From Candidatus Dojkabacteria bacterium HGW-Dojkabacteria-1 (lineage in GTDB: Bacteria > Patescibacteriota > Dojkabacteria > SC72): a stretch of DNA of 64,000 nt. Position 1 is the stretch's first letter. Each line of letters opens with the position of its first letter. The stretch is taken from the NCBI GenBank assembly GCA_002840365.1, contig PHAO01000001.1, positions 168,647-232,646 on the forward strand. The letters are read 5' to 3'. The notes beneath the pieces were generated by a model. That model was not told where the DNA came from. It was given only the letters and a program-made list of their open reading frames with translations, and searched no databases. Shown here one piece after another: positions 1-64,000 of this stretch. A program made the position numbers and the translations under genes.

Positions 1-429
1 ATTGGAACTAATGATTTAACTGAGCAATACATTGATATAACTTCTAGATTAGAAAATCTTAAACAAGTAGAAGCCCAACTCGTAGAAATTCTTAAAAATG
101 CTTCCTCAGTACAAGACATCCTAGCGGTACAGAAAGAATTAAACACAGTAAGGGGAGACATTGAAAGCTATGAAGCGCAAAAGAGATACTTTGATAGTCA
201 GACAGACTATGCATACATATCAATTACATTCAGTATAGACAAGGAAGGATTAAATATTTCTGATGAACCATGGAAACCTTTGGGAGAGTTTAGAGCAGCT
301 CTTAATGCATTGGTATCTGTTTTGAGAGGATTAGTAAATGCAGGAATATGGTTACTTGTATTTTCACCTGTAGTTCTAATACCTGTAGGTATTGTCATAT
401 TCGTTACTAAGAAAAAGCAGGTAAAATAA
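1..429 (+). CDS. C-terminal fragment of a DUF4349-like protein (coiled-coil then a C-terminal TM helix); 5' end lies outside the window
   Basis: Frame 1 is open from nt 1 to TAA at 427-429. Translation ...LTEQYIDITSRLENLKQVEAQLVEILKNASSVQDILAVQKELNTVRGDIESYEAQKRYFDSQ...GIWLLVFSPVVLIPVGIVIFVTKKKQVK matches the DUF4349 architecture as I remember it. Confidence 0.5.
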   Translation: MGTNDLTEQYIDITSRLENLKQVEAQLVEILKNASSVQDILAVQKELNTVRGDIESYEAQKRYFDSQTDYAYISITFSIDKEGLNISDEPWKPLGEFRAALNALVSVLRGLVNAGIWLLVFSPVVLIPVGIVIFVTKKKQVK

Positions 430-452
430 AGGATAAAATGATATAATATATG

Positions 453-753
453 GCGTAAGTATCATATACGATCGCGCTAATTAATAATTAGTGAGGAAAG
501 TCCGGACTCCATGTAGCCTCTGACATATTGAGGTAAGTGCCAATGAAAATTGGGAGGGAGTGATCTTTCGGAGAAAAGGGCAACAGAAAGTTATACCGCC
601 TAAGTTTACTTAGGTAAGGGTGAAATGGTGGTGTAAGAGACCACCGGGTATTGCAGTAATGTAATATCGCGTGGCAACCCCCCTTGGAGCAAGGCTTAGC
701 CGCATAGATAGATGATCGTTTAATACAGAATCCGGCTTACTTGATACTTACGC
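453..753 (+). ncRNA. rnpB: RNase P RNA (bacterial type A, reduced size ~300 nt)
   Basis: Universal P4 motifs are present: GAGGAAAGUCCGGACUCC (487-504) and ACAGAAUCCGGCUUAC (725-740). P10-12 region AGGGUGAAAUGGUGGUGUAAGAGACCACC is present. The 5'/3' ends pair as P1 (gcgtaagtatca 453-464 with tgatacttacgc 743-753). Confidence 0.85.
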
Positions 754-778
754 ATTTAAATACAGTACACTAGAAAAC

Positions 779-1084
779 ATGAGTATAGAGGATGAGATAT
801 ATCAAGATTGTTTCGGCGATGATGATGATTTTGACAAGGAACTAGACCAAGAAGTAATTGAGGACTTAGCAATGGACTATATATGGGGTGAAGTGACAGA
901 TGATAACCCTTCAACCGCAAATGGCCTTTCAGGTCTAGAGCAAGTAATAGCATATGCATTTGATCTTGCCCAAGATGACAAGAAAACAATCAGAAAATTA
1001 AAGTATAGGGTATACGCTAGAGTTTCAGAACTTAATGGTGGATGTGATATGAGTAGTGCCGATTCTTTTTCTTTACAAGATTAA
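779..1084 (+). CDS. hypothetical small acidic protein (101 aa); its 3' end overlaps the fmt 3' end by 12 nt
   Basis: The ORF is intergenic relative to RNase P RNA and fmt. It is very acidic (DDDDFDKELDQEVIEDL) with no recognisable domain. Confidence 0.35.
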   Translation: MSIEDEIYQDCFGDDDDFDKELDQEVIEDLAMDYIWGEVTDDNPSTANGLSGLEQVIAYAFDLAQDDKKTIRKLKYRVYARVSELNGGCDMSSADSFSLQD

Positions 1085-2041
1085 ATCTTTTCCAATACCA
1101 TTAATAAAATCTTTTTCTTTCAACCTGTTTCTCCCCTCTATTTGTAAGTCCTTTATTCTTAAGGAAGTGTTTCTATCTTTTGTAGAAATTAGGAGACAGT
1201 CATTGCTTACATAAGGAGACCCAGGCTTCAAATTAGAATCTATATCGACAAGTTCAGCCTCATAAATCTTGACAATCTTACCCTGTAAGTTTCTTGTCTT
1301 ACCCTCTTGTATAACAAACCAAGCAACTGGCCAAGGAATCATAGCTCTAACTAGCCTTTCAATATATTTTGGGTCCATTTCATCCCACAATATCTCCGCT
1401 TTGTCTTTGGATATATCCTTTTGCCAACAGTAAGTAGCTTTAGAATCATCTTGTTTCTCAGGGGTAATATTTCCCTCTATCCAATCCTCCAAAATATCTC
1501 CAAGTACTTCCGCAGATTTCTTAACTAATCTTTCTCTTAAAGATTGGTTGGTATCATTTGGTAATATCGGTTCTCTGTAAATCTCTAAGACATCTCCCTC
1601 ATCCATTCCTTCTGACATTAACATTATGGAAATACCCGTCTCATTCTCACCATCCAATATTGCTTTTTGAATAGGGACAGCTCCTCTGTATTTAGGTAAT
1701 ATTGAAAAATGAACGTTAATTGCCTTGTATTTAGGATATTCCAAGAAAAACCCTGGCACTATCTCTCCAAAAGCTTTACATACAATTAGCTCCGGTTTAA
1801 AAAGTTCTAAAGCTTGTGCATATCTTTCTTCATTCTTCTCCGTATGAAAAACCTCTATACCATTTTCAAGAGCATAATCTTTGACTTTAGAAGGAGTTAA
1901 GATCTGTTTTCTACCAACCGGCTTATCTGTTGTAGTTATTACTCCTACGATATCAAACCTTTCATCAATATGTAGAGCCTTAAGTGTCTCGACTGATTCC
2001 CAGTCTGTTCCAAGAAAGAGAGTTTTAATTGATTCCACCAT
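1073..2041 (-). CDS. fmt: methionyl-tRNA formyltransferase
   Basis: N-terminal formyltransferase fold (FLGTDWESVETLKAL..., INVHFSILPKYRGAVPIQKAIL) with a C-terminal Fmt domain; 322 aa. Confidence 0.9.
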   Translation of the reverse strand: MVESIKTLFLGTDWESVETLKALHIDERFDIVGVITTTDKPVGRKQILTPSKVKDYALENGIEVFHTEKNEERYAQALELFKPELIVCKAFGEIVPGFFLEYPKYKAINVHFSILPKYRGAVPIQKAILDGENETGISIMLMSEGMDEGDVLEIYREPILPNDTNQSLRERLVKKSAEVLGDILEDWIEGNITPEKQDDSKATYCWQKDISKDKAEILWDEMDPKYIERLVRAMIPWPVAWFVIQEGKTRNLQGKIVKIYEAELVDIDSNLKPGSPYVSNDCLLISTKDRNTSLRIKDLQIEGRNRLKEKDFINGIGKDLIL

Positions 2042-2105
2042 GCTGTAATTTTACTGCAATAGCAAGAAAAATGCCATAAAATGTAATATAATAGCGATAC
2101 CAAGA

Positions 2106-3146
2106 ATGAAAATAGAAGAATTTAAGTACAACTTACCAGAGGAGTTAATAGCAAAATATCCTCCTAAGAAAAGAGGTACATCGAACTTGTTAGTACTTGA
2201 TAAAGAGAGTGGAGAAATCACTCATAGGAAATACTTTAACATACCAGAATATATCCAGAAAGGAGATATTGTTGTATTAAATGAAACTAAAGTAATAAAC
2301 AGTAGGACATTTTTCTTTACACCAAAAGGTAAGAGAGTGGAAGTACTCTTTTTGGAAAATATTGGTAACGACATATGGTATGTCCTCATCGGTAGAGCTA
2401 GAAATGTAGATATCGAAGATACATTAGTAAATGAAGAAGGTCAAGAAGTACAAATACAGATTAAAGAGAGAAAAGAGAATGGATTTGTAGTTCTGTTTAC
2501 TAAAGGTTCAAGTCATATCCTTTTTGAAAAGTATGGGCATACCCCTCTCCCCCCATATATGAAAAGAGAAGACGAGGAAAGTGATAAAGAGAGATACAAT
2601 ACAATATTTTCTAAAATACAAGGAGCTGTAGCAGCACCAACGGCAAGTCTTAATCTTACAGATGAAATATTAAAGGAAATTGAAAAGAGGGGAGCAAAAA
2701 TATTGAAGGTAGAATTAAGAGTAGGATGGGGAACATTTGCACCAATTAGAGAAGAAGATATTGAAAATCACAAAATTCATACGGAATATATAAATATATC
2801 TCAAGAGGTAGCAGAAGCAATTAACAACAGAAAAGGAAAAGTGTGGGCATTTGGAACAACAGTAGCAAGAACACTCGAAAGTGTTGCATATGAACAAAAT
2901 GGGAAATATTTGCTTAAATCATACTCCGGAGATACCTCCCTTTATATATACCCAGGATATAAATGGAAGATTGTAGATACTCTTGTTACAAACTTCCATA
3001 TGCCAGACTCCTCACTAATTCTTCTGGTTAGTTCTTTTGCAGGTAAGGAAAATATCAAACAGGCATATGAAGAAGCAGTAAGTAAAAAATACAAATTCCT
3101 TAGCTATGGGGACAGTATGTTAATTGGAAATAACTTAAGTAAATAG
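2106..3146 (+). CDS. queA: S-adenosylmethionine:tRNA ribosyltransferase-isomerase
   Basis: MKIEEFKYNLPEELIAKYPPKKRGTSNLLVL... and HTPLPPYMKRE match QueA signature regions; 346 aa. Confidence 0.9.
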   Translation: MKIEEFKYNLPEELIAKYPPKKRGTSNLLVLDKESGEITHRKYFNIPEYIQKGDIVVLNETKVINSRTFFFTPKGKRVEVLFLENIGNDIWYVLIGRARNVDIEDTLVNEEGQEVQIQIKERKENGFVVLFTKGSSHILFEKYGHTPLPPYMKREDEESDKERYNTIFSKIQGAVAAPTASLNLTDEILKEIEKRGAKILKVELRVGWGTFAPIREEDIENHKIHTEYINISQEVAEAINNRKGKVWAFGTTVARTLESVAYEQNGKYLLKSYSGDTSLYIYPGYKWKIVDTLVTNFHMPDSSLILLVSSFAGKENIKQAYEEAVSKKYKFLSYGDSMLIGNNLSK

Positions 3147-3150
3147 AAGG

Positions 3151-4170
3151 ATGAATTTAGAGACTCTTAAACAAAAATATTTCTTCATGCCAGATGCAAC
3201 TAGAGGAGCAGTAAGATACCTAACTACAAAACAACTTAAAGAAACAGGTACAGAGGCTATCGTTACAAATACACTACATCTACTTATACATCCTGGTCCT
3301 GATGTAATACAGGAGTTGGGAGGTATAAAGAAGATGATGGGATGGGATGGTATTGTTTTTACAGACTCTGGTGGTTTCCAGGTATTTTCTTTAATTCATT
3401 CTAAGAAATGGAAGGGTAAAGTACATGAAAATGGTGCTACTTTTAAATCTCCAAGAGAGGGAAATGTATATGAACTTACACCTGAATCTAGTATTGATAT
3501 ACAGATAAAGATTGGAAGTGATGTATTGGTGTGTTTAGATGATTGTAGAAAAACAGATTTAAATAGATATGAAGCAGAGCAATCTGTAGAGAGAACAATA
3601 AAGTGGGCAAAAAGATGTAAAGATCACTTTGAGAAAGAATATGGTGGAACAGCAAAAACTGGAAAACTTCTTACATGTGTTGTGCAAGGAGCCAATTTTC
3701 CAGACTTAAGAGAAAAGTGTGCAAAAGCATTAGTAGAAATAGGGTTTGATGGTTACAACTTCGGAGGATTTGTAGTAGACAGTGAGGGAAGGTTAGTGGA
3801 AGATGAAATGTCTGCAGTGATAGAGAATGTTCCGAAAGATACAATAAGGTATGCAATGGGAGTTGGTAAACCAGAAGATATTCTTAAAGCAGCGAAAATA
3901 GGTTTTAATCTCTTTGATACAGTACTTGTTACTCGTAATGCAAGACATGGAACACTGTATACATCAGAAGGAGAATTAAGGATGGGTAATAGTGAAATGG
4001 CTTTGGATAAAAGACCCGTAGATTCTAATTGTAATTGTGAATGTTGTTCTAATTATACTAGAGCATATATTCATCATATGATGAAAAATGGAGAAGCGAC
4101 TGCGCTTACTCTGGCAACTATCCACAATCTTACACACTACCAGTCTTTAATAAGTAAGCTAAATAGCTAG
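3151..4170 (+). CDS. tgt: queuine tRNA-ribosyltransferase
   Basis: FTDSGGFQVFSL, the LVCLDDC region, and the Zn-binding CNCECCSNYTRAYIHH near the C-terminus; 339 aa; directly follows queA. Confidence 0.9.
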   Translation: MNLETLKQKYFFMPDATRGAVRYLTTKQLKETGTEAIVTNTLHLLIHPGPDVIQELGGIKKMMGWDGIVFTDSGGFQVFSLIHSKKWKGKVHENGATFKSPREGNVYELTPESSIDIQIKIGSDVLVCLDDCRKTDLNRYEAEQSVERTIKWAKRCKDHFEKEYGGTAKTGKLLTCVVQGANFPDLREKCAKALVEIGFDGYNFGGFVVDSEGRLVEDEMSAVIENVPKDTIRYAMGVGKPEDILKAAKIGFNLFDTVLVTRNARHGTLYTSEGELRMGNSEMALDKRPVDSNCNCECCSNYTRAYIHHMMKNGEATALTLATIHNLTHYQSLISKLNS

Positions 4171-4387
4171 AAAGAAGACGCTAAAAATGATATCATTACT
4201 AAGTCCTTGATATAGCCATTTTTTAAGGCAGGGAAAGAAATATTGATATATTGAATTAATGAAATTTTTGAAGAATATATATATTAAAAGATATATACAA
4301 GAAGAATATTACAATCGGAATCTAGGTTAGATTCTGCTTTTTCTTTTCCCCAAAATAAGGATTGAATAAATTTTTAACAGTACTGTA

Positions 4388-5908
4388 ATGGACTTCATTA
4401 TTGGTCTCATTGCAACTCTACTGGGAAGTGCTCTCGCATTTTCTTACATTAAGTTTGTAAAAAAATGGGTAGACATAAAGAATATACCAGAAGAAGAAGT
4501 AGCAAGAGTTGCAGACAAAATAATCGGTGACAAAATAGAAAAAGCCGAAAAAGAAATAGAGGAAAACAAAAAGAGATCTGAGGATAGACTCAGGGAAATG
4601 AGGAAAGAAACTCAAGAGCATGAAGAGCTTCTCATAGATAGAGAGAAGAAGCTAAATGAGAGAACAAAGATGCTTGATCAGAAGAGTGAGGAATTGGAAG
4701 TATCTACTGAAAGTGTAAAGAAAATGCAAAGAGGTCTCGAGAAGACTAGAGCTCAACTTAAAGAAGAATTAGAAAGGATATCAGGTCTTACACAAGAAGA
4801 AGCAAGGCAAAAATTAATGAGCCAAGTAGATGAGGATATAAAAAACTATGAAGCAAAAAAGATTAGACAAGCAGAAAAGAAGGTAGAAGAAATTGCAGAA
4901 GAGAAAGCTAGAGAGATACTTGTAGAATCTATGCAAAGAATAGCTACTGACTATGTAGGAGAAACTACAACATCTACTATTAAAATTGAAGATGACAAAG
5001 TTAAGGGTAGAGTAATCGGTAAGGAAGGAAGAAACATTAGAGCATTTGAAAAACTAACAGGGGTAGATGTAATAGTGGATGAATCACCAAATACAATTGC
5101 TCTTTCATCCTTTGATCCACTTAGGAGAGAAATAGCTTCTGTCGCACTTACCAAACTTATCGGTGATGGAAGAATTCATCCAGGTTCAATTGAAGAAGCA
5201 ATTAGAAAAGCAAAGAATGAAATTTCGATAGAGATTAAAAAGAATGGTCAAATACTTGCTGAAGAGGCAGATTGGCCAGGAATAGACATAGGGTTGCTTA
5301 AACTCATTGGTAAGATGAAGTACAGAACAAGCTATGGACAATCACTCATGTCTCATACAATTGAGATGATGAGAATGGGAGAAGTATTAGCTGCTGAGGT
5401 AGGAGCTGATGTATCACTAGTAAAGAGAGCATGTCTTTTACATGATGTCGGTAAGGTTTTAACACACAAAATTGAAAGTCCTCATCATCATATATCTGGT
5501 CAAGTTGCTAGAAAGTATGGATTAGATGAGAAGTTAGTTAATGCAATAGAGTCACACCACTTAGATATTGAACCACAATCTGTAGAAGCAGTATTAGTAT
5601 ATATAGCAGATGCAATCTCTGGTGCAAGACCAGGTGCAAGAAAGGATAGCTATGAACAATATATTCAGAGAATTGAATCATTAGAGAATGTAGCTAAGGA
5701 ATTAGGTGGAGACAAGATAGAAGAGGTATTTGCAATTAAAGCAGGAAGAGAACTAAGAATAATTGTTAAACCTGCTTTGATATCCGATGATGAGATGACA
5801 GTACTTGCAAAGGATATTGCATCAAGTATTGAGAAGACTCAGAACTATCCAGGTAATGTAGAAGTAACCTTAATTAGAGAAACTAGAGCTGTAGAAGTAG
5901 CTAGATAG
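4388..5908 (+). CDS. rny: ribonuclease Y
   Basis: N-terminal TM helix, long coiled-coil, KH domain (GRVIGKEGRNIRAFEKLTGVDVIVDESPNTIALSSFDP) and HD domain (LLHDVGK...HH); 506 aa. Confidence 0.9.
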   Translation: MDFIIGLIATLLGSALAFSYIKFVKKWVDIKNIPEEEVARVADKIIGDKIEKAEKEIEENKKRSEDRLREMRKETQEHEELLIDREKKLNERTKMLDQKSEELEVSTESVKKMQRGLEKTRAQLKEELERISGLTQEEARQKLMSQVDEDIKNYEAKKIRQAEKKVEEIAEEKAREILVESMQRIATDYVGETTTSTIKIEDDKVKGRVIGKEGRNIRAFEKLTGVDVIVDESPNTIALSSFDPLRREIASVALTKLIGDGRIHPGSIEEAIRKAKNEISIEIKKNGQILAEEADWPGIDIGLLKLIGKMKYRTSYGQSLMSHTIEMMRMGEVLAAEVGADVSLVKRACLLHDVGKVLTHKIESPHHHISGQVARKYGLDEKLVNAIESHHLDIEPQSVEAVLVYIADAISGARPGARKDSYEQYIQRIESLENVAKELGGDKIEEVFAIKAGRELRIIVKPALISDDEMTVLAKDIASSIEKTQNYPGNVEVTLIRETRAVEVAR

Positions 5909-5959
5909 CGTAACTTCTAGTACACATTACTACAGGACCTAAATGCAACTAGGGTAAAA

Positions 5960-5990
5960 GAGGGGAGATAACTAATCTCCCCTTTTTGTT
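5960..5990 (+). terminator. rho-independent terminator after rny
   Basis: aggggagat(aacta)atctcccct followed by TTTTT. Confidence 0.7.
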
Positions 5991-6352
5991 TAAAAATCCT
6001 TTTATGTACACATTTTGTTTGTAAAACCTTTGGAAAGATCCTTATACAAAGATTTACTTAAACATGAAAGAATGCTTTTAAATAGTGACTTTTCAGGCAT
6101 GGGGATATGAAACAATATAGAAAAGAAAACATTTAAATAAATATTAATTTAAGATAATCAAATTATTTACTCAAAAGAAACATCATTTATCTTGACAAAT
6201 CAATACTTTTTAATACTACCTCTATAAAATCCTATAACAATAAGCTTCTTGCTGTAATCCTTTATTTACGCTATTTTATTGAAGTGGTAGCACGAATCGC
6301 ATGATATCAGGATTCGTGGCACCCATATCTCTAAGAAAGGAGGTTTAAACAC

Positions 6353-6625
6353 ATGTTAAAGAAAGATTTAATAGAGAGAGTTGCTAAAGCTGCTGGACTT
6401 ACAAAGAAGCAAGCAGGTGAGGCTGTAGATGCATTGTTTGATGCAATCACAGATTCACTTAAGTCTGGAGATCCTGTTTTACTAACAGGCTTCGGTAAGT
6501 TTGAAGTAAGAGAAAGAGCTGCTAGAACAGGTATCAATCCTAAGACTCTTGAGAAGATCAAGTTACCAGCATCTAAGGTTCCTGCCTTTAAAGCTGGAAA
6601 AGCACTTAAGGTTGCTGTTAAGTAA
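6353..6625 (+). CDS. hup: DNA-binding protein HU
   Basis: 90 aa; [32 protein letters not shown]...[20 protein letters not shown]; RBS AAAGGAGGT at 6335-6343. Confidence 0.9.
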
Positions 6626-6665
6626 GCAATTTCTGCCGGCATTTCTCTCTAGACGAGAGAATTAG

Positions 6666-6700
6666 AAAACCTGGGTTCCTGACCCAGGTTTTTCTTTTAC
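6666..6700. terminator. bidirectional rho-independent terminator between hup (+) and the flavodoxin-like gene (-)
   Basis: aacctgggtt-cctg-acccaggtt hairpin flanked by A-run and T-run. Confidence 0.7.
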
Positions 6701-6712
6701 ACAATCCAATGA

Positions 6713-7252
6713 TTATTTCTCTTGTTTGAAGAAGAATACTACAGAATTAGCTTTTTCTAAATCAACCATATCAGCTACCCCAAGTTTCTCTTTATTGTCT
6801 ATCATTTTGATAATGAATTTCTCAAAAAGATTCAATTTAGAAAAAACAACCCTACCAGGTAATTTAATATATTGAATCTTTTTCCTTATATGTACAGGAA
6901 TTTGTTTGTATGCATCCTTACTATTAGGATGATCCTCTGGTAGCATTCCAACTGCAAATACAAATACATTCTTGTTTTTTAATATACTCCAATTATTAAT
7001 TAAAAAGGAATTGTAAAAAGTCATACCAGCATATACAGAAGAACCTAATATTACATTCTTGTAAGAATTCAAATTTTTGATATCAAATTCTTCAACAGAG
7101 AATAGTTCGCTATCAGGAATATTCCTGTTTATATACTCTGCATACTCCTTTGTACTACCATATTTTGATTTATATATTATTACTGTATTCATTAATCTAG
7201 TTATCAAATTATACGCAATTATATATGAATTATTTTCAAAAGCGAACTTCAT
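6713..7252 (-). CDS. flavodoxin-like domain protein (true start probably at the internal Met, ~7192)
   Basis: MNTVIIYKSKYGSTKEYAEYI is a typical flavodoxin-fold N-terminus (FMN-binding loop). Confidence 0.55.
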   Translation of the reverse strand: MKFAFENNSYIIAYNLITRLMNTVIIYKSKYGSTKEYAEYINRNIPDSELFSVEEFDIKNLNSYKNVILGSSVYAGMTFYNSFLINNWSILKNKNVFVFAVGMLPEDHPNSKDAYKQIPVHIRKKIQYIKLPGRVVFSKLNLFEKFIIKMIDNKEKLGVADMVDLEKANSVVFFFKQEK

Positions 7253-7306
7253 ATTTAACCAATGACATGCTACTATGTATCAATAAATGATGTATAACTA
7301 CTGCTA

Positions 7307-8689
7307 GTGAGGAAATTCTTTATTCCAAGTAAAGACAATGATTACAAACCCTTCTTACTTAGGAGAGCTGCTCTCTCTGTATATACAATATTACTTCTTT
7401 TAGTTAACACCTTTGGTGGACTTGTAGGTATACCAGAAGTAATGGCAAGTTCTGTCACACCAAGTAATATAATAGGGCTTACAAATCAACAAAGAGCAGC
7501 AGCTGGACTAAATACTCTTAATGTTGATTCTAGGCTTACTGCAGCGGCTCAGGCGAAGGCAAACAACATGTTTTCAGAGCAGTATTGGGATCACTTTGGA
7601 CCAAATGGAGAGACTCCCTGGATGTTTATCTCACAAGCGGGATATCAGTATGTATATGCAGGTGAAAACTTAGCAAAAGGGTTTAGAACAGCAGAGGGTG
7701 TACATGAGGCATGGATGGCTAGTCCGACACATAGGGATAATATAATGAGTGGAAATTACAAAGATATTGGAGTTGCAGTAGTAGAGGGAGAACTTCTTGG
7801 AAAACAAACAACTCTTGTTGTTCAGATGTTTGGTAATTTAACATCTCAGACATTTAAAGCAGATGCACCTGTAAAATCAGAAACTACAAAACCAAAAGCA
7901 ACCATTGTAGAAAGTGGTCAGATTAAATCGATAAGTATAACTAGTCCTAAAGTTGGGGATTTAATAAAGGATGCTAATGTAAATATTAAGGGTATAACAA
8001 AAAATATTACAGGAAACTACTCTGTAGAAATTCTCAACAATGGTGAATATGTTGGAGAGGTTGAGAGTAGTTCCTCGCAGTGGGAATATGACAAAGGAAG
8101 TGACTGGGAAGAAGGAGAGAAAAGAATTATTGCTCAAGTAAAAGGGCAAGATATTAAATCAGAACAAGTAATCTTTACGATTGACTCCTCTCCACCAATA
8201 TTTTCCAAAGAAAGTATCGTAGTAAAGAGAACAGATACTGAATTTATAATTAGTTTTAAGGTACCTGTAGATGCTCAGTCAATACAATTTGTAACAGGTG
8301 ACAAGACCTTTGATTTAGAAGTAGATGAAGAAGGAAATGCAGTATTAGGAATCTCAAGAGAAGATATTGGGGGAAGGTCAATTATCATAATTGCAGATGC
8401 AGCAGGCAATATTTCGGAACATGATATATCGGAATATTTCTTAGACGGAGATGAAGTAACACAGGGAACTCCCAGTTTGATACTTTGGTTTAGAAATATT
8501 ATTGGTACAACAGATGGTATAAGCTTGGCAATTGTATCCTTTGTATTTATACTCTTATCGATAGAGGTATATGTATATTGGAAAAAAGGAATGTTAGGAA
8601 AGAGTGCTGGAGGATTGTTTACGATAGGGGCATGGTGGTTAATTATCTTAGTTGGTGTATTTAAAGGTTTCGGAGGAATTATTAATTAA
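7307..8689 (+). CDS. secreted/membrane-anchored CAP (SCP/PR-1-like, YkwD-type) domain protein with Ig-like middle region and C-terminal TM anchor; GTG start
   Basis: N-terminal signal/TM. CAP domain: LTNQQRAAAGLNTL...AAAQAKANNMFSEQYWDHFGPNGETPWM...AGENLAKGF...AWMASPTHRDNIMSGNYKDIGVAVV. Hydrophobic C-terminus. Confidence 0.7.
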   Translation: MRKFFIPSKDNDYKPFLLRRAALSVYTILLLLVNTFGGLVGIPEVMASSVTPSNIIGLTNQQRAAAGLNTLNVDSRLTAAAQAKANNMFSEQYWDHFGPNGETPWMFISQAGYQYVYAGENLAKGFRTAEGVHEAWMASPTHRDNIMSGNYKDIGVAVVEGELLGKQTTLVVQMFGNLTSQTFKADAPVKSETTKPKATIVESGQIKSISITSPKVGDLIKDANVNIKGITKNITGNYSVEILNNGEYVGEVESSSSQWEYDKGSDWEEGEKRIIAQVKGQDIKSEQVIFTIDSSPPIFSKESIVVKRTDTEFIISFKVPVDAQSIQFVTGDKTFDLEVDEEGNAVLGISREDIGGRSIIIIADAAGNISEHDISEYFLDGDEVTQGTPSLILWFRNIIGTTDGISLAIVSFVFILLSIEVYVYWKKGMLGKSAGGLFTIGAWWLIILVGVFKGFGGIIN

Positions 8690-8701
8690 AACTGCCTAAA
8701 A

Positions 8702-9493
8702 TTGAAAAAGAAAATAGAGATAAAAAATGAATTGCTTTACTTAGCATTGATTACACTTGTTACAGTGTACTTTTCATACACTACACATATTGCTGGATTA
8801 ATGTACTTAGTAACAGGTACTCTTGGTTTGTTACTCCTGCTTACTTGGTTTGTAAGAGCATTTGCACTCTACTCTGGAAGAAGAATATCTCAATATAGTG
8901 AAGTAATACAAAGGATATCGATAAGGGATAGATTCTTTTCTTACTTTGTATTACCATCCGTTTTCTACATCTCTCTACTTGCATATATATATTTTAATAC
9001 CTCTACAATAATGGATATGGTATTAATATTGGTTGCCTCAATACAGATATTAATACTCTTTCTAAACGTAAAAAGCTCTCTTAACAAGGTATATACAATT
9101 GCAGCACAAACAAGGGCTGTATTTGACTTCATATGTATATCTACATACTTCCTACTACTAAGTGTATTGATAAGGATGGGGTTAACAATCTTTCCATTTC
9201 TAGGATTAGTATTCCTTTCCTCGTTTATACTTTTCTGGTTCGATGTAAAAATACATAGTAGGGAAAGCCTTGTAGCATTTTTACTCTCCTTTGTATCAGC
9301 TATCTTTGTATCTCTCTTTGCATGTTTGTTCTTCTCTAGTAATATATTCATTATCCCAGCAGTAGGAACTTTGGCATTTTACTTAATTTTGTCGCTTTGG
9401 AATATACGTTTTGCAGGTAAAGTCCGATTGGTAGATTACCTTCTTCCTTTCCTGTACTCAATACTAGCATTAATATTAATCTTAAACCTATGA
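8702..9493 (+). CDS. polytopic integral membrane protein, hypothetical
   Basis: 263 aa with at least 7 hydrophobic helices; no recognisable motif; stop overlaps the next start (ATGA). Confidence 0.55.
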   Translation: MKKKIEIKNELLYLALITLVTVYFSYTTHIAGLMYLVTGTLGLLLLLTWFVRAFALYSGRRISQYSEVIQRISIRDRFFSYFVLPSVFYISLLAYIYFNTSTIMDMVLILVASIQILILFLNVKSSLNKVYTIAAQTRAVFDFICISTYFLLLSVLIRMGLTIFPFLGLVFLSSFILFWFDVKIHSRESLVAFLLSFVSAIFVSLFACLFFSSNIFIIPAVGTLAFYLILSLWNIRFAGKVRLVDYLLPFLYSILALILILNL

Positions 9494-10194
9494 AAAAGAG
9501 CATTGTATTAAAAGTTGGAGGATCAATTCTGTATGATCATTTACTTAATATCAATTTTGAACTCTTTCGAAGAGTAAAACTTTGGTACTGGGATGCAAAG
9601 AAAGAATATGAGAATATTGTTCTTGTAACAGGTGGGGGTGGCATATCCAGAAATATGCAGGAGAAAGTCTCTGAAAATATTGATGGGGAAGAAGATATTC
9701 ATAATATAGCAATGTCTTTAACACAAACGAATGCAACAATACTTGCTTCATATCTTGAAGATAAGGAAATATTTCTCCCCAAAAAGTTGGGTGATGCATA
9801 TGAATATCTACATATGTCTACAGGAAAATATATGGTAAGTGGTGGTTTGAAGGTAGGATGGAGTACAGATATGGATGCTGCGGTATTTGCAGATATATTA
9901 GGTGCAGACAGGGTGTTTAAAATATCAAATGTAGATGCAATATATGACAAAGATCCAAAAGAATACTTTGAAGCAAAACCTATAAGGGATATGTCTTGGG
10001 AAGAGTATTTTCAGATGTTTTCAATATTTCCAGGGCAAACACATACCCCAAATTCCCATATGCCAGTAGACTCACAATGCTCAATGTATTGTGAAAAGAA
10101 AGGTCTCTCATTTCATATAACTGGTGGGAAGCTATTAGATGAAAAACAAGATATAAAGGAAATCCTAAACGAGGGAACCTTTGTTCATCCGTAA
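9490..10194 (+). CDS. pyrH: amino-acid-kinase family protein, archaeal-type UMP kinase-like
   Basis: KVGGSIL N-terminus, LVTGGGG, and GGLKVGWSTDMDAAVFADILGADRVFKISNVDAIYDKDPK matching the archaeal UMPK block (GGTHPGHTTD...VDGVY..DP). Confidence 0.6.
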   Translation: MKKSIVLKVGGSILYDHLLNINFELFRRVKLWYWDAKKEYENIVLVTGGGGISRNMQEKVSENIDGEEDIHNIAMSLTQTNATILASYLEDKEIFLPKKLGDAYEYLHMSTGKYMVSGGLKVGWSTDMDAAVFADILGADRVFKISNVDAIYDKDPKEYFEAKPIRDMSWEEYFQMFSIFPGQTHTPNSHMPVDSQCSMYCEKKGLSFHITGGKLLDEKQDIKEILNEGTFVHP

Positions 10195-10196
10195 AT

Positions 10197-10667
10197 CTAC
10201 TCAATAGTAAGGATTGTACAGGCTGTTTCTCCAGCTGGAGTCTCTATAGACAATTTTGCACCCTTCTTCTTTCCCATAAGAGAGCTACCAATAGGGGATT
10301 TGTAAGAGATTTTCAGCTCTAGTGGGTTTGCCTCATTTATACCTACAATATCAAAAGTTTTTAATTGACCGCCCTGACACTCTATCGTTACCTTACTGCC
10401 TATATCTACAACATTTGTTTTCTTCTCTGTTACAATTTCTGATGTTTCTAATGTCTTTCGTATCTCAAGAATCTTCTCTTCGTTGTTTTGAAAATCTTCT
10501 ACAGCAAGAGAGTATCCATCGTTCTCTCTAAGGTCACCCTGCTTTCTCATTTGATTAAGTGTTTCTTGTAATTTTGTTCTAACCTTTCCTTCTCTTTTTT
10601 CTAGTTCTTTTTGAAGCTTTCTGTAACCTTCTTTTGTGAGCAGTACTTTATGTTTGTTAACTGCCAT
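10197..10667 (-). CDS. greA: transcription elongation factor GreA
   Basis: 156 aa. N-terminal coiled-coil (LTKEGYRKLQKELE...LRENDGY) and C-terminal FKBP-like domain (GSKVTIECQGGQLKTFDIVG). Confidence 0.85.
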   Translation of the reverse strand: MAVNKHKVLLTKEGYRKLQKELEKREGKVRTKLQETLNQMRKQGDLRENDGYSLAVEDFQNNEEKILEIRKTLETSEIVTEKKTNVVDIGSKVTIECQGGQLKTFDIVGINEANPLELKISYKSPIGSSLMGKKKGAKLSIETPAGETACTILTIE

Positions 10668-10781
10668 CTTAATGAATATATAAGTTATATTCGTGCAATC
10701 ATATTACCAATTATCCCCTTTGTCAATGAATTTTTTACATCAAAAAATATGGGTAAAAAGAAAGACCAAAAGCCATTTTTG

Positions 10782-10790
10782 TGGTAAAAT
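10782..10790 (+). promoter_or_regulatory. extended -10 element (TGgTAAAAT) positioned ~7 nt upstream of the tRNA-Glu 5' end
   Basis: tggtaaaat at 10782-10790; the tRNA starts at 10803. Confidence 0.4.
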
Positions 10791-10802
10791 GCTAGCCAAT
10801 AT

Positions 10803-10877
10803 GCCGCTATCGTCTAACGGTTAGGACACATGATTCTCAATCATGTAATCGGGGTTCGATTCCCCGTAGCGGTACCA
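10803..10877 (+). tRNA. tRNA-Glu (anticodon CUC), CCA encoded
   Basis: Cloverleaf fits: acceptor gccgcta/tagcggt (G1-U72 wobble), anticodon arm catga-TTCTCAA-tcatg, T-arm cgggg-ttcgatt-ccccg, discriminator A + CCA. Confidence 0.8.
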
Positions 10878-10886
10878 ATGACAAAT

Positions 10887-11564
10887 ATGATAAAGTTCGA
10901 TTTAATAACAATATTTCCTGATTCTTTACAAGCATATCTTGATAGCAGTATTTTGAAAAGAGCTCAAGAAAAAGGATTAGTAGAGATAAAGGTACACAAT
11001 CTAAGAGATTGGAGTAGTAGTAAACATAGAACTGTTGATGATACTCCATATGGAGGAGGTCCAGGTATGGTTTTCATGGTAGAGCCAATATACAATGCCC
11101 TTTGCGAATTAAGAAAAGAGAATACAAAGGTTTTCCTTACATCCCCAAAAGGTAAGAAGTTAGTACAGAGTACATTTGTAGAGCTATCTAATGATATCAA
11201 TGCTCACTACATTATTCTTTGTGGTCACTATGAAGGTTTTGATCAGAGGGTACATGACCATCTTGTAGATTATGAATTTTCAATAGGGGACTATGTTCTT
11301 TCTGGTGGAGAGCTGCCAGCTTTGGTATTAGTAGATGGAATTACAAGATTAATACCAGGTGTACTTGGAAATGAGCAATCCCTTGATATGGAGTCATTTA
11401 CTAATGATACGTTAGATTTCCCTCAATATACAAAACCATCAGAGTTTAATGGATGGAGTGTTCCTGAAGTTTTACTCTCTGGAAATCACAAGGAGATACA
11501 GAAATGGAGAGAGGAAAACTCAATACTAGAAACAAAAAACAAGAGACCAGATTTGAGCAAATAG
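10887..11564 (+). CDS. trmD: tRNA (guanine37-N1)-methyltransferase
   Basis: MIKFDLITIFPDSL...TPYGGGPGMV...SGGELPALVLVDG. The ORF-track start at 10830 overlaps the tRNA; 10887 (or 10878) is the plausible start. Confidence 0.9.
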   Translation: MIKFDLITIFPDSLQAYLDSSILKRAQEKGLVEIKVHNLRDWSSSKHRTVDDTPYGGGPGMVFMVEPIYNALCELRKENTKVFLTSPKGKKLVQSTFVELSNDINAHYIILCGHYEGFDQRVHDHLVDYEFSIGDYVLSGGELPALVLVDGITRLIPGVLGNEQSLDMESFTNDTLDFPQYTKPSEFNGWSVPEVLLSGNHKEIQKWREENSILETKNKRPDLSK

Positions 11565-11631
11565 TTTGACCTTGTTTAGATTGTCTAAATATTCTACAAT
11601 CATATTAGAAATATTTGAGTCTATCACCCTC

Positions 11632-12102
11632 ATGAAGAAAGAAACATACAGGATAACTGAGGAGAAAAAATTTGAGTTAATTGAAGAACTTAACAAGTTA
11701 CAGAACGAAGTTTTGAAACAAATAGCTGACAGACTTGAAGAAACGAGAAAAGAAGATTTAAGTGAAGATGATATACAGCTTGGAGAGATACTTGAAGAAA
11801 AAGAGGTGGTTGAAAGAAGAATAGATGAGATAAGTGATATTCTGGATAATTGTGAAATTATTATAGACAAAGATTACTGCGAACCCTTCACTGTTAATTT
11901 AGGTTCAACTGTAAAATTAAAGCAAGGTCGAAGAATATTTGATGTTAAATTAGTTTCCTCTCTTGAGGCTGATCCTGAAAAGAATTATATCTCTGACAAA
12001 TCTCCACTAGGGAAAGTATTGTTAAAGTCCAAATCAGGAGATATAGTAAATGTAAAGATAAGGGGAAATGTTACTGAATACAAGATCCTAGACGTATGTT
12101 AA
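11632..12102 (+). CDS. GreA/Gfh-family transcription factor paralog (start probably at MKKETYRITEEKKFEL)
   Basis: Coiled-coil N-terminus plus an FKBP-like C-terminus (TVNLGSTVKL...DVKLVSSLEADPEKNYISDKSPLGKVLLKSKSGDIVNV) typical of the Gre family. Confidence 0.6.
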   Translation: MKKETYRITEEKKFELIEELNKLQNEVLKQIADRLEETRKEDLSEDDIQLGEILEEKEVVERRIDEISDILDNCEIIIDKDYCEPFTVNLGSTVKLKQGRRIFDVKLVSSLEADPEKNYISDKSPLGKVLLKSKSGDIVNVKIRGNVTEYKILDVC

Positions 12103-12117
12103 TCTCTTTTGTTCGAC

Positions 12118-12158
12118 CGTAAAGAGGGGCATCCGTGGAGGGTCGGGTGCCCCTTTTT
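12118..12158. terminator. bidirectional terminator between the GreA paralog (+) and glyQS (-)
   Basis: ggggcatccg-tggagggt-cgggtgcccc followed by TTTTT. Confidence 0.6.
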
Positions 12159-12159
12159 G

Positions 12160-13452
12160 CTAACTAAGAATACTATCTAAGTCTTCAATATTGACCCTCT
12201 TCTGTTCCATTGTATCCCTATCTCTCACTGTTACACTATTGTTTTCTAATGTTTCGTAATCTATGGTTATACAGTAAGGTGTACCAATCTCATCTTGATA
12301 CCTATACCTTTTACCAATATTTCCTCTATCATCCCAAACAACTTTGTGTTTGTCAGAGAGTAAATCGAAGACCTCTCTAGCCTTTTTAGAGATATCTTCT
12401 TTGTTACCAACCAGTGGAAAGACTGCGGCCTTGTATGCAGCAATTTCAGGATGTATCTTAAGAACAGTTCTAATGTTTCCATCTCCTAAATCTTCCTCCT
12501 CATATGCATCAAAGAGTAACATTAGAAGAGTCCTATCTACACCACCTGAGGTCTCTACTATCCATGGAATATATTTCTCTCCGGTTTTTGGATCTGTATA
12601 TTTTAATTCTTTACCACTAAACTTACTATGCTGAGTTAGATCATAGTCACTTCTCCAATGTATACCCTCATTTTCTGCCCATCCCCATGGTGAAAGATAC
12701 TCGACATCAAAAGCTTTCTTTGCATAGAAGACAAGTTTGTCTTGAGGATGTTCGTAGAATCTGAGATTTTCTTGTTTTCTGTAAAGCTCTTTGTAGAATT
12801 TCATTCTTTCTTCTTTCCAATATTCAAACCACTTTTCCATATCATCAGGATGTACAAAGAACTGCAAATCCCACTGTTCAAACTCTCTACTTCTAAAGGT
12901 TAGCTTACCAGGAGTAACCTCATTTCTAAAAGCTTTACCAATCTGAGCAATACCAAAAGGAATTTGCTGTCTAGTGGAATCAACTACATTCATAAAGTCA
13001 AGGTATATGGTTTGACATGCTTCCCCTCTAAGATATGCATCCATTTTCTCTCCTTCAACAACACCTACCTCTGTTTTAAACAACATATTGTACTTTCTTG
13101 AATCTGTGAATTCTGTACTCCCACATTTTGGACATTTCTCTTGAATATCTTCTGGCCTAAATCTTTGATGACACTTCTTACATTCAACTACCTCATCAGA
13201 AAATCCTTGTACATGTCCAGAAGCTTCCCATACCTTAGGATGTGTGATAATGGTTCCATCAATACCTACAACATTTTCCCTTTTGTCTACCATATTTTTC
13301 CACCAATATCTTTTGAGATTGTTTTTCATCTCTACTCCTACGGGACCATAGTCATAGAAGCCTCCAATTCCCCCATATATTTCAGAATTTGGAAAAATTA
13401 TTCCTCTTCTTTTTGCTAAAGCCGTAATCTTTTGGAGTAAATCTTGTGACAT
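12160..13452 (-). CDS. glyQS: glycine--tRNA ligase (dimeric class II type)
   Basis: MSQDLLQKITALAKRRGIIFPNSEIYGGIGGFYDYGPVGVEMKNNLKRYWW; 430 aa. Confidence 0.9.
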   Translation of the reverse strand: MSQDLLQKITALAKRRGIIFPNSEIYGGIGGFYDYGPVGVEMKNNLKRYWWKNMVDKRENVVGIDGTIITHPKVWEASGHVQGFSDEVVECKKCHQRFRPEDIQEKCPKCGSTEFTDSRKYNMLFKTEVGVVEGEKMDAYLRGEACQTIYLDFMNVVDSTRQQIPFGIAQIGKAFRNEVTPGKLTFRSREFEQWDLQFFVHPDDMEKWFEYWKEERMKFYKELYRKQENLRFYEHPQDKLVFYAKKAFDVEYLSPWGWAENEGIHWRSDYDLTQHSKFSGKELKYTDPKTGEKYIPWIVETSGGVDRTLLMLLFDAYEEEDLGDGNIRTVLKIHPEIAAYKAAVFPLVGNKEDISKKAREVFDLLSDKHKVVWDDRGNIGKRYRYQDEIGTPYCITIDYETLENNSVTVRDRDTMEQKRVNIEDLDSILS

Positions 13453-13532
13453 ATCTTAATATTTATTATTTAAACGCCCAATTATACTATATTCTTTACC
13501 CATTAAGAAAATTTCTGCTATATTATATATAA

Positions 13533-14393
13533 ATGGAAAAGGGAAATATTACAAAACTTGTCCTCTTTGTAGATGTACAGCTTGCAATACTACTAGGTTT
13601 AGTAATATTCTTTGGTCTTTCAAATCTTAATACACAAAAAATTACAGACCAAGATGTACTTGGTGTAGATACTGCAGAGGCAAGTGGTGACTTCTCTGTA
13701 TCAGTTTGTTTAAGAGATGACTGTATATATATTCCTAATACTGCAGTAAGCAAAGAGGGAAGTATAGATGAGGGAATGGTATATCAAGAAGTTTTAGACA
13801 AAGTAGTATCACACTTTGAACGTACCTATGGTGGTAAATCTTTGGCAGCTAATGGTAATGGTTCCTTTGTATATTGGAAAGAGGATATTAGGCCTGATTT
13901 AACAAATATTTTCAAAGAGGTATATGTATCTTTTCTCTCTGGTTTAGATACAAATGTTGATATTGAAATGAAGGATATGCCAAGCACTGATGGTAAATAT
14001 GCAACTAAATATATTGAGGTAGATAACTCAAGACAAAAGTTGTATGTATGGCGAAATGGTCAGGTTGAAAGAGAGATCCTTCTGTCTGGTCCCAAAGAAG
14101 GGTATGAAGTATATGGAGTATTTCCAATCGTGGATAAAGGGTTGAATCCTAAAGCTCCAACAGGTTCATATATGCCATATTGGATGGCATTTCACTATGC
14201 AGGAGGACAGGAATCTTGGTATGGTCTACATGGACTAATATGGTGGTATGATTCTAATGGAAGAGCAATATATGAACCGGAGAGTAATATCGGTGTAAGA
14301 AGAAGTGGTGGGTGTATAAGGATGGTGGAGGAAGATGCCAAGTACTTGTATGAGAATTTTGACAAGGGAGATTTAATACTCATACATGAGTAA
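13533..14393 (+). CDS. L,D-transpeptidase (YkuD/ErfK family), membrane anchored
   Basis: N-terminal TM helix; catalytic block ...YGLHGL...GVRRSGGCIRM (His/Cys motif). Confidence 0.75.
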   Translation: MEKGNITKLVLFVDVQLAILLGLVIFFGLSNLNTQKITDQDVLGVDTAEASGDFSVSVCLRDDCIYIPNTAVSKEGSIDEGMVYQEVLDKVVSHFERTYGGKSLAANGNGSFVYWKEDIRPDLTNIFKEVYVSFLSGLDTNVDIEMKDMPSTDGKYATKYIEVDNSRQKLYVWRNGQVEREILLSGPKEGYEVYGVFPIVDKGLNPKAPTGSYMPYWMAFHYAGGQESWYGLHGLIWWYDSNGRAIYEPESNIGVRRSGGCIRMVEEDAKYLYENFDKGDLILIHE

Positions 14394-14464
14394 TACACAA
14401 AAACCTTTTTCTTTCCCCTTTGTATTGATATAATCGCAATATATTAAATTGTATTTTACTCCTC

Positions 14465-16015
14465 ATGGAAGAGTCCCAAAGAAGTGACTTAGTCGGACAA
14501 AGAAAAGTAAGATTAGAGAAAATAGAGAAACTTAAGAAGTTAGGTATAAATGCATATCCTGCAAAATCCAATAGGGAGTATGAAATAGGGAAAGTTTTAA
14601 ATGAATTTGATTCCTTTGATGGTAAGCAAGTATGTCTTGCTGGAAGAGTTATGGCATGGAGAACACATGGTAAATTACTCTTCTTAGATATTAAAGATCA
14701 AACTGGAACAATACAGGTCATGGTAAAGAAGGATTCTTTGGAGGGAGATTTAAAGAAGGAGTATTTAGATTGGGATAACTTAGAGCTTCTAGATTTAGCA
14801 GATTTTGTAGAAGTAGTGGGAGAGATTGGAAAAAGTAAAACAGGTCAAATTAGTATATTTACTAAAAAGATAAGGTTACTTACAAAATCTCTTCGCCCTA
14901 TTCCACGCAAATTAAATAGTAAAGAACAAATATTCAGAAGAAGATATCTAGATTTGATAATTAATGAAGATAGGGTAAGAATGTTTGAGAGAAAAGCAAA
15001 GTTCTGGGAAGTACAAAGAGAATTTCTTAAAAAAGAAGGCTTTATAGAAGTTGAAGTACCTATATTAGAGCCTGTAACAGGAGGGGCAGATGCTAAGCCA
15101 TTCATTACTCATCATAACGCTCTAGATCAAGATTTCTTCTTAAGAATCTCTACAGAGTTGTATCAGAAGAGATTAATAGGGGGAGGGTATGAGAAAGTAT
15201 ATACATTAGGACCAAACTTTAGAAACGAAGGAATGGATGACGAACATCTACAAGAGTATTATCAATTAGAGTGGTACTGGGCATATGCCAACTTTAGAGA
15301 CAATATGGATTTAGTTAAGAGAATATTTTTAGAGATTGCAGAGAAGGTATATGGAAATACTAAATTCACTACAAGAGGTCACACCTTTGATTTAGCAGAC
15401 GATTGGAAAGAAATAGATTACACACAGGTAATTAAAGATACTTTTGATGTAGATATCTTTAATGACAGTGATGAGAAGATATTAGAAGTTGTAAAGAAAA
15501 ACAATATTGAATTAGATGGGGATATTAACAGGAATAGGTTAATTGATAATCTATGGAAAGTTATTAGAGCAGGTATATCAGGACCAGCATTTTTAATTAA
15601 TCAACCAAAATTCATTTCTCCTTTAGCAAAATCTCATGCAGAGAATCCAGAATTAACAGAAAGATTTCAAGTTATCATAGCAGGAAGTGAACTAGGAAAT
15701 GGTTACTCCGAGATAAATGATCCAGTAGACCAATTAGAAAGATTCCTTGAACAACAAGATTTAAGAGACTCTGGAGATGATGAGGCACAAATGTTAGATA
15801 TAGACTTTGTAGAAATGTTGGAGTATGGTATGCCTCCTACAAGTGGATATGGTCAAAGTGAAAGAATATTCTGGTTTTTGGAAGATGTATCTGGTAGAGA
15901 AGGTACATTCTTCCCACAGATGAGAGTAGAAATTGATAGTACTACTAAAAAGGTTTACAAAGAGAAGTTGGCTAAATATCTCACACCAAAGAAAAAAGTA
16001 GTTTCTAAAAAGTAG
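14465..16015 (+). CDS. lysS: lysine--tRNA ligase (class II) with K-rich C-terminal tail
   Basis: OB-fold N-terminus, class II motifs (FRNEGMDDEHLQEYYQLEWYWAY, GGADAKPF); 516 aa. Confidence 0.9.
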   Translation: MEESQRSDLVGQRKVRLEKIEKLKKLGINAYPAKSNREYEIGKVLNEFDSFDGKQVCLAGRVMAWRTHGKLLFLDIKDQTGTIQVMVKKDSLEGDLKKEYLDWDNLELLDLADFVEVVGEIGKSKTGQISIFTKKIRLLTKSLRPIPRKLNSKEQIFRRRYLDLIINEDRVRMFERKAKFWEVQREFLKKEGFIEVEVPILEPVTGGADAKPFITHHNALDQDFFLRISTELYQKRLIGGGYEKVYTLGPNFRNEGMDDEHLQEYYQLEWYWAYANFRDNMDLVKRIFLEIAEKVYGNTKFTTRGHTFDLADDWKEIDYTQVIKDTFDVDIFNDSDEKILEVVKKNNIELDGDINRNRLIDNLWKVIRAGISGPAFLINQPKFISPLAKSHAENPELTERFQVIIAGSELGNGYSEINDPVDQLERFLEQQDLRDSGDDEAQMLDIDFVEMLEYGMPPTSGYGQSERIFWFLEDVSGREGTFFPQMRVEIDSTTKKVYKEKLAKYLTPKKKVVSKK

Positions 16016-16050
16016 ATCTTTCCTTGATATAAATTCTTTTTTGAGAATAG

Positions 16051-16410
16051 GTGGACTCTATCAAAGACATATTAAAAAATCTCAATCAAGAAGAAAAAGG
16101 AGACGAACCACAGGGTGAACTTTTTGATACATCATCTCTTTCCAAGAGAAAGGTAGTCATAAATGATAAGCATAAGTATATATCCAAGGAGTATCAATTC
16201 TATGGTTTGAGACTTGCAGGTAAGTTGGGGGACAGTAAAAGAGTAACTATGTATATTAAATGGGCAAAAGAAAAACCCAGAGCAATACTCGAGCAAGCGT
16301 ACAGTTTCGCTATTGATTACCCAAGTGCAAAAGATAGAAGTCGTATCTTTATGTGGAAAGTAAAAGAACTAGAGAATGAATACAAAGCTAAGAAGAAAGA
16401 GAACTCTTAA
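16051..16410 (+). CDS. hypothetical protein (119 aa, basic)
   Basis: No recognisable motif; 3' end overlaps nrnA 3' end. Confidence 0.45.
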   Translation: MDSIKDILKNLNQEEKGDEPQGELFDTSSLSKRKVVINDKHKYISKEYQFYGLRLAGKLGDSKRVTMYIKWAKEKPRAILEQAYSFAIDYPSAKDRSRIFMWKVKELENEYKAKKKENS

Positions 16411-17386
16411 TGGCATCTAACACAATACTCACAGCTTCTTTTGCATCTACTGCCTCTACTCTTGCAGCAGCAGAATACTCATGTCCACCACCACCAAGTA
16501 ATTCTGCAATCTTGTCTACTTTCTGATATCCCTTTGTACCCCTGAAAGATATTTGCCAGATATTTTCCTTGTAATACGAAGGCTTCACTACAAATCCCCA
16601 ATGTACACCCTGTATATGTCTGATAATCCTGTCTCTTACATGTTGCTGTGCATTATTGACCGCTGTTTTAGTTAACTCATATTTCTCTATCTGTTTTTTG
16701 GTAATATATGTATATGCCATATCTCCCTCAACTTTCACATTCTTTATATATATCCTCAAAGGTTGTAGTGTCTCATATGGGAATTTACTGTTCTTGTAAG
16801 TAAAGTCCTCAATATCAAGATTAAATACCCTCCTTAATTTCCCCATCATCTCATACGTATTTGGAGTAGCATTCTCATACAAAAATCGACCTGTATCTGA
16901 GATAATTCCAATCTGTCCAAGCTTAGATATTTCTTCTGTAATCTTGTATCTACTTCCCTCAATATCCATACAAAGAGTAAGTACCTGTTCTGTAGCAGAG
17001 CTCATATTGTTGTTTACACTCAAATCTGTCTGCTCTGTAGCAGTATCATGGTGATCGATAATGATTAATTTCGCTGTACTGTTTTGAATACTGTCATGAT
17101 GTGTGACACACATATCCATATTTCCAGAATCAGTCAATATTATTAAATCCTCGTCCCCCATATCCAAATGTTCAACAATTTGAATATCCTGCATAAAAGG
17201 TATATTTTGTGTAGGCATTTGTCTTGCCTTAAATACAACGTTCTTTTTTTTGTAAAAAGTACGAATATATTCTAAAAGTATTAATGCACTACAAAAGGCA
17301 TCAAAGTCCGGTCCCTTGTGAGTAAGTATTAATATATTCTTTGCTTTTGATATTAGTTTCTTTAGTTCCTTGGATTCTTTTTTCAT
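16388..17386 (-). CDS. nrnA: DHH/DHHA1 phosphoesterase, NrnA-like oligoribonuclease/pAp phosphatase
   Basis: DHH motifs (ILTHKGPDFDAF, IIIDHHD) and DHHA1 GGGGHEYSAAARVE. Confidence 0.8.
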   Translation of the reverse strand: MKKESKELKKLISKAKNILILTHKGPDFDAFCSALILLEYIRTFYKKKNVVFKARQMPTQNIPFMQDIQIVEHLDMGDEDLIILTDSGNMDMCVTHHDSIQNSTAKLIIIDHHDTATEQTDLSVNNNMSSATEQVLTLCMDIEGSRYKITEEISKLGQIGIISDTGRFLYENATPNTYEMMGKLRRVFNLDIEDFTYKNSKFPYETLQPLRIYIKNVKVEGDMAYTYITKKQIEKYELTKTAVNNAQQHVRDRIIRHIQGVHWGFVVKPSYYKENIWQISFRGTKGYQKVDKIAELLGGGGHEYSAAARVEAVDAKEAVSIVLDAIKSSLSS

Positions 17387-17569
17387 TAGCGTAAGTATAT
17401 CAGATATTGAATATGCTTGATAATGAATAGTAGGGGTAATATAATCGGAATATGTATATTAAAAGAGTATTTTTTAATTCAAGTTCGATTTTCTCATCTG
17501 TCCACTTAGGTGGACATATATATTTTAAACACAATTAGTAATATCAATTTAAATTAGTAAAAAGAAAAA

Positions 17570-18841
17570 ATGTTAGATATAAAGAAAATAGTAGAAGAAA
17601 AAGATATTGTAGAAAAGGCATTACTTAAAAGAATGAATAAAGAGGAGCTTGATTTAGATATCATCGTAGATTTGTATAACAAGAAGAAAGAAATACTTAA
17701 AGAATTCGAAGAGAAGAGAGCAGGTCAGAACAGTTTTAATACTAAAATGGCACAAGTAGAGAAAGGTTCAGAAGAATTTCTTAAGCTTGTAAAAGAACTT
17801 AAAGAGTTGGCTAATGAGGTAAAAGAGTTAGATGAGAAGCTAAGAAAGATAGAGGAGGAATTAACAGAAAAACTTGAGGTTCTTCCAAATATTCCTGATG
17901 ATGATGTAGTAGCTGGTGGAAAAGAGAGTAATGAGATAGTGAAAACAAGTGGAGAAAAGCCACTCTTTGATTTTGAAATTAAAGATCATGTTCAATTAGG
18001 TGAGGAGCTTCAACTCTTTGATTTTGAAAGAGCATCTAAAATGTCTGGTTCAAACTTCTCAATGTACAAAGGAATGGGAGCAAGATTGGAGTGGGCACTC
18101 ATTAACTACTTTGTTGATGAACATATAAAGGATGGGTATGAGATGATAATACCTCCACATATTGTAGGAGAACAATCTGGTTACTGTGCTGGCCAGCTTC
18201 CAAAATTTAAAAACGATGTATATTGGCTTGAGGATGAAGATCAGTTCTTAATTCCTACTGCTGAGACTGTACTTACGAATATTTATAGAGATGAAATTCT
18301 TAATGAGGAAGATTTACCAAAGAAGTTCTTTGCATATACACCTTGTTACAGAAAAGAGGCAGGTAGTTACAGAGCTAATGAAAGAGGTTTAATTCGTGTT
18401 CATCAGTTTAACAAAGTAGAGATGTACCAATTTGTTAAAGCTCAAGATTCTGAAAAGGCATTAGAGGAGTTAGTTACTAAAGCAGAAAAGCTTGTTGCGG
18501 GATTAGGTCTTCACTATCAAGTAAGCAAATTAGCGGCAGGTGATTGTTCTGCTGGTGCGGCAAAGACATATGATGTCGAGGTATGGCTTCCTGCGATTGG
18601 TCAATACTACGAAGTAAGCTCTATATCCAATGTCCGTGAATATCAATCAAGAAGAGGAAATATGCGTTACAAATCAAAAGAAGATGGTAAGAATATGTTC
18701 GTTCATACTCTTAATGCATCAGGTTTGGCAACAAGTAGACTTATGGTAGCAATCGTAGAAACATATCAACAAAAAGATGGAAGTCTTGTAGTTCCAGAGA
18801 TATTAAGAAAGTATATTGGAGTAGATAAAATTGAGAAGTAG
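17570..18841 (+). CDS. serS: serine--tRNA ligase
   Basis: N-terminal coiled-coil arm plus class II core (FAYTPCYRKEAGSYRANERGLIRVHQFNKVEMYQF; GLATSRLMVAIVE); 423 aa. Confidence 0.9.
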   Translation: MLDIKKIVEEKDIVEKALLKRMNKEELDLDIIVDLYNKKKEILKEFEEKRAGQNSFNTKMAQVEKGSEEFLKLVKELKELANEVKELDEKLRKIEEELTEKLEVLPNIPDDDVVAGGKESNEIVKTSGEKPLFDFEIKDHVQLGEELQLFDFERASKMSGSNFSMYKGMGARLEWALINYFVDEHIKDGYEMIIPPHIVGEQSGYCAGQLPKFKNDVYWLEDEDQFLIPTAETVLTNIYRDEILNEEDLPKKFFAYTPCYRKEAGSYRANERGLIRVHQFNKVEMYQFVKAQDSEKALEELVTKAEKLVAGLGLHYQVSKLAAGDCSAGAAKTYDVEVWLPAIGQYYEVSSISNVREYQSRRGNMRYKSKEDGKNMFVHTLNASGLATSRLMVAIVETYQQKDGSLVVPEILRKYIGVDKIEK

Positions 18842-18846
18842 TAAAT

Positions 18847-19422
18847 ATGAGCTACTTTTTAGGTTTCTTTCCTGATCAGAAAGCTAACTACAAAATTCGA
18901 AAGGTTGTAGGAGAGGTAGGAAGAATATTCAGGGATTTTGATATTCCTGTTAGATGGGTTAAACCTGAAACATTCCATATATCTCTCTATATCCTAGGTG
19001 ACCATTTCAACATTATCCAAAGGTTTCTTCTCTCTAGAAAAATACAGAGAATTTCTTTTGAACCATTCACAATATCTCTTGGGAAGATAAAGTTAGGAAT
19101 ATCAAGAAAATACAAAGAACTAGTATATTTAGATATAAATGAGGGTGGAGAAGAATTAAGAGAGTTGTTGCATATTGTTAGGAAAGAAATACCTGGTAAA
19201 GACAGTAGTACATTTGTTCCTCACTTAACAATTGGTAGGGTAAGTAAGGACTTATCAGAAGAGGAATACAGAAATTTAGTAAAGGATATTCACAATATTT
19301 CTAAATCTTTAAATATTGAAGAGATATCTTTCACTGTTAATGAAATGTATTTAGTAAAAAGTAAGCAAGGAGTCTACTCCTTGGTAATGAAATTTGATGC
19401 TAAATCTAATATGTTGTCGTAA
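18847..19422 (+). CDS. 2H phosphoesterase (LigT/2'-5' RNA ligase-like)
   Basis: Two H-x-T/S-x motifs (HISLYILG, HLTIGRV). Confidence 0.65.
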   Translation: MSYFLGFFPDQKANYKIRKVVGEVGRIFRDFDIPVRWVKPETFHISLYILGDHFNIIQRFLLSRKIQRISFEPFTISLGKIKLGISRKYKELVYLDINEGGEELRELLHIVRKEIPGKDSSTFVPHLTIGRVSKDLSEEEYRNLVKDIHNISKSLNIEEISFTVNEMYLVKSKQGVYSLVMKFDAKSNMLS

Positions 19423-20237
19423 TTGTTTGTCCAAATTGCATTCTTGTTTCTTCTAAACCAAGTTCTTTGTCTTTTGGCATATGAGTATGTGTTTCTTTTG
19501 ATATTTTCCTTTACCTCATCTAAGGTAATTTGCTTTTCAAAATACTCCTTAAATTCCTTGTATCCAATACTATTCATCCCTTTATCTTCATAGGTATATC
19601 CCATTGAAAGTAGTTTCTTATTTTCTTCAAGTAATCCATCCTCAAACATCCTCTCTATTCTTTCATCTATTCTTTCTCTTAACTCTTCTTTAGGAATATC
19701 TATTACAAAATATATATGATTTAAATCCTTTCCTTTTTTCTTTCCTAATCCTTCTCTTTGTATTACACGTATTAATCTATGTTTGTTCTGCCTATCACTT
19801 TCAGTCATTTCCGGAAGATATTCCTTTGCCATTTGTTGTAATTGCTCTAATGAAAGAGAAGAGATATCCTCTTTAATGTTGTTTTCAGAGAGATCGTAGT
19901 TGAATACAATACTATCAATATACAGACCAGTTCCTCCCGTAAGTATTGGTATTGAGTTTTGTGTATCTAATATACTTTGGACTCTCTTTTGATATTCAAA
20001 AAGAGTAAAGTGTTCCTTCGGATCTACAAAATCATACAGAAAGTGGTCTACACATGTGTCCTCTATTTCTTTCTTTGTAGGCTTAGCAGTACCAATATCT
20101 AGATGTTTGTAAATCTGTCTTGAATCACCATTAAGGATATATCCATCGATATCTTTTGCTAACTTAGTAGCAATATCTGATTTCCCTGAAGCAGTAGGAC
20201 CTGCAATTACAATTATCTTTCCTTTGTAGTTAATCAT
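19374..20237 (-). CDS. miaA: tRNA dimethylallyltransferase
   Basis: IIVIAGPTASGKSDIATKLAK...ILNGDSRQIYKHLDIGTAKPT. Confidence 0.9.
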   Translation of the reverse strand: MINYKGKIIVIAGPTASGKSDIATKLAKDIDGYILNGDSRQIYKHLDIGTAKPTKKEIEDTCVDHFLYDFVDPKEHFTLFEYQKRVQSILDTQNSIPILTGGTGLYIDSIVFNYDLSENNIKEDISSLSLEQLQQMAKEYLPEMTESDRQNKHRLIRVIQREGLGKKKGKDLNHIYFVIDIPKEELRERIDERIERMFEDGLLEENKKLLSMGYTYEDKGMNSIGYKEFKEYFEKQITLDEVKENIKRNTYSYAKRQRTWFRRNKNAIWTNNYDNILDLASNFITKE

Positions 20238-20746
20238 TTAAGGAGATGTTTTGAAAACCAGTATATACTCCATATACTTCCTACACATGAGAGTATGCTA
20301 ATTACTAGTATCACCTGTGTTTGAATTGATACAAAAAGGAAGATGGAGCTGCCTAGGAGTATTAAAAATATCGTTTGTTTAGATGTGTCCATGAAGTACT
20401 CTAATCTAATATTTTCAATACTAAATCCTTTTTTGTGTCTTTTGTGTACATAGTAACCAATTAATATACCTAAGTTACTAATTAAAAGAATGGATGTAAG
20501 TATTGGTACTAATCTGAAGACTTCCGTTATTTGTATATCAAGAAGTACACTTGCTAAATACAATCCAATTACATTAAGTACTGCAGATATTGAGAAACCA
20601 ATTGAGGAAAGTAAAAGGAATCTAGTTTCCTTTGAAATGAGATATATTGCTATTAAAGAAATTAAAAGTATTCCAAACAGAAGTATACCTTCTTGTGTTT
20701 TCTCAAATGTACTCCAACCATACCAAAGGTTTGTAACTATATTCAT
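20234..20746 (-). CDS. hypothetical integral membrane protein (170 aa, ~5 TM helices)
   Basis: Hydrophobicity pattern only; translationally coupled to the upstream gene. Confidence 0.45.
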   Translation of the reverse strand: MNIVTNLWYGWSTFEKTQEGILLFGILLISLIAIYLISKETRFLLLSSIGFSISAVLNVIGLYLASVLLDIQITEVFRLVPILTSILLISNLGILIGYYVHKRHKKGFSIENIRLEYFMDTSKQTIFLILLGSSIFLFVSIQTQVILVISILSCVGSIWSIYWFSKHLLK

Positions 20747-21996
20747 AGTCTTAACAGTTTTCTTACTTTAAATGTATAGAAGCGAGCTATCTGTTCTGCA
20801 ATGTTTCCTAGTATTAGTAATACAAATAGATTTGATGCAAATATCTTTGCATACCCAGTTCCCAATATTGCTACCAAAGAAGCAATCAGTGCGAGTAAAA
20901 CTGTAACAATTATTCTAGATTCAGTATTTTCTGTAGTTATACGAAGTATTGCAACCATGACAATAACTTCGATAGCTAGGAGGAAAATATCTACAGGAAT
21001 TACTGCAATTTTAAGATATGCTATCCAAATTGATATTGTAATTATGGTTGTAAGTGCAGAGACTATTAAAGTCTTTTTCTCTGTCTTATCTATTAGTAAC
21101 AAATACGCATATATTACAACTACTGCAATAATTATGCCTTGAATGAGCTTTATGTAATCAGCTTCTACATTCTCTATTGGTACTTCCTGTTGATCTACAA
21201 GAGAATATGTAAATGGTACTATTCCAGAGTTGTACAAAATACTTATCAACTCTGCCTCCTCTCTCTCAAGAGTAGAGACAGGTAGTGCAAACAGTATTGG
21301 TTCAGTCGCAGGTACTTGTATAGGGGTTACAAATCCATCTATTGATACCCCAACCTCTTGGCCTTTGTAGAGGTTCATAAAGTCATTCCATTCACTATCC
21401 CATGGCCATGTTTTGTAAAGAGCAAAATATGAGTATTCGTTGGAAGCATTTTTTAATTTCGTTATATATATATTCCTAAACGATTCTCTAGTGAATCCTG
21501 TTGGCAGGTAGTTCTCTGCAAGATATATTGCATATGGGTTTTCGGGATCTTCAAAATCAATATCAGGATTCTTTGTTACAACTTCTAAAAGAAATGGACT
21601 CCTTATCAATTCATCTACAAACATCTGTGTAAGGGATGATTGTACATGGATTAATATGTACTCTTTCTCATTCTCGGAGTAGTTGGCCATATCTACTTTC
21701 TCTACACCTAACTTGCTTAATCTTCTGTAAAGAACTGATTTAATACCATCAATTTGTTTGTTTTTCTCTCTTGCATCTGAGTTATCTATTTCTAAGAGAT
21801 ACTCTTTTGCCCAATACATTTCACTCTTTGTTTTAAGATCGTATGTAACATTAGAGGAAACTGTTTCAGTTAAAGGCAGGGCTATCAATATACAAACAAG
21901 TACAAAGGAAGTAAGTAGTATGACTAGGAAATAGTTGAGTAAATATTTAAAATCTATTTTTCCAGCCTTTATCTTAGGGAGTTTGAAATTTTTCAT
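20743..21996 (-). CDS. hypothetical membrane protein with large extracytoplasmic domain and C-terminal multi-TM bundle
   Basis: N-terminal TM, ~250-aa soluble region, then 4-5 TM helices; no confident family. Confidence 0.5.
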   Translation of the reverse strand: MKNFKLPKIKAGKIDFKYLLNYFLVILLTSFVLVCILIALPLTETVSSNVTYDLKTKSEMYWAKEYLLEIDNSDAREKNKQIDGIKSVLYRRLSKLGVEKVDMANYSENEKEYILIHVQSSLTQMFVDELIRSPFLLEVVTKNPDIDFEDPENPYAIYLAENYLPTGFTRESFRNIYITKLKNASNEYSYFALYKTWPWDSEWNDFMNLYKGQEVGVSIDGFVTPIQVPATEPILFALPVSTLEREEAELISILYNSGIVPFTYSLVDQQEVPIENVEADYIKLIQGIIIAVVVIYAYLLLIDKTEKKTLIVSALTTIITISIWIAYLKIAVIPVDIFLLAIEVIVMVAILRITTENTESRIIVTVLLALIASLVAILGTGYAKIFASNLFVLLILGNIAEQIARFYTFKVRKLLRL

Positions 21997-21998
21997 CT

Positions 21999-22571
21999 TT
22001 ATATCAAGTCAGTATCTTTTCCAATTATTATTATCTTATCCTTAAGAAGAGCGTTCATTAAGATGGGGTCTTTCTTTCTTCTTCCAAATTCATAATCTTC
22101 TGGTTTCATAACGGCATACTTAATTACTCTGCCTAGTTCCTTCTCTATTCCATTCATTGCACTTGTTAATTCCCTTATTTTCATTTCACCGATAAAGAGC
22201 ATATCGATATCGGAAGGATCATCATGTTTGTTTTTAAGAAATGCCTCTGTAACAATTGCTACTTTTACTCCCTCTACAGGAGAAAGTGAAGAAAGTAGTA
22301 ATCTACCAGCATCTGAATCTTTGAAAAATATAGTTCTTAATTCCCAAAGTATTGGGCAATTCTTGTTAAGTGTATATACAATCTTGTTTCCCTCTTTTAC
22401 TGATTTAAGAATACCAGCATCTTTTAGATTAAGTAATTCTCTTCTTACAGCATTTATTTCCTCACCTAACTCTCTTACTAATCCTCTTACATGATATGTA
22501 GCCTTAACATTAAGCATGTACTTTTCAAGTATCCTTAATCTTACTTTTGAGATAAAAAGGTTTTTTAGCAT
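21999..22571 (-). CDS. putative winged-helix transcriptional regulator with C-terminal nucleotidyltransferase-like region
   Basis: wHTH-like N-terminus (VRLRILEKY...HVRGLVRELGEEINAVRRELLNLKDAGIL); C-terminal hint DIDMLFIG. Confidence 0.4.
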   Translation of the reverse strand: MLKNLFISKVRLRILEKYMLNVKATYHVRGLVRELGEEINAVRRELLNLKDAGILKSVKEGNKIVYTLNKNCPILWELRTIFFKDSDAGRLLLSSLSPVEGVKVAIVTEAFLKNKHDDPSDIDMLFIGEMKIRELTSAMNGIEKELGRVIKYAVMKPEDYEFGRRKKDPILMNALLKDKIIIIGKDTDLI

Positions 22572-22632
22572 AGCCCTTTAATATATACATATTAGATAGG
22601 CCTAGTTATATACACTAGGTCCATGGGGCATT

Positions 22633-23991
22633 TTATTGTTCAATTATAGCAAATTTTCCTTCAGAGCGAGATAGGGCATTAATCCATATTCTTCCTCTAT
22701 TGAATTGTACCTCATTTCCATCGCTATAGTAATACACAGTTCTGTCTAATCTACTAATTTTTTTCCATGTTCCCTCTAATATTTTCCCATCTATAAGGAA
22801 TACTGCTTTACCTTCTCCTATCGTATCTTGAATAATTCTTCCACTGTCATCATATGATGGCATCATACTTACTTCTTGTATTACTACATTTTTTGCAAAT
22901 ACCTGTGTATTAGTTTCTTGATCTAATGATGCCTGCTTTCCTGTTTGTAATAGGTAGCTATTTGTCTTAGGGTCATATGTCCACACTGTATCGTACAATC
23001 CGTTGTTGTTTATCCTTTGATGGAAGGTAATATTTATTTTGGTCTTTGTACCTCTTTCACTTACTACTGCATCATTTTTAAATTTCCATGCTTTAACAGT
23101 AGGAAATGAATCCCAATTCATCTTCTGTCCATACTCCCAAGCATTAGTAATTGATGAATATTCGTTGTGTGGGGCATATCTTCTACCATCATTCCATCTC
23201 CATGCACCAATAGTTGCAATTTTTTTAATATTGTAAGAAGAAATATTACCACAAGCATCAGTCTTAGGGTTATCTGTATCTGCGCACCCATCATAGATAA
23301 AGAGGGGGTCATATGGGCTTAGCCATTCTAAGTAATACTGTCTTGCACTTCTAATGGGTCCAACTTTTGCTGGGGCTTCACTCCAAAAAATACCTAAATA
23401 TCTTGTGATACCAGATTCTGCCAATGTCTCATACACGATATCTGCACTGTTAAGACCTGATTGTGGTCTTGCTTCTGCATGATTGTTAATCATTACTGCA
23501 ACAGGTCTCCTACCTTTTAATTTGTTCATCTCTGTTTTTGTAAACAGTAACCCATTAATTGGACTGACCTCTGTCCTTGGTTCTTGTGGTATTACAGAAG
23601 GGAGGTTAGTAAGTGAACTTGCAACTGCTTGAGATATTAGATATTCACTGTTTAGATTAATAATTTCTGAGGGGTTCTTGAATGGCTTTGCTTTGTAAAT
23701 GCCAAAGTAGTAAAAAGCAGCTATCCCAAACACAAGTAATACAGCTGAAGTAATTAACAATAGTTTTACTGTTTTAGGAGAGAGTTGTATTTTCTTCTTC
23801 ACTTTCTTGGTTTCTAACGTCGGATTAACCTCTTTCCCTATTTCATTTGTTTGTACTGCTTCCACTTCTACATTTAAATTCTCTTTAACAGGAGGAGATT
23901 CTACTACCTTACCTTTTGATATATTTAGTTCTTTTACCATATATATGGACAGTATTTTAGATATATATAATGTACCACTTGCTGTATACAA
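22633..23991 (-). CDS. DUF3048 (YerB-like) domain protein, membrane anchored
   Basis: RPVAVMINNHAEARPQSGLNSADIVYETLAESGITRYLGIF is the hallmark DUF3048 block; N-terminal TM helix. Confidence 0.7.
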   Translation of the reverse strand: MYTASGTLYISKILSIYMVKELNISKGKVVESPPVKENLNVEVEAVQTNEIGKEVNPTLETKKVKKKIQLSPKTVKLLLITSAVLLVFGIAAFYYFGIYKAKPFKNPSEIINLNSEYLISQAVASSLTNLPSVIPQEPRTEVSPINGLLFTKTEMNKLKGRRPVAVMINNHAEARPQSGLNSADIVYETLAESGITRYLGIFWSEAPAKVGPIRSARQYYLEWLSPYDPLFIYDGCADTDNPKTDACGNISSYNIKKIATIGAWRWNDGRRYAPHNEYSSITNAWEYGQKMNWDSFPTVKAWKFKNDAVVSERGTKTKINITFHQRINNNGLYDTVWTYDPKTNSYLLQTGKQASLDQETNTQVFAKNVVIQEVSMMPSYDDSGRIIQDTIGEGKAVFLIDGKILEGTWKKISRLDRTVYYYSDGNEVQFNRGRIWINALSRSEGKFAIIEQ

Positions 23992-24045
23992 TGTTAATTC
24001 CTTCTGTGTTAATATTTACATATATTAATATTATGCTAAAAAGAG

Positions 24046-25062
24046 ATGAAAAAGAGACTGTTTTTGTATATACCTTTGATACTTCTGTGTAGTATTCTTT
24101 TGACGGGCTGTACTAAAAAGGATGATGAATATGGAGACAAAATAAAGATTGTAGATTCTGAAAATGAAAAAAAGGAGACAGAATCTAAAGAAGAACCTAA
24201 AAAAGATAGTAGTGATTTAGGGTATCTTTCCAACCCTGATGAATATGCAAAAAGTAAGAAAAGTATTGGTGAATTAACTGATGCGGAATATACATTAGAC
24301 TCTTTAGAAGATTCTCAATCAAATGGATATCATGCATTTAATTTTAATATTTCTACCTCTACAGAAGGAGCAGGGCTTCCCTCGTTTACAGTAGAGCCTG
24401 TACTTGATAAAGGGGTGTATAGGGTAACGATAAGGAATGTAGGAAAGGATAATAGTGGTATTGCATATCAACAAAGTAGAGTTGTAGACAAGGGTGCTGT
24501 AACTGGAATATATCGTGCCGTTACTTCTACTCCTAAAACTGCAGTATATGAGATAGGGTTTTTAGGTAATAATCCATTTAAGCTAGATTACATTGAAACA
24601 GATGTAAATAGTTGGAATATATCTGTAAAGGTTGCATATGATTTAAAATATTCTCCTCCTACAATAGATTTCGGTAGTACAGAATTTAGTAATACATTGC
24701 AAAGTATAAAAGGTATGAGTGCTAGTGATGGTGCAAGAATATCGTCATACTCATACAGTGTAACAGGGGGAGTTCTTAAATTTGTATTCTCAGTAGCAAG
24801 TGGAACCTCAAACCCTATTCCAAGTGTAGAAGCACAGTATGACGAAATGAACATATTAGACGTTAGGTTTACCTCTCTTCAATCAGACAAGGTATCTACA
24901 TGGGGTAGTTCAATCACTCTACCAGCAGGTATTGTAGTTAATGTCTCAAGAGCTGGAGAGGTAAGTAGTTATAGATTTGGTGGTATAGGGGGAGCAAAAC
25001 CATTTAAACTAAGTGCTTCACAGAGTCCTAACCAAGTAGTAGTTGAGATAAAGACAAACTAG
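24046..25062 (+). CDS. lipoprotein, hypothetical
   Basis: Signal peptide with lipobox LLTGC; beta-rich body. Confidence 0.6.
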   Translation: MKKRLFLYIPLILLCSILLTGCTKKDDEYGDKIKIVDSENEKKETESKEEPKKDSSDLGYLSNPDEYAKSKKSIGELTDAEYTLDSLEDSQSNGYHAFNFNISTSTEGAGLPSFTVEPVLDKGVYRVTIRNVGKDNSGIAYQQSRVVDKGAVTGIYRAVTSTPKTAVYEIGFLGNNPFKLDYIETDVNSWNISVKVAYDLKYSPPTIDFGSTEFSNTLQSIKGMSASDGARISSYSYSVTGGVLKFVFSVASGTSNPIPSVEAQYDEMNILDVRFTSLQSDKVSTWGSSITLPAGIVVNVSRAGEVSSYRFGGIGGAKPFKLSASQSPNQVVVEIKTN

Positions 25063-25064
25063 TT

Positions 25065-25472
25065 ATGAAGGATATCGCTCTTGTATGGGATTTAAATGGG
25101 GTTCTTTTTAAGAACTTGGTAATTGACTTGAATACACTAAATATTGTTGAACAATTAAATGCTAAAGGTCTTTCCCAATATATTTGTACAAATACTCTTA
25201 CTTGGAAATTAGATGAATGGAGAGAAGAATATTCGTTAGAGAAATATTTCAAGAAAATATTTTCAATTAATGAGTTAGGTCTTTTAAAGAATGACCCTAA
25301 AGTATATGAATATATACAAAAAGAAATTCCTGAGAAGAATATATATTTTATTGATGATTCTCTTCATAATCTTAAGGCAGCAGAAACTATTGGTATAATT
25401 GGAATACAATATATTTCTGATAAGCAAATTAAAAAGGAACTTAAGTTGTTAAATATATATAATGATAACTAG
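25065..25472 (+). CDS. small HAD-like hydrolase domain protein
   Basis: N-terminal VWDLNGVLF resembles HAD motif I (DxDG[TV]L); C-terminal FIDDS resembles motif IV. Confidence 0.45.
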   Translation: MKDIALVWDLNGVLFKNLVIDLNTLNIVEQLNAKGLSQYICTNTLTWKLDEWREEYSLEKYFKKIFSINELGLLKNDPKVYEYIQKEIPEKNIYFIDDSLHNLKAAETIGIIGIQYISDKQIKKELKLLNIYNDN

Positions 25473-26043
25473 AGATAAAGCTCAAGAACTTTTAGAAAAG
25501 TATGTTACTACGCCATGGTTAAAATTACATATGAGAGAAACAGAAGTAATACTAAGAGGTTTAGCAAGAGAATTAGGTGAGAATGAAGATGAGTGGGGTA
25601 TTGCAGGTTTACTTCATGATTTAGATTTTGATTATGTAAACAAAGATCCTCAAAGGCATGTAATTGAATTAGACAAGATATTGGAAATTGAAGGTATAAA
25701 GATTGGAGAAGATATTACAGAGGATATGTATCATGCAATTAAGTCTCACTATGAGGATCATCCTGATATTACCCAAAAGAGAGAATCCAACTTTGACTAC
25801 GCACTTGCAGCAGCAGAAAACCTTAGTGGCTTTTTAGTTGCTTGTGCATTAGTTATGCCAGACAAGAAGATATCTAGTGTACAAGTTGAGAGTGTAATAA
25901 AAAAGTTTAAGAAGAAAGATTTTGCAAAGGCTGTTAACAGAGAATATATGTATGATATTGAGAAAACAGGAATCACTCTAGAAAGATTTGTAGAGATAGC
26001 ACTAGAGGAAATGAATAGTATTGCTGATGAAATAGGGCTTTAG
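25462..26043 (+). CDS. HD-domain phosphohydrolase
   Basis: WGIAGLLHDLDF (HD motif) and further His residues. Confidence 0.65.
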   Translation: MITRDKAQELLEKYVTTPWLKLHMRETEVILRGLARELGENEDEWGIAGLLHDLDFDYVNKDPQRHVIELDKILEIEGIKIGEDITEDMYHAIKSHYEDHPDITQKRESNFDYALAAAENLSGFLVACALVMPDKKISSVQVESVIKKFKKKDFAKAVNREYMYDIEKTGITLERFVEIALEEMNSIADEIGL

Positions 26044-26056
26044 TATAATGCTTTTA

Positions 26057-26132
26057 CGGGGTGTAGTTCAGATGGCTAGAACGCTTGCATGGGGTGCAAG
26101 AGGTCGCACGTTCAAGTCGTGTCACCCCGACC
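26057..26132 (+). tRNA. tRNA-Pro (anticodon GGG), CCA encoded
   Basis: Acceptor cggggtg/caccccg with C1:G72 (bacterial tRNA-Pro hallmark), anticodon arm cttgc-aUGGGGu-gcaag (U33, G37), T-arm gcacg-ttcaagt-cgtgt, discriminator A + CCA. Confidence 0.8.
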
Positions 26133-26342
26133 AGTTAAGACGAGACCCTCCCGAAACATTGATACATAGGCATTATCAGCGTGATACATGCCATTTATCA
26201 AAATTATCCAGATTCTACTAAATCTGTATAAAGTCCCTTTGTACAAGCATAATCACCGTTCAAGTCCTGTCAGGTCTTTAGCTATATTCCGCTCGTAAAA
26301 ATCGATATCATTTTATTCATATTATTTTTTACTAATATTTAT

Positions 26343-26585
26343 ATGGATAAAATGGATTTAATAGATTCAGATGTAACACTGGATGAGTTATTTGAGTGGT
26401 TGAAGGATGAGATTGAAAAAGGGAATTTTCCACAGTTTCAGGATAAATCAGATGAAGAATTGCTTGAACTTGTTAAGGTTGCAAAGCCATTAATTGAGAT
26501 CGAGCTAAGGTTAGCCAATGCATTTGCATGGGAGCAGGTAAATTCGATTAAGAAAAAGGGTAAGATTCTTCAAAGAAAGGCATGA
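26343..26585 (+). CDS. hypothetical small acidic protein (80 aa), same strand as the OLD-family gene 66 bp downstream
   Basis: ORF only; acidic helical N-terminal part and basic tail (KKKGKILQRKA). Confidence 0.4.
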   Translation: MDKMDLIDSDVTLDELFEWLKDEIEKGNFPQFQDKSDEELLELVKVAKPLIEIELRLANAFAWEQVNSIKKKGKILQRKA

Positions 26586-26651
26586 TCAGTATTATTTTTT
26601 TACTGAAATTGCGAAATGGAATATAATTAACTATACATTGAAGAAAACTAT

Positions 26652-28394
26652 ATGAAGATAAAGAGCGTTACAATTGAGAATTTCCGTTGCTTCGATACCC
26701 CTTTGGTAGTCAACTTTGAGAACTATTCTGGGCTAGTCGGAAAGAATGGAACTGGAAAAACATCTGTATTAGAAGCCATCAACTTAGCTACTTCTCAATA
26801 TTACGTTAGTTCTCGTATAAATGAATCTGATTTTAATAACGAAGAGAATATAAGGATTATAGTAGAATTTGATAAGTGCTTTGTCATGCTCATTCCTGAT
26901 GGTTTTGCTTCCCAATATGTACCTTCAAATAGAATCTATCTAGCAATCTCACGAAGATCAAAGGCCGCTGCCGGTAAGGCTTTAAATGACGGATATACAA
27001 TTAATCATTTTGCAATCCCATATACATATTCAAGTAGCACAGAGCTATCTGATGTATTAGAAGATAGTATGCTAAATGGTCAAGAATCGTTGGATAAGCT
27101 CCCTAATTCAGTACTCCTTAATGGTGACGAAGATGAATACAAGTATAAGATCACCAGGAAGAGTGGTACGGTAAAATACGCAGATTCAAGAAGTCTACAA
27201 CTTTCGAATAACATGATTGGATTCCCAAATGTCTTTTATTTTGATAAAGATCGTGAAGGAGAAACAAGTAAGAAATTCAACAATCTTATGTCTAGGATTT
27301 TAGATGATCTGAATTGGAGATACCTTTCAAAAACAAGCGATGAGACTGAAATACTCCAGTCGGAGGAATCCGAAGGCGAGGCTGTTATGGGAACAGCTAT
27401 TCTAGAGCAACTAATTCTAGATGTATGGGAAGAATATTACAATAAGGTAATTGGTACTGTTGAGAAAGAAAAATCAAAGAGAATTATTTATCCCTTAAAG
27501 AAGAAAATGAAAGACTTCTGGGGTGAGATGTATGAGGATCTAGAACTATCAGTTCTTGATCTTACAAGTCCATTTTCTTCAGGATTCTTCTCTCTAAGGA
27601 AACAGAAGAAATCAAAGCAGATTAAAGTAAACAACTTAGGATCTGGAGAGTCAATGATATTAGCCTATTTCCTCTTGCAAACAATCAGTAAATTATCGAA
27701 AGAGAGGGTAATATATCTTATAGATGAGCCAGAAATGCACTTGCATCCACAGGCGCAGGTTAAGTTATTCGATGAGATACAGAAGTCCAAGAACCAGGTG
27801 ATTTATACAACGCATTCGGATATGTTCGTTGATATTGGGGCTTGGAAATCTATTTTAAGGTTTTCACCAGAAGAGGTCTACCCAACAGAAGAAATTCTGA
27901 ATGACAAGAGCATTGAGGATAAGGCCATTAGTGAGCATCTTGAGGAGATTAAACAGTTCCACCAAGATAAAACAATCTTTGTGAGGGAAAATAATGAAAT
28001 ATTCTTTGCCGATAAGTGTTTGCTAGTTGAAGGTCCTATAGATAAGTATGGAAATGCGATTCTTGCTAAGAAATTATCGAAGGAATTTCAAAACACAACG
28101 ATTGTTAGCTGTACTGGCAAGACAAAAATACTTTATTATGTTCTGCTATGTAAAGCCTTTGGTATCCCTTATTTTGTGATCTATGATCAAGACGAAGAGG
28201 GTAAATATACACTTCTTGAAGATAATTCTGATAATATAGAATCATACACAACATCATTCGAGAAGGTTTTTGAGCAAGGCGAAGAAGCAAGAAGAAACGA
28301 TATTCTTACATATATAATTAATCTTGATAAGGAGAACATTCCAGAGGAAGTTGTGAATATAATTCAAACTATAAGTACTTGGTCAGACGAATAA
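26652..28394 (+). CDS. OLD-family nuclease: single-chain ABC-type ATPase plus C-terminal TOPRIM domain (class-1 OLD / GajA-like)
   Basis: KIKSVTIENFRCF N-terminus; Walker A GKNGTGKTS (26739-26765); ABC-signature-like LGSGES; Walker B/H-loop VIYLIDEPEMHLHP (~27716-27752); TOPRIM Glu LLVEGPID (~28021-28044) and DxD IYDQDEEG (~28181-28204); 580 aa. Confidence 0.8.
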   Translation: MKIKSVTIENFRCFDTPLVVNFENYSGLVGKNGTGKTSVLEAINLATSQYYVSSRINESDFNNEENIRIIVEFDKCFVMLIPDGFASQYVPSNRIYLAISRRSKAAAGKALNDGYTINHFAIPYTYSSSTELSDVLEDSMLNGQESLDKLPNSVLLNGDEDEYKYKITRKSGTVKYADSRSLQLSNNMIGFPNVFYFDKDREGETSKKFNNLMSRILDDLNWRYLSKTSDETEILQSEESEGEAVMGTAILEQLILDVWEEYYNKVIGTVEKEKSKRIIYPLKKKMKDFWGEMYEDLELSVLDLTSPFSSGFFSLRKQKKSKQIKVNNLGSGESMILAYFLLQTISKLSKERVIYLIDEPEMHLHPQAQVKLFDEIQKSKNQVIYTTHSDMFVDIGAWKSILRFSPEEVYPTEEILNDKSIEDKAISEHLEEIKQFHQDKTIFVRENNEIFFADKCLLVEGPIDKYGNAILAKKLSKEFQNTTIVSCTGKTKILYYVLLCKAFGIPYFVIYDQDEEGKYTLLEDNSDNIESYTTSFEKVFEQGEEARRNDILTYIINLDKENIPEEVVNIIQTISTWSDE

Positions 28395-28401
28395 ACTGAT
28401 A

Positions 28402-29556
28402 TTACTTGGGATTAATAATAGTGACTATATTAAGGTTATCCTTACTCATACTGTTTAAATCATTCTCCAATCCTGCAGGGTTACCGATCCTGCCTTCTGG
28501 ATCATAGATAAAACAAATCAAATTTTTACAATCAGGGTGTTTCGAATATCTAGCGATATCAATGATAATCTGTTCTCCAATTTCCTTATCTTCCAAGCCC
28601 TTCCTTGTCTTCTTCACCTCTATAACGGTTTCAATTTCCTTTATCAAGAAATCACTTCGGGATGAGCTTCCTGCGTAGCTTGGGTTCCACTCCTCTTTGC
28701 GAACATCCTCAAATTTTATGTGCAATAACGCATATAATAAATCTTGTACGTCATATTCATCTTCTACCTGAATTGTATCCCGACCGTCATAACGATCCTT
28801 AACTTTTCTAGCAAATCTATGGAAGCCGTTGCACAAATCGAGAACATCCTGTATTTCAGATGTTCTTCCCGTACCCTGCTTAAAATACTTTGACTTGATA
28901 TCAATTTGTTTCAATACGTTACGTGACAAGCGTATTAGCTCCAACATTTTACTAGCTAATAATGTAGTAGAGAGCAGTTCTGAATGGAACTGTATGTGTG
29001 GTGGAACTTTGAATCCTTCAGAAACGGCTCTAGAATCTCTTGATATAGCATTTGAGGGCTGCTGGTATCTGATAAGATCTCTCGTTTGATGGTGTAATTC
29101 CAGATCTTCAATCTTCTTTAGCTCAGCCTGTTGAGTTGAATACTCGTCACTGTCTTTGATAAATGCAAGAGTATTAACAATATCATCTCTAAGTTTCTTA
29201 GCACTTTCAGCAATTTGATTTATCTTGCCACAAAGATCATCTATTTCTTTCAGCTTGTGACTTTCTCCGATCTTACTCTTTACGTCCTCATATGTTTTTT
29301 CGTTCCATCCTGCGGGTATTCCATGATAACCTGCTCCTCCCCATTCAATGTTAAATTTACTTCCAGGAGGTGGTTTCTGAAAATCGCTAAAATATAGGTA
29401 AGCATGGTATCCTAACCAGGAGCCACTCCAAGATTCCTCTAATTTGCTAACGACATCGGCGACATCATCTATCTCCTTAGAATATTTCTTTATATCTGAA
29501 CTATTCTCCTTGTCGAATTTATCTATTTTTTTCTTGAGTTCTTCTAGTTCTTTCAT
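28402..29556 (-). CDS. hypothetical protein: N-terminal alpha-helical domain of unknown family plus C-terminal PD-(D/E)xK nuclease-like domain
   Basis: C-terminal ...EDEYDVQDLLYALLHIKFEDV...SSSRSDFLIKEIETVIEVKK...GEQIIIDIARY fits the E...hhD...ExK...Q..Y pattern of restriction-endonuclease-fold nucleases (motif DNA ~28605-28670). Convergent with the OLD gene (3' ends 8 bp apart); co-directional with the TA pair upstream. Confidence 0.5.
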   Translation of the reverse strand: MKELEELKKKIDKFDKENSSDIKKYSKEIDDVADVVSKLEESWSGSWLGYHAYLYFSDFQKPPPGSKFNIEWGGAGYHGIPAGWNEKTYEDVKSKIGESHKLKEIDDLCGKINQIAESAKKLRDDIVNTLAFIKDSDEYSTQQAELKKIEDLELHHQTRDLIRYQQPSNAISRDSRAVSEGFKVPPHIQFHSELLSTTLLASKMLELIRLSRNVLKQIDIKSKYFKQGTGRTSEIQDVLDLCNGFHRFARKVKDRYDGRDTIQVEDEYDVQDLLYALLHIKFEDVRKEEWNPSYAGSSSRSDFLIKEIETVIEVKKTRKGLEDKEIGEQIIIDIARYSKHPDCKNLICFIYDPEGRIGNPAGLENDLNSMSKDNLNIVTIINPK

Positions 29557-29622
29557 ATGGTAATTATATTAAACCGTAATACATTTGTCGTTTATAAAGT
29601 AATTAGTTGATCTCTTATACTA

Positions 29623-29997
29623 TCAAAGAAATGTTTTGTAGTAGTATTCTAACCTTTCTTTATCTTCATTAGCCTTGTTTCCTTTGTAATATATTTCAAC
29701 CAAAATCACTTTTATATCTTTCTTGATGAAAATATAAATAAGTCTAAGACCTGATTTTGCCCCCTTTCCTTTGAATGATTTTGAAGCGAATTTCTTGACT
29801 TTGCACGAAATAATATCGTCATTGCTGAAGCCCGGTATTGGAAATATTGAATTGTTATCAATGCTGTTGAGATGATATAGACTTATAGCAGCCTTTTTAA
29901 CCACTTCTAAGTCTTCAGGAAGCGTTTTATACTTCTTGCAAAGTTTTTTTAGGTCTTTGTCAAATTCAGATGTTGTTTCAAAGCTAATTTTCCCCAT
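29623..29997 (-). CDS. RelE/YafQ-superfamily type II toxin-like protein
   Basis: 124 aa. FDKDLKKLCKKYKTLPEDLEVVKKAAISL...GLRLIYIFIKKDIKVILVEIYYKG matches the RelE/YafQ/Gp49 layout. Overlaps the upstream HTH-Panacea gene by 14 nt. Confidence 0.55.
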   Translation of the reverse strand: MGKISFETTSEFDKDLKKLCKKYKTLPEDLEVVKKAAISLYHLNSIDNNSIFPIPGFSNDDIISCKVKKFASKSFKGKGAKSGLRLIYIFIKKDIKVILVEIYYKGNKANEDKERLEYYYKTFL

Positions 29998-30766
29998 AAT
30001 TTCTCACTGATGTCTTAGGTGTTCGATAAAATACAGTTTCGTAATCAATGGGTTTCGTGTCTTCGGTAACAATCCAAGGAACATCTTGATGAGAATATTC
30101 GCTTAGCTCACTTGCATTTTTATCTGATAATCTTGCAAGAACTTCATCTATATGACGTAATTCTTGTGCGCTAAGAAGTTTTGATAAATCGGGTTCCCTT
30201 ACAGCTAAATATTTTTTTTGGTCATAGTTAAAGTATTTATTTTTCACTATAACTAACTCTTCTTTTGCAACCATTTCCTCAACAAGCTTTTTAAATTCAA
30301 CCGGTGTTGGTCCATGATGATTTTTTATATATGTTGCTCCTATGAGTTGCTCTTCGTATTTTTCGTAGTAATCAAAATCAATAAAATAAAGTAACTTGTA
30401 TAGTACTGTTTCACCGACATTTGGTTTGGCACCTGCCTTGGTCAGAATATATAAGAAAATTTCACGAAATTTATTGAAATTTTTCTGAGGGATACTAATC
30501 CTTAGATTTTCCTCTTGGTTATCGTTATTGTTCTTCATCTTTTCTATGATATCAATCTTAATCCTATCAACAGGCTTTTGGTTAAGTAGGTCATCGATTG
30601 ACATATTTAACAATTTCGCAAGTTTCTGTAGTTCAGTAAGTGAGAGATCTCTAGTCCCTTGCTCAATATTTATATACGTTGGGCGAGATATCCCTAATTT
30701 CTGGGCAACATAATTTTGGGAGTAATTTAATTTCTCTCTTTGTTTTTGTATATATTTTCCAATCAT
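29984..30766 (-). CDS. XRE-family HTH plus Panacea (DUF4065/SocA-like) domain protein, putative antitoxin
   Basis: N-terminal Cro/C1 HTH (LNYSQNYVAQKLGISRPTYINIEQGTRDLSLTELQKLAKLL). Central VLYKLLYFIDFDYYEKYEEQLIGATYIKNHHGPTPVEF matches the Panacea LxKLLYxxD...GPv core (DNA ~30290-30420). Confidence 0.65.
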   Translation of the reverse strand: MIGKYIQKQREKLNYSQNYVAQKLGISRPTYINIEQGTRDLSLTELQKLAKLLNMSIDDLLNQKPVDRIKIDIIEKMKNNNDNQEENLRISIPQKNFNKFREIFLYILTKAGAKPNVGETVLYKLLYFIDFDYYEKYEEQLIGATYIKNHHGPTPVEFKKLVEEMVAKEELVIVKNKYFNYDQKKYLAVREPDLSKLLSAQELRHIDEVLARLSDKNASELSEYSHQDVPWIVTEDTKPIDYETVFYRTPKTSVRNYGEN

Positions 30767-30791
30767 AGTATTTTGGCAGTTAAATTAAATA

Positions 30792-30932
30792 CTATTTAGT
30801 TCTTTTTTTTCTTTTTTCTCTTTGTGACAACGCACTTCCTGCGACAGATTTTGTTTTTTTTGTGGTTCTCTTATTTCTAAGCAGTGAAGATGCTTTCTTT
30901 GCAACTTTCTTACTGGTTACTTTTCTAGCCAT
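30792..30932 (-). CDS. very small, extremely basic ORF (46 aa: MARKVTSKKVAKKASSLLRNKRTTKKTKSVAGSALSQREKRKKRTK) immediately upstream of the HTH-Panacea gene; speculative
   Basis: Found by hand translation (below the ORF-track size cutoff). A sigma70-like -35/-10 (TTGACA ...15 nt... TATAAT on minus strand, plus coords 30951-30977) lies just upstream. No RBS. Confidence 0.2.
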   Translation of the reverse strand: MARKVTSKKVAKKASSLLRNKRTTKKTKSVAGSALSQREKRKKRTK

Positions 30933-31243
30933 ATCTATGATTCAAATAAAATTATATTTAGATTTTACCGGTGTCAAATATATTTGTCAATACATATGTA
31001 AAGAATGTTGACTTTCATTTATACTTATATGTTTAAATAAGGAAGCTCAAAAAGGAACTTCCACTTATACTCAAACTCTTTAACAAATGAAATAATGCTA
31101 TCAATGAAAGGGAGAATCCGTTCGTACATAGTACGATCACCCCGACCATTTCCATTACTAAGGGTCTAGGAATATATTTCACAATGTTTTGTATCTTTGA
31201 TATTGTAGAACTTGTCTTCTCTTAATTTCAGTACTACCAGAAT

Positions 31244-31426
31244 ATGAAAAAAGACTTCAATGACAAAGTTTTAGAATACCTTTTAATATTTTCCATATGT
31301 TTTGTATTAATTACTCTCTTCTTTGTTCTTTTTGATTTAAACAAGGGAGTAGAGAGTGTGAAGGGTGTTATGAAAAGAGTAGTGTTAAATATCGAAGGAA
31401 CAAAAAGTTCAGAAGAAGGAATATAG
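31244..31426 (+). CDS. hypothetical small membrane protein (60 aa)
   Basis: Single TM helix; ORF only. Confidence 0.3.
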   Translation: MKKDFNDKVLEYLLIFSICFVLITLFFVLFDLNKGVESVKGVMKRVVLNIEGTKSSEEGI

Positions 31427-31442
31427 GTGATATAATTGGGGC

Positions 31443-32069
31443 ATGTCAGATTTACAAGATCCAATACAATCACAACTTTGGGATAGGGTTCAAGAAATAA
31501 AAAGAGATGTTTACGAGGGAAAGACTAACTCCCCAGAAGAAAGGGCTATTGCTTGGAGAGTAGCAGAAAGTGAAGGAGATAGTTTTGTTGTAGAGAAAAT
31601 AAAGGGGGATGTACGTTTGCCAAAAGATAGGTTTGAGTTGGCTGATAAGTTTCTTTCAGAAGCAAAAGAAACCGAAGATGAACTAGCACAGGAGGGTATT
31701 GAATTAAGACCTGTTTCTAGAGACACAAAAGAGTACATGATAGAGGGTTTATTAATGGGTATTACTGAGTATAAGGAAAATAATAATCCTCATGAATTAG
31801 CACATAGACTTTCTACTATTCTAAGTATTGTTTCTCGAGCTGCAGAAGGAGTAGGTTTTGGCAACTATGCTAGCGATTATGGTGATTTAGGTGCTACATA
31901 TCTCTCAAAGAGACAAGTGAAAGAGCTTTGTGAACAAGTAAACTTTATAGCACTCTTTGGTTTTGTACATGTTATGAACAAAGGTTCTGAAGAAAATATT
32001 TCTGTGTATGAGGAACAAAAAGCAACTCTTAAAGCAATAAACTCTGTTTCTGAGAGTATAGTTTTGTAA
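31443..32069 (+). CDS. hypothetical protein (208 aa), composition slightly GC-richer than backbone
   Basis: No recognised motif; clean ORF ending at a long hairpin. Confidence 0.5.
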   Translation: MSDLQDPIQSQLWDRVQEIKRDVYEGKTNSPEERAIAWRVAESEGDSFVVEKIKGDVRLPKDRFELADKFLSEAKETEDELAQEGIELRPVSRDTKEYMIEGLLMGITEYKENNNPHELAHRLSTILSIVSRAAEGVGFGNYASDYGDLGATYLSKRQVKELCEQVNFIALFGFVHVMNKGSEENISVYEEQKATLKAINSVSESIVL

Positions 32070-32092
32070 GAAATTTCATTTGTAAATATGTT

Positions 32093-32160
32093 GTTGACTC
32101 CCACCCCTTGTTTTGTCTTCTACCTAGATTCAGGTAAACAAGAGGTGGGAGTGTCTGACA
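32093..32160. terminator. long inverted repeat (~15-bp stem, ~25-nt loop) between convergent genes; bidirectional terminator candidate
   Basis: gactcccaccccttgtt ... aacaagaggtgggagtgtc. Confidence 0.5.
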
Positions 32161-32184
32161 ACACACCGATAGGTTAATTAGGCT

Positions 32185-33099
32185 CTACGGGGCTAATAAC
32201 TGGAATGGTGGGGTGAACGAGTCACATCCAACGGGGTCAATAGTGTACCCTTTTCCAGCTAAGTCCTTGGGGACATTTCTCATGGTCTCGAACGACTTGC
32301 CACCGTAGCCATAGGCTTCGGGGCCTGACGGACCAAATTGCCACCAACTAAGGTTCCCGCGAGGGATCCCCGTTGCACTGTAATTTGTACCAGCCCATAC
32401 TAAATATCGGAGAACTTGATTCCCACTCTTAAGTGCATAGCATACCACTTTCTTAATGGGGTCTTGCTCGTTAGGATCTGGCGGCCACCGGTTTTTCAAG
32501 TCAGCAAACACCTGTGTTGCTACATTCGAGCTTCCTGCAACAACGGTATGTGCTTCCTTGTGTTCTGGGCTTACCGGTATATACCCTAGCACTGATGCCC
32601 ATAAGGCCAAGGCGGCACTCAGGTCCATTGGATTATCGTAATATATTGCACCAACAGGTACATTTGCAGTATATACGACATACCCAACGGTTAGGGTTCC
32701 CCAGACAATAAGGGCCAAGACATCGGCTGGACCAGGGGCAGGACTATCCATTACACCAACGGCAGCACCGATGGGCATGACAGCGATTCCTGCTTCTTGC
32801 CAGTTGATGGGCTTGTATAGATAGTACACTTGCAGTCCATCAACGTCTTCTTGCAGTGTTGGGGGAGTTTGAATCCTAACAGGAGTGGGAGTAGTAATAA
32901 CCTTCCCTTCACTTGTAGTTATCGATCCCCCCGCAGGAACAATTGTTGCCTCGGCACTTGCCTGTGCTAGAGGCTGGTTTGAACTATCCGGAATTGCAAC
33001 AGGTTGCGCAACCGGTTGAGTATTCACCCCAGAGGGTGGCGTCGAGCAAGCAGCAAGCATTGCAACGACAAGGACATAAACTACCAGCTTTCTAAACAT
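32185..33099 (-). CDS. lipoprotein of foreign origin (GC ~50% vs ~33% backbone), hypothetical
   Basis: Signal peptide plus lipobox LAACS, a Pro/Thr/Gln-rich linker, then a globular C-terminal domain. Codon usage is strongly GC3-rich, unlike all neighbours. Confidence 0.65.
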   Translation of the reverse strand: MFRKLVVYVLVVAMLAACSTPPSGVNTQPVAQPVAIPDSSNQPLAQASAEATIVPAGGSITTSEGKVITTPTPVRIQTPPTLQEDVDGLQVYYLYKPINWQEAGIAVMPIGAAVGVMDSPAPGPADVLALIVWGTLTVGYVVYTANVPVGAIYYDNPMDLSAALALWASVLGYIPVSPEHKEAHTVVAGSSNVATQVFADLKNRWPPDPNEQDPIKKVVCYALKSGNQVLRYLVWAGTNYSATGIPRGNLSWWQFGPSGPEAYGYGGKSFETMRNVPKDLAGKGYTIDPVGCDSFTPPFQLLAP

Positions 33100-33364
33100 G
33101 GATACTCCTTATTTGAACGATAGTGTGTGTTGTCAAAGAACAGAAATCATTATACTATAGGTTGGTACGATTCTCAATTGTTAATATATCTAAATATCTA
33201 TAGTTTTGAATACTCTTCTATCAGCTTATAGTCCTAAGTGCTAAATTAGAATTTCGCCTTGTTAAAGGTTTGTAGTTGATATCAATGAATCAATATAGCT
33301 TATCTATAACTTAAAAATGCTAGGAATATACACTTAATGTATATATCATATAGTTATAAATAAA

Positions 33365-33787
33365 TTGTCATGTATTACTAATATGACAAACAAAGAAAGA
33401 GTAGTTATGCTCTCAATTTTCATTTCAGTATTTGGGTTTTCGCTTTTTAATGCCTTTAATCCTTTACAACAGGAAGTAGGTGTACCTAAGTTTGTTGTAG
33501 CATCAGAATATATCACTAAAGTACCTCTTTCAGAAGAAGAGTATGTATATGATTACAATTTTGATGTAGATAGGCAGTACAGTAGATTTGATTCAAACAA
33601 ATCTAAGATGGTTAATATGTTAAGTATTACACTGGGAATACCAACGGATGAAGTACAGGAAGCATTGGATGGAGGAGTAAGGCCAGGCGAGATGTTAGCA
33701 AGTAATGGTATTTTACTTTCTGACTTAGCTGAGGATTTCAACTTTGAAATCATTGGTGAAAGAGGATTAGTAAGGTTTCTTAGTTGA
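33365..33787 (+). CDS. hypothetical membrane-anchored protein (140 aa)
   Basis: N-terminal TM helix; no motif. Confidence 0.45.
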   Translation: MSCITNMTNKERVVMLSIFISVFGFSLFNAFNPLQQEVGVPKFVVASEYITKVPLSEEEYVYDYNFDVDRQYSRFDSNKSKMVNMLSITLGIPTDEVQEALDGGVRPGEMLASNGILLSDLAEDFNFEIIGERGLVRFLS

Positions 33788-33848
33788 GTAAATTAGTGAT
33801 ATTTGGTATAAATAGAGAGTAATAACGCCTTGCGTCATACGACGAATT

Positions 33849-33878
33849 AAAACCGGCCAACTAGGTCGGTTTTTTGTT
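33849..33878 (+). terminator. rho-independent terminator after 33365..33787
   Basis: aaccggcc-aacta-ggtcggtt followed by TTTTT. Confidence 0.55.
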
Positions 33879-33897
33879 AAATCGACCAACAACCTTT

Positions 33898-34027
33898 GTA
33901 CTAGTGAATCGCTAGTACGAAGTACTAAAGAAAAGACGTTTTCTTTAGTCAAACAACTGGTCGGGCAGTGTGAAGGTAACTTCCACTGATATGGAATACG
34001 TAGCAAGAACGGATTCCATTTCCCGAC
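33898..34027 (+). promoter_or_regulatory. candidate structured leader RNA upstream of the ferredoxin gene: two perfect hairpins plus a three-stem junction
   Basis: H1 gtactag-tgaatcg-ctagtac (33898-33918). H2 actaaagaaaa-gacg-ttttctttagt (33924-33949, 11 bp perfect). 3-way junction 33960-34027: P1 gtcggg/cccgac; P2 cagtg-u-gaag-GUAA-cttc-cactg (GNRA loop); P3 uggaau-15 nt-auucca. Confidence 0.3.
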
Positions 34028-34085
34028 GGTTGATATATTCTCTGATTTTTGAAAAAATGGGATATATAAATTAAGAAACTAGAAT

Positions 34086-34289
34086 ATGAAAGTTTCAATA
34101 GACCCAACAAAGTGTATCGCATGTGGTTCATGTGTCGCTATCTGTCCTGAAGTATTTGAAATGAAAGAGGATGGAACCGTAGATGTGAAATCAGAGTGGA
34201 AGGGAAAGGATATTCCTGAAGAATTAAGAGCAAAGGTTATAGAAGCACATGATATGTGTCCTGTAACTGCCATCGTTATTGAAGATTAA
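34086..34289 (+). CDS. small [4Fe-4S]/[3Fe-4S] ferredoxin
   Basis: CIACGSCVAICP ... DMCPV cysteine pattern; 67 aa. Confidence 0.8.
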   Translation: MKVSIDPTKCIACGSCVAICPEVFEMKEDGTVDVKSEWKGKDIPEELRAKVIEAHDMCPVTAIVIED

Positions 34290-34293
34290 ATAT

Positions 34294-34884
34294 ATGTCTA
34301 AACATCAAGAGAAGATTCTCTGTATACAAAGTGACAAGCTTTTTTCGCTTGGGAAGTGGAATGGTCTTCAGACAGAGAATTTAGATAAATATCTAGAGAT
34401 TCTGAAAGAAGAAAGTGAATTCAGAGTAAGGGCCGAATTAGAAGAAGACCCTTCATACAAGCAGGTTATTGCACAGGTAGTACTTAGATACAAAGACAAG
34501 TACTTTTTACACAAACAGGTAAACAGAACAGAAGAAAGACTAAACTCTCTTTGTCCACTACCACTGGGAGGACATATAGAGGAGTTTGATATTGTAAAAG
34601 GTAAGGATATTTTTGAGATAGCGTTGGATAGGGAATTACATGAAGAAGCTGATGTTAAGTCTAAAATTGTTAAGAAAGATTTTCTTGGTCTTGTATATAT
34701 TGAGGATGAAAATCCTGTTAACCATGTTCATGTAGGATTGTTCTACATATATGATTTAGATGGTAGCGATGTACATATTAGAGAAGAGGGTTTAGAAGAT
34801 ATTGGGTTTGTAAGTTTAGAATATCTTAAAACTAACAAAGAGACTTTAACCTTTTGGAGTAGAGTAGTAATATATCATCTTTAA
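34294..34884 (+). CDS. Nudix hydrolase-like protein (start taken at MSKHQEK; ORF track starts at 34279)
   Basis: Nudix-box-like GGHIEEFDIVKGKDIFEIALDRELHEEADV (Gx5Ex7REUxEExGU with G to D substitution). Confidence 0.5.
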   Translation: MSKHQEKILCIQSDKLFSLGKWNGLQTENLDKYLEILKEESEFRVRAELEEDPSYKQVIAQVVLRYKDKYFLHKQVNRTEERLNSLCPLPLGGHIEEFDIVKGKDIFEIALDRELHEEADVKSKIVKKDFLGLVYIEDENPVNHVHVGLFYIYDLDGSDVHIREEGLEDIGFVSLEYLKTNKETLTFWSRVVIYHL

Positions 34885-34888
34885 AACA

Positions 34889-35302
34889 ATGGAAGATTGT
34901 ATATTTTGTAAAATAGTGAGGGAAGAAATACCTTGTTACAAGACATATGAGGATGAGAATGTAATAGCTTTTTTGGATATATTACCCTTGAGTAAGGGTC
35001 ATACATTAGTAGTACCCAAAAAACACTTCAAAGATATACTTGAAATATCAGATGAAGAGTTGTGTACTACTATGAAAGCATTGAAAAAGATAACGGACCA
35101 TATACAGAGGATTTATAAGCCGGAGGGAATTGTTATTAGACAAAACAATGGAGAAAAGGCAGGACAGTCAGTATTTCATATCCATTTTCATATTAAGCCA
35201 GTATACAATGGTACGACAGTAGTCTCTGAGGTTAATCATAGGAGGGAATATTCGAAAGAAGAGATGGAAAGTATAGTAAAGGATTTAAATATGCTTAATT
35301 AG
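34889..35302 (+). CDS. HIT-family (histidine triad) nucleotide hydrolase
   Basis: CIFCKIV N-terminus, HTLVVPKKH, and HIHFHIKP triad. Confidence 0.85.
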   Translation: MEDCIFCKIVREEIPCYKTYEDENVIAFLDILPLSKGHTLVVPKKHFKDILEISDEELCTTMKALKKITDHIQRIYKPEGIVIRQNNGEKAGQSVFHIHFHIKPVYNGTTVVSEVNHRREYSKEEMESIVKDLNMLN

Positions 35303-36137
35303 AGAAAAAATCTAATATATCTTCCATATACTGCGTATCAACATCCCAATGGGTTTTACCTTGTAAGGTAACAAGCGTTATTTCTTTTCCAAACCTATTC
35401 ATCGTATTTACAAAATTAACAGAGGTGGAATATGGAACATTTATATCTGCATTACCATGCCATATCTTTATCTCTATCCCTTTAATCTTGTCTACTCTAG
35501 CCTGATTCCATTCAGAAGCTCTAGTTGTTGGAGCAAGTAGGGCTATCTTTGATACCATCTCAGGATTCTCAGAGGCAAAATTCATTGTAGGTAGACCTCC
35601 CATACTAAAACCAATCAAATATATGTTAGGTTTAATATCATAGTTTTGCATTACCCACTGTTTTAGATTGAGAGTATCTCTTACAGAAGCTTGATTACCC
35701 CAGTTAACTCCATGTTGATTTGATGCTGCAAAGATATAGTTATGTTGAGTAAAGAAGATACCATATTCAAGAAGATCTTTCATAAATTGATCTTCCATAT
35801 TCTGTGTTACATTGGTATTTGAACCATGGCTGTATATTATCAATGTTGGAGGATTTTTTGAATCAATCTTTGTTGGTACAACTACATATGCCTGTTCGTT
35901 ATCGATAATGGGGAAAAATTCCTCATACAGAGGTCCTTTTGCAATATCTTCTTCTACAAGATTCTCCTGCTCTACTTCAATATTTTCCGTTTGTGGAGAT
36001 TCCTCATTTGCTTTTGTATCTACAAGGAATACCTTGTAACAAAGGTAGGCTGGTATGGCAAGTAGAAGTACAAGTACTATGAAGAGTAGTATGTTTATTA
36101 AAACATCTTTTATCTTGTTATCCATATATTGCCCCAC
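35295..36137 (-). CDS. membrane-anchored alpha/beta-hydrolase (esterase/lipase fold)
   Basis: N-terminal TM; nucleophile elbow GFSMGG; HG oxyanion region YSHGS. Confidence 0.65.
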   Translation of the reverse strand: MGQYMDNKIKDVLINILLFIVLVLLLAIPAYLCYKVFLVDTKANEESPQTENIEVEQENLVEEDIAKGPLYEEFFPIIDNEQAYVVVPTKIDSKNPPTLIIYSHGSNTNVTQNMEDQFMKDLLEYGIFFTQHNYIFAASNQHGVNWGNQASVRDTLNLKQWVMQNYDIKPNIYLIGFSMGGLPTMNFASENPEMVSKIALLAPTTRASEWNQARVDKIKGIEIKIWHGNADINVPYSTSVNFVNTMNRFGKEITLVTLQGKTHWDVDTQYMEDILDFFSN

Positions 36138-36240
36138 CTACTTTAGTATATCATACACTTCAAGAATTGACATACTTAGGTAATTGAAATATCATAATAT
36201 TCAATTGCCCTCGAATTAATATATTAAACGTTTTCCAATT

Positions 36241-36993
36241 ATGCCTAAAGAGAAGAAGCAAAAAGCACAAGAGAGTGATGAAATTGTACTTAATTTAGAC
36301 TCTTTTGTAGTACCTCTCTCAATTGTTCTTGCAGGTATTATCATTGCAGCTGCAATCTTTTTCACTAACAACAAGAGTGGTAATCCAAGTGTAGATGGAA
36401 ACAACAACCCAAGTAATCCTGCACAAGAAGAATTTCCTGCTGCTGAGACAACAATTAGTGATGCACCTTTCCTTGGTGACAAAAGTAAAGCAAAGGTAGC
36501 AATTGTAGAATTTACAGACTATCAATGTCCTTACTGTCAAAGACATGATCAAGAAACTAAGAGTCAATTGATACAGGAGTATGTAGATACAGGAAAAGCA
36601 ATATATGTATTTAGAGAATTTCCATTGGATTTCCATGGTCAATTAGCAATTGATAGTGCAAATGCAGCACTTTGTGTAAATGAGATTGGTGGAATAAGTA
36701 AATTTGTTGAATATCACTCTAAGGCCTTTATGGTTGCGGATACAGATGCTTTAAGCAAAGCAGCTCAAGACATGGGAATAGATATGAATAAATATAATAC
36801 ATGTATGGCAGAGAACAGGTATAAGGATAAGATAGACCAAGGTCTTTCAGATGGTATGAAAGCTGGTGTACAAGGTACTCCAGGATTTGTAATAGGTGTA
36901 TTGGATAAAGATGGGAATGTTAAAGGTAAGTTAATTGCTGGAGCATATCCATTTGCATCATTTGATGAGATTCTTAAAGAATATCTTAAGTAA
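36241..36993 (+). CDS. DsbA-like thiol:disulfide oxidoreductase, membrane anchored
   Basis: TM helix then thioredoxin fold with CPYC active site (FTDYQCPYCQRH). Confidence 0.8.
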   Translation: MPKEKKQKAQESDEIVLNLDSFVVPLSIVLAGIIIAAAIFFTNNKSGNPSVDGNNNPSNPAQEEFPAAETTISDAPFLGDKSKAKVAIVEFTDYQCPYCQRHDQETKSQLIQEYVDTGKAIYVFREFPLDFHGQLAIDSANAALCVNEIGGISKFVEYHSKAFMVADTDALSKAAQDMGIDMNKYNTCMAENRYKDKIDQGLSDGMKAGVQGTPGFVIGVLDKDGNVKGKLIAGAYPFASFDEILKEYLK

Positions 36994-37007
36994 GATATAT
37001 TTAGAGA

Positions 37008-37040
37008 TTAAAAAAGGGAGCGTAAGCTCCCTTTTCTTTT
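37008..37040. terminator. bidirectional terminator between the dsbA-like (+) and bactofilin-like (-) genes
   Basis: aaaaagggagc-gtaa-gctcccttttctttt. Confidence 0.7.
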
Positions 37041-37054
37041 TACATATTCCTTAG

Positions 37055-38176
37055 TTATTTCTTCTTCTTTACATCCTTACAAGCTTGGAAAGCATCATAT
37101 TTCATTCTAACTACAGCTCCTACAGTAACCATACTCAAAGTTAATGAGTAAAGTCCTCCAATAAATGGAATTAGTTTAATAATGACGGTTATCAATCTCC
37201 CTACAAGAAGTGAAAGGAACCTCCTCTCATCTTTCTGCTTTGCTAAAGTAAGTACTTTGTGACCTACTGCTGTTTCTGTCCAAAGAGTACCAAATGTTAC
37301 TAAAAATACTAAGATTGCTGTAATTAAGAATGCTAATGGTGCTCCTACAAGTGTTAGAACTAAGATGAATAGTGGGAGTGGTATTGCAAAGAGTACTACT
37401 AATCCAATCGCAAAACTCTTAAGTAAATCTTCCCATGATGTTGTAATCTTTCTCTCTATCGCTAATGTCTTTACTGGTGCTGCATAGATAAGGAGTAAAC
37501 CTACAATATACATTCCTACAAAGCCTACCATTGCTAATCCTAAGTTAAATCCTAGGAAGTCACCTTTTCTAAATTCAAACTTTGGTGCATCTATTACCTT
37601 ACTTTCTTTTGTTGAAACTACTAACTCTCCAGTTACCTTCTCTTCTGCAATGTTAAAGCTTTCACTTGAGATTAAGAAATCACCAGCTACAGAAGCATCA
37701 GAAGAAAGCTGACCTGTTGTTACTCTTACATCGTCTCCAACACTCCCAGCTATCTTTGTTGTACCAGAGGCAATATTAAGGTCTTTACCAATATTTGCAT
37801 CAATATCTACCATCATACTTCCTACATATACATTCTGTCCTAGTGTTCCTTTAAGGCTTACATTTGAACCAAATGCAAATACATTTCCATATATACTACC
37901 TGCAATGCTTACGGTATTACCAAATGCATACAAATCCCCTGTGACCGTTCCATCTACTGTTACATTTTGACCAAAGATAACTAAATCTCCATCTACTACT
38001 CCTCTTACCATTACATTGTCTCCTGCTACATACAAATCATCCTCAACAATGGATTCTGTTTCTAATATGTAATCTCCTTTTTCAAACTGTGCAGCATATG
38101 CACCAAAAGGAAATACAGCCGCAAGAAGTATTGCTAAGAGAGGAAGTAAAAGTAACTTACCCTTTAATTTAAACAT
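37055..38176 (-). CDS. bactofilin-like (polymer-forming cytoskeletal repeat) protein fused to a C-terminal multi-TM region
   Basis: Signal/TM, then tandem beta-helical repeats (VRGVVDGDLVIFGQNVTVDGTVTGDLYAFGNTVSIAGSIYGNVFAFGSNVSLKG...), then 4 hydrophobic helices. Confidence 0.55.
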   Translation of the reverse strand: MFKLKGKLLLLPLLAILLAAVFPFGAYAAQFEKGDYILETESIVEDDLYVAGDNVMVRGVVDGDLVIFGQNVTVDGTVTGDLYAFGNTVSIAGSIYGNVFAFGSNVSLKGTLGQNVYVGSMMVDIDANIGKDLNIASGTTKIAGSVGDDVRVTTGQLSSDASVAGDFLISSESFNIAEEKVTGELVVSTKESKVIDAPKFEFRKGDFLGFNLGLAMVGFVGMYIVGLLLIYAAPVKTLAIERKITTSWEDLLKSFAIGLVVLFAIPLPLFILVLTLVGAPLAFLITAILVFLVTFGTLWTETAVGHKVLTLAKQKDERRFLSLLVGRLITVIIKLIPFIGGLYSLTLSMVTVGAVVRMKYDAFQACKDVKKKK

Positions 38177-38294
38177 TGCTCTTTGTCCTTAAAGTTATAT
38201 CTACTTCTAATATATCACAATGGAAAAGAGGAGTGTATATATTTTGGATTACTTTTTGGGGTATAATGGGGGCGTAAATTTACTTGTATTAGAG

Positions 38295-39242
38295 ATGAAA
38301 TTAATCATATATATGCCTGCTTTAAATGAACAGGAGGGTATTGCAGAAGTAATCAAATCATTACCAAAAGAGATAGAGGGTATAGAGGAGATTAAGGTAT
38401 TAGTTGTAGATGATGGTAGTACAGATGATACAGCAAAGATTGCAAAAGAAAGTGGTGCAGAGGTAGTAAGTCATGCTGTTAACAAGGGTGTAGGAAGAGC
38501 ATTTCAAAGTGCAGTACAGTATGCACTAGAAAAAGGTGGAGATATATTGGTAAGTATTGATGCTGATAGGCAGTTTAATAGTGAGCAAATACCTCATATC
38601 ATCCAACCTATACTTAACAACAAAGCAGATATGGTTACTGGTAATAGGTTTGAGAAGGGTATTCCTTTGAATATGCCAAAGAGTAAGTATTGGGGTAATG
38701 CTCAGATGTCTAAACTAATATCTTTAATTACTGGTCAAAGGTTTAGGGATGTGTCTTGTGGTTTTAGAGCATACAACAGAGAAGCATTACTTAGGTTAAA
38801 TCTTTTTGGTGCTTTTACATATACACAGGAGAGTATATTAGATATGGTATTTAAGGGTTTAAGGGTAGTAGAATTTCCAGTAGAGGTTATATATTTCCCA
38901 CAGAGGAAATCTAGGGTAGCTGGTAGTATTGTTAGGTACGCTTTTGGTACCTTAAATATTATTTTAAGTACATTAAGAGATTACAAGCCTATGGTTTTCT
39001 TCGGTGGTATTGGTGGTATATTAATATTCATTGGTTTAGTTATGGAGATTTTTTTAGGTATTCACTTTTTACTATCTGGAGATTTTACTCCTTTTAAGTT
39101 TGTTGGTTTTACTGGGTTTGCATTTTTAGTATTTGGATTACTTTTAGTAATAGTTGGAATGTTAGCAAATATGTTTAACAGAGTAAGAGTAAATCAAGAA
39201 AAGATACTGTATGAGTTAAAGAAAGAGAGGTATGAGGATTGA
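38295..39242 (+). CDS. GT2 glycosyltransferase, Dpm1/GtrB-like polyprenyl-phosphate sugar transferase with C-terminal TM helices (ORF track starts at 38220)
   Basis: MKLIIYMPALNEQEGI...VLVVDDGSTDDTAKIA...two C-terminal TM helices. Confidence 0.75.
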   Translation: MKLIIYMPALNEQEGIAEVIKSLPKEIEGIEEIKVLVVDDGSTDDTAKIAKESGAEVVSHAVNKGVGRAFQSAVQYALEKGGDILVSIDADRQFNSEQIPHIIQPILNNKADMVTGNRFEKGIPLNMPKSKYWGNAQMSKLISLITGQRFRDVSCGFRAYNREALLRLNLFGAFTYTQESILDMVFKGLRVVEFPVEVIYFPQRKSRVAGSIVRYAFGTLNIILSTLRDYKPMVFFGGIGGILIFIGLVMEIFLGIHFLLSGDFTPFKFVGFTGFAFLVFGLLLVIVGMLANMFNRVRVNQEKILYELKKERYED

Positions 39243-39307
39243 AAAGAGGAGATTACTGATATATAGTATCGGATAAGCTAAATAATATTACTAAATAATA
39301 ATTATTC

Positions 39308-40324
39308 ATGGATAAAGATCAGAAAAACATTTTTAAGGATAAGATTTTACTTATCACTGGAGGTACAGGCTCTTTTGGCAATAAAGTTCTTAAGAGATTT
39401 CTAGATTCTGATATAAAAGAAATTAGAATTTTCTCAAGAGACGAGAAAAAACAGGATGATATGAGGAGAAAGTATATGAATGATAAGATTAAATTCTATA
39501 TTGGAGATGTTAGAGATCTTGCCTCCGTAGATAATGCCATGGATGATGTTAATTTTGTATTTCAAGCAGCAGCATTAAAACAGGTTCCTTCTTGTGAATT
39601 CTTTCCTCTAGAAGCTGTTCGTACAAATATCTTAGGTACCGACAATGTAGTTAATTCAGCAATAAATCATGGAGTTGAGAAAGTTATATGTTTAAGTACA
39701 GATAAAGCAGCATATCCAATTAATGCAATGGGAATGAGTAAAGCCTTAATGGAGAAGGCAGCTATTGCTAGAGCTCGTACAGAAAGTACTAAGACAAAAA
39801 TTTGTGTAACAAGATATGGAAATGTAATGGGTTCAAGAGGTTCTGTTATTCCTCTTTTCTATAAGTTAATAGAAGAGGGTTCACCTTTGACTTTAACTAA
39901 CCCTGAAATGACAAGATTTATGATGACTCTTGAAGATGCCGTAGATTTAGTACTTTTTGCATTTGAGCATGGTAATACTGGAGATCTGTTTGTTCAGAAA
40001 GCTCCTGCTGCAACCATAGATATACTTGCACAGGCAGTCTGTAAGCACAGAGGTGTTCCTGTTAATACCAAGGTAATAGGTACAAGGCATGGAGAGAAGC
40101 AAGATGAGACTTTAGTTACTAGGGAGGAAATGATGAAATCTGAGGATTTAGGTAATTACTTTAGGATTAGTATGGATGATAGGAATTTAAACTATGGTAA
40201 GTACTTTGAAAAAGGTAAAAAAGAAGTTGTGAAGATTACAGAATATTCCTCAGATAATACAGAAAGACTTGATTTAGAAGGTATGATGAAACTCTTAGTT
40301 AAAATGGGAGAAATAGAAGAATGA
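39308..40324 (+). CDS. UDP-N-acetylglucosamine 4,6-dehydratase (CapE/FnlA/WbvB type)
   Basis: N-terminus KILLITGGTGSFGNKVLKRFLDSDIKEIRIFSRDEKKQDDMRRKY..KFYIGDVRD is almost identical in pattern to S. aureus Cap5E/Cap8E as I recall it; 338 aa. Confidence 0.85.
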   Translation: MDKDQKNIFKDKILLITGGTGSFGNKVLKRFLDSDIKEIRIFSRDEKKQDDMRRKYMNDKIKFYIGDVRDLASVDNAMDDVNFVFQAAALKQVPSCEFFPLEAVRTNILGTDNVVNSAINHGVEKVICLSTDKAAYPINAMGMSKALMEKAAIARARTESTKTKICVTRYGNVMGSRGSVIPLFYKLIEEGSPLTLTNPEMTRFMMTLEDAVDLVLFAFEHGNTGDLFVQKAPAATIDILAQAVCKHRGVPVNTKVIGTRHGEKQDETLVTREEMMKSEDLGNYFRISMDDRNLNYGKYFEKGKKEVVKITEYSSDNTERLDLEGMMKLLVKMGEIEE

Positions 40325-41187
40325 AAATATTACTCTTAGGATCTGATGGAATGCTTGGTCATGTAGTAAAGACCTATTTCGAAGAAAAAGGACATGAGGT
40401 AGTTTGTACAACGAGAAGAGATAAAGACTCGAAGTTGTATTTTGAAATAAAAGATTCTCTTGATGGTCTTGAAGGAGTAATAAAAGAAGTTAAGCCTGGG
40501 ATAGTTATAAACTGTATTGGAATACTTAACAAAGCAGCTGAAGATTACAAAGCTTTAGCAGTATTAATTAATAGCTATTTGCCCCATTATTTAGATGAAC
40601 TTTCTGAAACCTATAAATACAAATTTATACATGTAAGTACTGATTGTGTATTTGATGGAAAAGAGGGTAACTATAATGAAGATAGCGTGCCTAATGAAAT
40701 AAGCTTCTATGGAAGATCTAAAGCTCTAGGTGAAGTAATTAATGATAGGAGTGTAACATTAAGAACCTCTATTGTAGGTCCTGATATCAATGAAAAAGGT
40801 ATTGGTCTTTTCAAATGGTTTATGGACCAAGAAGGAGAGGTTGGTGGTTATGATAAAGTGCTATGGACAGGAGTTACCACTATCTGGTTTGCAAAATGTA
40901 TGGAGATTGCAATAGAGAAAAAGCTTACTGGATTACATCACTGTGTAAATAACGAAACGATAAGTAAATATGACCTTCTAGATTTGTTTAAGAAATATTT
41001 TGATAAAGATATCACAATAAATCATAACCCGGATGTAGTAAGTGAAAAGACACTTGTTAGAACAGAGAAGAGTTTTGATTTCGGTATTCCTAGCTATGAT
41101 CAAATGGTAAAAGAAATGAGAGAGTGGGTGTTAAATCACAAAGAAATGTACCCTGATTTAATACAGGGAATTGAAGTAAAAAATTAA
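40321..41187 (+). CDS. RmlD-like NAD(P)H-dependent 4-reductase (short WbvR-like form, no cupin domain)
   Basis: MKILLLGSDGMLGHVV Rossmann N-terminus; 288 aa; translationally coupled to the dehydratase. Confidence 0.7.
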   Translation: MKILLLGSDGMLGHVVKTYFEEKGHEVVCTTRRDKDSKLYFEIKDSLDGLEGVIKEVKPGIVINCIGILNKAAEDYKALAVLINSYLPHYLDELSETYKYKFIHVSTDCVFDGKEGNYNEDSVPNEISFYGRSKALGEVINDRSVTLRTSIVGPDINEKGIGLFKWFMDQEGEVGGYDKVLWTGVTTIWFAKCMEIAIEKKLTGLHHCVNNETISKYDLLDLFKKYFDKDITINHNPDVVSEKTLVRTEKSFDFGIPSYDQMVKEMREWVLNHKEMYPDLIQGIEVKN

Positions 41188-41205
41188 TATTAAACAATAT
41201 CTCAT

Positions 41206-42315
41206 ATGAAAGTAATGACTATAGTTGGTACAAGACCAGAAATTATTAAACTTTCTACAGTTATTCCTGAGTTAGACAAATTTACAGAACATATTCTTGT
41301 TCATACAGGACAAAACTATGACTATGAATTAAATGAGATATTTTTTGAGGGTATGGGTATTAGAAAACCTGATATTTTTATGAATGCTGCTGGAGAAACT
41401 CCTGCTGAAACAATAGGGAATGTTATTAAAATTTCTGATGAACTTTTTAAAGAGCACAAGCCAGATGCATTACTTCTATATGGTGATACAAACTCTTGTT
41501 TAGCTGTGATATCTGCAAAGAGAAACAAGATTCCTGTATTTCATATGGAAGCAGGTAATAGATGTTTTGATCAAAGAGTACCAGAGGAAATTAATAGAAA
41601 GATTGTTGACCATTTGAGTGATATTAATATGACTATCACAGAGCATGCTAGAAAGTATTTAGTTGCAGAGGGTATTCCTGCAGAGACAGTTATTAAAGTC
41701 GGTTCTAGTATGAAGGAGGTTCTAGAGAAGAACAAGGAGAGTATAGAGAGTAGTGATGTCTTAAATAGGTTGGATGTTAGAGAGAAAGATTATTTTGTTT
41801 TAAGTGTTCATAGGGAAGAGAATTTAGATGATCCTAAAAATCTACAAGCTTTAGTAGATTCAATCAATGCAGTTGCAGAGAGATTTGGTAAACCTATTAT
41901 CTTCTCTACACATCCTAGAACACAAAAGAAGATTGAAGCTGGTGATATTGTATTTAATCCTTTGGTTAGAATAATGAAGCCTTTGGGTTTTGCTGATTAT
42001 ATTAAATTACAGAAGAATGCTTTTTGTGTTATTTCTGATAGTGGAACAATAGCAGAGGAGTCATCATTATTAGGATTTCCTGCAATTACTGTAAGACAAG
42101 CACATGAGAGACCTGAGGGTATGGATGAGGGTACTGTTATCATGAGTAACTTAGATAAAGAAAGTGTTGTTAATTCAATAAGGGTAGTTACAGAACAGGG
42201 AATAAGGATGAGGGTAGTAGATGATTATAATAATGATATATTAGCTGCAAAGGTTGTAAGAATAATATTAAGTTACACAGGGTATATTAATAGGACTGTA
42301 TGGAAGAGGTATTAA
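41206..42315 (+). CDS. UDP-N-acetylglucosamine 2-epimerase (non-hydrolysing; CapG/FnlC/WbvD-like)
   Basis: MKVMTIVGTRPEIIKLSTVI...HTGQNYDYELNEIFF...DSGTIAEESS; 369 aa. Confidence 0.85.
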   Translation: MKVMTIVGTRPEIIKLSTVIPELDKFTEHILVHTGQNYDYELNEIFFEGMGIRKPDIFMNAAGETPAETIGNVIKISDELFKEHKPDALLLYGDTNSCLAVISAKRNKIPVFHMEAGNRCFDQRVPEEINRKIVDHLSDINMTITEHARKYLVAEGIPAETVIKVGSSMKEVLEKNKESIESSDVLNRLDVREKDYFVLSVHREENLDDPKNLQALVDSINAVAERFGKPIIFSTHPRTQKKIEAGDIVFNPLVRIMKPLGFADYIKLQKNAFCVISDSGTIAEESSLLGFPAITVRQAHERPEGMDEGTVIMSNLDKESVVNSIRVVTEQGIRMRVVDDYNNDILAAKVVRIILSYTGYINRTVWKRY

Positions 42316-42566
42316 AGAAACAAATGGAAATCAAAGAAAAGGATAGAAAATATGATTACACATCATTGGAATCCCAGTTGTTACTGCAAGAAACGACCCA
42401 GATAATTGCAGAAGTTACAAAATATTGTAGAGATCTTGAATGGAAGATTACATCTCTGGAAATGGAGCTGGAAAAACACGGGAGAATAAGATTTATGGTT
42501 AAGAAGATTTTCTCTAAGTTATTCACTTCTTTAAAAATAAATATTTTAAAACTTGTGGGAAAGTAG
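42300..42566 (+). CDS. hypothetical small coiled-coil protein (88 aa)
   Basis: ORF only. Confidence 0.3.
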   Translation: MEEVLKKQMEIKEKDRKYDYTSLESQLLLQETTQIIAEVTKYCRDLEWKITSLEMELEKHGRIRFMVKKIFSKLFTSLKINILKLVGK

Positions 42567-42599
42567 TTGAAAGCAATTAACATAAAAATGTTTCTTTAA

Positions 42600-43850
42600 A
42601 TGAGAATTTTGCAAGTTAACGAGATAGACCTCCCAGGTAGAAGATTTAATGGTTATGATCTTCAGTTAATGCTGAATAAGAAAGGATATGAAGCAAAACA
42701 ACTTGTTTGCAATAAGATGAGTCGAGATAAAAATGTAATCTCTTTTCTTCCTACTCAATCAGATTTTTTTATTAGAGAACTCTGCAAAAGATTTGAAGAA
42801 AAAGTCTCACTTCAATCTGTTATTTATCCATATGGAGAATTAATGAAGGATATGGATGAATTCAAGGAGGCAGATATCGTTCACTACCATCTGATATTCA
42901 ATCATTTTATGTCAATGTATTCTTTTAAGGATTTGGTACAAACTAAGCCTAGTGTATGGACTTTGCATGACCCTTGGGCATTAACGGGACATTGTGTTCA
43001 TCCCATTGATTGTGACGGATGGTTGACAGGGTGTCACAATTGTAAGCATTTAGAGAGATATTCACCTTTAACAAGAAACTCAGCTCATAGCATTTGGGAG
43101 ATAAAGCGTCAAATTTATAGCCAAATAGATTTAGATATTGTTGTAGCCTCAAATTGGATGTTGGATTTAGTAAAACGTAGTCCATTAACTTCTCATTTTA
43201 AAAATATTCATCTAATACCTTTTGGTATAGACACGAATATTTTCAAGAAAAAGAATAATGTAGAAGAACTAAGAAAAAAGGAGGAAATATCAAAGGATAG
43301 TTTTGTGATCATGTTTAGGCAAGATGATCAAGAATGGAAAGGATTGTCATATATTAAAGAGGTGCTTTCTAATATGAAGAAGTCAGAAAAAATTGTATTC
43401 ATTACTGTTGGAAAAACTGGTTTGTTGGATGAATATAAAGACAAATTTAAAATCATTGAACATAGTTGGATTAATAATCCTGAAGAGATGGTCAAATTGT
43501 ATTCTATTTCGGATTTGTTTCTTATGCCTTCAGTTGCAGAATCCTTTGGTTTAATGGCTGTAGAAGCAATGTCATGTTCACTCCCTGTAATTGTATCTGA
43601 AGGAACAGCTTTACCTGGAGTTACCTTTGCTCCAGATTGCGGTATTGAGTTAAAGAAAGGTGACACCAAGGAATTTATTGAAACGATTCTTAGACTGATC
43701 TCTTCACCAGAGGAATGTACAAGTAGGGGAAAAAGGAGTAGAAAGTTGGTGGAAAAACACTATAATATAGAGAGATATAATAAAGATTTGATAAATTTAT
43801 ATAAAGAAATACTCAAAAGAAATAAATCTAATTCAAAAAGAATAAAATGA
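42600..43850 (+). CDS. GT4-family glycosyltransferase
   Basis: ESFGLMAVEAMSCSLPVIVSEGTALP (EX7E motif). Confidence 0.8.
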   Translation: MRILQVNEIDLPGRRFNGYDLQLMLNKKGYEAKQLVCNKMSRDKNVISFLPTQSDFFIRELCKRFEEKVSLQSVIYPYGELMKDMDEFKEADIVHYHLIFNHFMSMYSFKDLVQTKPSVWTLHDPWALTGHCVHPIDCDGWLTGCHNCKHLERYSPLTRNSAHSIWEIKRQIYSQIDLDIVVASNWMLDLVKRSPLTSHFKNIHLIPFGIDTNIFKKKNNVEELRKKEEISKDSFVIMFRQDDQEWKGLSYIKEVLSNMKKSEKIVFITVGKTGLLDEYKDKFKIIEHSWINNPEEMVKLYSISDLFLMPSVAESFGLMAVEAMSCSLPVIVSEGTALPGVTFAPDCGIELKKGDTKEFIETILRLISSPEECTSRGKRSRKLVEKHYNIERYNKDLINLYKEILKRNKSNSKRIK

Positions 43851-44845
43851 GTGTAAAAAAGAAAGAATACAAAATCTCAGTTATTATTCCTTGCTACAAT
43901 CAGGGGAAGTTTGTTGACGATGCCGTGGATTCTGTACTGAAGCAAACATATCAGAATTTCGAAATTATAATAATTAATGATGGATCTACAGACGAATTTA
44001 CAAACAATTTACTAAAAAATTATAATAAACCTAATACGGAGGTTTACCACACGAAGAATCAGGGACTAGCAAGTACAAGAAATTATGGTTTCCAGCTATC
44101 TACTGGCGATTTAATACAATTTCTAGATGCTGATGATTTTTTGGATGAGAGGAAATTTGAAGTACAGATTAAAGAATTCCAAGAGGATGATTCACTAGAT
44201 GTTTCCTATACAAATTACCAATATTTTTATGATGCGTCTGAAAAATATTCGGAGTCTCAGATGGAGGATAAATTAGGTAGTAATCCTTTTGATGATTTTA
44301 TATATAAATGGCAGAGAGGTTTGAGTATCCCAATACATTGTGGATTATTTAAAAAGTCTATTTTTGGTAAATCAGATCCTTTCATTGGAGGATTTAAGGC
44401 TATTGAGGACTGGATTATGTGGGTTATGATTGCAAAGAAAGGTTGTAGATTTAAATATTTAGAGAAAAGCTTAGCGTTTTACAGAATTCAATCTGGAAAT
44501 ATGACTAAGAATAAAGAATTTATGTTCTATTGGGTTGCTAGGGCTGTCGCTTATATCGCAGAGAATTTTATAGAGACGGAAGATTCAGAAAAATTCAATT
44601 CACAACAAGAGAAGTATTTGAAGCAGCTTGTTGAATCCTTTTATATTTCGAATATAGAAAATGAATTTTCTAAAAGAAAGGAAGAAATACTTAAGATTCA
44701 TTTAGAGGAGGAGGAAAGATTGAACAATCTCTTACAAGAATCAGAATTAAGATATCATAAGTTAATTACCTCCAGGACATATAGGTTTGGAGAAAAATTA
44801 TTATGGTTACCCAAGAAAATAAGAAGCTTGATATCACACCAATAA
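43847..44845 (+). CDS. GT2-family glycosyltransferase
   Basis: ISVIIPCYNQGKFVDDAVDSVLKQTYQNFEIIIINDGSTD...DADD. Confidence 0.8.
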   Translation: MSVKKKEYKISVIIPCYNQGKFVDDAVDSVLKQTYQNFEIIIINDGSTDEFTNNLLKNYNKPNTEVYHTKNQGLASTRNYGFQLSTGDLIQFLDADDFLDERKFEVQIKEFQEDDSLDVSYTNYQYFYDASEKYSESQMEDKLGSNPFDDFIYKWQRGLSIPIHCGLFKKSIFGKSDPFIGGFKAIEDWIMWVMIAKKGCRFKYLEKSLAFYRIQSGNMTKNKEFMFYWVARAVAYIAENFIETEDSEKFNSQQEKYLKQLVESFYISNIENEFSKRKEEILKIHLEEEERLNNLLQESELRYHKLITSRTYRFGEKLLWLPKKIRSLISHQ

Positions 44846-44863
44846 TATTTATATGTTATTTAA

Positions 44864-45556
44864 ATGTTCGGATTATTTAGAAAAAGGGAAAAAATACTAT
44901 TATACACCGACAGTAGAGGTGACAATATTCCGGGGCAATTAGATTATGATCACTATGGTGTCTTGCTTTCGAAGAGATATAAAGTAGAAAAATATCTTTG
45001 TCCTGAGAAATGGACAACAACATTGGATTTTTTGGATCTTGTTCAGAAAAAAGATTTAAATAAATATGATTTTGTCATACTTCATACTGGAATTGTTGAT
45101 CATTCTCCTAGACATCAAAAAATAGCTAATGAAAATATCTATCCTGATAAAAAGCAGATATTCGATAAAATCTTTGGTGAAGAGATAATAAAGGGGTATT
45201 TGTCTAAAGACTTCGGCTTGGAATACGAAGGTGATAAGACTATAAATTTATATTCACTCGATATGGCAGAGCGATATTTGATTCCGGAATTAAATAAAAT
45301 TCCCAATTTAATATGGATAAGTAGTAACAAGATAGTACCCAACTGGAATGGTAATTATTGGAAAGAAAGACCGAAAAATATCCGTCTCATTGAGGAATAC
45401 TCGAATTTATTTATTTCTAAATTAGGTGGAGAAAAAGTAATAAATCTAATGACTTGGAGTGAAGAGGAAATTAAGAAATACACTTTTGATAATATGCATC
45501 CAAACAAAGCGGGCAGTGATTATATACTTAGACAGATTGAGAAAAAGATAAATTAA
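44864..45556 (+). CDS. SGNH/GDSL-like hydrolase (possible glycan O-acetylesterase/acyltransferase)
   Basis: N-terminal LYTDSRG (block I-like) and C-terminal DNMHPNKAG (DxxH block V). Confidence 0.45.
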   Translation: MFGLFRKREKILLYTDSRGDNIPGQLDYDHYGVLLSKRYKVEKYLCPEKWTTTLDFLDLVQKKDLNKYDFVILHTGIVDHSPRHQKIANENIYPDKKQIFDKIFGEEIIKGYLSKDFGLEYEGDKTINLYSLDMAERYLIPELNKIPNLIWISSNKIVPNWNGNYWKERPKNIRLIEEYSNLFISKLGGEKVINLMTWSEEEIKKYTFDNMHPNKAGSDYILRQIEKKIN

Positions 45557-45567
45557 CGACATCTATC

Positions 45568-46488
45568 GTGTCACTTATAACATTAAAAAATTTCCTATTA
45601 TCAAAAGATCTTGGATTAATAAAAAAGATTAATGTTCTTAGATTCTTTGGATTTGATAGTTCCTTCTTTTATAAACTAAATATAGAAATAGTCTCCCTGT
45701 ATAATTCGTGTAAAGAAAATAACATAAAATATCTATCTCATAATCAGAAGGAAGGGAAAATATACTTTAGATATAATGAAAAATATATATTAGTTTCGGA
45801 TTATTCTGTTGCAACTATTGTTCAGATTTTTGCTTATAGAAACTATGACTTTGCTTTCCCAGAAAGCGATAATGGTTATTTAGTCTTCGATATTGGTATG
45901 AACAAGGGTTATTCTAGTATGTGGTTTGCAATGCAACCGAATATAAAGAAGGTAATAGGATATGAGGTAAATGAGGAATTAAGTGAATATATTGATGAGA
46001 ATAGGAAGCTGAACAAGCAACTATTCAAAAAGATAAAATCAAATACATTTGGTTTGGCAGGTAAGTCGAAGGAAACAACATTGCGATATCTGAAAAATGA
46101 TGACGGGGTTAGTACTATTAGGGAAGACTTCTATCTAAAATATTGGTCAGAGGATAGAAAGAATGGAGTTAAGGAGAAAAAAGTGAAAGTTAAAGAAGCA
46201 AGTAGTGAAATTAATAAATATTTAAAAGAGTTCCCCAACAGTAATTATATTTTAAAAATAGATGTAGAGGGGTCCGAATATGAAATAATTTCGAATTTAG
46301 CAAAAAAAGAGTTGTTGAACAAATTTGATATAATCGTTGGAGAAACTCATTCAGGATTTAAAGATATTGAAAGGCATCTAAATTGTTTTACTATCGAAAA
46401 TTTGGAAAATTTTGCAGGAGACTTAAATACTTTTGTAGCATTTAATAAAAAATATAAAAAAGGAAAATATAATGAAAAAATTTCTTAA
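45568..46488 (+). CDS. FkbM-family methyltransferase
   Basis: ILKIDVEGSEYEI hallmark; VFDIGMNKGYSS SAM-binding region. Confidence 0.7.
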   Translation: MSLITLKNFLLSKDLGLIKKINVLRFFGFDSSFFYKLNIEIVSLYNSCKENNIKYLSHNQKEGKIYFRYNEKYILVSDYSVATIVQIFAYRNYDFAFPESDNGYLVFDIGMNKGYSSMWFAMQPNIKKVIGYEVNEELSEYIDENRKLNKQLFKKIKSNTFGLAGKSKETTLRYLKNDDGVSTIREDFYLKYWSEDRKNGVKEKKVKVKEASSEINKYLKEFPNSNYILKIDVEGSEYEIISNLAKKELLNKFDIIVGETHSGFKDIERHLNCFTIENLENFAGDLNTFVAFNKKYKKGKYNEKIS

Positions 46489-47254
46489 TAGCAGATTATT
46501 ATCTAGCAATTTATTGTTGAAAAGGGAAGAGAAAAAGAAAAAGCCCTTATTTATACTCGGATCTGGACCTTCTTTGAGTAGTTGTGATGTTACAAAGTTA
46601 AAAAAATGCTATACAATGTCTTTCAATCGATCCTATATAGCTTTTGATGACTGGGGTTTTGAACCTACATATTTTGTTGGTTTAGACCATGTTGTGAATA
46701 ATGATAATAAAGAAGAGTATAAAAATCTTATTGATAACTCTAGTATCAAGAGATTTTTTTTCTCAGCAGATGAGATGTCTAGAAAATACCTTAAATCAAA
46801 GAAAACCTCAATTATTAAGATTAAGGAAGATACTCCGAAGGAACCGGATTTAAATTTTTTGGGAAAATTGGCAGTATCTAACTCAGGGTTATTTGGGCTG
46901 CAGGTTGCGATTGGTCTTTTGGGATTTAAAAAGATTTATTTGCTTGGTTGTGATGCAAATTACGAGGAAAAGGTCCAAGGTACTGAATTAGTAAATGGAC
47001 AGCTAGTGTCAAATAGTGATAATGATCCTAATCATTTTAGAAAAGATTACTACGGTAAGGGTACAACATACAACAAGCCAGGTGCTTTGACATGGCATCT
47101 ACCTGCATGGAGATGGTTTTATGATAAATATGTTAAGAGTAATAAAAATGGTCTTAAAGTATATAATTGTTCGAAGACTGGAAAATTACAATTTTTCGAC
47201 TTTAAGGATTTTGATGAAATTATAAATGAGATTTCTGATTATGAAGTTAAATAA
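46472..47254 (+). CDS. DUF115/GT42-like (sialyltransferase-fold, Maf/Cst-like) glycosyltransferase
   Basis: FILGSGPSL N-terminus and GLFGLQVAIGLLGFKKIYLLGCD parallel the Cst-II blocks (IIAGNGPSL; GVYMCAVAIALGYKEIYLSGID). Confidence 0.5.
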   Translation: MKKFLNSRLLSSNLLLKREEKKKKPLFILGSGPSLSSCDVTKLKKCYTMSFNRSYIAFDDWGFEPTYFVGLDHVVNNDNKEEYKNLIDNSSIKRFFFSADEMSRKYLKSKKTSIIKIKEDTPKEPDLNFLGKLAVSNSGLFGLQVAIGLLGFKKIYLLGCDANYEEKVQGTELVNGQLVSNSDNDPNHFRKDYYGKGTTYNKPGALTWHLPAWRWFYDKYVKSNKNGLKVYNCSKTGKLQFFDFKDFDEIINEISDYEVK

Positions 47255-47280
47255 ATATCTATTTATATAAGTGATTTATA

Positions 47281-49572
47281 ATGAATAGTCTCTTTCATCC
47301 AAAAGTTTCAATAGTAATCCCAGTTTACAACGGTAGTAACTATGTAAAAGAAGCTATAGACAGTGCTTTATCTCAAACCTATGACAATGTAGAGGTAATA
47401 GTAGTAAATGATGGTAGTACAGATGGAGGTAAGACAGATGAGATATGTAAGAGCTATGGAGATAGAATACGCTACTTCTTAAAAGAGAATGGAGGAGTAG
47501 CTAGTGCATTGAATATGGGAATAGGGAAGATGGAAGGAGAATATTTCTCATGGTTAAGTCATGATGATGTCTATTACCCAGAGAAGGTAGAGAGACAGAT
47601 AGAGGCTTTATCAAAGTTAAATAATAAGGAAACTGTTATCTATTCAAAATACGAAATTATAAATTCTTTTGGAGAAAAGATAGAAGATGCTAATTTCGAA
47701 AAAGGATATGACTTAGAATCTCTTAATAAACCGTTATTCCCTTTTTTTCATTTACTACTAAATGGTTGTACAATGCTTGTTCATAAAACACATTTTGAAA
47801 GAGTTGGAACTTTTAATAAAGATCTCCCTACAACACAAGACTATGATTTATGGTTTCGTATACTTAAAAATGCAGAGATACACTACGAAGGAAGTATAAT
47901 ATTGAAATCTAGGGCACACCCCGATCAAGAAAGTAGAGCAAACATAGATAAACATATAGAAGAATGCGATTTATTCTGGAGGAAGAGCGTAGAAAATACT
48001 CCTGATCAAATGAAAATCTCTTTGTCTGGTGATGTAATAGAGTTTTACAAAGATTTGTATAAATCATTTAAATCAAAAACTCTATACCATGGATTTATTC
48101 TGTATTTAAAAAGTAAAATACTCGATGAATATAGCAATCTATATAGAACGAGCAAATCGGAAGATATTCTAGAAAAAATATCTGAATACATATATGAAGA
48201 AAACCCCTCAATTCAACTCTTAGAAAATATTCTTAAAATTGATTTAAAAAGGAAACCTAGAATAGTGTTCTTTACAGGAAATTGGTATGACAGAGGAGGT
48301 ATGAATAGGGTTATATCTACTATTACTTCACTACTCTCAGAAAAGTACGATGTAGTTCTATGTACAGTAAAAGAGGGAGGAAATGAACAGGGATATAAAC
48401 TTGGAGAGAAAGTAAGGTACATTGAAATAGAAGAGTATGATTTCCCAATAATTCCAGAATTGCTTAGATTGCTTGATGCAGACATCTTTGTTGGTAGTAA
48501 TAATTGCTTTGTTCCACTTCTTAATCTTTATGAGAAGATAGAAAAACTTGGAACAAAAGTAATAATGTGGAATCATGAAAACTATTTCCTACCACTTTAT
48601 GATTTAGAATTAAAAGAAGTTAATAAAGTAAGAAAAGAAATATATCAAAAAGTATCTGCCGTTATTTGGTTATCGCATCTAAGTGCAATGGTATGCTCTG
48701 CATTCTCTAGCAATGTTTTTCATATTAATAATCCAGTATCTATAAATTCACCAATAAAGTTAAAAGAGAAAGGTAGAGTCATCAATTTATTATCTGTTGG
48801 TAGATTTAATTCAGAACAAAAACGTATTGATCGATTACTTGAAGTTTTTGTAAAAGTATTGAAGAAAAGCCCTAGCACTAAACTTTATATTGTTGGTCCT
48901 TACAATTTAAATATGAAAGTCCCAACTGGAGAGATTGTAAATGATTTGATAAAGAGGTTAGAAATACCAGAAAAGAATCTTGTGTTAACAGGAGAAGTAA
49001 AAGATATTGAAAAATACTATGAAGAAAGCTCTCTTAATCTTGTAACTTCTGAAAGAGAAGGTTTTGGATTGTCTGTGATAGAAGCAGCTACATTTGGAGT
49101 TCCTTCTGTAGTATTTGATGATGGTGGACCTGGAGAAATTGTTGATGATGGTGTAAATGGTTATGTAATTAAAGCAGGTGATATTAATTTAATGGCTGAA
49201 CAAGTTTTAGAGCTAATTAAAGATGAGAATAAATACAGGTCCTTTAGTAGAGCATCTTTGAAAATGGCTGAGAATTACAGTACTGAGAAAATACTTTCTA
49301 AGTGGGAGAGCTTAATAGAGAGGGTATTAAAATCAGAGGAAATTGAAGCAGAAACAGTAGATTTTAATGAAGAAACTAAAAAAATCGTCATGATGTATGA
49401 AAATGCAATTGAGAAGCAAATGGAAGATATTCAGAAAGGGATTCAAAGCTCTCTGTTATGGAGAATCACTAATCCTCTGAGAATAGTTAAGAGCAAGCTT
49501 ATGGTAGTTAAGAGGCAAGGGGTTTTACTTACAACAAAGAATTTAATTGTTAAACTAATGGAAAAACTGTAA
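47281..49572 (+). CDS. bifunctional glycosyltransferase: N-terminal GT2 plus C-terminal GT4
   Basis: VSIVIPVYNGSNYVKEAIDSALSQTYDNVEVIVVNDGSTD...HDD (GT2); EREGFGLSVIEAATFGVPSVVFDDGGPGEIV (GT4); 763 aa. Confidence 0.8.
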   Translation: MNSLFHPKVSIVIPVYNGSNYVKEAIDSALSQTYDNVEVIVVNDGSTDGGKTDEICKSYGDRIRYFLKENGGVASALNMGIGKMEGEYFSWLSHDDVYYPEKVERQIEALSKLNNKETVIYSKYEIINSFGEKIEDANFEKGYDLESLNKPLFPFFHLLLNGCTMLVHKTHFERVGTFNKDLPTTQDYDLWFRILKNAEIHYEGSIILKSRAHPDQESRANIDKHIEECDLFWRKSVENTPDQMKISLSGDVIEFYKDLYKSFKSKTLYHGFILYLKSKILDEYSNLYRTSKSEDILEKISEYIYEENPSIQLLENILKIDLKRKPRIVFFTGNWYDRGGMNRVISTITSLLSEKYDVVLCTVKEGGNEQGYKLGEKVRYIEIEEYDFPIIPELLRLLDADIFVGSNNCFVPLLNLYEKIEKLGTKVIMWNHENYFLPLYDLELKEVNKVRKEIYQKVSAVIWLSHLSAMVCSAFSSNVFHINNPVSINSPIKLKEKGRVINLLSVGRFNSEQKRIDRLLEVFVKVLKKSPSTKLYIVGPYNLNMKVPTGEIVNDLIKRLEIPEKNLVLTGEVKDIEKYYEESSLNLVTSEREGFGLSVIEAATFGVPSVVFDDGGPGEIVDDGVNGYVIKAGDINLMAEQVLELIKDENKYRSFSRASLKMAENYSTEKILSKWESLIERVLKSEEIEAETVDFNEETKKIVMMYENAIEKQMEDIQKGIQSSLLWRITNPLRIVKSKLMVVKRQGVLLTTKNLIVKLMEKL
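47296..47600 (+). repeat. copy A of a ~305-bp near-identical (~93-95%) direct repeat encoding the GT2 N-terminal module
   Basis: Aligned by eye with 49636-49940; long runs of identity (e.g. tcccagtttacaacggtagtaactatgtaaaag; aatgatggtagtacagatggaggtaagacagatgagatatg). Confidence 0.85.
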
Positions 49573-49620
49573 TTTCTGTGTGATATAATTCTATAAAATA
49601 CTTTTTATCTTCAATAATTA

Positions 49621-51420
49621 ATGTCTAATCAATTTCATCCTAAAGTCAGTATCGTAATCCCAGTTTACAACGGTAGTAACTATGTAAAAGAGGCTATAGA
49701 CAGTGCTCTTTCTCAAACCTATGACAATGTAGAAGTAATCGTAGTAAATGATGGTAGTACAGATGGAGGTAAGACAGATGAGATATGCAAGAGCTATGGA
49801 AAGAAGATACAATATTTTTTAAAAGAGAATGGAGGAGTGGCTAGTGCATTGAATATGGGAATAGAGAAGATGGAAGGAGAATATTTTTCATGGTTGAGTC
49901 ATGATGATGTCTATTATCCAGAGAAAGTAGAAAAACAGATTCAATATTTAAAGAAGTTAGGAAAAAAGAATGTAATTCTATATGCTGATTATGAATTAAT
50001 AGATCCTGATTCTAAATTCATCTCGAAAGTTATTCTTGACCATGAAATGTTAATTGAAAAACCTGAATATGCACTACTAAGAGGTTCTGTTAATGGAATT
50101 ACTTTATTAATACCTAAAGCAGCTTTTGATAAGCATGGAGAGTTCGATTTAGAACTTAAATGTACTCAAGATTATGATATGTGGAAGAGGTTCCTCAATG
50201 ATTATGAATTTGTTCATATGAAAGAAATATTCACTAAGACAAGAATACATCCGCTACAAGATTCAAACAAGCACCCCAATGTTACAACAGAGGGAAATCC
50301 TTTGTGGATAGAGATGATGGAGAGTATACCTAAAGAAAGAAAAGAAGAATTAGAGGGGAGTGAGTATAATTTTTATAGAGAGATGAAGAATTTTTTAATT
50401 GAGGGTTCTCCTTACGAAGAGGCAGCACTTTTTGCAGAGAAGAAATTGGAAAAGATTCTAAAAAATGCAAGAGATTCTCTCTCAGGAGAAAAGATTACTA
50501 TAATTATTCCGTTCTACAATAGAGTCTCTGCATTATTGAAGACAATAGACTCAGTTAAAAAACAATCTTATCAAAATCTAGAGGTATTGTTAATAAACGA
50601 TGGTTCAAAGGAAGATCTTTTGGCTGTTAAGAAGTCTGTAAAAGACGATAAAAGATTTAAGATATTAAGCTTAGAAAAAAATTCTGGTCCAGCAAAGGCA
50701 CGTAATTTAGGGATAGAAAAAGCATCTGGAGAATATTTGGCATTTCTTGATTCAGATGATGAATTTTTACCAGAGAAGATTAAGGAGCAGTATGTGCAAA
50801 TGGTTCTGACTGGTTGTGATGTAAGTCACACTTCGTATATTAGGAGAAATGGTAGAAGGGATGAGGTAAAGAATGTTGGGACTTTAAATGGGTTTGTAAT
50901 ACCCAAAATTATATCCAGCTGTCCAATAGCAACTCCTACTGTAATGATTAGAGTGGACTTTTTAAAAATTAACAAGTTTAGGTTTAGGGAAGATTTTAGG
51001 ATAGGTGAAGACACATGTTTCTGGTTAAATATCTTAAGAGAAACTAAACTTCTAGGAATTGAAAATCCATTGACTATTGTGAATGTTAATGAAAATAGTG
51101 CTGCGAATGATTCAAAGAAGCATTTACAAGGATTAACCAATATTCTAGGATATTTGTTAACAGATAAGGATTTCTCTCAATATCATGCTTACATATCAAA
51201 ACTTGCTGAGGCTTATATAGAAATAAGTAAAACTGTTTTATCCGGTGAGGAATCTGCATATATAAGGTCTGAGCGTCTTGCTTCCATGAATAAATTTAAA
51301 AAGATGATATATCTCTTTAGATACCAAGGTGTTATCTTGACAACTAAAAAGGTTTTAAGAAAATATGTCCCTAAGTTAGTAAATAAGATAAGGAATATAA
51401 TTGGTGGAAGCAAAGAATAA
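49621..51420 (+). CDS. tandem GT2-GT2 glycosyltransferase
   Basis: First GT2 is nearly identical to the N-terminus of 47281..49572. Second GT2 at ITIIIPFYNRVSALLKTIDSVKKQSYQNLEVLLINDGS...DSDD. Confidence 0.8.
   Translation: MSNQFHPKVSIVIPVYNGSNYVKEAIDSALSQTYDNVEVIVVNDGSTDGGKTDEICKSYGKKIQYFLKENGGVASALNMGIEKMEGEYFSWLSHDDVYYPEKVEKQIQYLKKLGKKNVILYADYELIDPDSKFISKVILDHEMLIEKPEYALLRGSVNGITLLIPKAAFDKHGEFDLELKCTQDYDMWKRFLNDYEFVHMKEIFTKTRIHPLQDSNKHPNVTTEGNPLWIEMMESIPKERKEELEGSEYNFYREMKNFLIEGSPYEEAALFAEKKLEKILKNARDSLSGEKITIIIPFYNRVSALLKTIDSVKKQSYQNLEVLLINDGSKEDLLAVKKSVKDDKRFKILSLEKNSGPAKARNLGIEKASGEYLAFLDSDDEFLPEKIKEQYVQMVLTGCDVSHTSYIRRNGRRDEVKNVGTLNGFVIPKIISSCPIATPTVMIRVDFLKINKFRFREDFRIGEDTCFWLNILRETKLLGIENPLTIVNVNENSAANDSKKHLQGLTNILGYLLTDKDFSQYHAYISKLAEAYIEISKTVLSGEESAYIRSERLASMNKFKKMIYLFRYQGVILTTKKVLRKYVPKLVNKIRNIIGGSKE
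49636..49940 (+). repeat. copy B of the GT2-module direct repeat
   Basis: See copy A. Confidence 0.85.
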
Positions 51421-52486
51421 TAGTAAAAACGAAATGATTCAGAAGTTGAGATTAATTGAACCTCTAGATGTTCCTAGGGAAAAGGAAGCAGTATTTCTTT
51501 TATTATCAAGTGATGCAAACTATGAAGCTCATTTATGGGTAAATATTGCTTCTTTAATTGAAAATGCAAAATCGGATAACAACTATTACATATATATCCT
51601 TGATGGAGGTATTCGTTATAAAGAAAATTTTTATGATTTAGTTAAAAAAGATAATCGCTTTCATATTGAATTTATAGATATGAGAGATCAATTTGTATTT
51701 GTATATGAGTCTAGGCATATAAGTAGGGCAGGATATTACCGTTTAGCAATATTTAGACTATTTAGGAATTTCCCAAAGATAATATATATAGATGCTGATT
51801 CTTATATATTAGGTGATGTTGCAGAGCTATATAACTTACCAATGGGAGAAAAATTAATAGCAGGTGCTCCTGATTCAATTACTTATGAAATTCCTTGGAG
51901 AGAGAAATATATTAGCTATCCTCACTATTCTGGTAAGGCAAAAGATTACTTTATAGAGTACCTTAAGCTCTCTAAGGAAAAGTTTAACAGTTATTTTAGC
52001 TCTGGTGTTCTAATGTTCAATTTAGAGAAAATAGATAAAAATGAAAAAAACAAATCATTAGAGAAATTGTTAAATAGAGAATTTTACTGCCTTGATCAAG
52101 ATGTTATGAATCTCCTTTTTTCTGCAGAAGAAACATACAAACTACCAAGAGAATGGAACTATTTTAATAGTGCACCTGTTTTAAAGGAAGAGGATTTCTT
52201 CGTTAAAGAGGAAAGGGATAACTACTTACATGGTAAAATTTCTCCAAAAATTATTTCATATGTTCTTAAACCTTGGGAGAAAGAGCATATTAATGCTCCA
52301 TATGCAGATGTATATTGGGAAAAAATAGAGAAATCACCTTATTATGAAGAAATACTAGAAATTTCAAAAAAGAATAATAAATTAGAAAGGTTTAAGAAAT
52401 TATCTCTACCTCAAAAAATAAAATTCCTTACTAGCAGAGAAGCTTTTGTAAAGTATAGAAGTATGGTAAGAAGTCTGTTAAAATGA
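51401..52486 (+). CDS. GT8-family glycosyltransferase
   Basis: YIDADSYILGDVAELYN (DxD) and the GT8 layout. Confidence 0.7.
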   Translation: MVEAKNNSKNEMIQKLRLIEPLDVPREKEAVFLLLSSDANYEAHLWVNIASLIENAKSDNNYYIYILDGGIRYKENFYDLVKKDNRFHIEFIDMRDQFVFVYESRHISRAGYYRLAIFRLFRNFPKIIYIDADSYILGDVAELYNLPMGEKLIAGAPDSITYEIPWREKYISYPHYSGKAKDYFIEYLKLSKEKFNSYFSSGVLMFNLEKIDKNEKNKSLEKLLNREFYCLDQDVMNLLFSAEETYKLPREWNYFNSAPVLKEEDFFVKEERDNYLHGKISPKIISYVLKPWEKEHINAPYADVYWEKIEKSPYYEEILEISKKNNKLERFKKLSLPQKIKFLTSREAFVKYRSMVRSLLK

Positions 52487-52522
52487 TTCGTCCTAGAAGA
52501 GCATAATATATGATAAGATGAT

Positions 52523-53293
52523 TTGAACATGTCGAACTATTTAGAATTACTCAAAGAATTTATTAAAACAGACTTCCAGCTTAGGTATAAAAACTCCTAT
52601 CTTGGTCTTATATGGATTGTATTGAAACCTCTTGCTCTTTTTGGTGTTATATACACAGTCTTTTCAAATATTATGTCTATGGATGATGACTATATGATGA
52701 GTCTTCTGTTGGGTATTATGTTTATCACTTTCTTTAGTGAAGGAGTTATGATGGGCTTGGGTTCCCTTATGGCAAAGTCTGGAATTATATTAAAGATAAA
52801 ATTTCCAAGAGAGATAGTAGTATTTAGTTCTGTTACAATTGCATTCATAGATTTCTTATTCAATATGATTGTATTTGCAATCTTTACAATCTTTACTCCA
52901 GTAGTAATAACATTACCAAGCATACTTTTATTTATAGCTGCTATCTTTTCTCTTTACTTTTTGATTATGGGTGCAGCTCTATTTCTTAGTGTAATTTTTA
53001 TTAAGCTACGTGATATCCATAATTTAATGCAAGTTGTTCTACAGCTTTTCTTTTGGGCTACACCAATTTACTATAAATTAGAAATGCTTCCAGAGAGATT
53101 ACAAAATATTATTTTATTAAATCCTCTCACAAGAATCCTAATTGCTGTAAGGCATGGTTTGATAACTGGTGGTGATGTTGGAGTCGAAGATTTCCTCAAA
53201 TTAGCTCCGATTTCACTTTTCTGTTTAATATTTTTATTGTTTGGAATTCTTTTCTTTAGAAATAGAGTTACTAAGATAGCTGAATACTTCTAA
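52523..53293 (+). CDS. wzm: ABC-2 type polysaccharide exporter permease
   Basis: FQLRYKNSYLGLIWIVLKPL entry motif plus 6 TM helices. Confidence 0.8.
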   Translation: MNMSNYLELLKEFIKTDFQLRYKNSYLGLIWIVLKPLALFGVIYTVFSNIMSMDDDYMMSLLLGIMFITFFSEGVMMGLGSLMAKSGIILKIKFPREIVVFSSVTIAFIDFLFNMIVFAIFTIFTPVVITLPSILLFIAAIFSLYFLIMGAALFLSVIFIKLRDIHNLMQVVLQLFFWATPIYYKLEMLPERLQNIILLNPLTRILIAVRHGLITGGDVGVEDFLKLAPISLFCLIFLLFGILFFRNRVTKIAEYF

Positions 53294-53294
53294 T

Positions 53295-54032
53295 ATGGAA
53301 CAAAAACCAATAATACAAGTTAGAAATTTGAAAAAATCATTCTTTTTACCACATCAAAGGCACGATTCATTGGTTGAATTCCTTTCAAACCCTTTAAGAA
53401 TATTTAAACCTGGAGGTGAGCAATTCACTGTTCTTAAAGATATTGATTTAGATATTCATCAGGGAGAATTTGTTGGAATAATGGGTAGAAATGGATCTGG
53501 TAAATCTACATTGCTTAAGATTATGGCAGGAATATATACACCTACGAGTGGCTCTGTGAAAGTAACAGGTAAAATGGTTCCTTTCCTAGAACTCGGTGTT
53601 GGTTTTAATCCTGAGTTAACAGGTAGAGAGAATATATATCTTAATGGAATTATTCTTGGTATGCCTAAAGATTTCCTAAAGAAGAAGTATGAAGAGATTG
53701 TAGAATTTTCTGAATTAGAGAAATTTATGGATATGCCTTTAAAGAACTACTCTTCAGGTATGCAAGTAAGGTTAGCATTCTCTATTGCTATCATGGCTGA
53801 TGCTGATATTTATATATTAGATGAGGTATTAGCTGTTGGTGATTTAGCATTCCAAAAGAAGTGTTTTGATGTTTTTAGGAACTATAAAGAGCAGAAGAAA
53901 ACTGTTGTATTAGTTACACATGCCCCTGGATCAGTTAGAGATTTTTGTGATAGGGCAGTATTTCTAAAGGATGGTGTGTTGCAGATAAATGGGTCTGTAG
54001 AGGAAGTTATAAAGGCTTATGAACAAGGGTAA
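53295..54032 (+). CDS. wzt: ABC polysaccharide exporter ATP-binding protein
   Basis: Walker A GRNGSGKST, signature YSSGMQVRLAF, Walker B ILDEVLAVGD; 245 aa (no C-terminal carbohydrate-binding domain). Confidence 0.85.
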   Translation: MEQKPIIQVRNLKKSFFLPHQRHDSLVEFLSNPLRIFKPGGEQFTVLKDIDLDIHQGEFVGIMGRNGSGKSTLLKIMAGIYTPTSGSVKVTGKMVPFLELGVGFNPELTGRENIYLNGIILGMPKDFLKKKYEEIVEFSELEKFMDMPLKNYSSGMQVRLAFSIAIMADADIYILDEVLAVGDLAFQKKCFDVFRNYKEQKKTVVLVTHAPGSVRDFCDRAVFLKDGVLQINGSVEEVIKAYEQG

Positions 54033-54036
54033 TACT

Positions 54037-56019
54037 TTACTCTCTTTGGATGCTTAATAATTTCAGATTTCCATTCTTATCTTTTGTTACTTGATAAAGA
54101 GAATCATCCCTGATCTCATCAAAAAATTGTCCATAAAGATTTATGAAATTTTCATCATGTTCGAAGATATATACTAATTCATAGTTTTCCAATACGTACT
54201 TTTCCCAATCTTCTGGACTAATAATTTTGGTCCAAGGGTACTCGGGGTAATAATGTTGAGTTGACACAGAATAGTCCGTAATCCATTCCATTTCTGTTGG
54301 TATAAGATTATAAATTGTCACTAATTTTACGAATCCCTTGTCTGCCTGTGCAATAATATAAAGTTCTCCTTCTTTTTCCTCCGGTATATATTTTGTCCAA
54401 CTGATTATTCCGCCGTAGTCTTCGCGCGTAGCAATTGATGAATGTACTGATTCTCTTGCGTTCAAAAAATGCGTATTTATACTCCCTCTTGTATTAAATA
54501 TCAAAAGGAAATAAAGAGAGAAGGTTAGAAAATATTTAATAATGGTCGAGGATTCCTTTAAAAATGGGGAGAATCGATTTTGATCTAATTCGTCTTTCGG
54601 TTCAAGAATAATGAATATTGAGTATGCAAAAAAGATCCCTACAAAATAGGACATTATATATCTTCCAAAACTCGCCAAGGTAAGAGCTTCGTATTCTGTG
54701 AAGATAAACAAATAAGTTATGAGGATAACGAAAACAACAGACAGACTTCCAAGGGTCAAAACTATAAAATTGACAATTATTCTTTTAATATTAAGATCCT
54801 TTTTTGTGTACAACAATGAGAGAGCAATTGAAACAATAATTGTTCCGATGAATAAATGTATATAGGAGAAATAAAAAGAGAAAATAGGCTTGTTTATAAG
54901 CGCATCTTGGACTGTATTAATAATATTTAATTGAGACGATTGTAAATTCCCATTTATCATCTGAACAATATTTTCAGAGACGAGTTGTAGACCCTTTGTT
55001 ACAACAGTTTCTCCTGCATCTGTATTTGTAAAACGAATATTTAATTTCCAAAAGAGTGTAATGAGAAAAGTCACAAGAACGGGTGAAAATAAGAGTAGCA
55101 AGAGCTTAGATTTCTGAAGAGAAGATTTTCTCCCAGCGAAGAAGATCCTAAGATAATCTTTCTTAAAAAGTAAGAAATCTACGGAGAAAAGAGAAATTAG
55201 AACTACAGAGTATACAAAGCCCATGTCTTTAACTAAGGTTAAAACAGAAATTGTTGCTAAAACTATTATTACTCCGAAAAGAGAATTTTCATATTTGTAA
55301 TAGTGATAATATATAAATGCTGCACCAAAGAGCAACCCAATTATACAATCGACATATAAAGAGCTATAGAAATTACCTTCCATTAAAAGAGGAATTAATA
55401 TTGCTGTGAATAGGAACAAGATATTTCGAAAGTTATATTTTTTAATAAAAGAGCATATTATTGAGAAGTACAAAATATTTGAAGCAAGATATGCAGGATA
55501 TTCTGTATACTGTGCAAACGGTCTCATCCAAAAATATTGAAATAGGGATGACCCTTCAAGATATGTTTGGACTACATGCCCACTTGTTTCCTTGAATGTA
55601 CCTAATGCATCTAAGTTATACATATTTTTTAAGATAGAGCCCCAATGGCTAAACTCATCCCAACTTATAAACATTCTTCTGTAATTAAGAAAAAGTGAAA
55701 GACTGAAAAAGAGAGCTAATATTATGAGACCTTGTATTAGCCAGATGTCTTTGATAATTGCTCTATTTCTTAGATATTTTTTAATAGAATAAATTAAGGA
55801 GAAAAGAGAGAATGAAAGGAGAATCGAGTACCCTAATATTAATGAACCTTTGAAATTTAACAAACCTGTTAAAAATAATACTACTATTACTGTTGCAGTT
55901 GAAAGAAAATATGTTTCTGTAATTCTTTTCTTAAATAGTATCGCGTAAAAGAGAGCTATTAATACAAAAGATAGGCCTGGAATAATTAATGGAACTAGAG
56001 TATATATATAATTACTCAT
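54037..56019 (-). CDS. large polytopic membrane protein (~15 TM), hypothetical; possible GT-C-type glycosyltransferase or polymerase
   Basis: 660 aa; hydrophobicity only; location inside the glycan locus. Confidence 0.5.
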   Translation of the reverse strand: MSNYIYTLVPLIIPGLSFVLIALFYAILFKKRITETYFLSTATVIVVLFLTGLLNFKGSLILGYSILLSFSLFSLIYSIKKYLRNRAIIKDIWLIQGLIILALFFSLSLFLNYRRMFISWDEFSHWGSILKNMYNLDALGTFKETSGHVVQTYLEGSSLFQYFWMRPFAQYTEYPAYLASNILYFSIICSFIKKYNFRNILFLFTAILIPLLMEGNFYSSLYVDCIIGLLFGAAFIYYHYYKYENSLFGVIIVLATISVLTLVKDMGFVYSVVLISLFSVDFLLFKKDYLRIFFAGRKSSLQKSKLLLLLFSPVLVTFLITLFWKLNIRFTNTDAGETVVTKGLQLVSENIVQMINGNLQSSQLNIINTVQDALINKPIFSFYFSYIHLFIGTIIVSIALSLLYTKKDLNIKRIIVNFIVLTLGSLSVVFVILITYLFIFTEYEALTLASFGRYIMSYFVGIFFAYSIFIILEPKDELDQNRFSPFLKESSTIIKYFLTFSLYFLLIFNTRGSINTHFLNARESVHSSIATREDYGGIISWTKYIPEEKEGELYIIAQADKGFVKLVTIYNLIPTEMEWITDYSVSTQHYYPEYPWTKIISPEDWEKYVLENYELVYIFEHDENFINLYGQFFDEIRDDSLYQVTKDKNGNLKLLSIQRE

Positions 56020-56728
56020 TAACAGTTTTTTTAAATATTAACGTTCTGTATGTTTTTGCTACAATCGTGTATTGTTTCTTTTTTAAGAAAAGATATATAG
56101 GATTTTTGATTATACTCTCTATATCATCTCCAATACTTTCTACAAGTATATAGCTCGGAAGATATTTCCCCCAATCATTAGATTTTAAAACCATTAAATC
56201 CAAACCTTCTACATCTATACTCATGAAATCAATTTTTTGATTCTCAGGTAAGTATTCATCTAATATCTTTGATAGAGGGGATGTTTTTATCTTCCTCTCT
56301 TCCAATATCTCAAAATTAGAATTTTCATCTCTCTCTTTTGACAAATCCTTCGAAAAACCATTTAAAGCAAAATCATCAAACATGTAGTATGTCATTTCTC
56401 CTTCCTTTCCTGATACTCCCACTTCTAGATTAATATCCCTAGGTCTTTTTCGATTGAAAGCTTTCATAGAATCAGGCATTGCGTCGAGATTGAGACCTCT
56501 CCAACCTCTTTTGTAAAACATATATGTATTAGAAAATCTCATTGGATGATGTGCACCTATATCTACATAAAAACCATCTGTTTGGGTTGGAAAGAATTCA
56601 CTAAGAATAATGTCCTCACCTTCTTGTGAATATATCTTTGTTGCAAAGCCGCCTATAAATTCCTTCTTAAGCATATATAGCTTAAGAGCGAGTTTTTTCC
56701 CCAGGATCTTTTTTATTAATTCTTTCAT
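56012..56728 (-). CDS. FkbM-family methyltransferase
   Basis: FMSIDVEGLDLMVL hallmark; VDIGAHH SAM-binding region. Confidence 0.7.
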   Translation of the reverse strand: MKELIKKILGKKLALKLYMLKKEFIGGFATKIYSQEGEDIILSEFFPTQTDGFYVDIGAHHPMRFSNTYMFYKRGWRGLNLDAMPDSMKAFNRKRPRDINLEVGVSGKEGEMTYYMFDDFALNGFSKDLSKERDENSNFEILEERKIKTSPLSKILDEYLPENQKIDFMSIDVEGLDLMVLKSNDWGKYLPSYILVESIGDDIESIIKNPIYLFLKKKQYTIVAKTYRTLIFKKTVNE

Positions 56729-57849
56729 TTATTTAAATCTTTATATATAGCAATAATCTTTTTAGCAGCTATTTGCCAACTAAACAACTTTAACCGATCT
56801 TTTCCATTCGTAATCATCTCTTTTTTTAAATTCGCATCTCCTACAACTTTCTTAACTGCACTATATATGGATTTTTTACTGTTAGGATTAAAATATTCTA
56901 CTGCATTACCACCTACCTCGGGTAAAGAACTAATATTACTAATGATAGCAGGACAATTACAAGCAAAAGACTCTAATACGGGTATACCAAAACCTTCATA
57001 AAGAGAAGGGAATACAAAACATATAGCTTTACTGTATATATATGCAAGTTCATTATCATCCTTAAACCTAATATGCTTAACTTTATTTGTAACTCCTAAC
57101 CCATTAAACATCTCTATCTCTTTTTCACTAAACTTACTACTACCAGCACATAATAGAGATAGGTCTTTATTTTCTTTCAGGAGTTTTGCTATAGATTTGA
57201 AGAAAAGTTCAAAATTCTTATATGTATTCCTATTCCCTACAAAAAGAATATACCTCTTAGGTAAGTCAATATTTAAATCTGTGTTAGAAATTTTTAAAGA
57301 GGTTGCCCAATATACAACGTCTATCTTTTTCTCATTTATATCGTAAAATTTAACAATATCTTTCTTTGTATTCTCAGATATTGCAATTATTCTTTCAGCC
57401 CTATGAACCAATTTCTCCTTCCATTCAATAGTCTTATCTCTACTAGATACCGTCTCTGGAAATATCTCATGAGTCATGTCATGTATAACTAGTACAAAAG
57501 ATTTCTTCTTTAGGAATGGTAGGAAATATGGATCATAGTAAGTAGGTTGGAATATTTCAAAATCTCCCTTAAGAAGAAAAAAGGTTGAATATATTCTGTT
57601 AACTACATAATAGAAGAGTTTCTTTGCAAACGATTTGTTGTAAGGAAATATAGACCATACCTTCTTTATCTCCCCAATATATTCGTTATCGGAGAGTAAA
57701 ATTGGGAGTATAGGTTCCACATTAGGATCTCTTTCGAACTGCTTATATAACTCTGTAAATACTCTAGATATTCCACCATAGTTTTGCATTGTAAATATTT
57801 GGTGGTCGATAAAGACTCGTAGTTTCTTTTGCATACGCAGATAATACAA
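56725..57849 (-). CDS. GT4-family glycosyltransferase
   Basis: FVFPSLYEGFGIPVLESFACNCPAIISNISSLPEV. Confidence 0.8.
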   Translation of the reverse strand: MYYLRMQKKLRVFIDHQIFTMQNYGGISRVFTELYKQFERDPNVEPILPILLSDNEYIGEIKKVWSIFPYNKSFAKKLFYYVVNRIYSTFFLLKGDFEIFQPTYYDPYFLPFLKKKSFVLVIHDMTHEIFPETVSSRDKTIEWKEKLVHRAERIIAISENTKKDIVKFYDINEKKIDVVYWATSLKISNTDLNIDLPKRYILFVGNRNTYKNFELFFKSIAKLLKENKDLSLLCAGSSKFSEKEIEMFNGLGVTNKVKHIRFKDDNELAYIYSKAICFVFPSLYEGFGIPVLESFACNCPAIISNISSLPEVGGNAVEYFNPNSKKSIYSAVKKVVGDANLKKEMITNGKDRLKLFSWQIAAKKIIAIYKDLNK

Positions 57850-57900
57850 TAGCTAATGAGTATAGTCTATAAGTTTCAAAATACGGTATAATCACAACAT

Positions 57901-58596
57901 ATGAAAACCTACATAATACTCCCTGCCTACTGTGAAGGTAAGGTAATAAAAGAAGTAATAGCTTCAATAAAGAAAGAAGGATATAAAAATATCATTGTTG
58001 TAGATGATGGAAGTAGTGATAATACATATGAAGAAGCTAAAAGTACTGGAGTAATTACAATCAGTCATCCAATAAACAGAGGAAAAGGAGCAGCTACACA
58101 AACAGGAATAGATGCTGCTAAATTACTAAATGCAGATGTCATAGTAACAATGGACTCTGATGGACAACATGATCCTAAAGATATTAAGAAATTAGTAAAG
58201 CCAATCATTGATCAAAAAGCTGATGTAGTAATAGGTAGTAGAATGATAAATAACAAAGATATGCCTCAATCAAGGATACTAATGAACAAGATAGCTAATA
58301 TTGTTACATATATATTCTTTGGAATAATGGTAAGTGATAGTCAATCAGGTTTAAGAGCATATTCTAAGAAAGCATATAACTCTGTATATACATATATGGA
58401 TAGATATGAATTTGAATCAGAGATGTTAGGACAGATTAAAGATGCAAATTTAAGGATAAAGGAAGTACCAATTAAAGTAATATATACAGATTACTCTAAG
58501 AGCAAGTACAAACATATGAGTAAGTTCTCACCACAAGGATTAACGAATGGTATTAAGATGGTAGTAAGATTAATAGAGAATTCTTTAATTAAGTAA
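57901..58596 (+). CDS. GT2 glycosyltransferase (Dpm1-like)
   Basis: YIILPAYCEGKVIKEVI...IIVVDDGSSDNT...TMDSDGQHD. Confidence 0.8.
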   Translation: MKTYIILPAYCEGKVIKEVIASIKKEGYKNIIVVDDGSSDNTYEEAKSTGVITISHPINRGKGAATQTGIDAAKLLNADVIVTMDSDGQHDPKDIKKLVKPIIDQKADVVIGSRMINNKDMPQSRILMNKIANIVTYIFFGIMVSDSQSGLRAYSKKAYNSVYTYMDRYEFESEMLGQIKDANLRIKEVPIKVIYTDYSKSKYKHMSKFSPQGLTNGIKMVVRLIENSLIK

Positions 58597-58606
58597 ATAC
58601 ATAAAT

Positions 58607-58945
58607 ATGGTTATACAAATAGTAGTTACATTAGGAGTATTAGTATTAGTAATACCTAGTATATATTCTTCATACAAGAAGAAATCTATGACACCATTTG
58701 GTGCATTCCTTTGGATACTGTTTTGGATAGCAGGTTTAATATTAATATGGTTTCCTCATCTAATAGATGTAATAGGTAGTGGTCTAGGTGTAGGAAGAAG
58801 TATAGATGCTTTTGTATATATTGGTATTGTATATCTTCTTTATGTATCTCTTAATCAAAAGATTAAGTTAAATGAAATAAAGAGAGAAATAACCTTGTTA
58901 AATAGGAAGTTAGCTTTAAGAGATGTAGAAGAAGAAAAGAAGTAA
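58607..58945 (+). CDS. small membrane protein, DUF2304-like companion of Dpm1-type GT2
   Basis: Two TM helices plus C-terminal coiled-coil; typical gene order after a Dpm1-like GT2. Confidence 0.45.
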   Translation: MVIQIVVTLGVLVLVIPSIYSSYKKKSMTPFGAFLWILFWIAGLILIWFPHLIDVIGSGLGVGRSIDAFVYIGIVYLLYVSLNQKIKLNEIKREITLLNRKLALRDVEEEKK

Positions 58946-58946
58946 C

Positions 58947-59732
58947 CTACTTTTTAATAATTTTCAATACAGGGTCTAAATATTTATAAACAAATATCCT
59001 CTTTAAATTACTCAACCACTGTTTTCTCAGTACCCATTTATTGTCTGTATACCTTTCTGCAACCAATTTTGATTCCCTTAATGTTTTATGTACACTAGAA
59101 CCTGTCTTAGTATCAGATGTAAATCTAAATTCTGCTAAATATTCCCTTATTAAATGTAATTTATACTTACTTGCAAACCTTGCCCATAAATCTTGATCCA
59201 TTGCAAAGTGTAAGCTCTCATCTATATATCCAAATTCTTCATGTAATTTTCTTCTCCAAAAGGTTGCTGGTTGAGGTATTGAATCTTCAATTAGGAGTCT
59301 TTCAAAGGTAAATCTTTTTAATTGATGGTTTTTATACTTGGTTATATATTTCTTTATCTCTTTATCATTCTCATCAATAATTCTGCAATATCCCGTCAAC
59401 CACATACAATCAGGATTCTCTTTAAAATATCTAACTACTTTATCTAATGTACCTTCTGTATATACATCATCTGAATTAAGGAATGCTACTATATCTCCTG
59501 TAGCCATCTTTAATCCTTTATTTATTCCATCTGATTGTCCTTTATCTTTCTCTGATATGTATTTAAGTTTATCTTTATACTTCTTAATTATTTCTAAACT
59601 ATTATCAGTAGATGCTCCATCAGTAATTATATATTCTAATTCAAAGTCTCCTTTTTGATTAAGTACACTTTTGATAGTTCTTTCTAGGTATTTATCGGTA
59701 TTATAGTTTGTTGTTATTATTGAGATTTTCAT
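58947..59732 (-). CDS. GT2-family glycosyltransferase
   Basis: ISIITTNYNTDKYLERTIKSVLNQ...ITDGASTD...NSDD. Confidence 0.8.
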   Translation of the reverse strand: MKISIITTNYNTDKYLERTIKSVLNQKGDFELEYIITDGASTDNSLEIIKKYKDKLKYISEKDKGQSDGINKGLKMATGDIVAFLNSDDVYTEGTLDKVVRYFKENPDCMWLTGYCRIIDENDKEIKKYITKYKNHQLKRFTFERLLIEDSIPQPATFWRRKLHEEFGYIDESLHFAMDQDLWARFASKYKLHLIREYLAEFRFTSDTKTGSSVHKTLRESKLVAERYTDNKWVLRKQWLSNLKRIFVYKYLDPVLKIIKK

Positions 59733-59736
59733 ATTG

Positions 59737-60690
59737 TTAGCTAATCTTCAAAAACTTTTTAAATTCAAATATAGCCTTGTTGAAGGCCAAACGGACAAAT
59801 TTTGTTGGAGTCATCTCAAATACTCTTTTATACTTATTAACAAGGTACCCATCAAGAAATACATCTTTTGGTAGTGAAAGATTAGTTTTCATGTTAAGTT
59901 TACTGTTTACAAACGACGAACTTATCCCACAATGAATCCCTGTACCATCATGTCCAATATTTTCTACATAGGAGATAGTAGGGTAGATTGTTAGTCTATT
60001 TTTTTTAAAATTGTGATATGACCATTGAATATCCCACGTATCTATACCCTTCTCAACCTGTTTGATTAACATTCCTGACAAATCCTTGCCGCCTTTATTG
60101 AAATTGTACTGTTCGTTTTTATCTTTTCTGAACTTCTCGATATTACTGACATTCCAATCCACATCTTCCCATCTGTCTCGCCATGTTGCCCATCCCCAGG
60201 AGGAAGTCCTTGGTACAAAGAAGATATCATATTCATAAGAATCAGGAATTTGCATAATCTCTCTTGAGTGAGTATATCCTGAGATAGAACCTATCCTTTT
60301 ATCATCTTTGTATTTACTGAGCATAGTAGTCATAAAATTCAAAAATGCGGGTGAAGTGCGAATATCATCCTCAATTACTATTACAGCCGAGTATTTTTTC
60401 AAGGCTTCTGTGATTCCTGAGATAATTGATTTCTCCAATCCAAGATTATTAGTTCTTTGTTTTATTTCTATATTCTTATGATTCTTCCTAAAATCTTTAA
60501 GGAAATTTCTGACCGAGAGAACTTTCTCTTCGTGTCCAGCTTTTGGGCCATCAGAATAGACTATTACTGGATGATTCTTAAACCCTCTGTTTGATGCAAG
60601 TGATTCCAATGTAATTTTGGTATGATCTAATCTCCCATATGTAAAAACTATTATTGCAACATCTTTTAGTTCCACTCGTGTTACTTTCAA
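59737..60690 (-). CDS. GT2-like glycosyltransferase
   Basis: VAIIVFTYGRLDHTKITLESL...VIEDD; GT-A-fold pattern. Confidence 0.55.
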   Translation of the reverse strand: MKVTRVELKDVAIIVFTYGRLDHTKITLESLASNRGFKNHPVIVYSDGPKAGHEEKVLSVRNFLKDFRKNHKNIEIKQRTNNLGLEKSIISGITEALKKYSAVIVIEDDIRTSPAFLNFMTTMLSKYKDDKRIGSISGYTHSREIMQIPDSYEYDIFFVPRTSSWGWATWRDRWEDVDWNVSNIEKFRKDKNEQYNFNKGGKDLSGMLIKQVEKGIDTWDIQWSYHNFKKNRLTIYPTISYVENIGHDGTGIHCGISSSFVNSKLNMKTNLSLPKDVFLDGYLVNKYKRVFEMTPTKFVRLAFNKAIFEFKKFLKIS

Positions 60691-60775
60691 TATTAATACA
60701 CTGAGTTTAATTTATTTATTTAGATTTGTACAATATAATGAGAGTATTCAAATAATCAACAAAAGAGCAATAAAA

Positions 60776-61537
60776 ATGAAATGTAAGATATGTAATTCTG
60801 ATACTACTCCTATCTTTAAAGCAAAGATTATTAATAAATATGACGTACAGTATTATGAATGTCCTAGATGCTTGTTCATACAAACAGAGAAAGAATATTG
60901 GTTAAAGGAAGCTTACCAATCATCAATGAATATAAGTGATACGGGCGTTTTAACAAGAAATATATTACTGGGACTCAAAACTTCTTTAATTATTCAATTC
61001 CTGTTTAATCGTAAAGGTAAATTTTTAGATTACGCAGGAGGGTGGGGGATTTTTACTAGATTAATGAGAGATATAGGTTTTGATTTTTACTGGTTTGATC
61101 CTTACACAAGTAACGAGCTTGCCAGAGGTTTTGAAGCTGATTTAAGTGAGAGATATGAAGCACTTACAATTTTTGAAGGTTTTGAACATTTCCAAAATCC
61201 TTATGAAGATTTAGAAAAAATGTTTAAGCTTTCAGATACTATCATTTTCTCTACAACGTTAGTACCAAAACCAACTCCTCAACCTAAGGATTGGTGGTAT
61301 TACGGATTAGAGCATGGGCAACATGTTGCACTGTATTCGAAAGAGAGTTTTGAGTTCATAGCTAAAAAATATAATTGCAACTACTATACCGATGGAAAAT
61401 ATATGCATATGTTTACAAGAAGAAAAATTTCGAAGCTACTTTTTTTCTTCTTAACCTCTTTCTTCGGATTTCTACTAATTCCTTTAGTATTGGTAACTAA
61501 TAAATCTAAAACAATAACAGATAGTAAAAGTTTTTAA
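60776..61537 (+). CDS. putative class I SAM-dependent methyltransferase with N-terminal Zn-ribbon and C-terminal TM helix
   Basis: CKICNS...CPRC Zn-ribbon; FLDYAGGWGIF resembles SAM motif I. Confidence 0.45.
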   Translation: MKCKICNSDTTPIFKAKIINKYDVQYYECPRCLFIQTEKEYWLKEAYQSSMNISDTGVLTRNILLGLKTSLIIQFLFNRKGKFLDYAGGWGIFTRLMRDIGFDFYWFDPYTSNELARGFEADLSERYEALTIFEGFEHFQNPYEDLEKMFKLSDTIIFSTTLVPKPTPQPKDWWYYGLEHGQHVALYSKESFEFIAKKYNCNYYTDGKYMHMFTRRKISKLLFFFLTSFFGFLLIPLVLVTNKSKTITDSKSF

Positions 61538-61547
61538 TTTTTATCTT

Positions 61548-62042
61548 TTGAAAAGAATAATGCTCGACATCATTCTGTACACAATTCTAGCTTTACTAAG
61601 TATCTCTGGAGTAATATTAACTGTCCTAACTCTTCCAGGAGTATGGTTAGTATATATAGCTGTATTCATATTAGCTTGGATGGGATCATTTGAAATCATT
61701 ACTCCCTTAATATTAGTAATACTCTTTGTACTCTCTGTATTCTCTACAATAGCAGATAATATTGTAATGGCTTTAGGTGCTAAGAAGTTAGGAGGAAGTA
61801 ATTGGGGTATGTTAGGTGCAATACTAGGTGGTATTGTTGGCTTAATGGTTGGTAATATACTAGGTATGTTTGTAGGTCCAATAGTGGGAGCTACACTGTT
61901 TGAATTAATATTTGCTCGTAAGGACTTTAAGAGTAGTTTTAAAGCAGGAATAGGGTCTTTCATTGGTTTGTTTCTTGGTATTGTACTTAAAGTAGGTTTC
62001 ACTATCGGAATGATTGTATATGTACTTTCGCTAGTAATATAA
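61548..62042 (+). CDS. DUF456-like small integral membrane protein
   Basis: 4 TM helices with Gly-rich GxxxG packing motifs. Confidence 0.45.
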   Translation: MKRIMLDIILYTILALLSISGVILTVLTLPGVWLVYIAVFILAWMGSFEIITPLILVILFVLSVFSTIADNIVMALGAKKLGGSNWGMLGAILGGIVGLMVGNILGMFVGPIVGATLFELIFARKDFKSSFKAGIGSFIGLFLGIVLKVGFTIGMIVYVLSLVI

Positions 62043-62081
62043 CTGTTATGTAAATTCCTTTAACATCTGCTAATATATACC

Positions 62082-63260
62082 ATGCATTTAATAATTGATT
62101 GTACAACCACTCAAAATCAACTTAAATACAATGGAATAGGACAATATACTAAACATATTGTAAGTAGAATATTAGAAAAGAAAGAGATAGATATAACATT
62201 ACTAATGTTTGATGGAGAATCTACACTAGATCCATACCTTAAAGGAAGAAATATTCATATACACAGATTAGGAAAAGTAAGACCATCTGATTACAAAAAT
62301 TTTCTCACATATATATTTAAAATACTCCCCGCTATTAAACAGTACAAAAAAGAAGACAGTATATATTTCTGTCCTTATTTCTGGATAGGGATACCATCAT
62401 TACATATACCTACTGTACTAATGGTACATGACTTCATACTGCCCATATACAACATATATTCAGAACAAAGTATATTCCACAATATATTTAGAGGCATACA
62501 GTACTGGATAGAGATGTACAAAGCAAGATATTGTAAAGCTGTTATTACAAATTCCAAATGTACAGCAAAAGACTTTAGAAGATACTTCTCTAGATACCCT
62601 AAAGAAAACATATACCCCATATATCTTGATGGAGAAGTACAAGATTCTAAAGATATTCAGGGGTGGGATTCTTCCTTACCAAAAGATTACAAAGAAAGAG
62701 GATATTTCATATACATGGGAGGAACACCAGGCTCTAACAAAAATTCTGAAGGAGTAGTAAAAGGATACAGAGAATTTCTTACTAAGGTAAAACATGATAG
62801 TAGGGCACCATACCTGGTAATTGCAGGAAAGAACTTTACTAAAGAAATTGATAAAAGGGTAGTAAAGTTTAGAGACAAGATTGAATGTTTAGGACTAAAA
62901 GAAAATGTAATCTTTACTGGTTTCTATGAAGATTCTCATGTAAAACCACTACTTAGTAACTCAATCTCTTTCATACATCTTTCATTGTATGAAGGATTTG
63001 GTATTGCATTAGTAGAAGCAATGAAATCAGGTACCCCAGTTATTGCTCACAATGGTTCTTGTTATCCAGAGGTACTTGAAGATGCAGGAATACTAGTTGA
63101 TGGTCTTAACTCTAAAGAAGTAGGAGAGTGCATGTACAAGATATACAAAGACAAGAAACTAAGGGATGAATTAATACAAAAAGGTTTGCAAAGAGGTAAA
63201 GAATTCTCTTGGAGAAATACCACTGATATGACAGTGGAGGTTTTCAAATCTGTAGTATAA
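62082..63260 (+). CDS. GT4-family glycosyltransferase
   Basis: IHLSLYEGFGIALVEAMKSGTPVIAHNGSCYPEVLEDAG. Confidence 0.8.
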   Translation: MHLIIDCTTTQNQLKYNGIGQYTKHIVSRILEKKEIDITLLMFDGESTLDPYLKGRNIHIHRLGKVRPSDYKNFLTYIFKILPAIKQYKKEDSIYFCPYFWIGIPSLHIPTVLMVHDFILPIYNIYSEQSIFHNIFRGIQYWIEMYKARYCKAVITNSKCTAKDFRRYFSRYPKENIYPIYLDGEVQDSKDIQGWDSSLPKDYKERGYFIYMGGTPGSNKNSEGVVKGYREFLTKVKHDSRAPYLVIAGKNFTKEIDKRVVKFRDKIECLGLKENVIFTGFYEDSHVKPLLSNSISFIHLSLYEGFGIALVEAMKSGTPVIAHNGSCYPEVLEDAGILVDGLNSKEVGECMYKIYKDKKLRDELIQKGLQRGKEFSWRNTTDMTVEVFKSVV

Positions 63261-63321
63261 CTGTATACATAGGGGATAGAATAAAGTAAAATACAGAACA
63301 ATAACTTAATGAATTAGATAT

Positions 63322-64000
63322 ATGGAGAAAGAAATATATCAATCGGATGACCCAAAAGATGCCCAAGGAACAACAGTAAGATTAGAAAAGCAAGAATTTG
63401 AGTCAGGATATTCAAGCTATGTTGTCAGAGTAAACCCAGAATTTACTCAAATGTGTTATGAACATGACAAACCATGGGATGAAGACTTTAGAAGAAATAT
63501 CGGTCCTAACTACCCATATACAATGTCTCCTAAAACTTCAGAATTAATCGCAACAACGTCTACAGAGTTAAAGAAAGAAATGTCTAGGGTTGGATTTCAA
63601 ATAGATCCATGGAAAGTAGGAGCAGACGATGAACCATATGTAATGGGTGTCTTAAGAAGAGTTATGGTTACAGACACTATTGAACCAATACTCTCATATA
63701 CTGATGAAGTTGCATCTCATCTAAAGGGGCTTAAAGAGAAAGATCCATCAAAAGTATTAAACATTAGATCTTTTTTCTGTGGTGCAGCAGTTGCAGACAA
63801 AAGTTTAATTTCAAGGCTATATGAATCTGGGGTATCTGCTAATTTAATAGCAACAGATATTGCCGCCGATTCTATTGCAATAGCGGCTCTTAATTTTTCG
63901 GTATGGAATGAGTTACTACCTGAGAGTGATAGATATGAAATACATATTGTAAAAGGATCAATCCCAAGAGAATTATATGGAAGAGACAAAACTATTGTGC
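63322..64000 (+). CDS. hypothetical protein, 3' end outside window
   Basis: Open frame from ATG 63322 to the end of the window (MEKEIYQSDDPKDAQGTTVRLEK...); no stop. Confidence 0.45.
   Translation, partial: MEKEIYQSDDPKDAQGTTVRLEKQEFESGYSSYVVRVNPEFTQMCYEHDKPWDEDFRRNIGPNYPYTMSPKTSELIATTSTELKKEMSRVGFQIDPWKVGADDEPYVMGVLRRVMVTDTIEPILSYTDEVASHLKGLKEKDPSKVLNIRSFFCGAAVADKSLISRLYESGVSANLIATDIAADSIAIAALNFSVWNELLPESDRYEIHIVKGSIPRELYGRDKTIV

Follow-up and report, generated by a model that had tools for sequence, protein, structure and literature searches.

The locus at positions 29623–30766 of the 64-kb window (the whole stretch of DNA analyzed here) raises the question of what kind of module its two overlapping genes form, which toxin they encode, and how that toxin would be kept in check. 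Both genes lie on the minus strand and start with ATG. The upstream one (29984–30766) is a panA-like antitoxin gene whose 260-aa product is organized as HTH, linker, Panacea domain, and conserved C-terminal tail; the downstream one (29623–29997) encodes a 124-aa protein of pI 9.4 that belongs to the RelE/ParE superfamily and is a HigB-2-like putative ribosome-dependent mRNA endonuclease. The 3′ end of the antitoxin gene and the 5′ end of the toxin gene overlap out of frame by 14 nt (29984–29997), and the toxin ATG is preceded, at a distance of 6 nt, by an SD-like GTGAG. The ORF coordinates confirm the gene pair and the overlap described in the first-pass annotation, and the peptides quoted there are present in both proteins (LYKLLYFIDFDYY at residues 122–134 and GPTPVEF at residues 152–158 of the antitoxin; F-D-KDLKKL at residues 12–19 and GLRLIYIFIKKDIKVILVEIYYK at residues 83–105 of the toxin). 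A word-indexed search returned 335 toxin homologs and an exhaustive one 1,012 cluster representatives (clusters at 50% identity); 467 loci of the family were found among GTDB species genomes, and the antitoxin has at least 7,740 homologous clusters. Given these counts and the recurrence of the pair, both ORFs are real genes and not chance ORFs.

The (HTH-)Panacea/toxin pair is strictly conserved, and its two members co-diverge. Across many phyla, 79 of the 80 species-level loci that were fetched carry a Panacea gene, with or without the HTH, immediately upstream of the toxin gene and on the same strand, the sole exception being a contig edge. A short overlap between the two genes recurs across loci (typically −1 to −26 nt), and the antitoxin and toxin genes are all that these loci have in common, the flanks not being conserved. 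The reciprocal check gave the same picture: the toxin accompanies antitoxin homologs at 60% identity as well, with an overlap of 17 nt. Pairwise identities of the antitoxins and the toxins co-vary (r = 0.85, Mantel p = 0.001).

We regard it as highly probable that the locus is a PanAT-class bicistronic type II toxin–antitoxin (TA) module in which a HigB-2-type endoribonuclease is directly neutralized by its antitoxin, transcription is repressed by the HTH domain, and the whole likely serves as an islet stabilizer or in abortive infection. The toxin would most likely enter the ribosomal A site and cleave mRNA during translation, and the antitoxin would bind and neutralize it directly. The 14-nt overlap would couple translation of the two genes, so that toxin is made only after antitoxin. 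Once the supply or integrity of the antitoxin is lost, whether by proteolysis or through a phage- or stress-derived cue sensed by the Panacea domain, free toxin would halt translation.

The antitoxin had been read as an HTH fused to a Panacea (DUF4065) domain, and family HMMs bear this out. An XRE/Cro-C1-type HTH domain occupies residues 1–65 (30572–30766, minus strand; Pfam HTH_3 at residues 6–60, E 2.4e-16, above threshold); its AF2 model has a pLDDT of about 90 and matches C.BclI, SinR, and P22 c2 in Foldseek at an rmsd of 1.2–1.5 Å. It is followed by a poorly conserved linker that is predicted to be disordered (residues 66–94; 30485–30571, minus strand), with a mean pairwise identity of 0.21 at residues 66–87 and AF2 pLDDT below 50 at residues 70–94. 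The Panacea (DUF4065/SocA-like) domain spans residues ~95–231 (30074–30484, minus strand). SocA_Panacea (PF13274) matches residues 122–231 with an E-value of 1e-17 and 65.5 bits (gathering score, 25.7), covering profile positions 1–112 of 113; NCBIfam SocA_antitoxin gives a weak match at residues 115–234, and precomputed PF13274 assignments are present in 120 of 120 antitoxin homologs among the matches listed. The protein ends in an acidic and very conserved tail (residues 232–260; 29987–30073, minus strand), a candidate toxin-binding segment in which Y242, E243, V245, F246, Y247, R248, and K251–Y257 are invariant in the antitoxin alignment and whose pI is 4.95, against 9.4 for the toxin. Residues 226–260 have a pLDDT below 50 in an AF2 model that is mediocre overall (pLDDT 67.5, from 33 fairly similar sequences), and the disorder suggested for the tail may be a product of this shallow alignment. 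A Foldseek search with the antitoxin model returned HTH repressors only and matched no solved Panacea structure.

Which part of the antitoxin neutralizes the toxin can be narrowed by comparison with studied systems. PanA antitoxins form direct contacts with their toxins, and many of them carry an HTH (PMC8832971; PMC10440598). Only one PanA has been validated as neutralizing a RelE-superfamily RNase, that of Bacillus fungorum MqsR:PanA (NetFlax, PMC10440598), which resembles the present pair in joining a Panacea- and HTH-containing antitoxin with a BECR/RelE-superfamily RNase toxin. In that system, however, an N-terminal Zn-binding domain (ZBD) neutralizes and HTH-Panacea alone is insufficient, so that direct neutralization by Panacea in the present pair stands as a proposal. 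The antitoxin studied here has HTH and Panacea as its sole domains and lacks a ZBD, PAD1, or Phd-C module, so that a different element, either the core of the Panacea domain or the conserved tail, would have to neutralize. The probable binder is the Panacea domain and/or the acidic tail, a candidate toxin-binding segment, and not the unconserved linker. Because no other candidate neutralizing domain is present, the pair is the cleanest natural setting in which to decide whether a RelE-fold RNase is neutralized by Panacea itself or by the conserved tail at its C-terminus.

The genomic setting bears on what the module is for. The cassette is part of a 5-kb islet that lies between direct repeats of a tRNA-Pro 3′ end and also holds an OLD nuclease gene and a restriction endonuclease (REase)-like gene. 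The tRNA-Pro(GGG) gene was located at 26057–26133 on the plus strand by ARAGORN and Rfam; the left repeat copy is its 3′ end (26122–26136, plus strand), and the right copy, TCACCCCGACCAtTT, at 31137–31151 (plus strand) forms the outer islet boundary. The repeat 12-mer occurs exactly twice in the window, against 0.09 expected, and homology to the locus of the closest relative (L005) ends at the right copy. The neighbors of the TA cassette are an OLD-family ATPase-TOPRIM nuclease (26652–28394, plus strand; Pfam AAA_15 and OLD-like_TOPRIM; PADLOC Old, E 2e-35) and a protein with a helical N-terminal region and a DpnII/MboI-type restriction-endonuclease-like domain (28402–29556, minus strand; PF18742, E 1.5e-54; PADLOC Aga_Helical-REase, E 6.5e-32). 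Both genes are absent from L005, where the cassette stands alone beside the tRNA, and this close relative gives a clear with/without comparison for the islet. The Rfam scan of the islet returned nothing besides the tRNA. A third att copy was looked for at the end of the 3.5-kb OLD/REase segment nearest the toxin, and none was found on reading the sequence. An empty-site allele was sought through the flanking HD-domain gene, and all contigs that encode the identical protein have the islet. This Dojkabacteria genome, although ultra-small, retains a compact defense/TA islet at a tRNA gene.

Because the module lies in a small defense islet adjoining tRNA-Pro, its role would likely be islet stabilization and/or abortive infection. 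A stronger version, in which the module is mainly an anti-phage abortive-infection sensor–effector pair whose Panacea domain senses a phage cue and releases or activates the RNase, is a less probable alternative that we hold tentatively; it departs from the PanAT explanation in function only, the biochemistry being the same. The company of the OLD-family nuclease and the REase-like protein within repeats derived from the tRNA-Pro 3′ end speaks for it, and the NetFlax authors have proposed Panacea as a sensor (PMC10440598). The conservation profile points the same way: over 75 species, across phyla, Panacea residues 88–160 have a mean pairwise identity of 0.76, higher than the toxin (0.54) and the HTH (0.41), which suggests constraint beyond partner binding. 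On the other hand, searches of the phage collections IMG/VR and INPHARED found no relatives of the toxin, so that no context of phage counter-measures is visible, the plasmid collection PLSDB likewise gave none, and the OLD and REase-like neighbors are not conserved with the module, given the solitary cassette of L005 and the varying flanks elsewhere. The PanAT explanation also accommodates a more far-reaching and rather doubtful proposition, namely that a RelE-fold RNase is neutralized in an undescribed way (by the Panacea core and/or by the acidic tail folding onto the toxin), that the Panacea core senses a conserved trigger, and that the ~1.4-kb cassette is a minimal integrase-less mobile unit seeding defense islets in CPR bacteria. 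An undescribed mode of neutralization is possible because of the reduced domain content of the antitoxin set out above.

Upstream of the antitoxin gene, the best sigma-70-like promoter found in the motif scan is TTGACA-17-TAAAAT (11/12 positions; 30962–30990, minus strand), whose −35 element is kept in L005; promoter-like sites in general are no more numerous than in shuffled sequence. The near-palindrome TGTCAAATATATTTGTCA (30972–30989, minus strand) overlaps this promoter and is a candidate HTH operator. In 10 of 70 loci, against an expectation of 0.35, a palindrome of the form TGTNAA-N2-9-TTNACA lies upstream of the antitoxin gene. On this pattern, the XRE HTH at the N-terminus, acting presumably as a dimer, would repress the operon at a palindromic TGTNAA...TTNACA operator overlapping the −35 element, and the near-palindrome would be the candidate for that operator.

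Between the promoter and the antitoxin gene lies a very basic 46-aa ORF (30792–30932, minus strand; pI 12), which could make the operon tripartite, with the small product acting as a leader peptide, a nucleic-acid-binding accessory protein, or a regulator. This is unlikely. The only strong promoter-like site indeed precedes the small ORF, whose product gives a match to phrog_5079 (E 1.1e-15), and a perfect 9-bp inverted repeat, ATAGTATTT-N13-AAATACTAT (30765–30795), bridges its stop codon and the antitoxin ATG. A Saccharibacteria locus (L006) also has the ORF, 86% identical. Nevertheless, it is reduced to a 15-codon remnant in L005 and absent elsewhere, and so missing from nearly all of the 80 loci, and searches of Pfam and NCBIfam and a phage tblastn search gave no match. 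To judge by this distribution, the 46-aa ORF is not a conserved part of the module.

The toxin is the member of the pair that escapes current family models. The first-pass annotation had called it RelE/YafQ-like, and the RelE/ParE/YafQ HMMs proposed for checking this did not recognize it: it has no match in Pfam (none at E ≤ 1), NCBIfam, or PADLOC, nothing significant in PHROGs, and no hit above threshold among 13 curated Pfam toxin families (PF06296, PF05016, PF15738, PF05973, and others). Sub-threshold matches to PF06296 were obtained with 3 of 41 toxin relatives (best E 0.0027). As direct family HMM tests gave nothing significant, the identity of the toxin rests on profiles and predicted structure. 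A search of the PDB with the toxin family profile recovered the solved Vibrio cholerae HigB-2 at E 1.2e-4 (hmmsearch), and hhalign of the family against HigB-2 gave 89% probability and E 2e-6, with toxin residues 75–108 aligned to HigB-2 residues 54–87; both matches span only the 34–45 C-terminal residues of the toxin. The N-terminal part of the HigB-2 sequence used here agrees with the published residue numbering (PMC5416850) and with the PDB alignment.

The AF2 model of the toxin (pLDDT 85.5, pTM 0.81) has the beta-alpha-alpha-beta4-alpha topology of RelE, with strands at residues 5–8, 51–58, 62–70, 84–91, and 96–104 and helices at residues 10–22, 26–43, and 113–123. All of its top 39 Foldseek matches in the PDB are RelE-superfamily RNases, among them HP0892, aRelE, HigB2, RelE, YoeB, HigB, and YafQ, with probabilities up to 1.00 but marginal E-values (~1e-3; TM 0.45–0.68). 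The earlier assignment thus holds at the superfamily level, through remote homology and predicted fold, and fails for YafQ: PF15738 does not match, YafQ structures rank only 33rd–39th in Foldseek (E 0.14–0.23), and the closest relative is HigB-2. The catalytic site of YafQ is His/Asp-based (H50, H63, D67, H87). The only partly conserved His of the toxin is H42, present in 65 of 117 cluster representatives. The toxin is best read as HigB-2-like and not YafQ-like.

The HigB-2 active site (R51, R64, Y82, and K84) has been defined by mutagenesis (PMC5416850). Toxin residues R85, Y103, and K105 align with HigB-2 Arg64, Tyr82, and Lys84 in both hhalign and HMM alignments; they are invariant in 41 homologs and kept in 96%, 87%, and 90%, respectively, of the 117 cluster representatives. 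The K66-x-K68-K69 strand is invariant or nearly so in the 41 homologs and highly conserved in the 117 representatives, and a manual alignment of KKFASK with IRVASK suggests that K69 is the counterpart of HigB-2 R51. The putative Lys/Arg/Tyr/Lys site would be made up of K66/K68/K69 on a single strand, R85 on the following one, and Y103 and K105 where the last strand ends, and from these positions it looks intact. The earlier remark that the protein lacks the usual catalytic-triad spacing is misleading in this light: a YafQ-type His site is absent, and the HigB-2/RelE-type site is kept.

Could the RelE/ParE fold nevertheless serve something other than a ribosome-dependent mRNase, such as a ParE-like gyrase poison or a ribosome-independent RNase? 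ParE and RelE are not separable by fold alone (PMC11980606), the curated RNase family models give no match, and 1 of 41 relatives shows a very weak ParE_toxin match (E 0.29). We nonetheless consider this very unlikely, since by sequence the nearest relative is the mRNase HigB-2 and not ParE, HigB-2 R64/Y82/K84 are paired with the near-invariant R85/Y103/K105, and the lysine-rich loop KSFKGKGAKSG resembles the basic beta2-beta3 loop of HigB-2. An assignment to ParE itself (PF05016) was rejected, as this family gives no match and the RelE/HigB-2-type catalytic positions are conserved. It is highly improbable that the toxin gene has become an inactive relic, leaving the pair to act only as a transcription regulator with a passenger gene: decayed TA genes are possible in principle in genome-reduced CPR bacteria, and 8 PanTs were non-toxic in E. 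coli in Kurata et al. (PMC8832971), but this ORF is intact and keeps all conserved positions of a family with strong purifying conservation at its catalytic positions, and its protein is found at 100% identity on several independent contigs. The toxin domain is also found at the C-terminal tip of a 3,334-aa hemagglutinin-repeat protein, an independent sign of toxicity.

Among characterized systems, V. cholerae HigB-2 (PF06296; PDB 5JA8, 5JAA, 8A0X) shares with the toxin a RelE fold with a C-terminal helix, a basic Gly/Lys-rich beta2-beta3 loop (KGKGAKSG in the toxin, KGKGKRGG in HigB-2), a GxRxIY strand, and IY-x-K at the end of the last strand. The toxin differs in falling below every Pfam threshold and in aligning significantly over its C-terminal third only. 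The operons differ as well: the antitoxin gene comes first here and the toxin gene first in the HigB-2 system, and the antitoxin here has an N-terminal HTH followed by Panacea, whereas in HigA2 a disordered neutralizing segment at the N-terminus precedes a C-terminal HTH. Like the present pair, E. coli RelBE and DinJ-YafQ are bicistronic, with the antitoxin gene in front and a toxin of RelE fold, and the YK-x-K and SG-x-R-x-x-Y strands of the toxin resemble RelE K52/K54 and R61, in an alignment that is not significant; RelB and DinJ, unlike the HTH-Panacea protein, are RHH antitoxins, and the toxin has neither the His-based site of YafQ nor a match to PF15738 or PF05016.

The pairing of HTH-Panacea with a RelE-fold/HigB-2-like toxin is already in the published catalogue of Kurata et al. 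(2022), to which the locus adds little conceptually. In Dataset S1 of that PNAS paper, PanT group T14 (cluster pT15) has HigB-2 as the best HHpred match of its toxin (99.73%), its members (for example WP_015641600.1, WP_067091868.1, and WP_013446501.1) are marked 'notest', and its hosts are CPR Saccharibacteria, Cryosericota, Bacteroidetes, and Methanobacteria (PMC8832971). As in the present pair, the first gene encodes a Panacea/DUF4065 antitoxin, in most cases with an HTH at its N-terminus, and overlaps the gene of a small 'hypothetical protein' toxin (−4 to −17 nt); architecture, best remote homolog, and taxonomic spread agree, the two being likened by description and not by sequence. The supplements of the Kurata and NetFlax papers mention neither 'Dojkabacteria' nor the accession. 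T14 comprises about 16 RefSeq members, whereas the family described here numbers 1,012 cluster representatives and occurs at 467 loci of GTDB species. This family (~1,000 clusters, 467 species) lies outside the Pfam, NCBIfam, and PADLOC models and is therefore annotated as 'hypothetical'; a new HMM for it would correct thousands of annotations.

The gene pair lies on the minus strand, where a 260-aa antitoxin, here A (29984..30766), is encoded ahead of a 124-aa toxin, T (29623..29997). ORF calling recovered the 14-nt overlap of the two genes (29984-29997) that the first-pass annotation had described, and all the peptide motifs it quoted were found in place. The XRE-HTH and Panacea domains it proposed for the antitoxin were recognized by Pfam as HTH_3 at residues 6-60 (E 2.4e-16) and SocA_Panacea (PF13274) at residues 122-231 (E 1e-17; 65.5 bits, gathering score 25.7); the NCBIfam SocA antitoxin model and PADLOC models of R-M controller proteins match more weakly, consistent with this HTH/Panacea composition. 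The T sequence is found exactly in the deposit as 'hypothetical protein CVU76_01045, Candidatus Dojkabacteria bacterium HGW-Dojkabacteria-1', and the A-T locus is also present on several independent metagenome contigs. The original observation is confirmed and its interpretation supported, with refinements that concern HigB-2 and the active site.

The family-HMM check that the first-pass annotation proposed failed for T, with no matches in Pfam, NCBIfam or PADLOC. The sole toxin-like match of a phmmer search against PDB sequences was Vibrio cholerae HigB-2 (E 0.06), which reached E 1.2e-4 with a profile of 41 T homologues; hhalign of the T family against the HigB-2 sequence gave 89% probability and E 2e-6, spanning T residues 75-108 only. 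PF06296, the HigB-2 family, was touched below threshold by 3 of the 41 homologues, and about 15 homologues carry the JGI annotation 'mRNA-degrading endonuclease RelE'. AlphaFold modeling of T (pLDDT 85.5, pTM 0.81) predicted a beta-alpha-alpha-beta4-alpha topology, for which the top 39 Foldseek matches in the PDB were exclusively RelE-superfamily mRNases, at modest E-values around 1e-3; they include HP0892, archaeal RelE, HigB2, RelE, YoeB, HigB and YafQ. The protein is basic (pI 9.4). Despite the absent curated-HMM match, the remote-homology evidence is coherent and, through the HigB-2 profile and the predicted fold, upholds the RelE-type part of the earlier toxin assignment.

In V. cholerae HigB-2, substitution of Arg51, Arg64, Tyr82 or Lys84 by Ala lowers activity 170- to 3000-fold (PMC5416850). 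The profile and hhalign alignments place R85 of T on Arg64, Y103 on Tyr82 and K105 on Lys84, and the Gly/Lys-rich loop is likewise similar (KGKGAKSG in T, KGKGKRGG in HigB-2). K69 would correspond to Arg51, as judged from a non-significant by-eye alignment of KKFASK with IRVASK. In an equally non-significant hhalign comparison, YKVK and SGLRLIY of T fall on YKIK (K52, K54) and SGYRLVY (R61) of E. coli RelE, respectively. Positions K66, K68, K69, G79, G83, R85, Y103 and K105 are invariant or nearly so across the 41 homologues, and rank among the most conserved in 117 representatives of 50%-identity clusters. From these aligned, conserved catalytic positions, T is probably HigB-2-like with an apparently intact Lys/Arg/Tyr/Lys site, which amends the first-pass remark that the usual H/R/Y triad spacing is lacking. 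A ParE-like identity was rejected in light of the conserved HigB-2-type site. The YafQ-like reading, which formed the other part of the earlier assignment, was abandoned, as the His site is absent and PF15738 gave no match.

Conservation of the pair was assessed by scanning one genome from each GTDB species with a sequence pattern, which identified 467 loci that encode T relatives. Among the best 80 of these, a Panacea gene lies directly upstream on the same strand in 79, the lone exception beginning at a contig edge, and every full-length antitoxin gene contains an HTH; tabulated gene overlaps longer than 40 nt are an artefact of the longest-ORF rule. The loci span CPR groups, Desulfobacterota, Aminicenantes, Chloroflexota, Planctomycetota, Nitrospirota, an Aenigmatarchaeota archaeon and others, and clustering of all flanking ORFs revealed A and T as the only genes common to different loci. 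Reciprocally, A homologues of about 60% identity are accompanied by a T-family gene that overlaps them by 17 nt, and pairwise identities among A proteins correlate strongly with those among T proteins (r = 0.85, Mantel p = 0.001). An exhaustive HMM search collected 1,012 cluster representatives of the T family, 478 of them at E <= 1e-10; no relatives were detected in IMG/VR, PLSDB or INPHARED. One representative, P0294 (L091, 1753-11757), is a 3,334-aa protein with filamentous-haemagglutinin repeats and a complete T-family domain at residues 3213-3330 (E 3.5e-30). Polymorphic or contact-dependent toxins are built in this way, with the domain at the extreme C-terminus of a repeat protein; P0294 looks like a CdiA-like polymorphic toxin, which provides independent circumstantial evidence for the toxicity of the T domain, and its contig stops short of any immunity gene. 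Two copies of a roughly 190-aa module precede the C-terminal domain in this protein.

The AlphaFold model of A, built from an alignment of 33 homologues, is confident for the HTH (pLDDT about 90), which superposes at 1.2-1.5 A with C.BclI, SinR and P22 c2 in Foldseek, and only moderately confident for the Panacea domain; the linker (70-94), a loop (139-150) and the C-terminal tail (226-260) are low-confidence stretches. A homologue search with A returned at least 7,740 clusters. Across 75 species, mean pairwise identity is 0.21 in the unconserved linker, 0.41 in the moderately conserved HTH and a strikingly high 0.76 in Panacea residues 88-160. The tail, at 0.62, contains an invariant run, Y242-E-x-V-F-Y-R ... 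K-T-S-V-R-N-Y, and is acidic (pI 4.95). In its conservation, acidity and predicted disorder, the last of which the shallow AlphaFold alignment may overstate, it has the appearance of a toxin-neutralising element that would fold upon binding. Across phyla, the Panacea core (88-160) is more conserved than the cognate toxin (0.76 versus 0.54 mean pairwise identity; antitoxin-family alignments A4 and Aset). TA pairs usually show the opposite pattern, and this unusually constrained core is a point for follow-up.

The toxins partnered by Panacea antitoxins (PanAs) represent dozens of folds, and 343 PanAs carry an HTH (Kurata et al. 2022, PMC8832971). Within that catalogue, toxin group T14 (Dataset S1; HHpred HigB-2 99.73%) comprises antitoxin-first loci, usually with an HTH and with spacings of -17 to +32 nt, whose members include two Candidatus Saccharibacteria, Cryosericum, several Bacteroidetes and three Methanobacteria, all marked 'notest'; groups T28 and T59 are also RelE/ParE-like (PMC8832971). 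Set beside T14 by catalogue description, the A-T module fits this architecture and belongs to a known, computationally catalogued kind with members marked 'notest'. The T family itself, with about 1,000 clusters, has no curated HMM. Panacea partners go unmentioned in a RelE/ParE toxin survey of 2025 (PMC11980606). Stand-alone Panacea neutralises directly, while in multidomain PanAs neutralisation is done by the extra modules ZBD, PAD1 and Phd-C, and in B. fungorum MqsR:PanA HTH-Panacea alone is insufficient (NetFlax study, PMC10440598). A consists of HTH and Panacea only, raising the question of how a RelE-fold RNase is neutralised.

Upstream of A, a terminator-like hairpin (31062-31041, minus) precedes the best sigma-70-like site of the region (30990-30962, minus; TTGACA-17-TAAAAT, 11/12), which is overlapped by the near-palindrome TGTCAAATATATTTGTCA. 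As promoter-like sites are no more numerous than in shuffled sequence, we regard this only as a candidate promoter; the closest relative, the Dojkabacteria UBA4813 locus L005, keeps the -35 element. In the 200 nt preceding the antitoxin gene, 10 of 70 loci contain a TGTNAA-N2-9-TTNACA palindrome, mostly among the closest relatives (shuffling expectation 0.35; 1/70 in a control region), and TTNACA direct repeats surround the -35 element in other loci. Such motifs would fit autoregulation by a dimeric XRE HTH. A 46-aa ORF (30792-30932, minus; MARKVTSKKVAKK...) separates the candidate promoter from A; its product is extremely basic (pI 12), with a phrog_5079 match (E 1e-15) and no match in Pfam or NCBIfam. 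It is kept at 86% identity in one Saccharibacteria locus, survives as a 15-codon remnant in L005 and is absent elsewhere, and is thus not a core component. A perfect 9-bp inverted repeat, ATAGTATTT-N13-AAATACTAT (30765-30795), bridges the stop codon of this ORF and the A start codon; it may form an RNA hairpin or serve as another operator. Further upstream, the stretch of about 120 nt of non-coding sequence from the outer repeat to the promoter (31030-31150, minus) is conserved with L005 (81% mean column identity overall, alignment A2), folds better than shuffled sequence (z = -2.7) with a terminator-like hairpin at its end, and matches no Rfam family.

The cassette resides in a 5.0-kb islet bounded by a repeat of the 3' end of tRNA-Pro(GGG) (26057-26133), with the left copy TCACCCCGACCAgTT at 26122-26136 and the right copy TCACCCCGACCAtTT at 31137-31151; the 64-kb window contains exactly two copies of the repeat 12-mer (0.09 expected). 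No integrase is encoded within the islet, whose genes are an 80-aa ORF, those for an OLD nuclease and an REase-like protein, T, A and the 46-aa ORF. The 580-aa OLD-family ATPase-TOPRIM nuclease (26652-28394, plus; PADLOC Old E 2e-35, GajA E 9e-28) resembles a stand-alone class-1 OLD because no helicase gene is adjacent, which also disfavours Gabija. Convergent with it is a gene for a 384-aa protein (28402-29556, minus) that is helical in its N-terminal half and ends in a restriction-endonuclease domain of the DpnII/MboI type (PF18742 E 1.5e-54; phrog_29450 E 2e-57; 'Aga_Helical-REase' in PADLOC); no methyltransferase gene is found nearby.

In L005, the A-T cassette directly adjoins the tRNA-Pro 3' end. 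Homology with the window extends from 31145 to 29634 and resumes at 26139-26038; therefore, the 3.5-kb segment with the 80-aa ORF, OLD and REase-like genes (26140-29633; L005 counterpart 3364-3372) represents an insertion or deletion precisely at the tRNA/toxin-gene junction, offering a neat comparison with and without it. The outer boundary in L005 has a degenerate repeat copy, and no third copy is found at the inner junction of the segment. The tRNA-Pro 3' flank looks like a hotspot accumulating TA and defence cargo. On the other side of the L005 tRNA-Pro, positions 3552-4180 encode a canonical toxin-first module of a Gp49/HigB-type toxin (PF05973 E 9e-19) and an XRE-HTH antitoxin, so that two RelE-superfamily TA modules flank one tRNA. 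Outside the islet, a 304-aa ORF (32185-33099, minus) with a lipoprotein-like N-terminus (...AMLAAC) and no Pfam match lies in a 1-kb block of 47.6% GC in surroundings of 30-36%; a 66%-identical variant occupies the equivalent place on contig L002, and the product may be a surface protein that evolves fast or was acquired horizontally.
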